Assembly (NCBI GenBank): GCA_963823665.1
Contig: CAWGMQ010000004.1
Location: 2,752,001 to 2,816,000, forward strand
Length of the DNA stretch: 64,000 bases
DNA from: an uncultured Planctomycetota bacterium
GTDB lineage: Bacteria > Planctomycetota > Planctomycetia > Isosphaerales > Isosphaeraceae
Direction: 5' to 3'
Shown here: positions 1 to 64,000 of the stretch, in pieces
How positions within the stretch are numbered: position 1 is the stretch's first letter
Layout: each line of letters begins with the position of its first letter
Notes under the pieces: generated by a model
Seen by the model: only the letters and a program-made list of their open reading frames with translations
Told to the model about the DNA's origin: nothing
Databases searched by the model: none
Translations under genes and position numbers: made by a program

Positions 1-154
1 CCAACTCTGGACGCATTTCCAAACGGGCGTAATACGGGTCCGGCAAGCATTGGTTCAGCTCGCTTCGCATTTCGGCTGCCAAGGCGTGGTGGAAATCCGG
101 CCATATATGCGGCGCTTGGAGGTACGGGTCCATGCCCGGGAGAGGTGACGGCAT
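1..154 (-). CDS. DUF4058 family protein, N-terminal part (runs off window edge)
   Basis: Manual translation from ATG at 154: MPSPLPGMDPYLQAPHIWPDFHHALAAEMRSELNQCLPDPYYARLE, matching the typical MPSPFPGMDPYLE..W.DFH start of DUF4058. Not in the ORF track. Confidence 0.85.
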   Translation of the reverse strand, partial: MPSPLPGMDPYLQAPHIWPDFHHALAAEMRSELNQCLPDPYYARLEMRPEL

Positions 155-301
155 TGCTACGGCTTCCAGAAGAAAAAGAGTCGATCAACGATCGTACCAT
201 CTCGCTCGCATACGCTCGACGAGCGCCGCCTCGCGCCTCGCGCGAGAAGGGCGTTGCTGGTGCCGGGAGTCAGGCTAAAGCCTAACCTACTCAATGCACA
301 A

Positions 302-1099
302 TCACCGCGAAGTATCGGCCACGACGCGGCCGCAAGCCGTATCGAGCTCAGCCAGAAGAGCATCGATGTCCCGGAATGGCCGATCGGAGATGTTGGCCCA
401 GCGGAGTGCGCCGCCGCGATCGATCAAGAATGTCCCATGCAAGGCTTCCCCGTCGTCAGGACTTGAAGCCGGAATCGGCTTCCAGACACCGTATGCCAGG
501 GCGACCGAATGGTCCGGGTCGCTCAGGAGAGGAATCTTCAGGCTTCCGTACTTGCGCATCCGCTCCCGCGTCAACTCGGGAGGGTCTGCACTGACGGCCC
601 AGACTTGCCCGCCCCGCTCTCGGAACCGCGGCAGCGCTGCCTCGAGTTCAACAAGATGCGTCATGCATGCCATGCAGGTGGATCCCAGGTAAAACACGAC
701 AACAATGGGCCCGACAGTCGCCTGGGCGCCCAGATCCCGGGTCTTCCCCGTTGTGTCACGCAAAACGAGCGGCGGGGCAGGGTGGCCGAGCAGAGGGTGC
801 GATTGGCTCCGGACACGACGCCTGCCGTTATCGCGGTGCTCGTCGGCCGAGGGCACGGCCCGCGCCCGCTCGGCCATGATCTGCCGCATCAGATCGACCT
901 GCACGATGCCTCGCGAATGGCCGCCGCGGTCGACCGTCGGATCGACCGTCGACCGGTGAAGTATGCCGCCAACCGGTAGTACAGGGCGCTGTCTATACAG
1001 CGTGAACCCCGTCCAGGCCAGTGATAAGGCGCTGGCAGCGATCAGGGCTGACGCGCAGGCCGGTTTCTTCATCATCGCGCGAGCTCCTTTTCGGCTCAC
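302..1099 (-). CDS. Peroxiredoxin/AhpC-TSA (redoxin) family protein with N-terminal membrane anchor
   Basis: VVVFYLGSTCMACMTHL (CxxC), WAVSAD, PLLSDPDHSVALAYGV, GTFLIDRGG motifs; overlaps the upstream gene stop (1096-1099). Confidence 0.8.
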   Translation of the reverse strand: MSRKGARAMMKKPACASALIAASALSLAWTGFTLYRQRPVLPVGGILHRSTVDPTVDRGGHSRGIVQVDLMRQIMAERARAVPSADEHRDNGRRRVRSQSHPLLGHPAPPLVLRDTTGKTRDLGAQATVGPIVVVFYLGSTCMACMTHLVELEAALPRFRERGGQVWAVSADPPELTRERMRKYGSLKIPLLSDPDHSVALAYGVWKPIPASSPDDGEALHGTFLIDRGGALRWANISDRPFRDIDALLAELDTACGRVVADTSR

Positions 1100-1455
1100 T
1101 GGAAGAACGGTTTCGACTCGCGCATCTCATACGCCTGTTTCTCGGCCCCGCCCCAGTCGCCGTCCTGGGCCTTCTTGGCGATTGCCTGAAGGTCCTTGTA
1201 GCTTGCGTCGGAGAGCTCGCCCGAGTCATGGCGCTCCTCGATTCGCAGGATGTCCTTGTCCAGCTCTTTCTGGTTCTTGAGCGAAATGGCGGTCAAAAGC
1301 GCCTCGAGCTCGCGGCGATTCTTCAGTTCGCGAACCGACGGCTCGCCGCAGCCGGCAAATAGCAGCACGAGAGCCACAAGCAGGGTCATTCGTAATTTCT
1401 GACCGCCCGCCGGGAGCCTACTCGTCTCAGGCTGCCCTTCAATAGGAATCGGCAC
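1096..1455 (-). CDS. Small hypothetical lipoprotein
   Basis: Hydrophobic stretch and lipobox LFAGC; lies directly after the DUF1559 gene, a common planctomycete arrangement. Confidence 0.65.
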   Translation of the reverse strand: MPIPIEGQPETSRLPAGGQKLRMTLLVALVLLFAGCGEPSVRELKNRRELEALLTAISLKNQKELDKDILRIEERHDSGELSDASYKDLQAIAKKAQDGDWGGAEKQAYEMRESKPFFQ

Positions 1456-2509
1456 TGATCACCTCCCCGTTGCTGCGGCTAGAGAGAGCCTGCCAGGCCA
1501 GCAAGTTAATCGCCTGCTTGATGAACCGAACGGATCCGTCCCCCATCAGCACATTGGCGCCGCCGGGGTGCAGCGAGTAGAACTCGTCGGTGTGACCGAG
1601 GGGGCTGTTGGGCGGGTGGATGACCACCGGGTCCTCATAGAGCGACGGCCCGCTGTGGGAGGCAAGGATCGCGCCGGGGTAATCGTAATTGACCCCCAGG
1701 CCGCCGGTCCCCAGGCTGGCGAAGGCGCCATAGGCGAAGTGCCGGTAGCCGGGAATGATCCCTACCCACGTGGCATCAGCCAGATAAGCCGTCTTCTCGC
1801 TCGCGAAAACCGTGTTGCTCAATCCGTCGGTTACCCCGGCGTAGCGAACGCGGCTATTCCGGTAGAGTGGTCCGTTATCTCCCAGCACAGGATCGTCGTA
1901 GTTGACATAAGCCGGCGTCATGCTCGTGTCGTTCCAGCCCATGTTGTACTGGTAGTTGGCGCGGGCGAAGTACTGGTTCGCCACCGGCAGCAGGTTCAGG
2001 TTGGCGTCGACCATCGGGCACGTGGGGGTCGGGTTGTTCGCCGACGGGCAGTTAAAGATGTTGATCTGGACCAAGACCACCGTCCCGTTGCCCGCCACCC
2101 ACGTCGGCAGGTTGACGTTCATCGCGTTGTAAAGCGGGGCCTGTTCGGCATAGGGCAGTAGCAGAGCCAGCCAGCCCCATCCCGGGCCGCTGTCCAGCGA
2201 GTGCGGGTCCGGATTATAGCCCGGCACCGCGATCTGCGTTGGCAGCGTCGCCGCGGCCGCCGAGTCGCAGTTGCCGCTGCTGCAATAACTGATGTATCCC
2301 GGAACGATACAACCGACGGCCGACTCGTAGTTGGCGATGGCCAACCCGATTTGTTTCAGGTTATTGGTGCACTGCGCCCGCCTTGCTGCCTCGCGGGCTG
2401 CCTGAACCGCCGGCAGAAGCAAGGCAATCAGCACCGAAATAATGGCAATAACCACCAACAGCTCAATCAACGTGAATCCGCGCGTGAAATGTTTGATACG
2501 CAAAGCCAT
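1439..2509 (-). CDS. DUF1559 prepilin-type N-terminal cleavage/methylation domain protein (H-X9-DG C-terminal motif)
   Basis: RGFTLIELLVVIAIISVLIALLLPAVQAAREAARRAQCTNNLKQIGLA; ITDG-like VTDGLSNT; HPGGANVLMGDGSVRF. Confidence 0.95.
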   Translation of the reverse strand: MALRIKHFTRGFTLIELLVVIAIISVLIALLLPAVQAAREAARRAQCTNNLKQIGLAIANYESAVGCIVPGYISYCSSGNCDSAAAATLPTQIAVPGYNPDPHSLDSGPGWGWLALLLPYAEQAPLYNAMNVNLPTWVAGNGTVVLVQINIFNCPSANNPTPTCPMVDANLNLLPVANQYFARANYQYNMGWNDTSMTPAYVNYDDPVLGDNGPLYRNSRVRYAGVTDGLSNTVFASEKTAYLADATWVGIIPGYRHFAYGAFASLGTGGLGVNYDYPGAILASHSGPSLYEDPVVIHPPNSPLGHTDEFYSLHPGGANVLMGDGSVRFIKQAINLLAWQALSSRSNGEVISADSY

Positions 2510-2746
2510 CGACGACCCACCGTGAGATTTTGGTTGACCAAAAATAAGATTTTAGTAATCTATCGACTCCATTGGACGAAAGTCCATAGAAGAATTTCGG
2601 AATTCGAAAGGATCAACAAAAGTGCCCAAATGCGCACTTTAGGCAAGGCCAAGTCTACGCCAAGCTCGGGCGCGAACAGGCCTGGTTCAATTGCGGGTAA
2701 CACCGCCCACGAAATAGCGCGACGCCAGAGAGAGACTAACCGGAAC

Positions 2747-2771
2747 CCTCGCTTACGCTTCGGGCTAGTGT
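2747..2771. repeat. REP-like palindrome, single arm (family A)
   Basis: cctcgcttacgcttcgggctagtgt is near-identical to the right arm at 34839-34863. Confidence 0.7.
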
Positions 2772-2930
2772 AGTCGCCAGGACGGGTGCGCAACGTGTAA
2801 CCCGAACCGCCGCGCGATCGAACTAGGCCCGCGAAGAGCCTGAAGCAGATCGGGTTGAAAGACGCATGGCGACAAGCGACTGATGGGAGGGCTCGCGCGC
2901 TCGACGTGCGTTGCCGCTTGCGAAAAGATG

Positions 2931-4277
2931 TCAGCGTCGCGCCAGAGTTATGAAGTCGTCCACCGCGACGTGGCCTATCGAGGGATCGCGACCGCGGGCG
3001 TCAGCCACGAGCGGCGCGAGCACTCCTCCGACCGCGGCTGCGAGCAGGGCGAGAATGCAATGTCCGACGATCAAGAAGGGATCCGCGTAGGCCGGCAAGG
3101 GTCTGCCCGCTTCCGTGATCATCATGAACCCGTCTCTGACCGTGAAGCTGAGATCACACTGTCGCAAACAAAGAGCCAGGCTGTTCTTGAGTGCGGTGCC
3201 CTCGACGTCAATTATCACTTTTGACGTCATCGTCTGCCGCGCGAATTGCAGGCCGACGGGATCAACGTAAATCGGAATTCCTTTGTAGTCGCCGGTCGTG
3301 GTTTGGTTCTTGATGTACTTGAGGACGTCCTCGAGCGGTGCCCCCTTGGGGAAGTGCATCGGAATCGGCATCTCGAGTGCCTTCAGAATGGATTTGTTCC
3401 GAGAGTTGTTCCTTTCCGACGCGTCGCGGAAGTCACTCCAGTGCGGGACTGCGTCCCCGCGGAGGGCGTTCAACAAGTGCGTGGTCGGCGGGTACGGCCA
3501 GCCGGCGTCGCTCGTGTCGCCTGTTCTCCCGAATGTGAAATACATGTAGCCCCAACCGAAAAGGGCAGCCCCCAACCACATCGTCCGCCGTTTTCCTCGA
3601 CCGCCGAGCGCTCCCAGAGTCGCCAGACCCAGCATCCCGCAGGTCAGAAGAAACACCACGCCGGCCCACAAGCCCGGAGCCGACTTTGAGGCAGCAAGCG
3701 CGAATGCGGCGACCAGCGCGGAGCCGGTAAGCCACATCAATGCCGGTCGCCGCCACCAGGTCGTGGGCAACCGGTCGGATGCGGACGTTTCAGCGACAGC
3801 TTGCTCGCGATCCCGACTTGCGGCTGCTGAGAGCACGTTCGCTGCCGCACCCCCGAGGATCGCCGCCACAAGCGCCCACAGGCAATGAGCGATGTGCAGG
3901 AAAGTCCAGTGAAGAGAACCGGTTCGAGACCAGGCCGCCTTCTGAATGGTCGGGTCAAATTTCGAGCTGAGAAAGAGCAGCAAGGCTGTGGTCGGCAAGC
4001 TATCAAAGTTGATCTCGGACCAGAATGCCAGCACCAGGTAGCCGATTCCGAACAGGGCGAAGCCGAGCCACCACGTTCGCTCGCCGCGAGGCCGGTAGAC
4101 AGCGCAGACGATTGCCAGGCCGAGCACGCTCCAGACCAGCATCAACATCGCGCCGGCCCACGCGGGAGTGGAAGCCCGCAGCGCAGCGACAGCGAGTGCC
4201 GCCACCGCAACCGCGGCCATCAACCCGGCGATCGAAAAGCGAATCCGGCGCAAGAGATGTTGCCTCGACGTCGTCAA
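2931..4277 (-). CDS. Multi-pass membrane protein with internal duplication and an STN-like soluble domain
   Basis: RFSIAGLMAAVAVAAL N-terminus; W..GFALFG(I/W)GY-type segment occurs twice; LEMPIPMHF..PLEDVLKYIK..IPIYVDP..L resembles secretin-N/STN-like domains. Confidence 0.6.
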   Translation of the reverse strand: MTTSRQHLLRRIRFSIAGLMAAVAVAALAVAALRASTPAWAGAMLMLVWSVLGLAIVCAVYRPRGERTWWLGFALFGIGYLVLAFWSEINFDSLPTTALLLFLSSKFDPTIQKAAWSRTGSLHWTFLHIAHCLWALVAAILGGAAANVLSAAASRDREQAVAETSASDRLPTTWWRRPALMWLTGSALVAAFALAASKSAPGLWAGVVFLLTCGMLGLATLGALGGRGKRRTMWLGAALFGWGYMYFTFGRTGDTSDAGWPYPPTTHLLNALRGDAVPHWSDFRDASERNNSRNKSILKALEMPIPMHFPKGAPLEDVLKYIKNQTTTGDYKGIPIYVDPVGLQFARQTMTSKVIIDVEGTALKNSLALCLRQCDLSFTVRDGFMMITEAGRPLPAYADPFLIVGHCILALLAAAVGGVLAPLVADARGRDPSIGHVAVDDFITLARR

Positions 4278-4295
4278 ATCTGAGCAAGTGCCATT

Positions 4296-7195
4296 TCATG
4301 GATTTTGAATGCGGATCTCGCCGAGGTCAATTGTTTGGCCGGCTTTGACGGTAAACTCTTTTCGCACCTGCGGGCCGCTCGCCTCGCGAGACGTCGTGCG
4401 GTCGATGACACGGTAGGATGCGCCCGGGATGAGCGCCGGAAAGGTGATCACGCCGTGGGCGTCCGGCGCAGGGAGTTTCGCGTAGTTGACCGGGTCGAGG
4501 CTGGGCAGATCAGATTCGTCGGCCAATGTCTCGGCCGCTCGCATCTGCGTGGCCCCAGGTGCGACTACCATGGAAATTAGCCACCGACCGCCTCGGAGCG
4601 CCTTGACGGGTTTCCCGTGTGGATCAATCAGACGCATCACCGCCGAGCCGCAAGGCGCGAGCGTCACGACAATCGTCCCGCGCGGCGCGGATTTCGCCGT
4701 GAGAAAGGCGGTCGCAGCCAGCTTGCGCTTCGGTTCAAGGAAATGGACGGGAGTCTCGACTTCGGGATCGAGCCCGTGCATCACGAACCGCCCGTGTTGC
4801 GCGACGGAATGGTACCCCTTGAACCAAGCGATCGCGCGCGTCGGCTTGATCACTCGGCTTATCATCCAGATGTTTTCCGCCGGCTTGCCGTCCGGATCGA
4901 GAACCTCGCCCCTGACCGTCACACCGCGGCGGAGCACCACGTTGACGACCGGGCCCTGCGCGCCCGGCTTCAGGTCCAAGAAGATGGCGCTGTGCCAGTA
5001 ATACCGGCGGCCGCCGAACCGGCCTTCGTCGACGATCCGCCCATCAAACGCCTGGAGCACGAAATCATCGGTGGGACCCATGACCGAGAGGTAGCCCGGG
5101 CTCGGCAGTGCGGCAAGTTGAAACGAGCCGTCCAATTCGGAATCGACATCGGGGCTTCCGCTGTTTGCCCGGCCTTGTTGCTCTTCGCGAGAAATGAAAC
5201 GGAGGCTCGCCCGTGCAACCGGTTTGCCTGATCCTTCCTCGGTGACCTTACCGGCGAGAGTAACGCCCCGCGGCAGGGCCAGGTCGATGGAGTGCTCGAC
5301 GGCGCCCTTGGGCCAGTCAAACTCTTGCCAGAGGGAAAGATGTGTTTGGCCGCCCCGCGGCGGCGGAAAGGCAGTGACCAGATAACGATCACTCCGTGCG
5401 GCATTGGCGCGAAATCGTCCCTCCGCGTCGGCTCGCATCTCCAACGGAACAATCGGCCGCCCGGGGCCGAGTGAGGAGTGCACGACCAGCCGGGCACCAG
5501 CGGCTGGCTTGCCGGAGTCTGCATACGTAATGCGGCCCGAAACAATCTGGGCCGGTTCGAGCGCCGCTTTCATTTCCTTGGGCCCAGGACGATCATCGGT
5601 GTCAACGTCGACGGATTGTAGGGCAAATCGCGGGTCGTTAACTTCGAGCGAGACACGAAACCCTCGGCCCACCCCCCGCACCGTGAAGCGGCCGTCGGCG
5701 TCGGTGACCACAGGCTGCGGCCAGCCCGCCGATGACTTTCCGCGGGCCGATCCCGGTCGTGTGCCTTCGACGCCGTCCTCTCGCGGTCCTCGAATCGACT
5801 GGGCTCCGCGACTCATGGTGCTGACCCAAAGCTCGACGCCTTGCACGGGGCGCCCCTGCACATCGAACAGCCGCCCCTGGATGAACTGCTCCGGAAACAG
5901 ACTGATTTCCGCTTGGGGCTTTTCGGCGTCCGGGTCGAGCTCGACCCAGCCCGCACCGTAGCCGGGTGCAGTTGCGATCGCCCCGACATTCTCGTGCTGT
6001 GATGAGCCTGTGCGAGCCGCGTCGAGACGGAAGTGTCCCGAGTCATTCGAGCGGGCTTCGCCGATCGGCGCGGGGCTCAAGAGCACCAAGGTCCGCCCCC
6101 GTATTTTGCCACGTGCGTAGGCGAGGATCGTTGCGCCCGCCATGGGTTTGCCCCCCGGGTCGAGCACACGCCCGGTGACGAACATCCGGCCGGGAGGAGC
6201 GCGTCGCCATCGGATTTGGCCGCGACCTGCTCCCGAGCCTGCCGAACAACACGCGAGCGCTCCAGCGGAATAGTGCTCGCGAGGGAACCGGTCAAGTAGC
6301 TGCCTCCCCCGACAAGAGCTCCGGAGAGTAAAAGCGCCAGTGCGACGAGGGCCATTCTCCGCAGCAGCATGGTTTGGAGCACCTTTCGGGCAAGCGACGT
6401 GGCGGCACCAGTAGCACACTCGTTCCCCACCCGCCCCGCCACGAAGCTCATCGCGGCAGAAGTTGTGGTATCGCACAGATTCGATGAGACCGACGTTGAT
6501 GCCCAGTGCTGGCTCGATGCCCAGCCCAGCGCAGCAATCGGCAAGGCGAGACCGCGGCGAGCGAGTGCCGCACGCAGCTTCTCTCGAGCGCGGGCCAACC
6601 GGCTGCGCACCGTTCCGACCGGCCAGTTGAGTCGACCGGCGATCTCGTCAATCGTTTGGCCTTCGAAGTAACGCAACACCACCGCAACCCGGAATGCGTT
6701 GGGCAACCGGTCGATTTCCTGGTGCAAACCCTCGGTTTGCTCGCGGGCCAGCGCTGTCTCCTCGGCGGACGGAACGCGAAGGTCGTGCTCGGCAGTGGAA
6801 TCCCGGCCCGAACTGGCGGTACGATTTCCCAAGTCATACTCGCGGAGACGCCCCAGTCGTGCCTTCGCGTGCCGCGCTGTCCGCAGCGAAACGCCGTAGA
6901 GCCAGTTTGGCAGCAGGTCCGGGTCGCGAATCGACGCCGCGCGCCGGGCGAGAACAAAGAACACAGCCTGGAAAACATCCTCGGCGTGATGCTTGTCGTG
7001 CAAAAGCTTGCTGCAGAGGCCGAGTACCATCGGACCATGGCGGCGCACCAGCGCCGTAAACGCGGCCTGTCGAGTGGGTTCGCGCCCGGCATTGAATTGC
7101 TCGAGGAGCTGCCGGTCCGTCAGTCCGGCAATCGCTCCACCGCTCCACAATGTCTCGAGCTGTTTGACCAGACTCGCCGATGCGGACCGTGCCAT
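4296..7195 (-). CDS. ECF sigma-70 factor fused via a TM helix to carboxypeptidase-regulatory-like repeats; split by a frameshift near 6200
   Basis: ORF 6077-7195 has TDRQLLEQF, AFTALVRRHGPMVLG, AEDVFQAVF, GTVRSRLARAR and a TM helix; ORF 4296-6476 has repeated GRVLDPGGKP / GRLFDVQGRPV / GKVTEEGSGKP modules. Confidence 0.85.
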
Positions 7196-7308
7196 GGTTG
7201 TCGGCTCTCTCGAACAGTCCTCGTTCCGGAAGCTCCCCGAACTAAGGAACGGGTCGGAAAGAACTTCCGCTGACTTACGTGAAGCGCGCCGCGGAGCGGC
7301 ACAAACAC

Positions 7309-7333
7309 CGTTCCGACGCAGAGCGTCGGAACG
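7309..7333. repeat. REP-like palindrome (family B)
   Basis: cgttccgacgc-aga-gcgtcggaacg, an 11-bp perfect stem in an intergenic region. Confidence 0.6.
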
Positions 7334-7581
7334 AGGACTTTCCTTCGTGGTACGGTTGATATCGAAATCGGGAGGTTAATTCCGGCCTGCTGCTAAAGGC
7401 TTTGTGGCCCCAGAGTCTCGTGGAGCAGTCTTTCCTGAACGGATACTGCCGCGATGGCGTTGATTCTATCCCCGGTTGTGATCGAATACTCTAGTCCACG
7501 AGCGAAATCGCCGGCGGATCACCGGATCTGACCGATCTCAAACCACCTCGCCATCGAGACCATCCGGAAGCGAAAGGCTCG

Positions 7582-10500
7582 ATGACTACCTCCCTCGATC
7601 AACGAGCATCCGCCGAACGACGGCCGACCAGCTCCTGGATTACCGCTGATTTCTTGGCCGACCGCGCATTGCTTCTCCTCATGGTCGCGGCCGCGTTCCT
7701 GCTGGGTTGCCAGCAGCTCTTCGACGCTGACTTCTGGTGGCACCTGAAGAGCGGGCAGTGGATTCTGGAAAAGCGGGAAGTCCCCACCGTCGACCCGTTC
7801 ACATTTGCTTCTGCCGATCGCCCCTGGATCGATCTGTCGTGGCTGTTTCAGGTGACGCTTGCGGCGGCTTTTGCGGCGGCCGGAGTGCCGGGCGCGATCG
7901 TGATGACCGCGGCGGTGTGCGCGGCTGCGATCGTGGTTGTCTTGATCCTTCGCGATCGTCGATCTCCGTTCTGGCTGATCACCGTCTGCTGGATACCCGC
8001 GCTCGCGCTCATGAGCGCTCGATTTGTGCCAAGACCGGAGATCTTTTCGGTACTCTGGCTGGCTCTTTACCTGACCATCCTGTTGAAGGCCGATGTTTCG
8101 CCGGCGCTGGCGTGGTTGCTGCCTTTGATTCAGGTGTTTTGGGTGAACACGCATGGGCTGTTTGTCCTGGGGCCGATTGTCCTCTTCGCCTATCTGGCTG
8201 ACCGGTTCGCTCGGTCTGCGCGGGCTCCCAGCGAGCCTGGCGATCTGCGGCCGCCCGCCTCGAAGCTAAGGTGGGCTCACCTGGGCGGGGCATCGGTGGT
8301 GGTCTGCGTCGCCTGCCTGGTAAACCCGTACGGGCTGCGCGGAGCGCTCTTTCCACTGGAATTGTTCCCCAAGATCACGGCCTGGGGCGGTGTCTATAAG
8401 TCGTACATCGCTGAATTCGGCGATCTCCGCGACTTCGTGCGCAAGCAGGGTCCGACGGCTGCTGGCAGCCTTTACTTGAGGATCGAGTGCTTGCTGGTCT
8501 GGTTGATTCCGCCGAGCTTCATCGTGCCGGCGGTCTGGCGGCTGGGTGGATTGGGTCCAGGCTGGCGGGCGATTCATGTTGGCGGCTTCGGAGCGGCGCT
8601 GGGGCTGATTTTCCTGAGCGTGCTCGGGTTTCCCGCTCCGGGAACGCCTCCACCGATGGTCTGGATGGCCCAGATGGCAGCGCCTGCGATGACTCTGCTG
8701 GGAATCTTTTCCGCGGCCCTTCTCTTTCGTTCGTCTCGCCGAGCGGCCACTCTGGCCGTCACTGGCTGCCTTGCCACGGCACTTTCAATGCTCTGGCTGC
8801 GATTGCATCTGTTCGGAGAAGGGCCAGGGCCCGCGGCGTGGCTCGGTGCGATCAACGTGGGCGAGATCGTCCTGGGCTGGGGCACCGTCCTGGTCATGGT
8901 CGTTGCCGCGTGGCTCGTGCTCCGCGCCGGTGGCCGGGTATTCATCCTGGTTATCGCAAGTCTGTTCGGCTATCTGGCTCTCCAGGCGATCCGCAACATG
9001 AACTTGTTTGGGTTGGCGTCCGGAATCGTGCTGAGCTGGAACCTCGGCGGCTGGGCTCGCGACATGACGTCAATCGACGGCGATGTGTCGCGCCAAAGAC
9101 CGGTGCCGGTGTTCGCGCGCCTTGCCGCCCGAGCGCTGGTCGCGATGGTCGTTGGACTGATGATTTTCACTACAGTGACTGATCGATTCTTCCACGCCAC
9201 GGGCGAGCCGCGGCAATTCGGGCTGCGCGAGTCACCGTTGGCATTTGCCCACGCAGCCGCCCGGTTCGCAGGGCAGACTGGCATGCCCGACCGTGCGCTG
9301 GCCTACGATCTCAACCAGGCAGGCGTTTACGTTTTTCACAACTGGCCAGTCCGCAGAGTATTCATGGATGGCCGCCTCGAAGTGCCGGAACGTGCCACGT
9401 TCGAGACGTACGTCCGGCTCGAGAATATGCTGAATGAAGGCCGGCGCGGCTGGGCCGAACCGTTGCATCGGATGGGCGAGCCGCTCATCCTGCTGGGTCA
9501 TGCCAAGGAATTCGGCGCGGAGGCGACGTTTCTGGTTGATCCAGGCTGGCGCTGCGTCTACTTCGACGCGATTGCGTCGGTTTTCCTATCGAACAGTCGA
9601 AGCGACTTGAAGGCGACTTTTCCCGGTGTCGACTTCGCCGCGCGGCTGTTTCGCGATCAAGAATGGCGAGCCGCGCAGCCTGAGGCGAGGGGTATCGCCG
9701 AAGGTAAGGCGCTGCTCAACCTGGCTTCGGCGCTCGAATATCGAGAAGGGGCTTCCGGCGAGCTGCCGATTTCCGTCGCGCTCGCGGCCGGGCATCGCTT
9801 TCGTCAGGCGATTGCCGTCGATGGAACGAGATCCTTAACCTGGGCGTTGCTCGGGATGTCATGCTGGAACATGATCGCCGACCTGCGCACTCCGCCGCCG
9901 GGGCCGGCCGAGCCCTGGGAGATCGCGCGCGGCATCTTGCCGGCGCAGGCAAGCTATTGTTTCCGGCGAGCACTCGCGCTCGACCCTTCTGACCAGAATG
10001 CCAGGGCCTCGCTGTTGCGTTCACTGGAGATGCGCGGCATGGCCGAACCAGAGCGTGGGCTCTTCGAGCATGAGAACTTGGTACGGGATGGCGTGAGCGA
10101 TCCATTGGTTCCGGGTGCGGAGATCGCCAATCCTGAGCGGCTGGCGCGGCGGATTGCCGAGGAGCTTCAAGCCGGCCGCTTCGAGGCGGTTTTCGCCTGT
10201 TTCGCCGATGCCGAAGCTCGGGGAATCAAGCCTGACTGGGCGACCGTCGATCGCGTTGGGACCACGCTTTTGCATCTTGGCGAGCCGGCGGTCGCGCGAC
10301 GAGTCTGGGAGCACGCACCAGGTGCTCCGACAACTGCTTTGCGTCTCAGCCGCATCGCCACGGCGGCGTTAGCCTCCCAGGATTTCCAGTCCGCGAAAGA
10401 AGGCTATGAATCCGCGCTCGCGCTTGATTCTGGGCTGGGTGAAGCGTGGTTCGGCCTTGCGCTTCTTCACGCGCAACGTGGTGACGCCAAGGAGGCGTCC

Positions 10501-10596
10501 GCCGCTTGCGAGGGCGGGCTGCGTCGATCGCCGAGCGAGGCGCAAGCCGGGGCAATCCGGGTTCTCCAGAGCCTGTGCGCCAATCCCCGCTCCTAA
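7582..10596 (+). CDS. Large polytopic membrane protein (GT-C-like N-terminal half) with C-terminal TPRs
   Basis: DFWWHLKSGQWI..DPFT, RPEIFS, WVNTHGLFVLG, LVNPYG and VFMDGR motifs; many TM helices; TPR-like YESALALDSGLGEAWFGLA. Confidence 0.7.
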   Translation: MTTSLDQRASAERRPTSSWITADFLADRALLLLMVAAAFLLGCQQLFDADFWWHLKSGQWILEKREVPTVDPFTFASADRPWIDLSWLFQVTLAAAFAAAGVPGAIVMTAAVCAAAIVVVLILRDRRSPFWLITVCWIPALALMSARFVPRPEIFSVLWLALYLTILLKADVSPALAWLLPLIQVFWVNTHGLFVLGPIVLFAYLADRFARSARAPSEPGDLRPPASKLRWAHLGGASVVVCVACLVNPYGLRGALFPLELFPKITAWGGVYKSYIAEFGDLRDFVRKQGPTAAGSLYLRIECLLVWLIPPSFIVPAVWRLGGLGPGWRAIHVGGFGAALGLIFLSVLGFPAPGTPPPMVWMAQMAAPAMTLLGIFSAALLFRSSRRAATLAVTGCLATALSMLWLRLHLFGEGPGPAAWLGAINVGEIVLGWGTVLVMVVAAWLVLRAGGRVFILVIASLFGYLALQAIRNMNLFGLASGIVLSWNLGGWARDMTSIDGDVSRQRPVPVFARLAARALVAMVVGLMIFTTVTDRFFHATGEPRQFGLRESPLAFAHAAARFAGQTGMPDRALAYDLNQAGVYVFHNWPVRRVFMDGRLEVPERATFETYVRLENMLNEGRRGWAEPLHRMGEPLILLGHAKEFGAEATFLVDPGWRCVYFDAIASVFLSNSRSDLKATFPGVDFAARLFRDQEWRAAQPEARGIAEGKALLNLASALEYREGASGELPISVALAAGHRFRQAIAVDGTRSLTWALLGMSCWNMIADLRTPPPGPAEPWEIARGILPAQASYCFRRALALDPSDQNARASLLRSLEMRGMAEPERGLFEHENLVRDGVSDPLVPGAEIANPERLARRIAEELQAGRFEAVFACFADAEARGIKPDWATVDRVGTTLLHLGEPAVARRVWEHAPGAPTTALRLSRIATAALASQDFQSAKEGYESALALDSGLGEAWFGLALLHAQRGDAKEASAACEGGLRRSPSEAQAGAIRVLQSLCANPRS

Positions 10597-12383
10597 TAGG
10601 ATTTTCGCAAGCGCTCCCGCCCGTAAACAAGTCCACCGGGTGATCTCGGTGAAATCCGGAAAACGAGATAAGTGCGGTCGTCGCGGACGGACGGTCCGCG
10701 GGCGATGATCTCGACGTGGCCAAGCCGCTCTAGCCCGGGCAAATCGCGCTCCCGGCCCACAACCACAAACACTGAGGGATCATGGCTCTGGCCACGAGCC
10801 GAATCGGCCGATTGTAGATTCGAGCGTGCACCACGCCACCTGATGTGGCTGCAGTCCCGTAGTGAGGCGGCACCCTGGTGCCAGCAGACGGGCCGGCCCA
10901 GGTAGAAGAGTCGAACGGCCAGGTCGTGGGGAACGGCGCCGAACGGGCACTCGTAAGGCAGCCGGTCCCAGTCATCGTAGAGTAAGGTGAGCGACGCGGT
11001 GGATGGGATCGCCCGGCCGATCGACTCGTAGAAGCCCCATTCGATTCCGCGGCGGTGGAAGCGTGGCGCAATCAGCCACAGGCACGTGCCGTACGCGACA
11101 GCAATCGTGACGAACCCACTCCAGGCTGCGGTGCGCAGCCGCGACCGATTCCAGCCGCGGCGCCTCAGCCATTCCCCAATGTCCGAGAGCGCCATCCCGG
11201 CCCAGATGGACCAGGGCACCTGGGCCGCAATCGCGTAATGAGCGTTTTTCACCGACGGTAGGGCAAGGAGTGCCAGCGGGGCTGCGGTCCACACCCAGAG
11301 CAGGCGATCACCGAGCCTGACCGCCGGCGGAACCTCGAAATGGATCGACTGCTCACCATGGCGCCGGCCGACACGCGCGAGATCGAGTGCGCGGCCGAGC
11401 GATCGGTATGAGCCGGCAAGGGCGAGGGGTGTCCACGGAAGCGCCTGTGCCAAGATCGAAGGAATGTACTCCCACCAGGGTTCACCGGCAAAGGGGCCGG
11501 CACCGATCGGCCCATTCAGGCGGTCGGCGACGTGCATGCTCCAGAGCGCAAGCGCACCGCCGCCGTGGCGTGCGATCATGAGCAGCGGCCAGGCCAGAGC
11601 CAGGGAAATGGCCAGGAACCACCCGGCGGGAAAGAAAAGCCTGCGAAGTGTGAGGCCGTCGCGTTGCCAGAGTAGCATCGCGGCGACGATTGGCATCACA
11701 ATCGCCGCGCCGAAGCCAATGCCCTTCACGAGGGCCGTGGCCCCCAGCAGGCCGAAGAACATCCACCGGGCGAGCCGCCAACGCTGACCGGCGTGCTCGT
11801 GCTCCGCGCTGGTGGTCGTGGTCGCCGCGGCTGCGAGCAGCTTGTCGAACGCGACGAGCGACCAGGTGATCATGCACGCAAGGAGGACGTCGGCCTCGGC
11901 CAGCCGGCCGCGGAACACTGTCCACGCGGTTGTGGCCTGGATGGCGCCCGAGAGCATGGCGATCGTCGGACCGAAGTGCCGCGTGGCGAGCACGGCGACG
12001 CCCAGTGTCAAAGCGATTGCCGCCAGGGCCGAGGGAAGTCGGGCCACTGCCTCATTCACGCCGCCTGAAAGTCGTCCCACCGCTGCGGCGAGCCACCAGG
12101 GCAAGGGAGGTTTCTCGAGCCACGGCAGACCCCCGATTGTGGGGTAGGTCCACTCGCCGGAATGGAGAATCTCTCTCGCTCCTTGTGCAACGAACGCCTC
12201 ATGATAGGTCAATCGGGCCGATCGCCCCAGACCCGGAAACAAGGTCAGGGCGGCCAAACCTATCAAGCAGGCGAGATGCAAAGGGCTGGGAGCCTGGGCG
12301 CGTAGTGCGACCGATGGTCGTCGGTCCGAGACCGTGCGCAAGAGCGCGCTTCCTTTGTGAGACGTGAAGGGGCCGGTCGACAT
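10593..12383 (-). CDS. ArnT/PMT-family (GT39/GT83) glycosyltransferase
   Basis: HEAFVAQGAREIL, PWLEKPPLPWW, ARLPSALA, LVKGIGFG motifs. Confidence 0.85.
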   Translation of the reverse strand: MSTGPFTSHKGSALLRTVSDRRPSVALRAQAPSPLHLACLIGLAALTLFPGLGRSARLTYHEAFVAQGAREILHSGEWTYPTIGGLPWLEKPPLPWWLAAAVGRLSGGVNEAVARLPSALAAIALTLGVAVLATRHFGPTIAMLSGAIQATTAWTVFRGRLAEADVLLACMITWSLVAFDKLLAAAATTTTSAEHEHAGQRWRLARWMFFGLLGATALVKGIGFGAAIVMPIVAAMLLWQRDGLTLRRLFFPAGWFLAISLALAWPLLMIARHGGGALALWSMHVADRLNGPIGAGPFAGEPWWEYIPSILAQALPWTPLALAGSYRSLGRALDLARVGRRHGEQSIHFEVPPAVRLGDRLLWVWTAAPLALLALPSVKNAHYAIAAQVPWSIWAGMALSDIGEWLRRRGWNRSRLRTAAWSGFVTIAVAYGTCLWLIAPRFHRRGIEWGFYESIGRAIPSTASLTLLYDDWDRLPYECPFGAVPHDLAVRLFYLGRPVCWHQGAASLRDCSHIRWRGARSNLQSADSARGQSHDPSVFVVVGRERDLPGLERLGHVEIIARGPSVRDDRTYLVFRISPRSPGGLVYGRERLRKSY

Positions 12384-12456
12384 CCTGTCTTGCGGCGCAC
12401 GGGATCATCCAGAAAGCGACCGCAAGTGTCAATGCGAAGCCGCAACTATGGCGAGC

Positions 12457-13176
12457 TCACTTCCGGGGTGTCGGCTTATCGTCGCCTTCGTCGGTCCACT
12501 GGCGGCCGACCTGGTCGATGGAACGCGGCAGTGAAACCTTGGGGACTTCGTATCCAATCGACTGGCATCGCTTCTCGCGGATCGCTGCGCTGTTGACCTT
12601 GAACTCCTTGTCGCGCGCGGCGATCACGTCATCGGCGAGCTGACCGTCACCGGTGACTGCCCACATCAAGAGCGGTTCGCCCATGGGCACCGGAGTGCTC
12701 GGGTCGGGCCAGGTGTGCCAGGTCTTTCCCCAAGTGGTGAGCAATGCCTTCATGAAGGCATCTTCTCCCTCTGGCTTCATGGTGGGCGCAATCAGTCCGC
12801 CGGCGAGCACCTCATAGGTGTGCGGGTGCCAGTATTTCTTCTCCGTTTCGGGCAGCTCGCGATAAATTCGGTCGGAAACGATGTATTCGACCCCGATCAA
12901 TCTGGCGTTCTTCTCATAAGAATCGTAAAGCAAGCACTGATGCATCTCGTCGGATCGGGACATGCAGTAGTGCTGCGTGATTAGCTGGAATTTCGGGTTA
13001 TTTTTGGCAATGTGAATGCCGCAGAAGTGCAGGTGAAGTGCCTGCGCCGGGGCCATCATACCCCGGTCGGCATTTTCCTTGTCGCTGCCTGCGTGTCCAT
13101 CGGACCCGCGTGCCTCGCCGCCCAAGGAAACGCCGATTCCTGAACCTACGATTCCAAGCCAGTGCCGCCGATCCAT
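12457..13176 (-). CDS. DUF1264/OBAP family protein with Tat-like signal
   Basis: MDRRHWLG twin-arginine start; QHYC, QCLLYD, ARLIGVEY, KKYWHPHTYEV, TWGKTWHTW. Confidence 0.85.
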   Translation of the reverse strand: MDRRHWLGIVGSGIGVSLGGEARGSDGHAGSDKENADRGMMAPAQALHLHFCGIHIAKNNPKFQLITQHYCMSRSDEMHQCLLYDSYEKNARLIGVEYIVSDRIYRELPETEKKYWHPHTYEVLAGGLIAPTMKPEGEDAFMKALLTTWGKTWHTWPDPSTPVPMGEPLLMWAVTGDGQLADDVIAARDKEFKVNSAAIREKRCQSIGYEVPKVSLPRSIDQVGRQWTDEGDDKPTPRK

Positions 13177-13336
13177 CGTTTATGTCCTCGCAATCGATAA
13201 AGGATAGGCCTCTCATCTATGCCCGTGTGGGCAGGCACAGGCCGTGTGCCGGACGTCCCTCGCCATTGATGAAGACACGGGCTCGAATCTACACTGAGGT
13301 TGGGTGGGAAGTCGATACTGGGCCGAGGGCACATTG

Positions 13337-14309
13337 ATGCGCACCGATTGCACGGCTGCTGGTGGTCGCAGAAATCAGCGGTCGCCGCGAACGCTTATCA
13401 TTGCGACGCTGTCAACGACGCTCGTGTGCGGGTGTAACGCAGAAGAGGCCGCCCACTATGCCAGCTATAGCCGCACAAAACTCGGGGATGCGCCCGCCGC
13501 GGGGAAGTCGGAACCAGCGCCCACTACGCGCACCAGCCCAGAAGGCCGGCGAGGGTTCCACTGCGCCTCGCAAGACCGAGCGGAAGATCATCTACGACGC
13601 TCGCATCGAGCTGGTGGTCGACAGCCTTTCTGCTACGGAGCAGGCGATTTTGAAGATCATCAAGGAGAACGATGGTTTTCTTGCCGAGTCGGACCAGACC
13701 AGCGCCCAGCAAAACCAGCGGCACGCGACGTGGCGGGTGCGCGTGCCGGTGGCGAATTTTGACGCGTTCGTGGGGGCCGCGGTCAAGCTCGGGGAGGTGC
13801 AGCGGAATCATGTGGGATCGCAGGATGTCACCGAAGAGTACCTTGACCTGGACGCCCGGATCCGCAACAAGCGCGAGGAAGAGAAACGCTTGCTCAAGCA
13901 CCTGGCGGATTCGACGGGCAAGCTGGACGACATATTGGCTGTGGAGCGCGAGCTGAGCCGGGTGCGCGGAGAGGCCGAGCAAATGGAAGGCCGGCTTCGG
14001 TTTCTCGCCGACCGGGCCGATCTTTCGACCGTCACGATCGAGGCCAATGAATGGAAGGACTACAAGCCGTCGGTTGCCGCGTCGTTTGGAACGCAGATCA
14101 GCCGCACGTTCTTCAACTCCGTCGAGCGGCTCGTCGAGTTCGGCAAGGGATTCTCGATTGTGGTTGTTGCGCTCTTGCCCTGGATACCGCTGATGCTGAT
14201 CGGATTGGTGCTGGCGAGGTGGCTTATTCGTTACGCGAATAGGTCTGCGCGGCGCACAGCGGGGCGCACCGAACTCCTTCTCTCGCCTCAACCGGAGGCG
14301 AGGGGCTGA
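13337..14309 (+). CDS. DUF4349 domain lipoprotein; frameshift near 13525
   Basis: Lipobox-like VCGC in the 13304 frame, then RKIIYDARIEL, RVPV, QDVTEEYLDLDARI, ERELSRVRGE and a C-terminal TM helix in the 13362 frame. Confidence 0.85.
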
Positions 14310-14321
14310 ATGGGCTTTTGA

Positions 14322-14378
14322 GCGGGCGGCACACGGAGTGTGCCTGCTACACCGGAGCAATGGCACAGCCAGTGCCAC
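14322..14378. repeat. Composite REP element, copy 1 (GTAG-type palindrome plus gccagtgccac unit)
   Basis: gcggcacacggagtgtgcctgctac followed by tggcacagccagtgccac; homologous to the copies at 24037 and 33131. Confidence 0.8.
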
Positions 14379-14611
14379 ACGTGCGTCGCACGCATGCCGG
14401 ACTTTGACGGTCGCTTCGATTCGCACGATTTTATCAATTCATGAAAGCACAAAGTTGGCGGCGGGAGTTGCGACGGGGCAATTCCGCCGTACATTCTTAT
14501 TAAAGCAGTTTGTGCCGGCTCGACGCGCGGCGGCCGCGTTCGGGGACAAGGGTGACGTGGGAGCAAGGAATTCAGGGAAAACGAGCTTTCCGGAAACGAA
14601 GGGAGTGAAAT

Positions 14612-16345
14612 ATGACCACTTCAGCACAAATCAGACGCAATCAGCAGAATGCCAAACATAGCACTGGTCCTCGGACGATTGAGGGGAAGAGTCGTTCGAA
14701 ATACAACGCCGTGAAGCATGCTTGTACCGCGAAGCTCGTATTGCTGCCGGCGGAGCAGCCTACGGAGTTCAACAAGCGGACAATAGCGTTTTTTGAGCAT
14801 TTCATGCCGCAGAATCCGTACGAGGTGGTTCTGACGGAGGACGCGGTTTATTGCTCATGGCAGCTCCAGCGGTGTCGCGAGGCGGCGTGGTCGCGGATGC
14901 ATCAGAAGGCTGTCATGGGCGATGCCGACGAACTGCAACGGCTGGAGAACGAGGTGACCGAGCTGTCGGGGGAGCTGTTCCGCGCACCGAACGGGAGGCC
15001 GACCGCGCTGCCGCAGTCTGAACTGCCGGATGCGGAAGCGGGCAAAGCGAGCAAAGGGAAGTACGTCGCCGCGGGGGACGAGCGCCCGGGACGCGTGCTC
15101 CGGGGGCTTGAGTCGAACGAGTTCGGCGTCAGTTGGCTGCTCATCGAGTGGAATGCGCTGCTTGCGCCGATTGAGCGGGGCGAGGGATGGAACGCGTCGG
15201 AGCGATTTCGCGCCACGCGGCTGCTGGGGATTCATCCCATGGACGCCTATTTGAATGACGATCTCACGTCGATGCTCCAGGCGTGCCAGACGCTCGACCC
15301 GACGGCGGGATGCCTGGTCAGCGAGGTGTGGAACGGCGTTGTGTCAGCGAATGACCTGCCGGCGCTTGAAAACCAATATCAGCGGCTGGTCGAGCAGAGG
15401 CCCACGATGGACCGGGACGCGGCGCGGGAGCATTTGATCGGGATGGTTCGCCTGGAGGTCGAGCGACTCGAAGGAAAGGCACGCGAGCATCAGATGCGGG
15501 CCGAGCTCAAGGCCGAGCTGGGGCACGATCTCGCCAAGTTCGATCTGAGCCACGAGGGGCTGCTCATGTTGCGGTACGAATTTGCATGGCGCCGGTTGAT
15601 GGACAGGAAGACGAAGGAGCTGGAGAAACTGAACGAGGAACGATCGAAGAAAGGCTGGGGACGCAGCAACACCTATCTTCGGCCGTCGGCGGGTTGGCTG
15701 CAAACAGATGATCATGATCTTCAGGATGATGATCATGATCATGAACAAGACGTTTGCGCCGGTTTGAACGGTGGTGACGAGGCTACGGCTGGTGTGGATA
15801 CGGATGAGCAATCGCCGGCGGTTGTACCGCGGCGCCATGAGGCTGCTGGGCTGGGTCTTGCGGTTTTGCGAAACGAACCCAAGGACGTAAATCATGCGAC
15901 TGGAGGGACAACGGATGATACGGGGGGCTCGTTGCGAAACGAACCCAAGGACGTAAGTCGCGCGGTTGAAGGGACAACGGATGATGCGGGGGGCTCGTTG
16001 CGAAACGAACCCAAGGACGTAAATGGTGCGATAGAAGGGACAACGGAAGATGCGAGGGGCTCGTTCCGAAACGAACCCACCGTGGTTTCCGAGGCTGTTG
16101 CGGTCGGTCGCGGCGACGGCGACGACAAAGACGAATTGGTGCGAAACGAACGCGGGGTGGTGCGGTCTGTGCGGTTTGATAAGGGCGTGATCGGGGCGAT
16201 GCGTGATTCGCAGCAGCTCTTGCGACCGGGGATTGGTCTGCGGGACGCCGTTCGACTCGGAAATCGAGATGGCGGGGACGGCGGAGGGTCGCGGCGTGAG
16301 CGGAGGCTCAGGAAGAAGGAGGAGGCGCGGGCAGGGGCGAGATGA
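14612..16345 (+). CDS. Hypothetical protein of the 'N..NA..STGPRT.EGK..S..NA.KH' family with C-terminal RNEP repeats
   Basis: 577-aa ORF; N-terminal motif TSAQIRRNQQNAKHSTGPRTIEGKSRSKYNAVKH; 22-aa repeats LRNEPKDV. Confidence 0.75.
   Translation: MTTSAQIRRNQQNAKHSTGPRTIEGKSRSKYNAVKHACTAKLVLLPAEQPTEFNKRTIAFFEHFMPQNPYEVVLTEDAVYCSWQLQRCREAAWSRMHQKAVMGDADELQRLENEVTELSGELFRAPNGRPTALPQSELPDAEAGKASKGKYVAAGDERPGRVLRGLESNEFGVSWLLIEWNALLAPIERGEGWNASERFRATRLLGIHPMDAYLNDDLTSMLQACQTLDPTAGCLVSEVWNGVVSANDLPALENQYQRLVEQRPTMDRDAAREHLIGMVRLEVERLEGKAREHQMRAELKAELGHDLAKFDLSHEGLLMLRYEFAWRRLMDRKTKELEKLNEERSKKGWGRSNTYLRPSAGWLQTDDHDLQDDDHDHEQDVCAGLNGGDEATAGVDTDEQSPAVVPRRHEAAGLGLAVLRNEPKDVNHATGGTTDDTGGSLRNEPKDVSRAVEGTTDDAGGSLRNEPKDVNGAIEGTTEDARGSFRNEPTVVSEAVAVGRGDGDDKDELVRNERGVVRSVRFDKGVIGAMRDSQQLLRPGIGLRDAVRLGNRDGGDGGGSRRERRLRKKEEARAGAR
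15866..16080 (+). repeat. 66-bp in-frame tandem repeat (about 3.3 copies)
   Basis: tt(g/c)cgaaacgaaccca starts at 15866, 15932, 15998 and 16064. Confidence 0.9.
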
Positions 16346-16349
16346 GCGT

Positions 16350-16390
16350 TTGTCAGTTGTCAGTTGCCAGTTGCCAGTTGTCAGTTGTTT
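16350..16390. repeat. Heptamer tandem repeat cagttg(t/c), about 5 copies
   Basis: ttgtcagttgtcagttgccagttgccagttgtcagttgt; a similar tract lies near 62800. Confidence 0.8.
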
Positions 16391-16978
16391 GTTGGGTCTT
16401 TGACAATTTGAATGAATGGTGAAAGCGCCGACTTGAGTGGCGGCCGTGAACGGCTGGGGGTTCGCGGCGCGCCACTCGGCGCTGGTGGGCTTTCGGTCTC
16501 AATTCAAGGGTGCGTCGGCACGCCTGCGATCGACTCGGTTTTGGCTTCCTTGAAGTCAGGGAGCACGAAATCAGCAGGGGCGGGTGGGAATGCAGTGCTC
16601 GGGACTGACACCGTGCACCACTCAGCGATTCCGGAACGCGACAAAACGAATGTCTCCTCGGTAGGCCCGTTCGAATCGGTGCGAGTTCGACCCGTGATTT
16701 CATAAGTCATTGAACAGAAGGTAACGAAGGCAACAAAGAAGAAGGGGATTCTGGTCCCGATCTTGGGCGCCTGGCGTCGAATCCTCTTCTTCGCCGCCCG
16801 GGTGCGAGGGAGAAGAAACTCTCTCGCTTCGAAACCTGGATAAGCGCTTTGACTGGCCAAGTTCAACTTCTCACCGGGCCAGCCTCGCACTCCCGAAATC
16901 GCGAAATGCCGTTTCGTTGGTTTCTCTGCGCCGATCTGTAAGTCCTCGTTTGCACGAGCGGTTTGGCCAGCACGGCGC

Positions 16979-17260
16979 TCATGGCATGATCGGTTTGGCG
17001 ACGGCGGTGTTCAGATCGAGTGTGCTTCCCAGGTACCTTGCGAGGATGACAACAAACCGGCGCTCGTCGTTCTGATATTTATCGCCGGAGCGCATTAATT
17101 CGGTGAGCGAGGCTCTCCCTTCTGGTGCGCCGGGGGCTGCTTCGGCGAGGTACGCTTGCTCGGCGGCATCGCAACGCTTGGCGGCATCGGCGAGAATTCC
17201 ATGCTCCATTCTTGAAAGCTCGCCGAGCGACAGCTCGCAATCCAGATAGATTCGCTCCAC
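16979..17260 (-). pseudogene. Probable C-terminal remnant of a TolC/outer-membrane efflux family gene
   Basis: Ends RRFVVILARYLGSTLDLNTAVAKPIMP, resembling planctomycete TolC C-termini; an in-frame stop lies just upstream. Confidence 0.45.
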
Positions 17261-17371
17261 GTCATCGCAATCCGTCTTCTACTGCCCGGCCGCCCGGGGT
17301 TGCTCACAAGTTTTACCAGAATTCGTCCGATGCCGGCCGAGACAGCACAAGCCACAGCCTGATCGCCGCCG

Positions 17372-17851
17372 TCACTCCGGAGGCATCTCCTCTTCCTGCG
17401 GCATCTCCTCTTCCTGCGGCTCTTCCTCGAGCAGCCAGAGTGGATGGCGGGCGATTTCTACGTCTTCGGAGACCAGGAGCAAATCGTATCGTCCGGGGGC
17501 CGAGACACGAATTTTCAGATCGCGGAATGCGAAGCGGTGAGGCATCAGGGGGTCGTCGTGCTTGACGGGCGGGTCGGCGCGCACTGCCCAGAGAAGATCG
17601 CCCTGTGAATCTTCGAGGCGCAGCTCGAGCCGGTACTTGCCATGGAGCTCGGTCAGGTGTGCGTAAACCGCAAATTTGATCGACCCGGGAAATGCAGCGA
17701 GGCGGAATGCGCTGCGAGGCGCGAAGAGAAGGTATTCGCCGGAATGGTGGTCCTCGAAGATCTCGCGACAGACCACAAACGCCTGGACGTAGGGCTCCGG
17801 GGGTAGCTTCTTCATGATGTGCCGCCAGTCTTGCGCGAAAACCCCGATCAC
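17372..17851 (-). CDS. DUF6941-like hypothetical protein
   Basis: PYVQAFVVCREIFED..SG..LF and PGRYDLLL motifs; acidic repeat tail (PQEEEM)x2; true start may be MKKLPPEP. Confidence 0.6.
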   Translation of the reverse strand: MIGVFAQDWRHIMKKLPPEPYVQAFVVCREIFEDHHSGEYLLFAPRSAFRLAAFPGSIKFAVYAHLTELHGKYRLELRLEDSQGDLLWAVRADPPVKHDDPLMPHRFAFRDLKIRVSAPGRYDLLLVSEDVEIARHPLWLLEEEPQEEEMPQEEEMPPE

Positions 17852-18921
17852 GAGTGGCCGTCCACTCTGCCGCCGGTGGGGTCGGTTCCGGCGAGTCTGA
17901 GGAGCCGGGCGGCCAGGTTATTGTAAGTTGACGGACTGTCGCGGTCGAATACAACTCGCGGCGACAGCCCCACGACGCGGCCGGCGCCGAGTCGCAGCAG
18001 AGCGCGGCGGCAGGCCGTGAGCTTGCCGGACGGCAGTAATGCCGTTACCCGCCAGCCGGGGTTGCCTCGGTCGTCCCAGATCTCGCCGCGGGCGATGTGC
18101 GAGGCACCCTGGTCGCGCAGATGGTCGGCAACCAGGGCGGCACGTTCGCGGCCGCCGGTCTCGGCTCCGCCAACAACTTCGACGTGCAGCCACCCCTCCG
18201 CGCCCCGAACACCGTCGATTGAATCGAGCAGAAGTGCGAGGGCTCCGGTTTCGCTCTCGCTGGCCAGCGCGGCCAGGCCCGGCGCGTGGCCGATCAAGCA
18301 GGCGGCGGAGACCAGAACGGTGCCGTCCTCGATTTCGCGAAGGCGATTGTCCTTGAGCGTGATCCCGGAGCTTGCCAGGTCGACGATCACGTCGGCGATT
18401 CCCAGGCTCGGATGCAGCTCCAGAGCGCCTTCGGAATTTACCAACTGGTAGTAATAGATCCCATGCCGGCGAAAGTACTGGCGCACGAGCGCAGGGTACT
18501 TGGTTGAAACACGGAACGTGCGGCCGGATGCTTTGAACTCGGTGGTGAGGTCGATCAAGTCCATGATGTGGCTGACGTCGATCCAGCTCTCGGGGACGGC
18601 CACGGCCAGCCGGCAGCCACCGAAGCCAAGGTCGGGAATCACGACCTGAGCCTTGTCGGCCTCGAGCGCGTGCTCGGCGAAGACGTCGTAGCCCGTCACA
18701 CCAAGCTGGCACCGCCCTTCTTGCACCTGGACGACGATATCGGAAGGCCTCATGAAAACGACATGGAAGCGGCTGTGGCCCACGATTGTCGCTTCATACT
18801 GGCGGTCACTGGCCCGGCGCACGCGGTATCCGGCAGTCTTGAGCAGCTCGATCGTCCCGTCGTAGAGGTTTCCCTTGGACGGAAGCGCCAGCCGGATGGT
18901 GTCGATCGCGCCGGTGTTCAT
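17848..18921 (-). CDS. hisG: ATP phosphoribosyltransferase
   Basis: RLALPSKG, MRPSDI, LGVTGYD, DLGFGGCRL, STKYP, EGALELHPSLGIADVIVDLASSGITLKDNRL; ATG at 18921. Confidence 0.95.
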   Translation of the reverse strand: MNTGAIDTIRLALPSKGNLYDGTIELLKTAGYRVRRASDRQYEATIVGHSRFHVVFMRPSDIVVQVQEGRCQLGVTGYDVFAEHALEADKAQVVIPDLGFGGCRLAVAVPESWIDVSHIMDLIDLTTEFKASGRTFRVSTKYPALVRQYFRRHGIYYYQLVNSEGALELHPSLGIADVIVDLASSGITLKDNRLREIEDGTVLVSAACLIGHAPGLAALASESETGALALLLDSIDGVRGAEGWLHVEVVGGAETGGRERAALVADHLRDQGASHIARGEIWDDRGNPGWRVTALLPSGKLTACRRALLRLGAGRVVGLSPRVVFDRDSPSTYNNLAARLLRLAGTDPTGGRVDGHS

Positions 18922-18955
18922 TTGCGGAGGATTCTTGTTGAGAACCAGAATTCGA

Positions 18956-20220
18956 TCAAGGGGCAGCCGCGCCGGGCGGCCGCGCCGCGCAGGCCTCGGC
19001 AAGACGCTCGAGCCCGAATGCAAAGCCGGCCCCGCGGTCGTCGCGGCTGCTGCCGAGCACGTGGGCCAGCCCGTCGTACCGGCCACCACCGCAGACTTCG
19101 AGCGAGCCCGAAGGGGCACTGACCTCGAGCCCGAAGATCATCTGGGTATAGAAGCCGATGCCCCGGCTGAATCCGAGGTCGAGCTCGACGCGTGCCTCGA
19201 GGACGCCACGCCGGGCGAGCTCTGCGACCAGCTCGCCTAGCGCGGCGACCGAAACCGGGGCGAGTGCGGCGAACTTCTCATTGAGCCGGACCATGACTTC
19301 CCAGGCCGGCCCGTGCAGCCCGGCCAGAACATGAAACTGGTCGCGTACTCGCCCCAGAATGTCAGACAGCGAGTGGCTCAAATTCCACTTCCGGCGCAGG
19401 CGGTGGATGATCTCGTGACCCGAGCGCCGGCCGGTGACATGGGGCACGAGCTGGCGGAACAAGCGATCCACGCCCCGATCGTCGGCCGTGCTCACGGCCG
19501 GCACGATCAGATCGGCCTCACCTCCGGACCGGAGCCAGCCCACCAGGCGGTCGAGCACGGCGTCCAAGGCCTGGATCCCCTGGTCCTCGGCGGCCGCGGC
19601 GCTCATCATCTCGACCAGCGCCGAGCTTGCCTCGGGCGGCAGCCCGGCGTGCGCCATGATCTCCAGAATCAACCCGACATGGCCGATCCGGACGGTTCGC
19701 ATCTCGACCCGAAACTGCTGCGAGCGACCGGTCGGCGAGAGCGATCACCTCGGCGTCGGCAGCAGGGCCGCCGGCGCCCAGCAGCTCGACTCCGACCTGG
19801 TTGAACTCGCGCAGCCGGTTCGAGCCTGTCTCGCCTTCGTAGCGAAAGACGGGCCCGGAGCTGCTGACCCGCCAGGGCAGGGGGGGGCACTCGCGCGCCT
19901 GGGTAAAGGCGCGGACGATGCTTGCCGTCAGCTCGGGTCGGAGGCAAACTCCCGACGGGCCCCCCGAATCGAGCTCGAAGAGCTTGGAGACGATACCCGC
20001 GCCGCTCTTGCGCTCGTGCAGCTCGGTGAATTCGAGGATCGGCGTGCGTATCATCTCGTATCCGGCATGCGGCGAAGCTCTCAAGAAGCCGCCGCTCGAG
20101 CTCGCCGTACCGTGCGCAGTCCGGCGGCAGCCAGTCGCGTGTGCCGCGAACCAGCTCGATGGCCCGTTCGAGCGCCGGGTCGTCCTCTACCCGCCGAAGT
20201 CCGGCGGCCGGTGCGGTCAT
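18956..20220 (-). CDS. hisZ: ATP phosphoribosyltransferase regulatory subunit; two frameshifts (near 20070 and 19700)
   Basis: GTRDWLP, TPILE, LRPELTASIVR, GPVFRYE, REFNQVGVEL, RGIGFYT, GGGRYDGL and GFAFGLERL spread over three frames; lies between hisS and hisG. Confidence 0.85.
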
Positions 20221-21587
20221 TTGCCGGCCCCTTCGTGCCTGATGATCTCGAGGGCACCTTGAACAGAATCTTCGAGCACCGACCAGGCCAGCCCCTTGTC
20301 TTCGTGGCGGTCGGCGAGGTGGCGCAGATTGAAGACCTGCTTGCTTTCCTCTTCCGGCCCTACGATCACCGCCAGCTTGTGGCCCCGCGCCGAACCGTAT
20401 CCCATTTGCTTGCCGATCGAAATCGCGTCTGGATATACCTCGGCGGCGATGCCGGTCGCGCGCAGCCGCGCCGCCATGCTGAACGCGACGACAGGATTGG
20501 TGCCCGGAAAGCTCGCGACCAGGACCTGCGCGGTTGTTGCACGCGACGAAAGCTTGCCGGCTTCCTCGAGCAGCGCCATCAGTCGATCCAGTCCGATCGA
20601 AGCGCCGACGCCGGGCAAACGGCGGGGCGTGAAGAGGCTGGCAAGGTTGTCGTATCTTCCACCCGAAGCCACGCTGCCGAATTTCTCCCAGCCATTGATC
20701 GTGGTCTCGAATACGATGCCCGTGTAGTAGTCAAGCCCGCGGGCAAGACCGAGATCGATTGCGATGTGATCTCGCGGAACGAGGGCGGCCTCGAGAAGCT
20801 CAACAACCGTCTTGAGATTTGCTATGCCCAGAAGGGCACCAGGGCTGCTTTCGAGGGCAGTCCGGGCCTGGTCCAGTACCTCGACTCCGCCGCGGGAGGA
20901 ATCGGTGAAAGCGAGAACGTTCGCGGCTTTTTCCTCGGACAGGCCGGCGCCGCCGGATCCATCGCTGCGCATGAGCTCTTCGGTCACGGCAGTACGACCG
21001 ATCTTCGCCAGCTTGTCCAGTGCACGGAGCACCGGGGCGCTCTTGCCCGAAAGGCCCTCCCGCTCGAGGAAGCCGTCGAGGATCTTGCGGTGATTGAGGG
21101 TGATCGTGAAGTCGGGAACTCCGGCCGCGGCAAGCGCCGAGTAAATCACCTGCGCCGTTTCGGCGTCGGCCAGGACGCTCTCGGTGCCGATCGTGTCGAA
21201 GTCGCACTGGACGAATTCGCGAAACCGGCCCTTTGCCGGGCGCTCGCCGCGAAAAACCGAGCCGATCGCGTACCGCTTGAACGGAACACCGAGCTCGTCG
21301 ATGTGCTTGGCGACGAACCGGGCGAGCGGGACGGTCAAGTCGAATCGCAAGGCCAGCTCGCCGGGCGTGCCGCCCTTGTTGGTGACCTCGAAGATCTGCC
21401 TCAGCACTTCGTCGGACCCGGCTCCCTTGCCGGTCAAGACCTCCATTCGCTCGATGTGGGGCGATTCGATCGGCAGGAAGCCGAAGCTCGAGAAGACCTG
21501 GCGGAATAGCCCGAGCATTCGCTCGCGGGGGATCATCACCGCGGGAGTGAGGTCTCGCAATCCGCTGGCCACTCTGGGGTCGATCAT
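20217..21587 (-). CDS. hisS: Histidine--tRNA ligase
   Basis: LRFDLTVPLARF, FRGERPAKGRFREFVQCDFD, ARGLDYYTG, SGGRYD, GASIGLDRL and an anticodon-binding C-terminus. Confidence 0.95.
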   Translation of the reverse strand: MIDPRVASGLRDLTPAVMIPRERMLGLFRQVFSSFGFLPIESPHIERMEVLTGKGAGSDEVLRQIFEVTNKGGTPGELALRFDLTVPLARFVAKHIDELGVPFKRYAIGSVFRGERPAKGRFREFVQCDFDTIGTESVLADAETAQVIYSALAAAGVPDFTITLNHRKILDGFLEREGLSGKSAPVLRALDKLAKIGRTAVTEELMRSDGSGGAGLSEEKAANVLAFTDSSRGGVEVLDQARTALESSPGALLGIANLKTVVELLEAALVPRDHIAIDLGLARGLDYYTGIVFETTINGWEKFGSVASGGRYDNLASLFTPRRLPGVGASIGLDRLMALLEEAGKLSSRATTAQVLVASFPGTNPVVAFSMAARLRATGIAAEVYPDAISIGKQMGYGSARGHKLAVIVGPEEESKQVFNLRHLADRHEDKGLAWSVLEDSVQGALEIIRHEGAGK

Positions 21588-22682
21588 GGTTTGTCCATTC
21601 TCGAGGGAGGCGACACGTGCAGGCTTCCCGGGCGGGAGGCATACTGTCCGCCGCTGTCCGCCGCGATCCGCTTGAGGTGGTCGCCGGCCAGGCCGCCGGC
21701 CAGATCGATGCAATGAATCGGAACCTTGCGAACGTTCTGCTTGGCGACCTCGTCGACGGTGCCCTCGGGAAACTCACCGTCGGAGAGCAGGAAGACGGCA
21801 TCGGGCTTGAGCGAGATCGCCTGCTTGATGGCGAGCCTGGGGTCGGTTCCGCCGTCGGGCTCGATCACCCGGAGCCAGGCAATCAACTGATTTTTTGCCT
21901 GGAGTGTCGGCCGTCCTGGGTCTGGGCCCGCCCGGCATGGGAATCGACTCGTGGTTGTAGAAGATCACCTCAAACTTCTGCGGCTCGTGGAGCGAAAGGA
22001 CGCTGTGCCTGAGCTCGAGCGTCGCGCGGGTGAGGCGATCGTCGTCGACCATGCTGCCGGAACAGTCCACGACGTAGATGAAGAACTGGCCGCGGGCACG
22101 GATGCCGAAGAACGTCGTCTTCCGCCAAGCCGGAAGCTCGTACCAATCGGAATCATCGCTGTAGCGATCTTCCGGTGAGCTGCCGGGCGGCTGGAGGAAA
22201 GCACTCCGAGGCTTCTTCATCTCGTCCTGGGTGAGGACACGAATCTCGGTGTCGCGGTTCGATTTTGCGGCTTTGCTCCCGGCGGCTTTCGCTTGTTTCT
22301 TGGCCTTGCCCGGCTTGCGGGCCGCCGAGCTCGATTCGCTCTCACCGGTCGCCTTGGCTGTTCCGACTGCCTTCTTCGACTCGGAACCAGCAGCGCCCTT
22401 GGCGTCGGCCTTCTTCTCGTTTGATTTTGAATCGGTTGAGGCGCCTTTCTCCTGAGTCTCTCGCTCAGAGTGCGCCGGAGCGGCGGTTGCGCCGTCATCC
22501 GCAGCCGGGCTGGCAATCGCCGTCATTAAGCCGATGACAATGACCCAGACCACGGATACAACTCCGGAAAAGGCATACTCCACAATCGAGACGAGTTTAC
22601 CACAATGGACAAGTGCCGTGCGCATCTGTGCGTTCCGGGTAATATAGAGACGATTGCGGTCCTTGACTCCGATTGCTAACAC
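21584..22682 (-). CDS. vWA domain protein; frameshift near 21895, start uncertain
   Basis: FFGI..FIYVVDCSGSM (MIDAS), then PDGGTDP and VFLLSDGEF in the second frame; stop overlaps the hisS ATG. Confidence 0.8.
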
Positions 22683-23068
22683 GCGGACTCAATGCTCCCA
22701 CTTTGCTTCCTTCTGTCCAACCAAACCTGCCTTCACCGGAGACATAACAAGCCTGCGAACATAGATGCATCCAAGATCGCTTGTTCGCGATCCCGAATGC
22801 CGGCGGTAGCGTCTGGGTGCGACCGGTCCGTCGTGCTGGCGCGATCGTGATCGCATCGGCCGCCTGAACGCTCGATCCAAATCGCTCTATCTTTTCTATA
22901 TGTTTTCGGTTATCATCGAAAGCTGGTTGGTCTGTCGCCCTGGCTCGAAGAGAGCCCTGACTTGGATCGGTGCCTCGCCTTCCCCACCGACAGGCCTCGT
23001 TGTCCGTTCGTCTTTCGACCCTTCCGCTCTTCCAGTGGGTCGCGTCGCATTCGCCCAGGAGTTCAGCG

Positions 23069-23464
23069 GTGGGCAAGAAGCTTTACGTAGGCAATCTGTC
23101 GTATGGGGTCAGTAATTCCGCCTTGGAACAGTTGTTCTCGCAATTCGGCACCGTGCAGAGTGCGCAGGTGATCCAGGATCGTGCGACGGGCCGGAGCAAG
23201 GGCTTTGGTTTCGTCGAGATGGACAACGACGCTCAGGCTCAGGCTGCGATCGACGGGCTTCACGAAAGGGAGGTCGATGGTCGTCGCCTGACTGTTAACG
23301 AAGCCCGGCCGCGCGAGGATCGTGGCGGAGGCGGTGGTGGTGGGGGTGGCTACGGCGGCGGCGGCGGCGGAAGTCGCGGAGGTCGCGGAGGCGGCGGGGG
23401 TGGCTACGGCGGGGGTGGCGGCGGCGGCGGTTACGGCGGTGGCGGCGGAGGCCGCCGGTACTGA
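23069..23464 (+). CDS. RRM RNA-binding protein with Gly-rich tail
   Basis: GTG start after aggag; KLYVGNL (RNP2), RSKGFGFVEM (RNP1), TVNEARPRE. Confidence 0.95.
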   Translation: MGKKLYVGNLSYGVSNSALEQLFSQFGTVQSAQVIQDRATGRSKGFGFVEMDNDAQAQAAIDGLHEREVDGRRLTVNEARPREDRGGGGGGGGGYGGGGGGSRGGRGGGGGGYGGGGGGGGYGGGGGGRRY

Positions 23465-23648
23465 TCGATCGTCCCGGATGCCCTTCACTTGGACACAAGG
23501 CGCACCGGTCAACGAGCCGCTGTGCACGTGCGAGCTGCGCACTCACAGCGAGTTTTCTACCGATGCCTTCGTAGCCGCTTGGCGTGCCGCAGACCACGCG
23601 GTTGCATGTCGATCCTTCCCTATCCTCATCCTGTATGGAAAACCTCGG

Positions 23649-23955
23649 ATGAATCCCAAGCACTTTCACACACCGGTTTCCACTCGGCTGCGCTGCCCGA
23701 TTTGCCACCAGCCCGTCTACTCGCGTGGCGGTATTCATCCCGCAGTGCGCGATGCGGCAAGCCGAGCCCGCGCTGCACGAGCCGGAAGAAGCGCTTGAAA
23801 TCGTTGCCGAGGACCAGAAGGCGGCACTGCCTGTCGTCCCTGCGGTCGCTGTACCCAAGATCAAAACGGCCGCCCGCCCCGTATCCACGTCTGTTACTGG
23901 TGGCAAGGTCCGACCCGTTGCTGCGCCAGTCGGCGCTGGCAAGGCCGGCCGCTAG
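23649..23955 (+). CDS. Small hypothetical protein with CxxC..HPQC motif; frameshift near 23740
   Basis: RCPICHQPVYSRGGIHP joins PQCAMRQAEP in the adjacent frame. Confidence 0.6.
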
Positions 23956-23988
23956 ACGGCTTCTCGCGATTCGTGTCGGGCGAGGCAA

Positions 23989-24085
23989 CCGGGTATGCCG
24001 CGCTGGCGGAGCCGGTGGCACGCAACCGGCGACTTCGGCGGACGGCACGCGGAGTGTGCCTGCTACACCGGACCGGTGGCACCCA
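23989..24085. repeat. Composite REP element, copy 2
   Basis: ggcggacggcacgcggagtgtgcctgctac (24037-24066) flanked by ccggtggcac units. Confidence 0.8.
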
Positions 24086-24296
24086 GGCCGGTCTCGTAAT
24101 CGTGCGACGCTATTTTGGTCGCATCGCGGGCCGGTTCATCTTACCAGCCTCGTTGACCGTTTCATCTTTCCAGCCTCTAGGATCGCTCATCTGTCTTCTA
24201 TAGAATAAAGAGCGATTTGCAGGATCATTCACCGGCGAGGAAGCAAGAACGAAGGGCACCCGTCAGAATGGCGGGTGGCACGCGGAGAGGCTGCGC

Positions 24297-25126
24297 ATGC
24301 TGGCCAAGCGGATCATCCCTTGCCTCGATGTCGATCATGGCCGTGTGGTCAAGGGGACCAACTTCAAGAACCTCAAGGATGCGGGCGACCCTGTCGCCGT
24401 GGCCGCGCGTTATGATGAAGAGGGCGCGGACGAGTTGGTCTTTCTGGACATCACCGCCAGTCACGAGGGGCGGGCGATCTTGCTGGACGTGGTCTCGTCG
24501 AACCGCCGAGGTATGCTTCATGCCGCTGACAGTCGGCGGCGGCATTCGGAGTCTGGACGACATCCGGATGCTGTTGAACGCGGGGGCAGACAAGGTCTCG
24601 ATCAACTCGGCGGCGGTGCGTGACCCGGCTCTGGTGCGACAGGCAGCTCGCCGGTTCGGCAGTCAGTGCATCGTTGTGAACATCGACCCCAAGCGAGTCA
24701 ATCGCGATGGACGTCTAGTATGGGAGGTGTTCATTAACGGGGGCCGGGTTGCAACCGGGCTCGAGGCGGTCGCGTGGGCCCGCGAAGTCGAGCAGTCCGG
24801 CGCCGGAGAGATTGTTCTGACCAGCATGGACTGCGACGGTACTCAGAACGGGTATGACCTGGAGATGACGCGGGCCGTGGTTGAAAGCGTGGAAATCCCG
24901 GTCGTGGCTTCGGGAGGGGCCGGCAACCCCGAGCACTTGCGAGCGGTGCTTGACCGAGGCCGGAGCCAGCGCCGCACTCGCCGCGAGCATTTTCCACTAC
25001 GAGCGCTACTCGATCCGCGAGACGAAGGAATACCTGGCGAGCCGGGGCGTGCCGGTTCGAATCACCGACTTGAAGAAGCCGCAGACGTTCCGCAAACTTA
25101 ATCATGAAAGCTGCTCCATTCCCTGA
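24297..25126 (+). CDS. hisF: Imidazole glycerol phosphate synthase subunit HisF; two frameshifts (near 24500 and 24950)
   Basis: [68 protein letters not shown]. Confidence 0.92.
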
Positions 25127-25168
25127 AGCTAATTCTCGAGTCCTGGCAACCGAAGGAGTGCAATCTCC

Positions 25169-26327
25169 ATGGCGACGGTCGCTGAAGCACCCGTTGATGC
25201 AATGCCCGATGAGCCCGAGGCGAACAAGCTGTTCCGGATGGTGATGCGATTCAAGGGCTCGGACCTTCACCTCAAGGTGGGGATGGCGCCGGCCATGCGC
25301 CTGGCCGGAGTGCTGCGGCTCATGCAGCTTCCCGCCGCTCACAGGGTCCGAGATGGAACGGCTGATGTTTCCCCTGCTGAGCGTGCGCCAGAAGACCATC
25401 CTCGACGATACCGGCGGCATCGACTTCGCGCACATCATCTTCGAACCTAACGGCGACGAGACCCGGTTCCGAGTCAACCTGTTCAAACAGCGCGGCCGCT
25501 TGAGCCTGGTGGCCCGCCGTGTGAACACCTCGATTCCGGATTTCGAGGGGCTGGGCCTTCCCCCGGTCATGGGCGAGATCGCCAGCCACGATCAAGGAAT
25601 CGTCATCCTGGCGGGCGTCACGGGCTCGGGTAAATCGACGAGCATCGCGGCGATGCTCCAGTACGTGAACACGCGCGAGCGTTGCCACATCGTCACGATT
25701 GAAGACCCGATCGAATTCACATTCAAGGACGACAAGTGCATCATCAATCAGCGTGAGGTGGGGATCGATGTCGTCAACTGGGATACGGCGCTCAAGCATG
25801 CCGTCCGCCAGGACCCGGACATCATCCTGGTGGGTGAGATGCGTGATCGCGAGACATTCAACGCGGCAATGCATGCGGCCGAGACCGGCCACCTGGTGTT
25901 CGGGACCATCCATGCCTCGACCGCTCCTTCGACGATCAGCCGTATTCTCGATCTCTTCCCGCAGGACATGCACAACGCGATGCGGCAGAACCTCGCCTTC
26001 AATCTCAAGGCGATCGTCGCGCAGAAGCTGCTGCCCACCACCAAGGACTGGGCGGCTGCCACCGGCCAGACGCGAGCGCCGCTCGTGGAAGTCATGCGAA
26101 TGAATCCGACCGTGAAGAAATTGATCCTCCAGGAAGAAGACATCAAGCTGGCGCAGGCGATCCGGCTGGGCAAGGAAGAAGGAATGGTCGATTTTACTGA
26201 GAGCTTGCGGCAGCTCGTCGTGGCTGAGAAGGTGGAACGCGCCGTCGCCTTCGAAAACGCACCCAACCCCGAGCTGCTGCGAATGGCGCTCAAGGGCATC
26301 ACGCTTCCCGAACAAGGCATCCTGTGA
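25169..26327 (+). CDS. pilT: PilT/PilU family type IV pilus retraction ATPase; frameshift near 25340
   Basis: GSDLHLKVG, RFRVN, GVTGSGKST, TIEDPIE, INQREVG, RQDPDIILVGEMRD, AETGHLVFGTIH. Confidence 0.88.
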
Positions 26328-26380
26328 TTCAAGCTGGCCGCGTCCCGATTGGTCGCGACGCTCCGTTAGAAAGGTGAGCA

Positions 26381-28135
26381 ATGTACCGCCTGTTCCCGGC
26401 GCTCCTGGCATTTCTTGTTCTGACCTTGTTCGCCGTCACGGCGACGCAGGCGGCAGAGCCAGTCTCGGATTTCTTGATGCTGGCCCAGATTCCGCACATG
26501 ACGCGCGGGCCGGGGATGTACCTCAACCTTTTCAAGTTCGTTCCGGTGGTGATCATCTACATTCTCTGGGCGTGGACGACCAACTGGGTCGAACACGACA
26601 CGAAGGAGCTCATCAACCTTCGCTTCGCCGTCTGGAACAGCGCGGTGTTCTTTTCCGGTGTGCTTGGGCTGGCGCTCGTGCTGGCGATTCCGATCTACTT
26701 CATCGGGCTTGGTCTCTTGCTGCTGGCGTATTTCGTGCCACTCATGTCGTACATTTACGCCCGCAATCAGACCGTGCCCGACGACCAGAAGGTGCTCACG
26801 CCGTATCACCTTGGGGAAGTGTGCAACGACATCTTGCACAAGCTGGGAATGAAGGCGCTCTTCAACAAGGACGTCGGCACGGTCGACCGCTCCGGGCCGC
26901 CGATCGTGTTCGTGGGCAAGACCCAGGGCTCAGCCAAGGAAGATCCGACGCGCGTTCGCCAGGCCGAGGAATCCCGGTCGTACATGGCCGCCAAGGAACT
27001 GGTCTACGACGCGGTCCTGCGGCGCTCGACCGACATCCACCTGGAGCCCACCACCGAGCAGCTTTCGGTGCGGTACCGGATCGACGGCATTCTGCACGCC
27101 GCCGAGCCGTTCGACCGGCCGACCGGAGATGCCGTGGTGAACGTATTCAAGGTGCTCTCGGCGATGGACATCTCGGAGAAGCGCAAGCCCCAGGACGGCT
27201 CGTTCGGCGCGACTCTGGCAGGGCGCAGCCTCGATTTCCGCGTGGCGACATCGGGGTCGAAAGCGGGCGAGAAGCTGGTGATGCGAATCCTGGACAACAG
27301 CTCGTCCGTGACCAAGATGGAAGACCTGGGAATGCGGCCGAAGCTGATCGAGCAGGTGCGCGGCCTGGTTACCCAGCCTCACGGAATGTTCCTCTGCTGC
27401 GGCCCGACCGGCGCCGGCAAATCGACGACGCTGTACGCCGCGCTTCGCGAAATCGATCGTTACCAGAAGAACATCATCACGGTCGAAGACCCGATCGAGT
27501 ACCAGCTCGACAACGTCACGCAGATGGAGGTGAACACCAAGGCTGGGCAGACGTTTGCCACGAGCCTGCGCTCGATCCTGCGCCAGGATCCGGACGTCAT
27601 CATGATCGGCGAAATCCGCGATCAAGAGACTGCTTCGATCGCCTGCCAGGCTGCCAACACCGGGCACATGGTGTTCTCGACCGTTCACTCCAACGACGCG
27701 GTGACGGCCTTGTTCCGGTTGCTCGACCTGGGTGTCGAGCCGTTCATGATCGCGTCGGCGCTTTCCGGGGTGCTCGGCCAGCGGTTGGTGCGGCTGCTCT
27801 GTGAAGCATGTAAGGAGCCGTACAAGCCCAAGCCGGAATTCTTGAAGAAAGCGAATCTGCCCGCGGACAAGGTCGACGTTTTCTATCGGCGGCCCGAGAA
27901 TCCCGAGGAGGTTTGCCAGCAATGCGGCGGCACGGGCTACTTCGGCCGTACCGGCATCTACGAGCTACTGGTGCTGACGGAGGCCATGCGCGAGATGATC
28001 CGCGAGAATCCATCGATCAACAAGATCAAGGCCGAGGCCCGCAAAGCGGGCATGATTTATCTGCAAGAGGACGGTCTGCGCCAGGTGATCCAGGGCCGCA
28101 CCTCGATCGAAGAACTGCTGCGAGTTGTCAAATAA
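26381..28135 (+). CDS. GspE/PulE/PilB-family ATPase with N-terminal membrane segments
   Basis: DIHLEP, RYRIDG, PQDGSF, GPTGAGKSTT, TVEDPIE, LRQDPDVIMIGEIRD, tetracysteine motif, GRTGIYE. Confidence 0.92.
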   Translation: MYRLFPALLAFLVLTLFAVTATQAAEPVSDFLMLAQIPHMTRGPGMYLNLFKFVPVVIIYILWAWTTNWVEHDTKELINLRFAVWNSAVFFSGVLGLALVLAIPIYFIGLGLLLLAYFVPLMSYIYARNQTVPDDQKVLTPYHLGEVCNDILHKLGMKALFNKDVGTVDRSGPPIVFVGKTQGSAKEDPTRVRQAEESRSYMAAKELVYDAVLRRSTDIHLEPTTEQLSVRYRIDGILHAAEPFDRPTGDAVVNVFKVLSAMDISEKRKPQDGSFGATLAGRSLDFRVATSGSKAGEKLVMRILDNSSSVTKMEDLGMRPKLIEQVRGLVTQPHGMFLCCGPTGAGKSTTLYAALREIDRYQKNIITVEDPIEYQLDNVTQMEVNTKAGQTFATSLRSILRQDPDVIMIGEIRDQETASIACQAANTGHMVFSTVHSNDAVTALFRLLDLGVEPFMIASALSGVLGQRLVRLLCEACKEPYKPKPEFLKKANLPADKVDVFYRRPENPEEVCQQCGGTGYFGRTGIYELLVLTEAMREMIRENPSINKIKAEARKAGMIYLQEDGLRQVIQGRTSIEELLRVVK

Positions 28136-28235
28136 TGAGCCGCACGACAATCGTGCGAATAGCAAAGTCGACCAGGATAGGGTGTTCAGCACCTCTGCGA
28201 TTCAAAGATCGGACCCAACTAGCGAGGTCATCCGC

Positions 28236-28961
28236 ATGAAGTTGCTCATCGATTTCATCATCCTGTTCCTGGCGCTGGGCATGGCCTACGCCCTGGTGAG
28301 TGAAGGACTCTGGGGCGCGGCCTTGATGTTCTTCAACGTACTCTTCGCCGCGATGATCGCGTTCAATTTTTATGAGCCGCTCGCTAGATTGCTCGATTCG
28401 ACCGGAATCAACTGGGGGTTCTCCGACACGCTTTGCATGCTCGGTTTATTCTGCGTAGCGCTCGTGGTCTTGCGGATGACGACCGAGACGATTGCGCCGG
28501 CCATGGTGAGGTTTCCAATGCCCGTCTATCATGCCGGCCGGATCATCTTTGGGCTGGCCGGCGGAGCGGTGACCACCGCCGTCATCGTTCTGGCGTTCCA
28601 TGCAGCGCCCGTTCACAAGAAGATCTTCAACGCGGTTGATTACAAATCGAAACCGCCGTTTGGTTTAGGTCTCGACCACCTGTGGCTGGGGTTCTTCCAG
28701 TATGAAACGGGGGCAGTCTTCTCGAACACGGGGTACGGCCGTCCCGATCCTTACCGCACGTATGGACAGGGGGGGCGAGTGAACGTGTTTGATCCCAGGG
28801 CGGTATGGCTACTCGATCATTATGATGCCAGGCCATATGGAACGGGTTCGTCGGTCAGCGGTGGTGGTGAAGACACGCCCGAGGCACCGCCTCCCACGAC
28901 CCCAGGCGGCGGAGGCGGCGGCCGTGCCGGTGGCCGAGGTGGCGGGGCGGCGCCGCCGTGA
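28236..28961 (+). CDS. CvpA-like membrane protein
   Basis: Four TM helices, EGLWGA..AFNFYEPLA motif; ATG after gaggt. Confidence 0.65.
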   Translation: MKLLIDFIILFLALGMAYALVSEGLWGAALMFFNVLFAAMIAFNFYEPLARLLDSTGINWGFSDTLCMLGLFCVALVVLRMTTETIAPAMVRFPMPVYHAGRIIFGLAGGAVTTAVIVLAFHAAPVHKKIFNAVDYKSKPPFGLGLDHLWLGFFQYETGAVFSNTGYGRPDPYRTYGQGGRVNVFDPRAVWLLDHYDARPYGTGSSVSGGGEDTPEAPPPTTPGGGGGGRAGGRGGGAAPP

Positions 28962-29021
28962 TCGGGCACCGGGTGGGACTACCGTGCGCGAGGCGACAAG
29001 ACGACCACGTTCGTGCGAGGG

Positions 29022-30041
29022 TCATTGGTTCGTCTGTGCCGCCGCGCTCGGAGTGAGGTAGGGCTTCATCTGCACGAGCTCGAATTTCGAGCGGGCGGAG
29101 TGCCCGGTTGTCTGCTGAATGTTTAGGCGGTAAACCCCGATTTGATTGCTCGTTGTTTCAATGACGTAAAGAGGCGCCTGTCCGGCAGTGCCGGGGCCCA
29201 GCGATCCGGTGGACATGAGAAAACGGGGGCGTGGGCCGCGATCGAAGTCGACCTTGAAGTCGGCGGCCAGGTCGCGCTCGACGAAGGATTCGATGATCGT
29301 CGTTGATTGCGGCGATTTCTGGTATACAGGAAGTGACGCCCGCAAGCGCCGGGCTTTGTAGTCGAGGATGTAGAGCGCGTCGAGCGGGACTGCTGCCTTG
29401 GTCGACTGGTCGTAGCTAACCAGGACCGGTCCGGTCATCATGATTGACTTCCCGACGTGGTCGGTGCCCTCGTCTTTACTCTCTTTGCTGGCCGGGTCGT
29501 CTTTACTGGCCGCGCTCGCGTTGTCATACGCCTTCAACTGCAAGAGCTCGAACTTCGGCCGGCCAGACTTGCCGGTTGAACCCGGAGCGCCGAAGCCGTA
29601 GACACCGATCTGAGTGGTGGTGGTCTCGATCACGTACAGGGGAGACCAACCGGAAGTGTACGGCCCGAGCGAGCCCGTCGTCATGAGGAAGTGAGGGCGT
29701 GCGCCGCGATCGAGATCGATCTTGAAGTCTGAGGCCAGGTCGCGCTCGACGAACGAGTCGATGATCGTCGTGGAGTGAGTCGATTGGCGGTATGTTGGCA
29801 GCGACGCCCGCAACCGGCCGTTCTTGTAATCAAGGATGTACAGGGCCTCGAGGGGGATCGGCGCCTTGGTCGCCTCGTCGTAACGAACGGACAGAGGGCC
29901 GGTTGCCATGATCATTTCACCCGCGCGGTCGACACCGTCGGCAAATAGCGTGGCCGATGGAACGAAGGTCAAGAACGGGCCCGCGATGAGGGCGAGGAGC
30001 AGAAGGGACGTGCGCGCAAGGCGCGAATAACAGACGCTCAT
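29022..30041 (-). CDS. Secreted hypothetical protein with two tandem copies of one domain
   Basis: aggag-ATG at 30041; signal peptide; ALYILDYK..RLRASLP.Y..STTII.SFVERDLA.DFK occurs twice. Confidence 0.75.
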   Translation of the reverse strand: MSVCYSRLARTSLLLLALIAGPFLTFVPSATLFADGVDRAGEMIMATGPLSVRYDEATKAPIPLEALYILDYKNGRLRASLPTYRQSTHSTTIIDSFVERDLASDFKIDLDRGARPHFLMTTGSLGPYTSGWSPLYVIETTTTQIGVYGFGAPGSTGKSGRPKFELLQLKAYDNASAASKDDPASKESKDEGTDHVGKSIMMTGPVLVSYDQSTKAAVPLDALYILDYKARRLRASLPVYQKSPQSTTIIESFVERDLAADFKVDFDRGPRPRFLMSTGSLGPGTAGQAPLYVIETTSNQIGVYRLNIQQTTGHSARSKFELVQMKPYLTPSAAAQTNQ

Positions 30042-30223
30042 GACTCGTCGACTCCTTTCATGATCCGGTCTATCGATAATCCGGTACTCCGACCGGAGCC
30101 GGCCAGACAGCGTTTCCTCAAGCGGCACCCTGGCCTGGGCGCCTGGGCGTGCATTGTGCGACGATGGATAAATTGCGTCCAGCCCAACAGGCGGATGAAT
30201 GCGGGGCGGAAGGGATTACGAGC

Positions 30224-31828
30224 ATGATGACGTCTTGGAGCTGGATTCTGGGGCTCTGCTTGCTGCTCCAGGTTCCTCCGCCCTCGCGTGCCGAAGGTGC
30301 GAAAGGCGGTCTTCTCGTCGAGCGGCGTTCGATCATCGCTCGCGAAACGGCAGAGCTGGCGTCGCTCGCCACCCTACTGGCGCGGCAGGGAAAGACGGAG
30401 GAGCTGAACCGCATCAGGGTCGAGATTCCGCGCCTGGACGTGCAAGACGGGCCGACGCGATTCATGCCGCTGCCAGAAGTGATCGAGCGGCGCAAGTCAC
30501 CGGCGCCCGCCTCGCCGCCGGCAGGCGCCCGCGACATCCGGAAACGGGCTGCGACAGGCCTGTTCGAGGTCGCTCAGAAGGCCGCACGCTCCGAGCGGGC
30601 ACAGTATGCCCTTGCGAGCATTTGCCTGCGCGCCGTGCTCGAGCGCGATCCCGATCACAAGGAAGCCCGCCGGCTGCTGGGATATGTTCCTCACGAGGGA
30701 GGCTGGGCGACACCGTTCGCGGTGAGCGAGCTCAAGAAGAACAATGTCAACCACCCGATCTTCGGATGGGTGCCGGCCGATTGGGTGCCGAATCTGGAGC
30801 GCGGCGAGCTGCCGGCGCCGTCGCGAAAAGGCCAGAGAGTGCTTCAATGGCTGCCGGTTGCGGAAGCAGATCGGCTCAGGGCCGGTTGGAACCCGCCGTG
30901 GAAGGTCACCACCGAGCATTTCGAGATTCAGTCGGACGTGCCGCTGGCCGAAGCCATCACGTTCGGCCGCCAGCTCGAGGCCTTTCACGAGCTGTTCACG
31001 TCGCTGCTCGCCGATATTCTGGGCGAGGAGATCCCCATCGTCCGCCTCTTCAAAAATCCGTCAATCGACGCCCTAAGCCTGCCGGGAGTCAGGCAGCATC
31101 AGGTTTATTACTACGCTTCCAAGGAGGAGTTTGTCGACAAGCTGGGAGCCAGGCTCGGTCCGGAGGCTGCGCTCAACCTGGGCTTCTACGATCCTCCCAA
31201 ATCCGGGCACGGCCGCGTCCCGGCGTATTTCTATCGAGACCCGAACGGGCAGATTCCGGAAACCGCCACGCTTTACCACGAAGTGTCGCACCAGTTGCTA
31301 TTCGAGACGGCCGGCCCCAATTCGTACACGAAGAACTTTGGTAATTTCTGGGTATTCGAGGGCCTGGGCACCTATTTTGAGACCGTCACACCGCAGGCGG
31401 ATGGGTCGCTCGAAGTTGGGGGGCTGGTCGGCCCCCGGATTGCCGAGGCGTATCAGTCTCTGGTGGTCCGGCGCGGCTCGATACCACTTGAGGAATTCGT
31501 GGCCTTCGACGAGACAAAGTTCCGTGACAAGCTGCAGATCTATCAGAACTACCAGCAAGCGATGGCCTTGACTGTCTTCCTGATGCAGTGGAACCACGGA
31601 GTCTACCGGGAAGACTTTCTGGACTATGTGCGCGACGCTTATCACGGGCGGATCAAACGCGCGACCGGGCGATCGGCCCTTCGAAACCGGTTGCATCAGC
31701 CCTACACGACGCTCGAGCAGCAGTTTCTGACTTTTCTGCGTGACGGCTTTGCGGCTGGGAGTGGGGCGGAGACCTCCGAGCCGAAGCAGGCTGCCCCGGG
31801 CAGGATCCGAACCGTGCCGGATCGGTGA
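30224..31828 (+). CDS. DUF1570 domain protein (gluzincin-like putative metallopeptidase)
   Basis: Signal peptide; ARRLLGY, TEHFEI, LYHEVSHQL (HExxH), WVFEGLGTYFE. Confidence 0.8.
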   Translation: MMTSWSWILGLCLLLQVPPPSRAEGAKGGLLVERRSIIARETAELASLATLLARQGKTEELNRIRVEIPRLDVQDGPTRFMPLPEVIERRKSPAPASPPAGARDIRKRAATGLFEVAQKAARSERAQYALASICLRAVLERDPDHKEARRLLGYVPHEGGWATPFAVSELKKNNVNHPIFGWVPADWVPNLERGELPAPSRKGQRVLQWLPVAEADRLRAGWNPPWKVTTEHFEIQSDVPLAEAITFGRQLEAFHELFTSLLADILGEEIPIVRLFKNPSIDALSLPGVRQHQVYYYASKEEFVDKLGARLGPEAALNLGFYDPPKSGHGRVPAYFYRDPNGQIPETATLYHEVSHQLLFETAGPNSYTKNFGNFWVFEGLGTYFETVTPQADGSLEVGGLVGPRIAEAYQSLVVRRGSIPLEEFVAFDETKFRDKLQIYQNYQQAMALTVFLMQWNHGVYREDFLDYVRDAYHGRIKRATGRSALRNRLHQPYTTLEQQFLTFLRDGFAAGSGAETSEPKQAAPGRIRTVPDR

Positions 31829-31909
31829 TGAATATGCGATCGCTCGCCGCGTGCGATAAGAGTTTCATCAGCGAGCGATCATGGCCTGGAGAAGGCGACG
31901 GGAAGGTTG

Positions 31910-32152
31910 TTACTCGCCGACGTACGGGAGCAGCGCCATGAAGCGAGCGCGCTTAATGGCGGCGCTGGCGGCACGCTGAAATGTGGCGCAGCTTCCGCTG
32001 CGCTTGCGTGAGAAAATCTTGTTTTGATTGGTGCAGAGCTTCTTGAGCAGACCGACGTCTTTGTAGTCAACGTAAGCGGGTCGCGGGCAGCCGTCGCGGG
32101 TGCAGAAGCGACAGCGATTCTTGCGGTTACGACCAAATTTCTTCCGCGGCAT
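31910..32152 (-). CDS. rpsR: 30S ribosomal protein S18
   Basis: CRFC, VDYKDV..L, KI.SRKRSG.CA..QR, AIKRARFMALLPY. Confidence 0.95.
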   Translation of the reverse strand: MPRKKFGRNRKNRCRFCTRDGCPRPAYVDYKDVGLLKKLCTNQNKIFSRKRSGSCATFQRAASAAIKRARFMALLPYVGE

Positions 32153-32289
32153 TTCCTGGCTTTCCTCTCATCGAACAGAATCGTGGATGTCGACGATCGC
32201 GTTGTAAGCGTCACCGGCAGAGCCGGTCTTCGCGGTTCCGTCGGACCCAAGGTGGGAATCTGCAACTGTAATTCGATGCCCACGTTCCG

Positions 32290-32800
32290 TCAAGCGCCCG
32301 GCTGGATCGCACGATAGAATTCTCGCATCGACTCGACCTTGCCCCATTGCGGGTAAAGGGTTCCCCAAACGAAGACCATCACACCGCTGGCCGGAGAGCG
32401 GGTACCGTGATCGAGTATTTCCGTGACCTGGGAGACGGGTACGGTCTCGCCCCAATCGGCGAGCTGGACGATCGGCCAGATCTTGATCCGTTCATCGGGC
32501 AGGCCCTTGATGCCCAGAAATTGGCCGAGGGCTGCGGTTTGGCGGGAGATCCAAGCGGGATCAGCCGCGTGGCCGAACCGGGCGTGGTAGGGATGATCGA
32601 GAAGACGTCGAGATACTTCGCCTGGGCTTTCAGGTCGATCGCCAGCTTGGCACGAATTGCACCGGCGAATTCGGTTTCCGACCACGGGCAGTGGAACGAG
32701 CCGAGGAGCGCACCGGGTCGTTCCTGGTCCACCAGCTTGTCGCTCACGGAGGACGATCCGATCCAGATTGCGTTGATGCCGTATTCCTCACGACGGCGTT
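32290..32800 (-). pseudogene. Truncated, frameshifted remnant of a (possibly glycoside-hydrolase-like) gene
   Basis: RPGALLGSFHCPW..LAIDLKAQAKYLDVFS continues in another frame as PYHARFGH..IWPIVQLADWG..; no credible full N-terminus. Confidence 0.5.
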
Positions 32801-33094
32801 AGCCTTAGCCAGACGGATCACTCTCGCCATCGCAAGCCATCCTTCCGCTCATTCGGGCCGGTTCGATCGCGCTTGGTCAGCGCCTGAAGATAGCGTCTGA
32901 CGGCGACCGAGGCAAAAGTGCTGTCGGATAAGCGACTGCGAGCCGGCAGTGTTGCAGTTGCATTCAGCGAGCGCCAGCAGACTTCCAGCGTGGCTCAGAG
33001 TCGGCCAGTCTTGTATCCTGAGATGCGGAGTGAATCCAAAGCCGTCTAAACGGCCGTTCGCGGTTCCGGGACCGCGATTCACTCCAGAATGGAA

Positions 33095-33190
33095 CACTCG
33101 CGAAGCCAGTGCCACCCGACCGGCAAGGTCGGCGGACGGCACACGGAGCGTGCCTGCTACAACGGAAAACTGGCAAAGCCAGTGCCACCT
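33095..33190. repeat. Composite REP element, copy 3
   Basis: cactcgcgaagccagtgccac + ggcggacggcacacggagcgtgcctgctac (33131-33160) + actggcaaagccagtgccac. Confidence 0.85.
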
Positions 33191-33481
33191 GCGGCGCAGT
33201 TGTTCGTCTTCGTGGTCGGTCGCATTGCCGATCTACTCGAGCTGGATTACGAGGCTCTTGGTATGACTACGTGGAGACGGCCCGACATGGACAAGGGGCT
33301 CGAAGCGGATCAATGCTACTACATCCACAACGCGGCGCTTGCCAGGGGGCGTGAGGAGTTGGAGCTGGAGGTCGATCCTCCGCCCGACCTGGCGATCGAG
33401 GTCGATATCAGGTCGAGCTCGCTCAATCGAATGGGCGTTCACGCCGGTTTGCGAGTACCAGAGTGGGAAACGAAGCCATGA
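33191..33481 (+). pseudogene. Internal fragment of a Uma2/DUF820 endonuclease-family gene
   Basis: GMTTWRRPDMDKGLEADQCYY, PPPDLAIEVDI, GLRVPEW; lacks both termini. Confidence 0.8.
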
Positions 33482-34065
33482 CATTGCGGCTGGAAGAAGC
33501 CATGCGCTTCGCGGCGCAGGCTCAAGCCGGGCAATTGCGGAAGGGGAGCGACACACCCTATTTCGAACACCTCGCCGCCGTGGCGCTGATCCTCGATCGG
33601 GCGGGCTTCTCTGAAGACGTGGTGATCGCGGGCCTCTTGCATGACGTCGTCGAGGACACGCCCGTGAGTTTCGAGGAGGTGGCCGAACTTTTTGGCGCGA
33701 CGATATCGGACCTCGTCCGGCATTGTTCCGAGGTCAAGACCGACGAACTGGGCCACAAACGACCCTGGATCGATCGCAAACTGGACCACATTGACGCCCT
33801 GGCTACTGCGCCGATTGAAGCCCGCGGCATCATTCTGGCCGACAAGCTTCATAACCTGATTTCGATCGAGCTGGACCTTCGAGACGAGCGCCCTGTCTGG
33901 GGGCAATTTCACGCTCCGCGGGAGCAAGTCCTTTGGTATTATCACGCTACGATCGACATTTGCGGACAGGGTGATCCGCGGCTGGGGCGATTGGCGGTGT
34001 CATGTCGGGACGTGCTGGCGCGCGTTGAGGAAATTGGAGACGAGATACCGGACAAAGCGTGTTGA
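33478..34065 (+). CDS. HD-domain protein (Mesh1/small alarmone hydrolase-like)
   Basis: GQLRKG..PYFEH, AGLLHDVVEDT, ADKLHN. Confidence 0.85.
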   Translation: MTLRLEEAMRFAAQAQAGQLRKGSDTPYFEHLAAVALILDRAGFSEDVVIAGLLHDVVEDTPVSFEEVAELFGATISDLVRHCSEVKTDELGHKRPWIDRKLDHIDALATAPIEARGIILADKLHNLISIELDLRDERPVWGQFHAPREQVLWYYHATIDICGQGDPRLGRLAVSCRDVLARVEEIGDEIPDKAC

Positions 34066-34307
34066 GGCAAAAAATCCGCGGGTCCGAAGCCATTATGGCT
34101 GCTGAATCAGTCATCGCGTCCGAAGCCGAACGTGACACTTTCGCGGCGTACGCTTGATCCTGCGGTTCCGGTAAGATAAATTGATCTTGTCGGTCGAGAC
34201 TTTGGTACGCATACGGCCGGCTTTCGTGTCGTGCTAGCGTGGCACGACGGACTAGAGCCCGCACTTGCTCGAGGCTGGTCTCTGGCGGGTCCGGGGAGGC
34301 TAGGAAC

Positions 34308-34462
34308 GAAAGGAGGTGATCGCGTGTGTAGTGATAACCAGGGGCGGCTCGCCTAACGGCAGCCGACGGGTTGCCCGTCGGGCAGCCGCAACTCTTGACC
34401 ATAACCTTACGGTTGGGATCGGCCAGGTCTCTGGCCTTCGGGTTCGGGGCCTGGCTGAATCC
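34308..34462 (+). other. Structured element: extended SD, 10-codon mini-ORF (34324-34356) and two hairpins
   Basis: gaaaggaggtgatc; GTG-start MCSDNQGRLA*; ccgacggg-ttg-cccgtcgg; long UUCG-capped hairpin at about 34416-34462. Confidence 0.55.
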
Positions 34463-34514
34463 TTCATCGTGGGACTGAATTGACCGTGGTTTGAATTTGC
34501 AGAGGTTGATTTCG

Positions 34515-34634
34515 TTGCGTCACGCGTGCACAGAGAGTCTGTACGGTCTGTTTGCTTATCGCACCTGGCGGTGGTCCTGGGTGTTTACCAGGCTCACAAC
34601 CGTTCGCCGGGCCGAGGATGGAGTGTCACCTTAA
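34515..34634 (+). CDS. Aromatic-amino-acid attenuator leader peptide (39 aa)
   Basis: agagg SD at 34501-34505, TTG at 34515: MRHACTESLYGLFAYRTWRWSWVFTRLTTVRRAEDGVSP*, with 2 Tyr, 2 Phe and 3 Trp within 15 codons. Not in the ORF track. Confidence 0.78.
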   Translation: MRHACTESLYGLFAYRTWRWSWVFTRLTTVRRAEDGVSP

Positions 34635-34666
34635 CTCCACTCGACTTCCCAAAACACACAGTAAAG

Positions 34667-34704
34667 GCCCCGGCACCTTTCTCAAGGTTCCGGGGCTTTT
34701 TTTT
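34667..34704 (+). terminator. Intrinsic terminator (attenuator 3:4 hairpin) in the DAHP synthase leader
   Basis: gccccgg-c-acctt-tctc-aaggt-t-ccggggc followed by 8 T. Confidence 0.9.
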
Positions 34705-34777
34705 CGGGATGCATCGCCGAATGACTCCGACCGATTCGATGCGCGACGACTTATCCGCAAACGCCGCATCTCGCAGC

Positions 34778-34863
34778 ATACCAACCCGAAGCGTCAGCGA
34801 GGTTGTGGCATGCAGGGCTGGTTTTTTCCTCCCAGATCCCTCGCTGGCGCTTCGGGTTAGTGT
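34778..34863. repeat. Inverted REP pair (family A)
   Basis: ataccaacccgaagcgtcagcgagg ... cctcgctggcgcttcgggttagtgt. Confidence 0.8.
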
Positions 34864-34910
34864 CGGAACGAAGACTTTCAATCAGTAACCTTTTTGGAGG
34901 GCGGTCGACC

Positions 34911-35924
34911 GTGATCGTGGTCATGAAACCTGACGCGACAGCCGCACAGATCGAGCACATGGCAACACACATCGCCTCACTGGGACTTACGCCCCAGGTG
35001 ATCCATGGCACACACCAGACCGTCATCGCTGCACTCGGCGAGGAGCGACCGGGGCTGACCGAGGTCCTCGAGCCGGGTGAGGGGGTCGAAAAAGTCCTGC
35101 CCATCATGGCTCCGTACAAGCGAGCGTCTTCCGAGCTCAAGCACGAGCGCACCGTGGTGAAAGCCGGCGAGCTAGCGGTCGGCGGCACCCGGGTCGCCGT
35201 CATTGCCGGACCCTGCTCCGTCGAGAGCGAAGACCAGATCGTCAAACTCGCCCGCCAGCTCAAATCCATGGGAGCAACCGGTCTCCGCGGAGGCGCCTAC
35301 AAGCCGCGCACCAGCCCATACAGTTTTCAGGGACACAAGGAGCTTGGACTCAAGATGCTCGCCACTGCGGGCAAGGAGACCGGCCTGGCCATCGTGACCG
35401 AAGTCATGGCACCTGAGCATGTGCAGATCGTATCGGAATACGCTGACGTGCTGCAGATCGGCGCTCGCAACATGCAGAACTACCAGTTGCTCCAGGCCGT
35501 CGGCGATTCGGGCAAGCCCACACTCCTCAAGCGCGGGATGAGTGCCACCGTGGATGAGTTCCTGCTGGCCGCCGAATACATCCTCGACCGCAATAATCCC
35601 AACGTCATGCTCTGCGAGCGCGGCATCCGCACCTACGAGGATCACACGAGATTCACGCTCCCGCTGGCGACCGTTCCCTACCTGCACGACAAGAGCCATC
35701 TGCCGGTGGTCGTCGACCCGTCACACGGAACCGGCAAGGCACGGCTGGTCGCTCCCATGTCCAAAGCCGCCATCGCCGCCGGTGCCGACGCCCTGATCAT
35801 CGAGGTGCACGAAGACCCCGAGCACGCGGTGAGCGACGGTGCGCAGACCATCACGCCGGCGGCATTCAAGCAGTTGATCGAGCAGTGCCGGCGGATTGCG
35901 GAAGCGGTGGATCGGACGATGTGA
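34911..35924 (+). CDS. aroF: 3-deoxy-7-phosphoheptulonate (DAHP) synthase, class I-beta with N-terminal regulatory domain
   Basis: ggagg + GTG at 34911 (MIVVMKP); [54 protein letters not shown]. Confidence 0.95.
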
Positions 35925-36118
35925 TGTCGGTCCGAACGGGGAAGTGCAACACGGACCGGACAACTTCCAGGAGAATGCATGAGGCGCCCAGCGACACGTG
36001 ACTCCCGCTCCCACAAGCGGCTGCGGTTCCTACTTGCATCTGCCGATGGATTCCGGACACTTGTAAGATTGTGTGTTGTGCGTGTGGATCACGGGGTCGA
36101 TACGCTGGGGAGCATGCC

Positions 36119-37849
36119 ATGAGAAAGATCACGACCGGCGGCTCGGGGCGAGCCGCTTTTGCGTCCGCTTTCGGGCTGATCGTCGCGGTTTTCTTGGCAG
36201 GAGCGAATGCCCAGGAGCCGCCGCCGTTCGCGGTCTGGGACTTCGGCGCGGTTCCGCACCCTGCGCCACTCGGGGCGCTCCTGCGCTCGGAGAGCGTGCA
36301 AGCCGAATTGAAGATGAGCGACGCGCAGAAGAAAGAAAACGCCGCAATCTTGGAGCGGGCGACCAAAAGGTTTCAGCAACTGCGCGCCGAGATCAAGGAT
36401 GTGGCGAAGCAGAGAGAGGCACAGGAGGCGCACGCGAAGCAATTGCGTGCCGAGTGGCTGGCAAACCTCAGTCCCGAACAGCGCAAACGGTTGGACCAGA
36501 TCCAGCTCCAAGGGCAGGGTCCATTCGCGTTCGCGTTGCCTCCGGTGGCGACAAGCTGGCTCGTAGAATCGATGCTTGTCGAACGGCTCAAGCTGTCGGA
36601 GGAACAGGCGCGACGCGCGCGCGCGATCTACAACGCTGCCGACAAGGAAATCGAGAAGGCGGCGAGCTTCCCGATTGAGCTGGATGCGAAGAACGGCCGG
36701 CCGACGATGGACGCCATTCGCAATCTGGTCGATCGCCCGGAATTTCAGACCGCCAAACAAAAAGCCGCTGAGGCCGGTCGCAAGGCGAGTGCCGCCGTGA
36801 CTAGCCGCATCGAAGAGATTCTCACCGCCGAGCAACGAGAAGCATATCGCAAGCTGCTGGGCGACCCAATCGACCTCACCAAGCTGCGGCTTGGCCCCCC
36901 GGGAAGGGACGAACGGGAATTCGATGCTCAGCAGGTAGCGAACAAGCTCGGCGGCGGTGGAGGCGGAGGTGGAGGCGGCCAGCGGGCCGATCCCAATTTC
37001 AGCACGAAGGTGGCTCATCCCGCGTATGCGTCCGCACCCAAGCACCCGCGCGTCTTGTTCGACGAGGCCCATCACAACTTTCACACGGCCAGTGGGCGGT
37101 ACAAGCCTTTCGCCGACCTAATGGCAAGCGATGGTTACCAGATCATCCCGAACCCCGAGAAGTTCACGCGCGAGGTATTGAACAAGGGCGACATCCTGGT
37201 CATCGCGAACGCGTTAGGGGCTGAACGTATGGGCCAGCCCGGCGCCGCGAACCCGGCTTTCACCGACGCGGAATGCGAGGCGGTGCGCGGGTGGATCGAA
37301 GAGGGCGGCTCGCTGCTTTTCATCTCCGACCACGCGCCGATGGGCTCCGCTGCCGAATGCCTGGCGAAGAAGCTGGGCGTGAGCATGAGCAAGGGCGCTA
37401 CGTCGGATGCATCGCACTCGGAAGGCGGTGATACCTGGCTGGTGTTCACCCGGCAGAATCAACTTCTGAGCGACCACCCGATCACCCGTGGCCGCGACGA
37501 GTCCGAGCGGGTCAACCGTATCCAGACATTCACCGGCACATCGGTCAGGGGCCCGGAGGGGAGCGTGCCGATCCTCAAGCTGGCGGATACCGCGGTCGAT
37601 CTGGCGATGGGCGACGGGCAGCAAGCTTCCGCGGCCGGCAGAGCCCAGGGCGTCGCGTTCAGCCTGGGCAAGGGCCGCGTCGTCGTGATGGGTGAAGCAG
37701 CCGAGCTTTCGGCTCAGGTCATCGGCGCCGACGAGAAGTTTGGAATGAACGTGCCAGGGCTTGATAACCGGCAGATGGCGATCAACATCATGCACTGGCT
37801 GTCGGGGCTGCTCGAGCCGCGGCAGGTGCCGCTCAAGAAAGCGGGCTAG
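36119..37849 (+). CDS. Secreted protein: LTxxQ-like helical repeats, Gly linker and GATase-like (DUF4350-like) domain
   Basis: Signal peptide; LSPEQ/LSEEQ/LTAEQ repeats; G10 linker; VLFDEAHHNFHT, GGSLLFISDH, GKGRVVVMGE, DNRQMAINIMHWL. Confidence 0.65.
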   Translation: MRKITTGGSGRAAFASAFGLIVAVFLAGANAQEPPPFAVWDFGAVPHPAPLGALLRSESVQAELKMSDAQKKENAAILERATKRFQQLRAEIKDVAKQREAQEAHAKQLRAEWLANLSPEQRKRLDQIQLQGQGPFAFALPPVATSWLVESMLVERLKLSEEQARRARAIYNAADKEIEKAASFPIELDAKNGRPTMDAIRNLVDRPEFQTAKQKAAEAGRKASAAVTSRIEEILTAEQREAYRKLLGDPIDLTKLRLGPPGRDEREFDAQQVANKLGGGGGGGGGGQRADPNFSTKVAHPAYASAPKHPRVLFDEAHHNFHTASGRYKPFADLMASDGYQIIPNPEKFTREVLNKGDILVIANALGAERMGQPGAANPAFTDAECEAVRGWIEEGGSLLFISDHAPMGSAAECLAKKLGVSMSKGATSDASHSEGGDTWLVFTRQNQLLSDHPITRGRDESERVNRIQTFTGTSVRGPEGSVPILKLADTAVDLAMGDGQQASAAGRAQGVAFSLGKGRVVVMGEAAELSAQVIGADEKFGMNVPGLDNRQMAINIMHWLSGLLEPRQVPLKKAG

Positions 37850-38035
37850 ATCGGTTTTCGCGATTCTGGGTTGGCGATTGGCCCGGGCGTGGAGCACTGG
37901 CCACTGGTGGGGCCAGTGCCACGTGCCGCCCGAAGGGCTTCGGTCTTGCAGAGGGCGGCGACCCTTCGGGTGCCCGGATACGCGCGCCCAACGAGAGTTG
38001 AATTTGCAGGCGTGCTCCAAGAGCCGCGAAGCGGC

Positions 38036-40525
38036 TCATTTCGGCCGGTAGGCGATTGCGCGGCGCACGGCGGGGGGCACGGGGGCATCTCTTCCCTTGA
38101 TCGCCCGCCAGAGTATTTCGTTTAGGTCGAAATCGTCGATCTTGTCGTACTCGTCGAAATTCATCTTGCTCGACCGATCGGCGCCGTAGGCACCAAGGGT
38201 GTTGACCTCGTTCAGATCGATTCGGGGTGGTTCGGGGGAATACGCGGCGAGAGACGGCGTGTTCGTGAACGAGGCGAACATCGGGCGGGCTGCTGCGTCG
38301 AATTGTGATAGTGGTGGTAATCCGAGAATCAGCTCGATGGTGCGAATCATGCTGACGGTGCTGTACTGGCTGCTGTCGAGGTGCTTTCGCTTGGTGTAGG
38401 GACTGATTACCAGGCCGACGGTGCGGTGGGCGTCGACGTGGTCGGGGCCGTTCTGGGCGTCGTCTTCAATGACGAAGATTGCGATCTGGGGCCAGTACTT
38501 GCTGCGGCTGATCGCCTCGACGATCCGGCCCAGCGCGAGGTCGTTGCTTGCGACGCAGGCTCTCGGAGTGTAAGTACCGGGCCTGGTGCCGGTCGTGTGA
38601 TCTTCGCCCAGGCTCATGACCATGAACCGCGGGAGTGAGTCGGTCTTTTCGAATGCCTCCAATTCCCGGATGAATGTTTCGGCGCATTCCGGGTCGCGGT
38701 CGCGGCCGCCGGTGCGCTTGGGAACCCCGAAGTCGGGGCACATGTGGCCCAGTAAACCGGGAACGGCGCCGTCGATTCTGAACGATCCGTCGGGCTGGCT
38801 GACGCGACGTCCGTACTCTCCATAGCTGCGGTAAGAAAGGCCGGCCCGGGCACAGGCATCCCAGAGATAACCGGAGGGTGCGTTCGACAAATCGCCATCA
38901 TCGTCGTCTTGAACGCCGGCCCGTCCTGAGTACGTCAGCGCCCAATTGCGGGCGATGTAGTCGGTGTTGTAAGCCATCGTCGACCAGGGATGGCCGTCGG
39001 CCGATACATGACCGTTGCAGTAAAGGTTGTCGAGCAGTACGAACTCTTCAGCCAGCTTGTGGTGGTTGGGGGTCACGTCGCGGCCGAACATCACGAGCGA
39101 GGGGTCGCCGTTGCCTCGCGTGAGGTCTCCGAAAACCTGGTCATACGTGCGATTCTCCTTGATGATGTATAGCACGTACTTGATCGGCGACGGGTCGCCG
39201 ACCCGGGTTGGAATGGCGGTTTTCTCGGGATAAGGAGCAGCCTCGAGCAGCTTGTCGGAGTATGGGCAATTCTTGTAGACCGTCTCGGTGTAGGCGGCCA
39301 GAGTCTTTTCGTCAGGTACGGGGACGATGGTCAGCGATCCGGAAAGGGTCGTGCCGATGTATGGGAACGGGAGGACGCGGCGCTTGGCGAGGTCGTCATT
39401 TGCCGTTTTCCTCTCGGTTTTTTCGCGCTCGATCGGGTTGGGTTTGGTCTGGTTTCCTTTGCCGACACCGACCAGCAATTGCTTGCTGTCCGGCGTGATC
39501 GCGACCGCGGTAGGATACCACCCGGTTGGTATAAATCCCTTGACTTGGCTCCGGCCTGGAGTGGCGACGTCGATCACGGCGATGTTGTTGTTATCGGCGT
39601 TGGCGACGAAGAGGGTCTTGCCATCGGGTGAAATGACCAGCGCGTCGGGCGTGCTGCCTTCGGGCGCTCGAGGGAAGAGGGCGGTGTGAATCGTCTCGGT
39701 CACGACCCCTCGCCTTGTGTCGATGACCGAGACCCAGTTGCTCGAGGCGCACGCCACGAAGATCCGGTCGTCGGTCGGGGAGACGGCGATCTGGTTGGGA
39801 TGGTCGCCAACGGCGATCCGGGCAACGGTGCGGAGATCGCCGGGGTCGATCACTCGCACAACCCGGCCGGCCCAGTCGGATACGAAGAGCTGGTTGCCGC
39901 TTCGCGAGAGGGCGACGTCGTAAGGCCGGCTGCCGGCCGGCGCGGATTTGAGTTCCTTATGGTCGTTGAGGGTGAGGGCCGAGATGGTTCCGGCGTCGAC
40001 ATCCAGTGAATAGAGGACCTTCCGAGGAGCGTCGAATGCGATGCCGGCGCGGAAATGGCGGGGCTCGCCTTTCCTCGAAGCCTTGCTCGGCGACTCCGGG
40101 CCGCTCGCGCGGGTGAGCCGGCTATCCTTTAGATCAAACGCGTGGAGCACATTGGCGCCACCGCCCGACCACCAGATGTGATCGCCAGCCGCAGTGGCGG
40201 CCAGGCCGAACCAGCTTTGATTGACGGCCTGGCGGTCGATGACTTTTCCTTCGTGAAGATCGATGATAGCGAGCTCGTGAGCGTTGTAGCCGGACGTGGC
40301 GGCAAGTGCATGGCGGTTGCCGGCCAGTGGGATGATGTTGAGAGGAAGATCGGCGAGGGCTACGGGCCTGCCGGCTGGTTTCAAGGTCCAGCCGTTCGGG
40401 AGCAGGAAATCGTGATCGGTCGAGCCTGCGTAGCGCGGCTGCTCCTGGGCCCGCGGAGCACTCACAGCGATCAAACTCCAAAACAGGAAAGCCGACGCCG
40501 CCAGGAACGCACGCTGCCTGGTCAT
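38036..40525 (-). CDS. YncE/YVTN beta-propeller plus phosphoesterase (alkaline phosphatase-like) protein
   Basis: LPNGW, GSTPDAL, IPTGWYPT, YIIKENRTYDQVFGD, SADGHPWS, EDDAQNGPDHVDAHR. Confidence 0.9.
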   Translation of the reverse strand: MTRQRAFLAASAFLFWSLIAVSAPRAQEQPRYAGSTDHDFLLPNGWTLKPAGRPVALADLPLNIIPLAGNRHALAATSGYNAHELAIIDLHEGKVIDRQAVNQSWFGLAATAAGDHIWWSGGGANVLHAFDLKDSRLTRASGPESPSKASRKGEPRHFRAGIAFDAPRKVLYSLDVDAGTISALTLNDHKELKSAPAGSRPYDVALSRSGNQLFVSDWAGRVVRVIDPGDLRTVARIAVGDHPNQIAVSPTDDRIFVACASSNWVSVIDTRRGVVTETIHTALFPRAPEGSTPDALVISPDGKTLFVANADNNNIAVIDVATPGRSQVKGFIPTGWYPTAVAITPDSKQLLVGVGKGNQTKPNPIEREKTERKTANDDLAKRRVLPFPYIGTTLSGSLTIVPVPDEKTLAAYTETVYKNCPYSDKLLEAAPYPEKTAIPTRVGDPSPIKYVLYIIKENRTYDQVFGDLTRGNGDPSLVMFGRDVTPNHHKLAEEFVLLDNLYCNGHVSADGHPWSTMAYNTDYIARNWALTYSGRAGVQDDDDGDLSNAPSGYLWDACARAGLSYRSYGEYGRRVSQPDGSFRIDGAVPGLLGHMCPDFGVPKRTGGRDRDPECAETFIRELEAFEKTDSLPRFMVMSLGEDHTTGTRPGTYTPRACVASNDLALGRIVEAISRSKYWPQIAIFVIEDDAQNGPDHVDAHRTVGLVISPYTKRKHLDSSQYSTVSMIRTIELILGLPPLSQFDAAARPMFASFTNTPSLAAYSPEPPRIDLNEVNTLGAYGADRSSKMNFDEYDKIDDFDLNEILWRAIKGRDAPVPPAVRRAIAYRPK

Positions 40526-40799
40526 GGAACCTGCCTCCAGCTCAACGAAGTCACAGGGCACGAGCCGCTACGGGTGCGCTCCATGCTGACGCTTGAGAAT
40601 CGGCGAGTCCAATGAGTTTTTGGTGTGGGTGTTATTTTGGCGGGTTTTGTCTGCGCTCGCGCGCGCTTACAGAATGAATTTTGCCCATTCATCGATCTGA
40701 GTGCTGGACCGCGGAATCTTTCTGGAAATTTCCCGGTCGACCGGGCGGCGAATCCGCAAAGTCGTGGCGTACTATAGACGAGGGAGCGCGCTGCGGGGC

Positions 40800-40965
40800 G
40801 GCGTTCTGCAGTCGGCGGCAGCACTGGCAGGTCGACACAGACTTGGCCGGCGTGCGCGAGCCCAAGGCAATCGGCGCACTCCCCGAGCCCGAGCGAGACG
40901 CCTGGCGCGCTCTCTGGAAGAATGTCGCCGACGCTCTGGCGAGGGCGCAGGCAGGCAAGTCATGA
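40800..40965 (+). pseudogene. Orphan C-terminal fragment of a kinase/TPR-type protein
   Basis: HWQVDTDLAGVREPKAIGALPEPERDAWRALWKNVADALARA* resembles a C-terminal motif of planctomycete Ser/Thr kinase-TPR proteins; no upstream gene body. Confidence 0.55.
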
Positions 40966-42791
40966 GACAGGAAGCCAGGCCAATCATTCCGCTGAAAATC
41001 TGGACGCTCTGTTTGCTAAACGGACTTTCGCGATTGTGGGAAAACGCGCCAGGCAGTGAGAGCAACGCCCGCGCCGCTCGGCGGGAGCCTCGCCCTCCCA
41101 GAATCACGGAACGCCATCTGGCCTGCGCCTTGCTGGTGCTCTGCGCTGTTTCGTCCGACGGCCTCCCCACCACCGCGCACGACCACGACCAAAAACCTCC
41201 TCCGCCGATCGCCTTTCAAGAAGTTGCGGCGCAGTCCGGGGTCAACTTCCAATTCCAGAACGGCTCGCGCGGTAAGCACGACCTCCCCGAAATCATGGGC
41301 GGCGGCGTGGCCCTGTTTGACGCCGACGGAGATGGCCTGCTTGACATCTACCTGTGCGACGGCGGTCCGATCGACGTGTCTCGAGGCAAGCCCGATCCGC
41401 CCTGCCGGCTGTTTCGCAACCGGGGCGAGTGGCGATTTGATGACGTGAGCCGGGAAGCGGCTGCGCCGGGCCCGAGCTATGCGATGGGAGCTGCGGCCGC
41501 GGATTACGACGGGGACGGACGGGTTGACCTGTTTGTCACCGGCTGGCGCGATCAGCGGCTCTATCGCAATCTCGGCGACTGTCGATTTGAGGATGTGACC
41601 GAGCGCGCGGGCTTGAAATCAGGCCTCTGGAGCACGTCCGCGGCATTCGCCGATCTTGACGGCGACGGTGATCTCGACCTGTACGTTGCGAATTATCTGG
41701 ACTACGACGCGAAATCCCCTCCTTTTTGCTCGGCCCCCGACGGCCGGCGAGACTACTGCGGTCCGGAAGATTTCGCTGCACAGCCCGATAGACTGTATCG
41801 TAACAATGGCGACGGAACATTCACGGACGTTTCGATTGCAGCCGGAATCAACGCGGGCGAAGGCCGCGGACTGGGCGTGTTGATTGCTGAGCTGACGGGT
41901 GACAATCGACCCGACATCTACGTCGCCAACGACGGAAGTCCCTGCTGGCTGTTTGCCAACCAAGGCAACTTGAGCTTCAAAGAGATCGGCGAGCGGGCGG
42001 GGGTGGCCCACGACGGGCAGGGGCAGGCCATGGCGGGGATGGGGGTCGCGGCAGGCGACTTGAATGACGACGGACGGTGCGAACTCGTTGTTTCCAACTT
42101 TTTCGATCGTTCAACCGTTGCGTTTGAGCAACTGCCTGGCCAGGCGGCCATTTATCGCGACGTCTCGGCCCGGCTGGGGCTTGCGGCAGCCACTCGTCAC
42201 GTGCTCGGGTTCGGGCTGGCACTCGTCGATTTCGACGGCGACGGCCACAACGACTTGATTCAGGCGAACGGGCACGTGCTGGACCGCGCCCGGCTGGGCA
42301 TTCCGTTCGCGATGCGTCCAACACTGCTGCGAAACATGGGTGGCGCGTTTCAAGATGTTGCCGAAGGAGCCGGTCCGTGGTTCGGACAGCCGGTGCTGGG
42401 GCGCGGGCTAGCGGTGGGCGATCTGGATGGCGATGGCAAGCCCGACGTCGTCGTTAATTGCATCGATGCCCCGGCCGCCCTGTTGCGGAACGCCTGCGAT
42501 GGGAATCATTTCCTGGTTCTGGATATGATCGACAAGGCCGGAAGGCCGGCCGTGGGGGCTCGAGTCGAGGTCAGGGCAGGGGGACGCCGGCAGGTGAAGA
42601 ATGTCGCGGCGGCCGGAAGTTATCTTGCGTCTGCGCCGGCGCGATTGTTTATCGGGCTCGGCCATGCCCAATCGGTGGAACGTATCGACGTGGCGTGGCC
42701 ATGGGGGGTTTCCGAATCGTGGAGATCAGTAGCGGTGCCCGGGCGCGGAGCAGTGCGGATCCGGCAAGGAAGTGGACGCCCCGCGCCGTGA
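40962..42791 (+). CDS. CRTAC1 family protein (FG-GAP repeats + ASPIC/UnbV); true start uncertain
   Basis: EIMGGGVALFDADGDG, multiple DxDGDG repeats, RGLAVGDLDGDG, GSYLAS. Confidence 0.9.
   Translation: MRQEARPIIPLKIWTLCLLNGLSRLWENAPGSESNARAARREPRPPRITERHLACALLVLCAVSSDGLPTTAHDHDQKPPPPIAFQEVAAQSGVNFQFQNGSRGKHDLPEIMGGGVALFDADGDGLLDIYLCDGGPIDVSRGKPDPPCRLFRNRGEWRFDDVSREAAAPGPSYAMGAAAADYDGDGRVDLFVTGWRDQRLYRNLGDCRFEDVTERAGLKSGLWSTSAAFADLDGDGDLDLYVANYLDYDAKSPPFCSAPDGRRDYCGPEDFAAQPDRLYRNNGDGTFTDVSIAAGINAGEGRGLGVLIAELTGDNRPDIYVANDGSPCWLFANQGNLSFKEIGERAGVAHDGQGQAMAGMGVAAGDLNDDGRCELVVSNFFDRSTVAFEQLPGQAAIYRDVSARLGLAAATRHVLGFGLALVDFDGDGHNDLIQANGHVLDRARLGIPFAMRPTLLRNMGGAFQDVAEGAGPWFGQPVLGRGLAVGDLDGDGKPDVVVNCIDAPAALLRNACDGNHFLVLDMIDKAGRPAVGARVEVRAGGRRQVKNVAAAGSYLASAPARLFIGLGHAQSVERIDVAWPWGVSESWRSVAVPGRGAVRIRQGSGRPAP
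41075..41100. repeat. REP-like element inside the apparent 5' region of the CRTAC1 gene
   Basis: gctcggcgggagcctcgccctccca resembles a planctomycete intergenic REP family (from recall); single copy in this window. Confidence 0.45.
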
Positions 42792-42828
42792 GCATCACGG
42801 TGTCTGTCGCTTCGACAAATTTGAGGAA

Positions 42829-43695
42829 ATGACCCACATGACCGCTACCGAAGCTCTGGATGACCAGACATTGCAATGCATGGAGATCTGGGGCGGGTTC
42901 GAGCCGGTTGAGCGCAACGTATCAACCCCGGGCCTCGATTTGTGGGTTTACTGCCGGCCCTACCATGGCGACCAGCAAGGCGGCGACGTTTACTACGTGA
43001 CGCTTTGTGGCGGAGGAGTGATCACCCGAATGGTGGTCGCTGACGTCTCGGGTCACGGGGCGGCGGTGGCGGAGTTCTCGAAATCGCTACGAGCACTGTT
43101 GCGAAAGAACATCAATCAGAAAAGTCAAAGAAGACTCGTGGAGAGGCTCAACCAGCAGTTTATCGAGATGGCCGGGATGCAGCGGTTCGCGACCGCTCTG
43201 GTGATGACGTATCTTGCTTCTCACGATCGATTGTCCGTGTGCAATGCAGGGCATCCACGTCCGCTCTACTTCCGAGCGAGCGAACGGGCCTGGTCGTTCG
43301 TGTCGGGCCCCGCGAGCCTCGAGAAGGCCGGCGGCAACTTACCGCTGGGCCTGGACGAAGAGAGTGGCTACCAGAACTTCGACGTCGTGCTCGGCCGGGG
43401 TGATCTGCTCGTGTTTTACACGGACGCACTGAGCGAGGCGGCCGATCCGGGGGGCAAGCTACTCGGCGAAGAGGGATTGCTGGCGGCGGCCCGTCGACTG
43501 GACCTCTCGGACCCCCGCCCCGGCGTGATCGGCCCTGCCTTGGTGGAAGCAGTCTCGAGCCACCGCGAACATCGCGCCGCTGAAGACGATGTCACGCTTG
43601 TGGTCATCAACCACAACGCGTCAGCGACACCGCGGTTGTCGCTGGGTGAAAAGGTCGACGTTTATGCCAAGGTCTTCGGGCTGAAAGCGGTTTGA
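42829..43695 (+). CDS. PP2C/SpoIIE-family protein phosphatase
   Basis: MEIWGG, GGDVY, ADVSGHG, NAGHPRP, LPLG, YTDAL.E, DDVT. Confidence 0.9.
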   Translation: MTHMTATEALDDQTLQCMEIWGGFEPVERNVSTPGLDLWVYCRPYHGDQQGGDVYYVTLCGGGVITRMVVADVSGHGAAVAEFSKSLRALLRKNINQKSQRRLVERLNQQFIEMAGMQRFATALVMTYLASHDRLSVCNAGHPRPLYFRASERAWSFVSGPASLEKAGGNLPLGLDEESGYQNFDVVLGRGDLLVFYTDALSEAADPGGKLLGEEGLLAAARRLDLSDPRPGVIGPALVEAVSSHREHRAAEDDVTLVVINHNASATPRLSLGEKVDVYAKVFGLKAV

Positions 43696-43825
43696 CGGAA
43701 TCGGTAAGATCTCCCCTCGTGGGTTCTCGATCGATTAATCTCACTTCCCGGCCATCCGCGGCGCTCGATTCACGGATGGCTTGCCTAAACGACGTGACTG
43801 AGTAGTTGCCTGGGAGTTTCCGATC

Positions 43826-46654
43826 ATGATCGGGTCGAATCTGCGCCGCGTCGGGTTATTCGTGCTGCTATTGAGTGGATACGTCAACGCCCAGGAAAGC
43901 AGCATCCCTCGGCCCGAGCATCCCCGGCCGGATGCCATGCGCAGTCACTGGTCGAATCTCAACGGGCGCTGGGAGTTCCGATTCGACGCCGGGGACCAAG
44001 GGCTCGCCGAGGGCTGGGAGAAGCCGGGCGCGGTGGGATACAACCAGACGATCGTCGTGCCCTTTCCGTGGGAGAGCGAACTTTCGGGAATTCATAAGAT
44101 CAAGGGCGCGCCCAAGGTGGCCTGGTATCGCCGCCGATTCAAAGTGCCTACCAATTTTCCTGCCGGGAATCGCGTCTGGCTCCGCTTTGGAGCCGTTGAC
44201 TGGCGGGCGGACGTCTGGGTGAACGGGAAAAAAGTTGCCGAGCACGATGGGGGTTACACGCCATTCGACGCCGACATCACGGACGCCGTCGACCGGGCGG
44301 ATGAGAACATCGTCGTCGTGCGCGCGTATGACCCGACTGACCCGGCGCTGCCGACTGGAAAGCAAGTCGGTTGGTACACGCCCAGCTCCGGCATCTGGCA
44401 GACGGTATGGCTCGAGGCCCGATCGAAGACTTACATCTCCGAGTTCCGGATCAACACTCGAATCAACCCAGCAGTCGTTCACGTGACGGCGTCGATCACC
44501 GGCTTCGATCGGTCGAAGTACGCTCTTGTCTTCAAGTCAAACGATCCGACTGTAAACTCTGCGTCGTCACCGGCCGTCGGGCCTGTCAACGCGGCCGGAA
44601 AGGGAAGCCAGGCCATCGAGCTTGAAACGACGGTGAAGGACGCGAAACTGTGGACTCCCGAAACCCCGGTGCTGTACGACGGCACCCTCGAGCTCAAGGA
44701 CGAAGCGGGCCACGTGATTGACACGGTCTCCACGTACTTCGGGTTGCGCACCATCAGCCGTGGCCGGTATGGCGATCTACCCTATGAGCGAATTCTGCTG
44801 AATGGGAAGCCGATCTACCTACGGGTGGCGCTCGACCAGTCGTTCAATCCCAAAGGGCTGTACACGGCTCCGAACGACGATTTCTTGAAGCGAGACATGA
44901 TCATCGCCAAGGAGATGGGCCTCAACGGCCTGCGGATTCACATCAAACCGGACGAGCCGCGCCGGCTGTACTGGGCCGATCATTTCGGCATCTTAATTCT
45001 CGAGGACATGCCCAATACGTGGCGGCAGAATGCGCAGGCGCGGCGGGCATGGGAGCAAACGATGCGTGAAACGCTTGCCCGCGATCGCAACCACCCGGCG
45101 ATCATCGCATGGGTTGCCTTCAACGAGACGTGGGGCCTGGGCAAGCCCGAAGACTACAAGAAGGACCAGAGCACCCAGGCCTGGGTCGGCAGCATGGTTC
45201 AGCTCATTCGCGGGCTCGATGGTCACGAACGGTTGGTCGAGGACAATTCTCCCTGCAATTATGATCACATTGCCGAAAACGACTTGAATAGCTGGCATTT
45301 CTATATCGACGACCATGAACAGGCCAGGCGCCACATTGAAGACGTCGTTAGCCAGACGAAGCCCGGCAGCAGTTTCAATTACTGTCCGGGCCAAGCGCAG
45401 ACGAACCTGCCGCTAATCAACTCGGAATATGGGGCGGTCTCAGCCGGAGGTGGCGACCGGGATATCTCATGGGGTTTGCGCGACTTGACGACGCAGCTCC
45501 GCCGCCAGCCGAAGATCCAAGGATTCGTCTACACCGAGCTCAGTGACATCGAATGGGAACACAATGGGCTCGTCAACTACGATCGCAGCCCGAAAGTCTT
45601 CGGTTACGACTCGTGGCTGTCGGACATGCGACCGAATGAGCTCCTGGGTGCAGATTTCATCGGCTACGACGCGCCGCCGGCGATCGTGGGCACACCGGGC
45701 GAGACGATATCCGTGCCGATCTTCGTGAGCCACTTTTCGGAGCGGTCGCACCCGGTGCAGGTGCGGTGGTGGGTCAGCGGGCACGATTCCAGGGCCGATA
45801 TCCGTACCGTGGTTCCACCTACGAGCTTTCCGATTCAATGGCGGCTTTATGATGTGGTCAACCTAGAGCCGCTCAAGATCACTCTGCCTGATTATCCGTT
45901 TGTCGGCGCAATCAATCTGACGTTGCGCGACGAGCAAAACCATCGCTTCGCAGCGAATTTCGTCAATCTGGTGGTAAAGCCCGACGGTCCGCTGCCCCGA
46001 ATCAAGAGGCGTAACGATCACGATGTCACGATACGCTTCGCTCCGGGCGATTTCGCGCGGCAGGAATGGTCTGACCGCGCGAAAGCGCCGGCGGGCAAGG
46101 TCTACGGCCGAGGGAAGGGCTACTTTGAATACCGGATCGAGCTTCCGCCGGCGGTCGTGAAAGCGCATCCTGAATCGTTTTATTACCTCTTCCAGGCTGG
46201 TTCCAAAGCCAAGCGTGAACGAGTCGACTGGCCGGAGCGTGAAAACCGGCAGGATTACCCTCAGACCGACCAGGCTCGGACTTGGTCCTCGACCCTGGCG
46301 ATTCTCTTGAATGGGCGACCCGTTGACCGGATCACGTTGCCGGATGACGCGGCCGACGCGCGGGGTGTCCTGTCGCACCTGGCCAAGGTTGAGCACGGAA
46401 GTCACGGAGAACTGGTCGACGGCATGGTGGTGATCACGGACAGAGACCGCGCTATCCTGGCCGCCGGTGGGCCCATGGTTCTCCGGCTGGCCGTGCCCGA
46501 TGACGCCCCGCACGCCGGAGGGCTTTGCATCTTCGGCGCGACGACCGGTGAAATGCCGCTGGACCCGACCATTGAGGTGCACACACGGGATGCCTTGCCC
46601 GCCGATCTGGCGGTTGATCCCAAGCGATCGCTAGCGATTCCGGCGGGGCCGTAA
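43826..46654 (+). CDS. Glycoside hydrolase family 2
   Basis: PRPEHPRP, LNGRWEF, FGAVDW, GKQ..YT.SSGIWQTVWLE, LDQ, RIHIK, NHPAIIAW..FNETWG, SEYG. Confidence 0.9.
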   Translation: MIGSNLRRVGLFVLLLSGYVNAQESSIPRPEHPRPDAMRSHWSNLNGRWEFRFDAGDQGLAEGWEKPGAVGYNQTIVVPFPWESELSGIHKIKGAPKVAWYRRRFKVPTNFPAGNRVWLRFGAVDWRADVWVNGKKVAEHDGGYTPFDADITDAVDRADENIVVVRAYDPTDPALPTGKQVGWYTPSSGIWQTVWLEARSKTYISEFRINTRINPAVVHVTASITGFDRSKYALVFKSNDPTVNSASSPAVGPVNAAGKGSQAIELETTVKDAKLWTPETPVLYDGTLELKDEAGHVIDTVSTYFGLRTISRGRYGDLPYERILLNGKPIYLRVALDQSFNPKGLYTAPNDDFLKRDMIIAKEMGLNGLRIHIKPDEPRRLYWADHFGILILEDMPNTWRQNAQARRAWEQTMRETLARDRNHPAIIAWVAFNETWGLGKPEDYKKDQSTQAWVGSMVQLIRGLDGHERLVEDNSPCNYDHIAENDLNSWHFYIDDHEQARRHIEDVVSQTKPGSSFNYCPGQAQTNLPLINSEYGAVSAGGGDRDISWGLRDLTTQLRRQPKIQGFVYTELSDIEWEHNGLVNYDRSPKVFGYDSWLSDMRPNELLGADFIGYDAPPAIVGTPGETISVPIFVSHFSERSHPVQVRWWVSGHDSRADIRTVVPPTSFPIQWRLYDVVNLEPLKITLPDYPFVGAINLTLRDEQNHRFAANFVNLVVKPDGPLPRIKRRNDHDVTIRFAPGDFARQEWSDRAKAPAGKVYGRGKGYFEYRIELPPAVVKAHPESFYYLFQAGSKAKRERVDWPERENRQDYPQTDQARTWSSTLAILLNGRPVDRITLPDDAADARGVLSHLAKVEHGSHGELVDGMVVITDRDRAILAAGGPMVLRLAVPDDAPHAGGLCIFGATTGEMPLDPTIEVHTRDALPADLAVDPKRSLAIPAGP

Positions 46655-46868
46655 TCATCTCGTTATAGCTCCTTCTCACCGCCGTCTGTGCATTGCTCCA
46701 CCCTCAGTTTCGCGGCCGATCGGATACGAGCCGCCTGTCTTGGTGTAGGGCACGAATCCTTCCGGCGGCGGTCGCGCGTGGGGGGCGGGGTCGGAGACCG
46801 GCGCCCGAGATTGCGGCCTCGCCGCGTTCGGAGAGTGTGCGCAGAGGGCTCGCCGGTGTTGCCCGTCG

Positions 46869-47135
46869 TTACTCGCCGTCTTGGAAGCGCGAGCCGTCTC
46901 CGGTCAGGAGCCAGTGCGGGTGGACTCGAGTCAGCTCGATGAAGCGCAGGATCGAGTGGGCGGGGATCGTGCAGCCGGATTCGTAGTTGTGCAACGTCCG
47001 GAAAGGAATTCCGAGCGCCTCGGCGAGTAGCGGGCCACCGTTCTCGCCGTAGAGCGCGACGCGGATCTCACGGAATCGCACCGCGACATCGGTCTTGATC
47101 GCCTGCCAGTCCGCGTCCGGAGGGATGTCGTCCAA
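46869..47135 (-). CDS. Small XRE/Cro-like HTH regulator
   Basis: gaggt + TTG at 47135; [39 protein letters not shown]. Confidence 0.8.
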
Positions 47136-47448
47136 CTGCAGGCACCTCTCTGTGTGCGCACGGGCGACGAAGCCCGTGGGAAACTCATGGCGATTATGCG
47201 CCAGATTTGCCCGCAATTCCAGAGTGGGGAGCATGGATCGAAGCGCATGCCGTGGAATTTCGAGCCAAGATCGCGCGGGTCTGGAAATTGACCGTCGCCG
47301 TCGGCCGCTCGACGAAGCGTGAACTAGCGTTTGATCAGGGAGTTTCGCTGACGCAGGGAGCTGCTTCAAGCCGGCTTCTGCGAAACACCCAGCTCTGCAG
47401 CGCAGGGGGCAATTGGCTGTTGCTCTCGCATAACAACGCCGGATCGAA

Positions 47449-47473
47449 ATTGTATAACATGAAGTTACATAAT
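47449..47473. promoter_or_regulatory. Imperfect inverted repeat, candidate operator between divergent genes
   Basis: attgtataac-atgaa-gttacataat (8/10 paired) in an AT-rich region. Confidence 0.35.
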
Positions 47474-47669
47474 GTCTTACGATCAGAGCCATCGGGTTCA
47501 GCGCCACAGCGACCGGTGGGGTTTGCGGCGGACTCGGCGGGACTGGCAGATTGGAAATCCAAATTTCGAGGAATTTTTTGACGCGGAGGATTTGCGATTT
47601 CGGTCCTTGGGGCAGAGTGAAGTGAATTGATGGTAATCAAGAAACCGAAGCAAAGACCGAAAACGCAAA

Positions 47670-48302
47670 TTGAGGTTGAATGACGTGCGGTTCCCACCAC
47701 AGGCGGTGATCGAGGAGCTTTCGGGCCGGATTCAACAAGCTTATGGGCTGCGACGTCCTGACTGGCGCGGCGGGTGCTCCACAGACAGGGTTTGGGGTGC
47801 CGCGGCGGGACGGCTCTGGGCGGCGCATGCGGCGGACCCCACCCGGGTTCCACTGGATGCCGAGCTGTTCGTGGCGTCGCAGCCGATTGCCGTTCCGTTC
47901 GCAGATCCTTGGTCGGAGCTGGCCGGGCCTGAATCCGCGCGGCGCTACCGGTCGACGCTGCGCCGAATTGTGAGACGTCTGCGCGGCGAGTTGAAGCGAG
48001 AAATCGCCCGCGCGGAGCGGTTGATCAAGCGTGGCCGAGATATTCGCGAGGTGCTTGCGACGGCGGGGCGTATTTCTCCGCTGGGTTGCTTCATCGTCGC
48101 CATTCGGGCGGAACGTGAAGAGCTCGCGAACTCATTCGCCGAGGCGGCTGGGGCACAGCACCGCGCATGCCCGCTTTGCCGCGAGGCGAGCGATGCGCTT
48201 CTGGCGAGAGATCATTATCCGGTCGCGACGCCTTTTGCTCCACACGAGCCTCCGCAAGATCTGAAGCCGCGCGTCGACAAACTCTTACTATCGTTAAACT
48301 AA
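47670..48302 (+). CDS. Hypothetical protein
   Basis: 210-aa ORF with natural composition (PLDAELFVASQP, SPLGCF, HRACPLC), divergent from the XRE gene. Confidence 0.65.
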   Translation: MRLNDVRFPPQAVIEELSGRIQQAYGLRRPDWRGGCSTDRVWGAAAGRLWAAHAADPTRVPLDAELFVASQPIAVPFADPWSELAGPESARRYRSTLRRIVRRLRGELKREIARAERLIKRGRDIREVLATAGRISPLGCFIVAIRAEREELANSFAEAAGAQHRACPLCREASDALLARDHYPVATPFAPHEPPQDLKPRVDKLLLSLN

Positions 48303-48650
48303 TGAACTACGATATTCACTCCTCGACGCGTACATAACTCCTTGCTGGTGGTCGTTCTGCAACGGTCGCCGGGTCGGCGGCGTCACTCTTGGATTCTCCC
48401 GCCCTCATGGGAGCGAAGCTTTCGACGCGCCGCCGATCTTGAATCGGGATTTCGCGCAGCCTCCAGTGCGAGCTGATGCGGCCTTCCGCTGGCTGGGCAT
48501 CAAACTCTCTTCCCCAAAAAGGCGGGGGGTTTGCCGACGTAATTGTCAAGCGCTCAACGAGCGGGTCCCTGCGCGCCGATTTCGTACGTACAACCGCAGC
48601 CGTTCGTTTCATCTCGCCGTTTTGCTTTCTCAAGTTCCAGGAGCTTCCCG

Positions 48651-48956
48651 ATGCGTGCGCGTCGTCAATTTCAACCGATGGTGGATGCATTGTCCTATCG
48701 GATCGCCCCCTCCGGCCTGATTGCCTCGCCGGCATTGTCGCTTTTGCTCAGCCACGAGACTTTCGCGACTCACGCGGTCGCTTCGAGCCACTCGGCCGTC
48801 TTGAGCAAACCGCTGTCCGTGAGCCACTCGGCTGCGTCGACCGCGAGCGGGCCGACCATGTCGGCGGCGGATACCGACATGGCGGAAACGGGCACGCTGG
48901 GGCTAATCCTGGCGGGGCCACCGCCTACAACCGGCGGCGGCACTCTGACGTGCTGA
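48651..48956 (+). CDS. Small protein (101 aa) with LEPR-XLL/Planc_extracel-like N-terminal motif
   Basis: aggag at 48639-48643, ATG at 48651: MRARRQFQPMVDALSYRIAPS...; S/T/A-rich body; ends PPPTTGGGTLTC*. Confidence 0.65.
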   Translation: MRARRQFQPMVDALSYRIAPSGLIASPALSLLLSHETFATHAVASSHSAVLSKPLSVSHSAASTASGPTMSAADTDMAETGTLGLILAGPPPTTGGGTLTC

Positions 48957-49563
48957 GGTCCAGCAGGGAGTGTCTGATTCGCCAGACGAGAGATCCGGGC
49001 AGTTTGGATTTCATGGCTCTGTCGTGGGTTCGATCTTTTCCGTGAGCAGAGCGGTTGCGTCCACTGGCGTGGCCCGTTCGGTCTCTGTGTCACCCGGCAG
49101 GAATCAGCCAAGATGTCTGTATCGCCACAACAGAGAGCGAATCGTGCTCCAAGGGCGCGAAGTCGCTGTTCAGCAAGCTTTAAAGCGGCAGAAGATTATG
49201 GACCGTCGGGTCGGGATGTCCCATAGTGCTCGACACCTTGCTCCTCTGGACATGCATTTTTGGGCAGACTCGAAGGCAACAGCAGTTATAGAAAGGAATG
49301 CACCGTAGGACCGGAGCAGTGGTTTTACGGGAGTTCGGGCGATATCAGCCCGGCAAGTCAACTCATTTTACCCAATCTACGAACACTTTGGAGAGATCGT
49401 TCCCCTAGATTGCCTTTTTTAGGGTAGAACCCTGTTCCCCCCTGGCTTGCGGACGTTACAATCGATCGTCCAGGATGCTCTGTGCGGGGTTGGATTCCAA
49501 TTCCCGCGTGATGCGAATTGCATCCATCCGGCACAGCAGCATCGGAACAGGGGGGCATCCACC

Positions 49564-50155
49564 ATGACTGAGTTGTCACATCCAGAGCCGGCGCACGACA
49601 TCGGCAGCACCTGGGAAGAAGCGCAGAAGGGAGATCCGATCGCCTGGGAAGCACTGTTCAAGGAGTGTTATCCCAAGGTGCGGCGGGTCGTGCGCCGCAA
49701 GTTGAACCGATCGATGCGGTCGTTGTATGACTCGACCGATTTTGCCAACGACGCCATGGAGCGGCTCGCAGCCAACATCGATCTTGTTGCAGTTCCCCTC
49801 GTTCGGCTCATTAATTGCGTTTCTCGCACAAGTGGCCGAACAGAAGGTCATTGACGAGTATCGCCGTCAACACACCTTGAAGCACGACGTCTCGAGGGAA
49901 CGGCCCCTGTCGGCCAATGATGCGGGGCCGATTCAGGTGCCGTCGCACGATCCCAGCGCCAGTCAGCTTGCGCAGGCGAATGAGTGCCACGAGCGGTTGC
50001 TTGCGCGTGATGACGAGATCGAGCGGGTCATCATCGAGCTGCGGCAGCAGGGTTACACGACGGCGCACATCGCGGAAAAGACCGGTTGGAATGTTCGCAA
50101 GGTGCAGAGGTTCCTCAAAGACCTCCTTGATTCGTTGGATGAGCCCGGAGATTGA
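49564..50155 (+). CDS. ECF-type sigma factor; frameshift near 49785
   Basis: GDPIAWEALF..YPKVRRVVRRKL..YDSTDFAND; KVIDEYRR; ELRQQGYTTAHIAEKTGWNVRKVQRFL. Confidence 0.85.
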
Positions 50156-50157
50156 GA

Positions 50158-53003
50158 ATGAAGTCGCGCCGCGCCTCGGTCCGCATCGAACGGCGGACTG
50201 GATAGCGTGGACAGCGCCGTGCGGATGCTCGAGGATGAGTGGCGAAGACACGGTGACGTCCACTTGGAGAGCTTCTGGGCCGATCAGAACCGAATGGGAG
50301 CGGTCGGCGCTGTCGACTCGCTCGAGGTGCTCGTCGGAGCTCGTCAAGACCGACCTCAGACGGCGGTTTGATGCCGGACAGAGGCCGACGGTTGCGCGAG
50401 TACCTCGATCGGTTTCCCGAGCTGTCGGCTGCAGACAGCCGGGTACTCAGCCTGGTGTACGAGGAATTCTGCCTTTGCGAGGAGCGCGACGGCTGTGCCG
50501 ATGTCGACTCGTTCTGCGACCGCTATCCGGACTGGAAGAGCTCGCTCGAGTCGCAGCTTCGTTATCATCGGCTGATCAGCCAGGCGGCCGGGCCGCACCG
50601 AAGCACTGCCGCGGTTTCCGAAGGCGGGCGAGACGTTCGAGGAGTTTGAGCTGCTGTCGCTTCTGGGCAAAGGGGGGACGTCGCGGGTCTTCCTGGCCCG
50701 GGACCTTTCGCTCGGGGGCAAGCACGTGGCCTTGAAGGTCACGCTTGACCGGGGTCAGGAGCCGAAGATTCAAGGGCCGCTCGAGCATCCCCATATCGTC
50801 CCGGTGAATTCGGTCACGTATCCGGCGGAGGGCGGACTGTGCGGCTTGTCGATGCCTTATCAGCCGGGCCTGCCGCTCGACGAGATCATCAAGCGAGTGA
50901 CAGCCGTCCCGACGGCCGGCCCGGGCACTGGCCTTCTGGAGCTCGCTGTTCGGCGGGCCGAGCGTCGGCGATCAATCCCGGGACTCGGAATTGATCCCGG
51001 CTCTGGACGCCCAGGCTTTCCCGCAAGGCGATGGCTGGAACGGCTTTCCCACCCGCGGCACTTATTCGCAGGGTGCAGCCTGGATCGCGATGGTTCTTGC
51101 CCGGGCCTTGCATTACGCTCACGGGAGACAGATCCATCACCGCGACGTCAAGCCCGCCAATATTCTGCTCACGATCAATCACGGGCCGCAACTGCTCGAC
51201 TTTAACCTGGCCGAGTCGCCGCACTCGGCCGACCACGCGCAGGCGGCCCTGCGAGGCGGCACGTTGCCCTACATGGCACCGGAGCAGATCCGGGCGTTTC
51301 TCAATCCCGAGCTGTGGAGCAACGTGGGGCCGGTGCCGACATCTACTCCCTGGGGTTGGTGCTTCGCGAGCTCTTGACCGGCCAGATGCCCGACCTGCCC
51401 CGAAAGGGGCTGCCGGCGGCCCGCGCGATGAATGACCTGCTCGACCGCAGGCCCCATCTCGACACCGCCGTCCGCGCGATTCAATCCCGCGATTCCACCG
51501 TCGCTCGAAGCGATCGTGGTGAAGTGCCTGGCACTCGATCCCGGTGATCGGTATGCCGACGCGGAGTCGCTTGCGCCACGACCTTGAGCGATTCCTCGAA
51601 TCATCAGCCCCTGCTCGAGGCCGGCAACCCGTCGCGGCGCGAACGGTTGACGTAATTACTGGATGCGACAGCGACGGAGAGTCTCACGCGCAGGGTATCG
51701 TCGCAGCCGGCATACTTGCCATGATGGCGGGGCTTGCGTATCCTGCGAGGGAATGGCTTTGGCCGCGAGAGCCGTCGTCGGTGCTGGAGTTTCAGTCCGC
51801 CGTCACGGCTGTTGAGCAAGGCAATACCAGAGAGGCCGCAGAAACCTTCAAGCGAGTCGTGAAGGACTTTCCGCGGTCGTGCTTGGCCCGCTTTTATCTT
51901 GCCTTCTCTCGTGGACGATACGCGGCAGGGTGAATTTGACGCCAAGCGCTATCTGAGAGAGGCGCTTGGCGGTCGTCGGACGTTGAGAAAACGGTGCTCG
52001 ACTGGTCCGAGGAAGCACCCCGAATTCTGCGCACTTCTCGTTGATTGCGTCGAGCGAGGCATCGCCCGCGCCGACGAGTTCGTGTATAAATACGATAAGG
52101 ATGATCCAGCACGTGAGGTCGAGCTCGATAGCGAGCTTCGTCTGCCAGGTTATGGCGACTTCCGACAGGCTCTCCAGCTCGCGGAGAAGCTCGATCCGAC
52201 GTCGCTGAAGACTCAATATCTTCTCGCCAAGACGGACGCAGTTTTCGGAGACTACCAGACGTCGTACGAACGGACTTCAGCCGTGATCGACTCCCTGTCG
52301 AAGGAGTCGGAGATTAATGCGAGTTTTCTGCTCTTCAGTACGCACCTCCGTGGTCGGGTCGCGTTTCTGCTCGTCGAGCAGCAACGACAACGAGGTGACA
52401 AGATCGACCGAGCAGACCGTGACGCTGCTCGAGCGGGCCGTGCGCGAACTCGAGCATTGCAGCAGGGTATTGAACGCGATTGGCTCTAATTCACCTCATG
52501 TAATGAAAGTCTACCGCGTCGTCCATGACCATTTGAGAGCGACGCTGAATCTGGCCGAAGTTGAGATGGATCTGCAACGTCCGGACGAAGCCGGCTTCCA
52601 ACTCGATTCCTCAACGAAATTGATGACGACGCTCAAGAAGAAGGCTCGCTCTGCTGGGCTGGACGTTTCCGCAGTCAACAGTTTGAATCGCCGGCTCGAA
52701 GAAGCATACGATCGCCACAAGAGAATTCAGGGAATTGCAAGCGCAGCCTCTGAGCCGCTCGCACGCGGAACTCAACGATTTGCTCACGAACGAGCCAAGA
52801 TGGAACAGCCAACCTCGGCTATCGGTCGCTGTCCCATTTCCGTGACCTTGCGAGGTGCTTCCGAGCGCGGCCGGCTATCCGTCCCGAGGACCTTGCATGA
52901 CCGACCTGATCACCGAGATCTGGGCTGGCCTCAAGGACGCCGGGATGCCGGACGTGATGCTTTACCTTCCCGATGGCTCGGCGTGCCGCTGCCACTGGGA
53001 TGA
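50158..53003 (+). CDS. Ser/Thr protein kinase with TM segment and C-terminal TPR-like region; many frameshifts, 3' end approximate
   Basis: Across frames: [63 protein letters not shown]. Confidence 0.85.
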
Positions 53004-53409
53004 GACGGCGCTCATCGGGGACGTGCGAGTGGCCTTGCTGGCGGACCAGGATCGGAAGATCGTCCGGATCATGCCGATCCACGAATGCAAGGGGATCGGA
53101 ATCGCCAGCCCCAAGGGGACTGATCCGGCCGGCTATCGCACGGTCGTGCAGGCCAAGCTCAAAGAGCAGTTCGAGGGCGAGCCGTGCCGAGCAATCGCCC
53201 GAGACTTGAGCACGCCTGTATCTGTCCTCTTCCGACACGGGGTCGGCCTGGCTCCGGGGGTGAAAGCGCGCATGGACCTCGCGGAGCCGGCTCAGCTCGA
53301 CCCGCGTGTAGATCTGCGTCGTGGCAATCGACGCGTGGCCGAGCATTTCCTGCACGACGCGGAGATCGGCTCCCCCGGCAAGCAGGTGGGTGGCGAAGCT
53401 GTGCCGTAG
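52897..53409 (+). CDS. Hypothetical protein; true stop probably near 53210
   Basis: gagga + ATG at 52897 ([12 protein letters not shown]...); the tail overlaps xerD on the opposite strand, implying an indel. Confidence 0.5.
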
Positions 53410-54169
53410 CGTGTGCGGGCTCACGTCGCCGCTGGCAGCCGCTGGCCCGAGCGTGGCGCTTGACGATCGACCACAAGCCAATCCGCGACAGCGGCCGGCC
53501 TGATTTCGCCACGAACACCACATCGGTTTCCGGCCTGCGCGCGACGAGCGCGGGCCGGTCCTGGCTGAGGTAAACCGAAATGGCCGCGATCGCGCTCGAG
53601 CCCAGGGGAACTTGCCGCTCCTTGTCCCCCTTGCCGACGCAGCGGGCCGTTCCTTTCCTGAGATCCAGATCACCGGCCGCAGCCCGACGACCTCGGAGGC
53701 GCGGCAGCCGGTGGCATAGAGCGTCTCGAGCAGCGCACGATCGCGGCGGCCCAGCCGCGTCGCCGTGCTGGGGGCAATCGAGCAGTCGCAGCGGTGGCGG
53801 CCGGGCTCAGGACCGTCGGCAAACGGTCCCAGACCACCGGGGCGATCAACAGCTTGGCGACGTTCTCGGTGACCTTGCCTTCGAGCACCAGGAAGCGGAA
53901 GAACGTCGAGAGGCTCGCCAGGTGCCGGCATACGCTGCTCGCCGAAAGAAGCGCGCAATTCAGCGAGTCGACGTAGTCGCTCAGCGTGATTGCATCCAGT
54001 TTCGAGAGTTCGACGGGCGGCTTGATTTGCGCCATCGCAGGAACCGCATCAGGTCAGACCGGTAAGCCGCCAGTGTATTGGGCGAAACGCCGCATTCCGC
54101 CATCAGATAATGCAAGAACGGGCCGACAGGATCGCGCTGTGGAGCGGGTTTTCGTGGGTCTCTTGTCAT
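53220..54169 (-). CDS. xerD: Tyrosine recombinase XerD-like; several frameshifts, 3' end approximate
   Basis: [82 protein letters not shown]. Confidence 0.88.
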
Positions 54170-54437
54170 GGACGGTTACCTTGATGATTTGGCGGATGCT
54201 CGTGTTTGAAGCATCGGCTGTTGGGCGACTGGGCCTTGACGGGAGGTACCGTCCGTCATGTGGCGTGGCAACCATTCCCCGGTAGATTTGTGCTGGGGCA
54301 GGGGTCTCGGGCGGCGCCCTTGGAGGCCATGACCGTCTTTGGTAGGGTGTGGGCCATTCGCGGCGTCGCTGCGTTCCCGTGCCTTCCACTCCGCGAGAAA
54401 ATGGTGGTGTTCCTGTGTTCTCGAGGGTATCGCGATC

Positions 54438-55022
54438 GTGGAAACTGTGGCGGTTCGTTACGAGCGTGAGCGGTTGATCGAGCTGCTGCAACGAGATGCG
54501 CTCAAACGAGGTACATTCACACTGGCGAGCGGCCGCACCTCGCATTATTACGTCGATGGTCGCAAGTTGACCCTTTCGGCAGAGGGTGCGGCATTGATCG
54601 GTGCGGGCGTGCTGGAGCTGCTTGCCGGAGAGTTCAAGGTTGATGCTGTCGGCGGTCTGACGATGGGGGCTGATCCGATCGTCGGGGCAACACTCGCCCT
54701 TGCGTCGGCTGCTGGCTTGGGCCATCTACGCGGGTTCCTGGTTCGCAAAGAGGCCAAAGCCCACGGAACAGGCAAGCTGATCGAGGGCCCGCTCGAGATG
54801 GGCTCGACCGTGGCGATCGTCGACGACGTGGCCACCACCGGCGGATCATCGATTCAGGCGGTTCAGGCCGCGGAGGCGATGGGCTGCAAGGTTGCGGTCG
54901 TGATCGCCGTGCTTGATCGACTCGAAGGGGCTGGCGCCGCCTTTGCCGCGCGAGGGTTGCCGTTTCGGGCACTTTTGACCATACGCGACCTGGGTGTTGA
55001 GCCGTTGCCGCCGGCTGACTGA
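54438..55022 (+). CDS. pyrE: Orotate phosphoribosyltransferase
   Basis: FTLASGRTSHYYVD, GGLTMGADP, VRKEAKAHG, IVDDVATTGGS. Confidence 0.95.
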   Translation: METVAVRYERERLIELLQRDALKRGTFTLASGRTSHYYVDGRKLTLSAEGAALIGAGVLELLAGEFKVDAVGGLTMGADPIVGATLALASAAGLGHLRGFLVRKEAKAHGTGKLIEGPLEMGSTVAIVDDVATTGGSSIQAVQAAEAMGCKVAVVIAVLDRLEGAGAAFAARGLPFRALLTIRDLGVEPLPPAD

Positions 55023-55098
55023 ATGCGTGCGTGCTGGGCGCAAGATCGGGTGATCGGTTTCTTGCCGCATGACGCGGCGAATCGGGGTGGACGGAGCC

Positions 55099-55758
55099 AT
55101 GGAGACCAGCCTGCATCGTGCGCTCAAGGATCGGTACGCATCGGGTGAAGACGACCGCCGGGAGGTGCGAATCGCGGGATTTCGGATCGATGCGATTGAT
55201 GAAACGGGGCGACTGATCGAGATCCAATCGGGGGCCCTTGGCCCACTTTGCGGGAAATTGCAGCGATTGCTGCCAGAGCATCGCCTGCGAATCGTCAAGC
55301 CGGTCGTGCTGTCGCGGCGGCTGCTTCGCACCTCGCCGAGGGGCGGATCGGTTCTGTCGGTGAGGCAAAGCCCGAAACGAGGTGCGCTGGTCGACGTATT
55401 CGACGATCTGATGGGAGTGGTGCGAATCTTCCCACATGCCAACCTGGACATCGAGGTGCTCGGCGTTTCGATCGACGAAGTGCGCATTCCGCGACGGCGC
55501 CGGCCGGGGTATACGGTCGCCGATCGGCGCCTGGGCCAGATTCAGGAATCGGCCACTCTGGCCCGTGCCGGCGACCTTTGGAGCCTCTTGCCCGCGGCCT
55601 GTGACAGCCGTACTTTCACCACGGCTGATCTGGCACGGCGGCTCGATCGACCGGTCTGGTTTGCCCAGCGCGTGGCGTATTGTCTGCGCAAGACGGGGGC
55701 AGCGCGCGTTGTCGGCAAGGCGGGGAATCGGCTTATTTATATTCCGCAGTGTGGTTAG
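55099..55758 (+). CDS. Hypothetical protein with PD-(D/E)XK-like nuclease motif and C-terminal HTH-like segment
   Basis: METSLHRALK..E....FRIDAI....LIEIQ; FTTADLARRL...AQRVAYCLR. Confidence 0.6.
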   Translation: METSLHRALKDRYASGEDDRREVRIAGFRIDAIDETGRLIEIQSGALGPLCGKLQRLLPEHRLRIVKPVVLSRRLLRTSPRGGSVLSVRQSPKRGALVDVFDDLMGVVRIFPHANLDIEVLGVSIDEVRIPRRRRPGYTVADRRLGQIQESATLARAGDLWSLLPAACDSRTFTTADLARRLDRPVWFAQRVAYCLRKTGAARVVGKAGNRLIYIPQCG

Positions 55759-55813
55759 GCTGTTGATGTGGCTACGTGCAACCGACGACAGGATCAGAGA
55801 ACGGAGAGCGGTG

Positions 55814-56947
55814 ATGGTTTGTGGATGGCGAGCTGTGAATCTGCGAATTGCGGCGACGGTCGCGGTCGTGTTTCTCTTCGGGACGGGATTGACCTGGGCC
55901 CAGGTCGTGGACTCACGGCCGGGTGAGCCTGCGAAGATGCCGCCCAATTCACCAGACGAGGCGGTGCGTCCAGCCGCGTCGCTGGCTGGCGCCGCCACGT
56001 TTTTGGACAGTGTGGCGCTTGACTGGACTCGTGCGCGGAAGTGCGGGACTTGCCACACGAATTATCCCTACATGGTTGCACGGCCCGCGCTCAAAGAGGC
56101 GGCGTCACCGGCAATGGCCGAGATTCGCGCTTTTTTCGAGAAGCGCGTGGCACACTGGGACGACGCCGAGAAAGACGCGAAACCGCGGTGGGATGCCGAA
56201 GTGGTGTCGACGGCGGCCGCGCTGGCGATGAACGACGCCGCGACGAGCGGGAAGCTGCACCCGCTGTCGCGCCAGGCCCTCGACCGCGTATGGACAGTTC
56301 AGAAACCCGACGGCGGGTTTGACTGGCTGAAGTGCGGCTGGCCGCCGTACGAGCATGACGATTATTACGGTGCGATTGTGGCGGCGCTTGGCGTGGGACA
56401 CGCGCCCGGCGGATATGCGGGCACTCCCGCCGCTCTCGCGGGCGTGAAGCGTCTGCGTGCTTATTTCTCGAAGAACCCTGCCCCGAGCTTCCACCATCGG
56501 GTCATGCTGCTCTGGGCTTGCATGCGGGTCGAAGGCTTGATGGCCGCAGACGAGCGAAACGCCACGATTGCGCGCCTGCGCGAGCTCCAGCGGGCCGATG
56601 GCGGGTGGAATCTTCCCTCGCTGATCGAATGGAAGCGCCATGACGGCAGTGCCAACGACCTCCAGGCTGCGAGCGACGGATACGCCACGGGGCTCTCGGT
56701 TTTCGTGCTCCGCCAGGCGGGAATTCCCGCATCCGACCCGTGCCTGAAGCGCGGTGTCGCGTGGCTGCTTGCGAATCAACGTGTTTCAGGTCGCTGGTTC
56801 ACTCGCTCGCTGAGCACCGACAAGCACCACTTCATCACCCACGCCGGAACGGCATTCGCCGCGCTCGCCTTGCAGGCTTGCGAGATCAACGGCGAACAGA
56901 CGGCGGGCATCGAGCGGGAGCGTTCCGAAAGCTCGCCGCGGCCGTGA
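55814..56947 (+). CDS. Secreted prenyltransferase/squalene-oxidase-repeat (squalene-hopene cyclase-like) protein
   Basis: Signal peptide; CGTCH; QW-like repeats QKPDGGF, QRADGGW, QRVSGRW; SDGYATG. Confidence 0.8.
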   Translation: MVCGWRAVNLRIAATVAVVFLFGTGLTWAQVVDSRPGEPAKMPPNSPDEAVRPAASLAGAATFLDSVALDWTRARKCGTCHTNYPYMVARPALKEAASPAMAEIRAFFEKRVAHWDDAEKDAKPRWDAEVVSTAAALAMNDAATSGKLHPLSRQALDRVWTVQKPDGGFDWLKCGWPPYEHDDYYGAIVAALGVGHAPGGYAGTPAALAGVKRLRAYFSKNPAPSFHHRVMLLWACMRVEGLMAADERNATIARLRELQRADGGWNLPSLIEWKRHDGSANDLQAASDGYATGLSVFVLRQAGIPASDPCLKRGVAWLLANQRVSGRWFTRSLSTDKHHFITHAGTAFAALALQACEINGEQTAGIERERSESSPRP

Positions 56948-57532
56948 TCATCGCTTTTCGCTTTCAGCCAGCCACCATAGGAGGCCGCCGGCGCAGACTC
57001 CGTGCTCAATCTCGCCTTGCTTGATCAGGTCGAAGATTTTCGAGACCGGAACGAGCTCGACCGTCAATTCCTCGGTTTGGTCGGGTGCGGGCTCGGCAAT
57101 ACGCGTCGCGTTGCGAATGACGATTGTTGAGATGCGTTGAGCCAGAAGCCCCGGATTCGGGGATAACGTGCCGAGAAGCACTGGAGAGTCGCCCGCGTAG
57201 CCGGTTTCTTCCAGAAGTTCTCGGGCGCCGGCGTTCAGAGGGTCTTCCCCGTCTTCAACCAGACCTCCGGGCGTCTCGAGGCTGTCGCGATGTAATCCGA
57301 CACGAAACTGTCGAACCATCACGACTTGATCGTCGGGAGTCAGCGCCACGACGTGCACGCCGTCCTTGAGATAGGCGACGAAGAAGTCGTGGATCTTGCC
57401 GGTCGTTCGCGATCGAAACCGCTCGCGGCACAGGCGAAGCAGCCAGTTATGCACGAGTGTTTCATCGCAAGTCCCTCCGGCTTCGCTCGTCCATGAGGAT
57501 GGGGAGTCGCGATTGACGGGTTCATCGGGCAC
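56948..57532 (-). CDS. NUDIX hydrolase
   Basis: Nudix box PGGLVEDGEDPLNAGARELLEETGY; VRQFR. Confidence 0.92.
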   Translation of the reverse strand: MPDEPVNRDSPSSWTSEAGGTCDETLVHNWLLRLCRERFRSRTTGKIHDFFVAYLKDGVHVVALTPDDQVVMVRQFRVGLHRDSLETPGGLVEDGEDPLNAGARELLEETGYAGDSPVLLGTLSPNPGLLAQRISTIVIRNATRIAEPAPDQTEELTVELVPVSKIFDLIKQGEIEHGVCAGGLLWWLAESEKR

Positions 57533-57550
57533 GCTATTGGTCCTTCCAGG

Positions 57551-57636
57551 GGGATGTCAGGCTGAAGCCTGACTTACTTGGGATGTCAGGATGAAGCCTG
57601 ACCTACTTGGAATTTCAGGCTGGAAGGCTGAGCTAC
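57551..57636. repeat. Tandem array of three GTAG-type REP palindromes (29-bp period)
   Basis: gtcaggctgaagcctgacttac / gtcaggatgaagcctgacctac / ttcaggctggaaggctgagctac. Confidence 0.85.
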
Positions 57637-58512
57637 AGCAGGACATTTTCGACGAGTTGAGCCACACCGTCCTCGTCATGGCCGCCGGTGACGAGATCGG
57701 CGGCGGCGATTACTTCGGGACGGGCGTGGCCCATGGCAACGCCGAGCCCCGCATTGCGGATCATCGGGATGTCATTCACGTCGTCACCGACGGCGCAGAT
57801 TGCGGACGGATCGATCCGCCAATGCCGCGATAAGTGCAAGATCGCGGCCCATTTGCCGGCATCGTGACGCAAGATCTCGCACATTGTTCCGCGGTATTTC
57901 GGGCTGCGCTGGACGAACGTCTGAATGTGCCCGTCGAGCCTGCGGTGGGTGGCCGCTTGAAACTCGAGCATCTCCGTACGGGTTCCGATCGCACAGATGT
58001 GGAAGATCGGGTCGCCGCCGCCATCGGATGGGTTCTCGTGATTCCGATGCGTTTGCCTCAGGTGCCATTGTTCGTTGATCTCGGCGTGCTCGTGGTTCTG
58101 GCCGACATATTCGTCGAAGTGGTCGCGGCCGGTCGGGTATGCGGCGACGATGAAATCGGGCTCGTGCGGGCCGCGGTCGGTGAAGACAACGGCCGGCTGG
58201 TCGTGGCTCTGAAACACATCGAGCACCAGGGCGGAGAGAGAGCCGTCAAAGTCGGCTCTCCAGATGGTGCGGCCGTTGGACGGATCTTTGATGATAGCGC
58301 CCGAGTTGCAGACGAGCGGGGCGTCGATCTGGAGGTCGCGGGCAATTGGCCAGGCGCGGCGGTAGCGACGGCCGGTGCAGAGCACGGGGCGAATTCCTGC
58401 GCGGGCAGCGCGCAGCGACGGCTTCGAGTGTACGGGGACGCAGCGTGCCATCGGGATCGAGCAGCGTCCCGTCAACATCGAGAGCCAGGATTTGAAAGCG
58501 ATGCGCGGTCAT
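57633..58512 (-). CDS. Cof-type HAD hydrolase; frameshift near 58415
   Basis: LALDVDGTLL (first frame); CTGR, NSGA, GK, VGDDVNDIPM..AG.GVAMG, DGVA. Confidence 0.9.
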
Positions 58513-59423
58513 TTTGCTTCCGCGAACGCGTCGTCCTCCGGGAGATATCCCAGGAGCTCGGCGGCTTCGGAAAGGTCCCAGCGCATTCCGTGGTTGCGAG
58601 ACATGCCGTTTACCACGACGTACGAGCGGTCGTCGATCTCGGCCTCGACGGCACAATCGAAGAGTCGGATGAGGTCGGCGTTGGACAGCCACATCTGGCG
58701 GGCCCATTCGTCGGGTAGAGTCTCGGGCCGATTCGGTCCTTCCTGAATGTGGCCCAACCGCAGCGCGATGAAAGTCATGTCGAAGGCCCGGCCCAGACTT
58801 CGGCCCAATCGCTCGCCGATCAGCTTGGTGACTGCGTAGGGGCCGTCAGGCATCGGAATCGAGTCGACGTCGATCGGCTCGTTGTCACTCTTGTGCCGGC
58901 CGCCCATGACGTGGTTCGAGCTCGCGAAGATAACCCGTTCGACGCCGGCCAAGGCCGCGGCGTGAAAGACGTTTGCCAGGACGTCGATGTTCGGGCCGAT
59001 CAGGTCGTCCCAGGGGGCATGCTCATCCGTGTTGGCCGCCAGATGAACGACGGTGTCGACCCCGTGAAAGTGTGTGATCCATTCGTCGTCGAGGATTTCC
59101 AGGTCGGCGGTGATGATTTCGGGGTCGTCGGGATCGTCAAGGCGATCGATGAGCACGAGGTCGTAAACGTCGGCCCAGGCTCTGCGAAGTTTGCGGCCGA
59201 TATTGCCACAGGCACCGGTGATGAGCACGGTACGAGGCTCGTCTTCGATCGAGTCCAGCAGCGATTCATCCTCGGTATCGAGCTCGTCCTCGTCATCGAC
59301 GTCGGAATCGAGCAAGTCATCGTCTTCCGGCTCATCGCTTGACGGAGGCACGCCCGCGAGAGGCTGTGCTCGCTCGGACTCTTCACCAGGCTCGTTGTGT
59401 TCTCGTGATCGATCGGGAGACAT
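58509..59423 (-). CDS. NAD-dependent epimerase/dehydratase (uronate-dehydrogenase-like) with acidic N-terminal extension
   Basis: LITGACGNIG, VVHLAA, FASSNH, YAVTK, WLSNAD. Confidence 0.85.
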   Translation of the reverse strand: MSPDRSREHNEPGEESERAQPLAGVPPSSDEPEDDDLLDSDVDDEDELDTEDESLLDSIEDEPRTVLITGACGNIGRKLRRAWADVYDLVLIDRLDDPDDPEIITADLEILDDEWITHFHGVDTVVHLAANTDEHAPWDDLIGPNIDVLANVFHAAALAGVERVIFASSNHVMGGRHKSDNEPIDVDSIPMPDGPYAVTKLIGERLGRSLGRAFDMTFIALRLGHIQEGPNRPETLPDEWARQMWLSNADLIRLFDCAVEAEIDDRSYVVVNGMSRNHGMRWDLSEAAELLGYLPEDDAFAEAK

Positions 59424-59570
59424 GGTCAATGTCCTTGCAGCTTGAGCCACTTTAGCGCGCTTTGCCTCGCCATTTCGAGCGCGAGCCATAGTGTAACACG
59501 TCACGGGAAAACTGCGAGACTTCAAGCGGGAAGCGGGCCAATCCCGTTCAGGCGAAGCGCTTGCGCGGCG

Positions 59571-60719
59571 CTATGCCTCAGTTTCGAGGGCAGGCCTGCT
59601 TAGGACCTTGTCGAGGGCTTCGAGGAAGAAGAAATCGCCCCACATGACGGATTCGTCCACCCCCAGCTTCTTGTGGAAGTGATAGACGCCGTGCTTCAGG
59701 ACTCCTTCCCAGCCCGGTGTGGTCGTTGCGAGGTACTGGTCGGTGCAGAGCGTGTCGAGAATCGCGAGCGCGGCGTCACGGTATTGCACCGCCCTGGCAG
59801 GTTCGCGCGAGTCCAGAATCGCGGCCAAATCCCACAAGCCGGAAGCAGCGATCGCTGCGGCAGAGCTGTCGTCGATCCGGTCTGGTCCGGGCGGGACATC
59901 GAAATCCCAGGGGGGAACGAAGCTCAGTGGGCACCGGCCGAGGAAATAGTCGGCGTTGCGCACGGCTACAGCCAGGTCGCTATCACGGCGGGTGAAACCG
60001 AAAACGGTGGTGAAACCGTAAAGCGACCAGGCCAGGCCGCGGGCCCAGGCCGAGCCCGGGTGAAGCCCCTGATGAGTCGACTGGCGGAGGAATTCGCCGG
60101 TCGCGAGATCAAAGATGCCTTCATGAGCGGTTGAGCCGTCGGCGCGGACGAGCGTCCTTGCGGTGGTGTCGCAATGGGCCCGTGCCCGTCGATCGAGCTC
60201 CGGGTCGCCGGAAGCCGCCGCCGCGTAGAAGACAAGCGGCACGTTCATCATGATGTCTATGAACAGGCTCTCGGGCGCGACGAACGAGCGAAGATACCGC
60301 CCCTTTTCGTTAAATCGCAGCGCGAGCGTACGCCCCGCCGTGATCAACACGTCGCGCAGGCGCGGGTCGTCGGTTGAGCGATACCAGGGAAGATACGTGT
60401 TGAGAAAGATGAAACCCAGGTCGTGGACGTCGCGGTCAAACTGCTTGTGTTCGAGCAGATGCGTGTAGTGGATGGCGTGCTGCCGCCACTCCTCTTCTCC
60501 CGACCTCTGCGCCAGGAGCCACATCATCCCGGCGTGGAACCCCGCGCACCAGTCGGTCCAGCCTTCGCCGTCATGCCGCCAGCGACCGTTTCGAGTGTAG
60601 ATCGGAAAAAAATCCGGATCGCGCTCGATCAGCCGCCCTACCTGGTGAGCCGCGAAGTCAAATGCTTGCTCGAGCCGCGGCAGGAGCGATTTCACGTCGA
60701 TTTTTCGAGGCTCTGCCAT
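59571..60719 (-). CDS. Glycoside hydrolase family 88 (unsaturated glucuronyl hydrolase)
   Basis: W..GFHAGMMW, HDLGF, IDIMMN, WARGLAW..YGF, DSSAAAIAASG, WGDFFFLEAL. Confidence 0.92.
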   Translation of the reverse strand: MAEPRKIDVKSLLPRLEQAFDFAAHQVGRLIERDPDFFPIYTRNGRWRHDGEGWTDWCAGFHAGMMWLLAQRSGEEEWRQHAIHYTHLLEHKQFDRDVHDLGFIFLNTYLPWYRSTDDPRLRDVLITAGRTLALRFNEKGRYLRSFVAPESLFIDIMMNVPLVFYAAAASGDPELDRRARAHCDTTARTLVRADGSTAHEGIFDLATGEFLRQSTHQGLHPGSAWARGLAWSLYGFTTVFGFTRRDSDLAVAVRNADYFLGRCPLSFVPPWDFDVPPGPDRIDDSSAAAIAASGLWDLAAILDSREPARAVQYRDAALAILDTLCTDQYLATTTPGWEGVLKHGVYHFHKKLGVDESVMWGDFFFLEALDKVLSRPALETEA

Positions 60720-60895
60720 CCCGGGATTTCCGTAGAAAATAGAATAGAGTTAATTCTTTTATGTGTGTGTATGATCATCACGCGGCCCCGGCCGCAGAGA
60801 ATAGGATAACTCAAGCGGCTTTGCTAGAGTAATGTCCTCGGCGAGTCGCGTGTGTGAGGTGTCTCATGGATTTCGACGAGTTGAACCGGTAGCCG

Positions 60896-62362
60896 ATGGC
60901 CACGAATCAAGAAAGGCTGGCAATCGCCTGGAGAATGATCCAGGCTGGAGATCTTCCGGGCGCCCGCGGGCATCTCATTGGGCTGACCGCGGTTGATCAG
61001 TCATTTGCGCAAGCGTGGTACTTACTGGGCTCGGTCAACCAGCTTCTGGGAAACACCACCGAATCTCTGGCGAACTACGAGCGGGTGCTTCGACTCGAGC
61101 CCGATCATGTCGCAACACTGAACAACGTGGGAGTTGCGCTTCAGGCACTGGGAATGCCCCGGGAAGCGGCGGCCAGCTTGCGAATCGCCATCCGGAACAA
61201 ACCCGACTACGCCGAGGCGCACAGCAATCTCGGCAATTCCCTCAAGGACCAAGGCGATCTCGAAACCGCGGTCGCGTGCTATCGGCGGGCCATCGAGATC
61301 GATCCCAACTATTTTGACGCCTACAACAACCTGGGTAACGGTTTGCGCGCCCAGGGAAATCTGGCGGAATCGGTAGCGTGCTACGAGAAGGCCCTCGAGC
61401 TGAAGCCGGACAATCCCGAAATGCACTTGAACCGGGCACTCGCCTGGCTGCAGATGGGCGACTTCGAGCGCGGATGGCGCGAGTACGAGTGGCGTCTCTT
61501 ATGCAGGGACTTCGCGATACCGCCAATTGCGGCACCGCGGTGGGAAGGAAGTCCGCTCGAGGGTCAGACCATCTTGCTGTACGCCGACCACGGCTTCGGC
61601 GACACGATTCAGTTCATTCGTTACGCGCCCCTGGTCCGCGAGCGCGGGGGGCGAGTGATCGTGGCGTGTCAAAAACCGATTGCACGCGTGGTGGCGAGCT
61701 GCCCGGGCGTGGAGCAAGTTGTTCCGGAAGGCTCGCTCCTGCCCGAATTCGCCGTTCACGCGCCGCTGATGAGCTTGCCGCTTGCGTTCGGAACGACGCT
61801 CCGCTCGGTGCCGGCTAGCATTCCCTATCTGTCTGCGGACGCCGCGCTCGTCGGCCTTTGGCAGGCTCGACTGGGGTCATCGCGCTCGTTCAAGATCGGG
61901 GTTGCCTGGCAGGGCAACCCGACTTATCGGCGCGATCGGGAGCGGTCGTTTCGGCTTGCGGAGCTTGAACATGTGGCGAGGACTCCGGGCGTCGAGCTCG
62001 TGAGCTTCCAGCGCATTCACGGGGTCGAACAGCTTGGCGAGGTCCAGGACAAGTTCGCAGTGACCTCGATCGGCGAAGAACTGAACGACTTCCTGGACAC
62101 GGCGGCAGCCATGCAATCGATCGATCTGATGATCACTCCGGATACGTCGCTGGGACATCTTGCCGGGGCTCTTGGCGTTCCGATCTGGCTGGCGCTGTCG
62201 TTCGCAGCCGACTCGCGATGGCTGGAAAGCCGGTCGGACAGTCCGTGGTATCCTTCGATGCGACTGTTCCGGCAAGCGCGCTGGGGGGAGTGGGGGCCGG
62301 TCTTCGAGCAGATGGCGGCGGAGCTGCCCGGCTTGATGGCGGCGTGGGAAACGCGCGTGTGA
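60896..62362 (+). CDS. TPR-repeat protein with GT9-like glycosyltransferase domain
   Basis: TPRs (EAHSNLG, DAYNNLG); GWREYEWR, GFGDTIQFIRY, GVAWQGNP, DTSLGHLAGALG, SPWYPSMRLFRQ. Confidence 0.9.
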   Translation: MATNQERLAIAWRMIQAGDLPGARGHLIGLTAVDQSFAQAWYLLGSVNQLLGNTTESLANYERVLRLEPDHVATLNNVGVALQALGMPREAAASLRIAIRNKPDYAEAHSNLGNSLKDQGDLETAVACYRRAIEIDPNYFDAYNNLGNGLRAQGNLAESVACYEKALELKPDNPEMHLNRALAWLQMGDFERGWREYEWRLLCRDFAIPPIAAPRWEGSPLEGQTILLYADHGFGDTIQFIRYAPLVRERGGRVIVACQKPIARVVASCPGVEQVVPEGSLLPEFAVHAPLMSLPLAFGTTLRSVPASIPYLSADAALVGLWQARLGSSRSFKIGVAWQGNPTYRRDRERSFRLAELEHVARTPGVELVSFQRIHGVEQLGEVQDKFAVTSIGEELNDFLDTAAAMQSIDLMITPDTSLGHLAGALGVPIWLALSFAADSRWLESRSDSPWYPSMRLFRQARWGEWGPVFEQMAAELPGLMAAWETRV

Positions 62363-62379
62363 GACTCAATCGATTTTTT

Positions 62380-62796
62380 TCAATCGACGGCGCGGCGCAG
62401 CAGTTTGATTTCCTTCTGGCGGCGCAACTGGCGAGCGGTTGATTCTTCCCACTCGATGGCCTCGGTTTCAAGCCAGTCGATCGCACGTTTGAGCCAAGCA
62501 CGAGGGATCGCAACGCCGAGCTCAGCGTGACGCACCACCACGCCTGCCAGCGCAAGACGGGCGGTCTCATCCCACTCTTCGGGCGGGTCTTTGAGAGCGA
62601 GCGACTCCTGCAATGCCGTGATTGCCGCTTCCAGAGTCTGGGTGGTGGCGAGACGCGCTTGAACTTGCTCGAACAAAAGTGGATTGCGGTCGTCCATGAG
62701 CTGTTCATAGACCGCACCGTGCACGCGATCAAAGCCGGCATCGAGGGCATCGCCGCAGTCGTCGTTCTCGTAACTTTTGACGCCCCAGTAATTCAT
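62380..62796 (-). CDS. Hypothetical protein
   Basis: MNYWGVKSYENDD..DAL start; 138-aa helical ORF co-oriented with its neighbours. Confidence 0.65.
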   Translation of the reverse strand: MNYWGVKSYENDDCGDALDAGFDRVHGAVYEQLMDDRNPLLFEQVQARLATTQTLEAAITALQESLALKDPPEEWDETARLALAGVVVRHAELGVAIPRAWLKRAIDWLETEAIEWEESTARQLRRQKEIKLLRRAVD

Positions 62797-62830
62797 TTGT
62801 CCGTTATCAGTTGTTAGTTGTCAGTTGCTG
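62797..62830. repeat. Degenerate heptamer tract (cagttgt-like)
   Basis: ttgtccgttatcagttgttagttgtcagttgc. Confidence 0.55.
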
Positions 62831-62834
62831 GGTG

Positions 62835-63629
62835 TCATTTTGCCGCGAGCGGGCGTGCCATGGCTTGGAGAGCGGTTAATCGCTGCGGGGCCGCTATGAA
62901 TGTCGGAGTCCTGATCGGTGTGCGGCGGATCATTTCGGCGGGAGTGAGGCGTTCACCGGCCAGGTTGCCGAATTCGCAGCCGGCCTCACTTGTGATGACG
63001 ACGCCCGCAGCTATGTCGTGCTCGTGCTCGCCAAGCAAGATGGAGGCTTGCAGCCGGCCGGCTGCTACGAACGATTGCTCGCAGCAGGCGCTTCCCAGGT
63101 CGCGAAGGCGGCCGGGAAGGGAGCGCGGATCGACGGCCCGGAGGGCATTTGTCGAAATGCAGACGTTATCTTGATCGTGAAAACTTGACGCATCTCGGGC
63201 GTGGAGCCTGTCGCCGCCGCGCCAGGCGCCGGCCCCTTTGATTGCCCAGAACAGTTCGTCGAGCGGCGGGATGACAATTACACCCAGCATCGGCTCGCCC
63301 TGGACGATCAGACCGATGCTGATCGACCACAGCGGCAGCCCGTGCACCAGGTTGCCGGTGCCGTCGATTGGATCGATCGACCAGCGCCGAGGTCCTTTTC
63401 CACCGGAAGCAGCGTATTCCTCGCCGCTTAATGCGTCGTCGGGAAAACGGTCGGCAAGGCGCTCGCGGATCATCGTTTCGAGGTCGTGATCCAGGTCCGT
63501 GACGTAGCTCAGATTCGCCTTCTCCTGAGGCGTCACATGATGGCACCGCCGTTTCGCCTCCGTGGCGGCGTGGGAAGCCAGAGCCTTGGCAAATTCGAGC
63601 TCGGGGGCGAGGTCTGTCTTCTCAGTCAT
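62835..63629 (-). CDS. Inositol monophosphatase family protein
   Basis: VTDLD, GEE, WSIDPIDGT.N, GSA, DIAAG..EAG. Confidence 0.9.
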   Translation of the reverse strand: MTEKTDLAPELEFAKALASHAATEAKRRCHHVTPQEKANLSYVTDLDHDLETMIRERLADRFPDDALSGEEYAASGGKGPRRWSIDPIDGTGNLVHGLPLWSISIGLIVQGEPMLGVIVIPPLDELFWAIKGAGAWRGGDRLHARDASSFHDQDNVCISTNALRAVDPRSLPGRLRDLGSACCEQSFVAAGRLQASILLGEHEHDIAAGVVITSEAGCEFGNLAGERLTPAEMIRRTPIRTPTFIAAPQRLTALQAMARPLAAK

Positions 63630-63651
63630 GAGCGGACGCTTCTCGACGGTT

Positions 63652-64000
63652 TCAATAAAACAGTTTCGATTTCGTTACAAGAAAATACGCGCCAACCGCC
63701 AAGATCACAAGCAGAGCAATCGGAGGCACGATCAACAAGAGCAACGAATTCAGGGCTCTCCAGGCCGAGAATCGCTGCACCTCGCCGAGCGTCTTCACCG
63801 TTACCACCATCCACCAAATCTGCAGCACGAACTCGAGGATGACGGTCGCGGCCAGAGTGTATGCGAGCCCGACATTGCTGAAAAGGCTCGGTTTCTCAAA
63901 GACGAACAGCTCCCTGCCCAAGAGCACCGAGCGCATGATCCAGATTGGAAACGTGGCCAGGAGGGGCACGGAAGACCACGCGAGCGCCGCGCGGACCTCC
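63652..64000 (-). CDS. Yip1-family membrane protein, C-terminal part (runs off window edge)
   Basis: EVRAALAWSSVP..W..; KTLGEVQRFSAWRAL; hydrophobic helices. Confidence 0.65.
   Translation of the reverse strand, partial: EVRAALAWSSVPLLATFPIWIMRSVLLGRELFVFEKPSLFSNVGLAYTLAATVILEFVLQIWWMVVTVKTLGEVQRFSAWRALNSLLLLIVPPIALLVILAVGAYFLVTKSKLFY

Follow-up and report, generated by a model that had tools for sequence, protein, structure and literature searches.

The window, by which the whole 64-kb stretch of DNA analyzed here is meant, contains a gene for DAHP synthase, the first enzyme of the shikimate pathway. A sequence-only reading of the locus had assigned the gene this function, and the assignment is borne out by a match of the product of 34911 to 35924 to PRK08673 with an E value of 6e-142, together with matches to the domains PF00793 and PF18152. 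The named close relatives of the locus belong to the Isosphaeraceae and to other Planctomycetota. The gene and the features in front of it are as follows:

34154 to 34182, + strand: predicted sigma-70-type promoter (TTGATC, 17 nt, TAAATT), supported by the family alignment
34189 to 34462, + strand: separate conserved structured RNA, with a terminal hairpin that lacks a U run in the source genome (fold z of −5.11; conservation)
34324 to 34356, + strand: predicted ORF of 10 codons within the upstream RNA, starting with GTG and preceded by a 14-nt extended Shine-Dalgarno-type motif (34308 to 34321)
34501 to 34506, + strand: leader ribosome binding site, seen in the sequence; the family alignment shows a GGAG-type site ahead of the start codon
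34515 to 34634, + strand: unannotated leader peptide ORF of 39 codons with a TTG start and control codons Y15, W18, W20, W22, and F24 (frame-specific aromatic enrichment)
34564 to 34575, + strand: segment 1, over Trp codons, which pairs with segment 2 (folding, covariation)
34576 to 34592, + strand: apical hairpin capping the 1:2 domain, its loop carrying the Phe codon TTT (34584 to 34586) (double changes, TTT conservation)
34599 to 34613, + strand: segment 2, which pairs with segment 1 or, as the antiterminator, with segment 3 (folding, covariation)
34614 to 34643, + strand: small hairpin that contains the leader stop codon and lies within the loop of 2:3 (fold of −10.1 kcal/mol)
34664 to 34678, + strand: segment 3, at once the terminator 5′ arm and the antiterminator 3′ arm (folding, covariation)
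34685 to 34704, + strand: segment 4 and a U8 run, completing the intrinsic terminator (folding, covariation)
34784 to 34857, + strand: REP-like palindromic repeat with a 20-bp stem, between terminator and gene (arm motif count, fold)
34911 to 35924, + strand: gene for a DAHP synthase of type I-beta with an N-terminal ferredoxin-like regulatory domain, 337 amino acids, GTG start (PRK08673, PF00793, PF18152)

The sequence-only reading had described the TTG leader ORF behind the Shine-Dalgarno sequence AGAGG (34501 to 34505), its aromatic codons, the three helices 1:2, 2:3, and 3:4, and the run of eight U residues. All of these are present in the sequence, and the leader ORF, helices, and terminator before the DAHP synthase gene are real features of the locus. 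The computed energies in the window are −16.1 kcal/mol for the 1:2 duplex as it was first drawn, −14.5 kcal/mol for 2:3, and −24.0 kcal/mol for the terminator (34664 to 34704, with T8 at 34697 to 34704). Folding of 34490 to 34760, a check that had been suggested along with the reading, gave a z score of −2.63, with 2 of 200 shuffles equally stable. The apical hairpin around the Phe codon, a longer family version of the antiterminator, the upstream promoter, and the small RNA had been missed. A consensus terminator and promoter scanner found nothing at the locus; this result was not counted as a negative, since both a terminator and a promoter are evident from folding and conservation, and an intrinsic terminator (3:4) with a U run does stand before the gene. 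No T-box or riboswitch was among the 12 Rfam matches retrieved up to an E value of 10 for 33500 to 35500. The window scored below the gathering threshold of each of the leader families compared (Phe_leader, His_leader, Thr_leader, and Trp_leader), reaching 20.9 of 49 bits for His_leader, and one relative reached 38.1 of 55 bits for Phe_leader.

The conservation of the element was followed in 101 genomes of the family, which yielded 79 loci including that of the window (best match at least 73% identical and reaching the N terminus); one locus was discarded as too short, leaving 78. Detection required a hairpin, a U run, and an upstream stop-terminated frame with at least three F, W, or Y residues in 12 codons. 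Leader and terminator are kept in 69 of the 78 loci, 58 of them found by the rule (one in the wrong frame, corrected by eye) and 11 more by eye, where the leader is present and the U run is weaker or more distant. An aromatic-rich leader therefore does exist at orthologous loci, its absence having been named as one of the outcomes that would refute the reading, both in the family (69/78) and outside it (47/59, described below). Cultured carriers are Singulisphaera acidiphila DSM 18658, Tundrisphaera, Tautonia, and Aquisphaera. Among the remaining family loci, one has the terminator only and eight have neither part. In the former (L075) the terminator is kept and the leader ORF is absent, through either a natural deletion or an assembly error. 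The latter comprise five loci of a single genus (L077, L078, L079, L080, and L082) and L040, L072, and L076; in the five congeneric loci, the 3′ end of the small RNA is a U-tailed hairpin lying 40 to 70 nt before the DAHP synthase start. Leader and terminator were found in 0 of 12 loci of a second DAHP synthase paralog (∼50% identical), and the same detector found no attenuator before the two trpE-like genes and pheA of the source genome (3 loci). A third paralog in the source genome (L032/L034; G000:C11, about 1074040 to 1075050) matches in two pieces in different frames, the result of a frameshift or a sequencing error.

The leader is a short ORF with a ribosome binding site and a frame that is conserved as open across the family. 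When the start was taken as the best Shine-Dalgarno score among candidates of 30 to 48 codons, the 69 family leaders measured 31 to 47 codons and began with TTG in 40, GTG in 17, and ATG in 12 cases. The aromatic codons of the window leader are numbers 10, 13, 15, 18, 20, 22, and 24, with Y10 and F13 further upstream than the control codons. F, Y, and W are all present in 67 of the 69 leaders, so that codons for end products of the downstream pathway are clustered in front of its first gene. The N-terminal half is unconstrained in the family, whereas the core is of the W-W-W-x-W-x-F-T type. At aligned positions F, Y, and W interchange, which requires one to three base changes; a T or S after the F is conserved across families, and there is no fixed peptide motif beyond the aromatic residue class. 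The leader peptide matched no family in Pfam or NCBIfam.

In the 15-codon stretch that closes with the Phe anchor, the leader frame holds 367 F, Y, or W codons out of 870 (F, 126; Y, 76; W, 165), compared with 261 of 3,476 in seven genes of the window. The same zone holds 13 aromatic codons in frame +1 and 118 in frame +2, the latter with 25 stops; most of the 67 Tyr codons in frame +2 are due to the TAC inside a TTTAC that is near-invariant at the nucleotide level. The rare Phe codon TTT is favored in the leaders (88 TTT to 38 TTC, against a background of 24 to 100), as it is outside the family (126 to 34). This frame-specific enrichment and preference for TTT argue for selection on decoding, though the TGG repeats double as segment 1. 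In a chance control that took in 43 terminator-like sites, from either strand of the 64-kb window, only the one described here had an aromatic stop-terminated frame (at least four F, W, or Y in 12 codons) just upstream.

Helix covariation was read from an alignment of 58 of the 69 leader loci, the 11 divergent ones being left out. The 3:4 terminator has 93.1% of its cells paired, with 22 double changes. The 2:3 antiterminator is 91.1% paired with 9 double changes, or 87.1% with 18 in an unbulged register. The 1:2 domain is 81.5% paired with 49 double changes, of which 36 fall in the apical hairpin (34576 to 34592), where four of five pairs show them, and 13 in the lower helix. The TTT codon in the loop is kept in 57 of 58 loci. 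For each of the four counts, none of 500 shuffles reached so high a paired fraction, and slid controls stayed at or below 66%, figures to be read with the caveat that related sequences can beat shuffles, that kin are not independent, and that the structures derive from the same alignment. Consensus folding of sub-alignments gave 1:2 and 2:3 unprompted. The antiterminator proposed by the sequence-only reading is thus present in the window, but in a shortened form: the family version has 12 pairs, and segment 2 of the window has drifted from the consensus, leaving 8. The stop-codon hairpin is visible by eye in close relatives and aligns poorly across the family. A 2:3 antiterminator and a 1:2 protector that exclude each other are accordingly found, with covariation that is modest for 2:3 and the lower part of 1:2. 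The alignment of ortholog upstream regions, the other check that had been suggested, hence gave both a conserved aromatic leader (69/78) and covarying helices (58 loci).

Beyond the Isosphaeraceae, 47 of 59 loci taken from other families of the Planctomycetota, including anammox bacteria, have both leader and terminator. These comprise 18 of 19 loci from a sample of the phylum (one short locus excluded) and 29 of 40 chosen to span the families of the class, for which the threshold was four aromatic residues per 12 codons. F, Y, and W all fall within 14 codons in 41 of the 47 control windows. An in-frame ATG was found by script in 40 of the 47 loci and is visible in the sequence in three more. 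In 27 of the 47, pairing between the end of the leader and the 5′ arm of the terminator exceeds that of shuffled sequences (P ≤ 0.05). Many of these leaders sit directly behind a TTGAC-type promoter, without the upstream small RNA. One family has Tyr-rich leaders of 10 to 30 codons; two full-length matches to hydrazine synthase alpha in each of the three genomes tested identify it as anammox bacteria. A nucleotide profile of the Isosphaeraceae element matched 20 of 60 outside loci at an E value of <0.01, almost all within the class, 0 of 12 paralogs, and none of the anammox loci. By this measure, homology of the element is established within the class; beyond the class, what is shared is the same anatomy at an orthologous gene, and the sequence does not demonstrate common descent there. 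In one large family of the class, most genomes have no ortholog of this DAHP synthase (7 of 42 at an E value of ≤1e-112), and no attenuator was found before six weaker paralogs in three ortholog-lacking genomes. In genomes without an attenuated ortholog, one paralog (loci L255, L256, and L257) lies directly behind a gene, the end of which presumably resembles prephenate dehydratase.

The predicted promoter lies ∼360 nt upstream of the leader start, and a matching promoter is found at equal distance in 74 of the 75 family loci that hold the core of the small RNA. In the stretch separating small RNA and leader, candidate internal promoters were found in only 9 of these 75. Judging from this arrangement, promoter 34154 to 34182 likely serves the whole unit and the small RNA is likely read through into the leader; the attenuator in Isosphaeraceae would then be reached by read-through from the promoter past the small RNA. 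Directly upstream of the promoter, 33478 to 34065 (+ strand) encodes a stand-alone HD-domain protein like the hydrolase domain of RelA/SpoT (HD_4, E value of 1e-21).

The small RNA is a single-copy element of 270 nt whose core is found in 75 of 79 family loci, and its Rfam matches were sub-threshold only, with a weak likeness to CC2171 and Ms_IGR-5. A peptide of the C-S-D-N-Q-x-R-L-A type, with variants, follows the Shine-Dalgarno-type motif in 66 of 66 tabulated loci, and an invariant stretch further upstream in the RNA could pair with this motif and hide it. The element may represent a new family of small RNAs or small proteins. It was considered as a part of the attenuator and rejected, because eight family loci have it but no attenuator, and because it also turns up at an unrelated locus in another family. 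The latter relative (L245:1370 to 1630), in another family of the class, has a promoter and a U-rich terminator and is flanked by a helicase-like ORF and a membrane-protein ORF, with no adjacent DAHP synthase. The hairpin at 34784 to 34857 was likewise rejected as a regulatory part because it is a genome-wide repeat, its arm motif occurring at 43 places in the source genome with at most one mismatch (control, 0). At a locus of the same genus (L002), only 43 nt separate the U run from the start codon.

Which codons would matter was explored by folding the RNA 3′ of a modeled ribosome before segment 3 emerges, at equilibrium. In this 3′-only model, segment 2 is mostly free with the ribosome between ∼12 codons before and 2 after the Phe anchor, a zone that coincides with the aromatic cluster. 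In the window, segment 2 is free at Tyr15 (0.88) and Phe24 (0.95), half free at the Trp codons (0.49 to 0.57), and locked at Tyr10 (0.31) and Phe13 (0.32). The claim that stalling at any aromatic codon permits read-through is therefore overstated, since the first Tyr and the first Phe of the window appear to lie too far upstream in the folding model. Of the 58 loci, 54 have a Phe codon in a permissive position, 42 a Trp codon, and 34 a Tyr codon; Tyr codons are scattered across the leaders, and Tyr sensing appears to be the weakest part of the model. When pairing across the ribosome is allowed, Trp codons fail to free segment 2 (median, 0.27 to 0.29), and a first equilibrium ribosome-scan model did not separate the states. 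With no ribosome and segment 3 out, the 2:3 helix of the window forms at equilibrium (0.76), so the switch, if real, would be kinetic.

Built on parts, conservation, and pairing that are all observed, the interpretation that we favor, with a probability of about 80%, is that leader, alternative helices, and terminator form a ribosome-mediated transcription attenuator, in which transcription of the DAHP synthase gene would rise when charged tRNA-Trp or tRNA-Phe runs short, with a probably weaker response to a shortage of charged tRNA-Tyr. Conservation, the frame-specific enrichment of aromatic codons, and the covariation of the helices give strong support in this respect to the attenuator reading first made from the sequence; its extension to stalling at every aromatic codon is not supported. 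Transcription would start at the promoter near 34154 to 34182 and pass through the upstream small RNA, and a ribosome would initiate at the weak TTG of the leader. A stall on the control codons, from ∼12 before to 2 after the invariant Phe, would place the ribosome over segment 1 and the apical hairpin, leaving segment 2 free when segment 3 emerges, so that 2:3 would form and the polymerase read on. With no stall, the ribosome would run through segment 2 to the stop codon and 1:2 would re-form behind it; 3:4 would then form and transcription end near 34700. For the kinetic switch step, the established behavior of trpL and pheL serves here as the model. One leader might in this way act as an OR gate for the pathway end products at the first step.

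A rival reading is an attenuator that senses one amino acid only, through the Trp run or the invariant Phe TTT, with the other aromatic codons neutral or related to pairing. It has a precedent in Corynebacterium aroR, where the Phe-Tyr-Phe leader is reported to respond to Phe and not to Tyr (PMC11802643), and here the TGG repeats do form segment 1 of 1:2 and TTTAC is near-invariant as nucleotides. We nevertheless consider it unlikely, given that all three residues are found in 67/69 family leaders and 41/47 outside control windows, and that the mix shifts by clade, from Trp-rich in Isosphaeraceae to Tyr-rich in anammox leaders, a pattern indicating that selection acts on the class of residue.

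The anatomy could also belong to an arrest peptide stalled by a free metabolite, or the U-starting codons might report tRNA modification rather than charging. Ribosome stalling by the nascent chain in answer to a free metabolite occurs in TnaC; in the present leaders every control codon starts with U, U-ending Phe and Tyr codons are preferred, and F is followed by T or S across families. A peptide whose motif is not fixed beyond the residue class, and whose N-terminal half and length vary (31 to 47 codons in the family and 10 to 30 in anammox bacteria), makes this very unlikely, and end-product codons before a biosynthetic gene, with a stall leading to the antiterminator, fit charging. Slightly less probable still is a constitutive terminator that ends the small-RNA transcript, with the ORF untranslated and DAHP synthase made from its own promoter or by a fixed leak. 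The strong conserved promoter and small RNA upstream, the terminal hairpin of that RNA without a U run in the source genome, and the weak start codons (TTG 40, GTG 17, and ATG 12 of 69) would suit this explanation. In other families, however, the same leader, mostly starting with ATG, and the same terminator immediately follow a promoter, the small RNA being absent, and at some loci 27 to 45 nt separate the U run from the start codon, too little for a DAHP synthase promoter. The frame-specific aromatic enrichment and the covariation of segment 2 with segment 3 also count against it.

As a ribosome-mediated attenuator, the element would work like trpL and pheL in all features that can be tested in sequence, while by score it is a member of no Rfam leader family. 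It shares with E. coli pheL (described in PMC3082878) and trpL, and with Phe_leader RF01859, His_leader RF00514, and Thr_leader RF00506 as described, the four-segment logic, control codons in segment 1, and an intrinsic terminator. Those leaders answer to one or two amino acids and precede branch-specific operons, whereas the planctomycete element stands at DAHP synthase, and, unlike in pheL and trpL, its leader stop codon lies 3′ of segment 2. Attenuation of DAHP synthase is itself not new, since it is known in Corynebacterium and Acholeplasma from the accounts available. The aroR-aroF attenuator of Corynebacterium glutamicum (Neshat et al. 2014, as related in PMC11802643 and PMC4046766) has a Phe-Tyr-Phe leader in which the Tyr codons are described as without effect. 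Like it, the planctomycete element has a mixed aromatic leader before DAHP synthase, with ribosome-mediated attenuation that is known there and proposed here. Unlike that Phe-responsive leader, as it is described, the planctomycete leader has Trp codons, dominant or present, and it belongs to another phylum and, compared by description, precedes an enzyme of type I-beta with a ferredoxin-like domain. The uORFC-13-1 motif upstream of aroF in Acholeplasma, a predicted Phe uORF with a terminator known from 24 representatives in one genus, likewise places a uORF and a terminator before DAHP synthase, but with a Phe-only U run and, in the available part of its description, no set of alternative helices (PMC8632094). 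In Shewanella, predicted RNA motifs upstream of aroF and aroH were proposed as an attenuator at DAHP synthase (PMC2659441); they are gammaproteobacterial, involve a proposed role of Tyr-tRNA, and come with no mixed Trp/Phe/Tyr leader in the portion of that account at hand. The difference from known DAHP synthase attenuators would therefore lie in Trp codons alongside Phe and Tyr and in the phylum-wide spread.

The statement in the sequence-only reading that no planctomycete attenuator of this kind had been characterized agrees with a search of the open literature, subscription papers and thus the large comparative attenuation surveys lying outside it, which returned neither a planctomycete attenuator nor a Trp-bearing one at DAHP synthase. 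An attenuation survey of 2010 reportedly made no prediction outside a set of phyla that excludes planctomycetes. Rfam 15 likewise showed no such element. Generic leader ORFs have been counted in planctomycete genomes, with no DAHP synthase leader named in the text, methods, and four supplements of that study, as far as these were available (PMC4833913).

The element extends classical attenuation to a phylum in which neither the open-literature search nor Rfam 15 turned one up, and annotation gains from it a small gene so far unannotated and a new RNA family. Its leader may integrate three amino acids, whereas the one tested DAHP synthase attenuator is described as answering to Phe alone. Tentatively, and at somewhat less than even odds, it could be read as a phylum-wide ancestral OR gate with three inputs (Trp, Phe, and Tyr) at the entry to the shikimate pathway, from peat Isosphaeraceae to anammox bacteria, replacing separate trp and phe attenuators. 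An attenuator needs a ribosome right behind the RNA polymerase, and such a gate, if true, would therefore be genomic evidence for tight transcription-translation coupling. According to the accounts in PMC6212462 and PMC6554331, coupling in planctomycetes has been disputed since a 2014 report on Gemmata, with a spatial separation of transcription and translation being claimed. In cultured strains the element would be a ready reporter and a functional test of coupling, and, if the OR-gate reading is true, the loss of the attenuator in some lineages would mark where the claim of separation can be tested.
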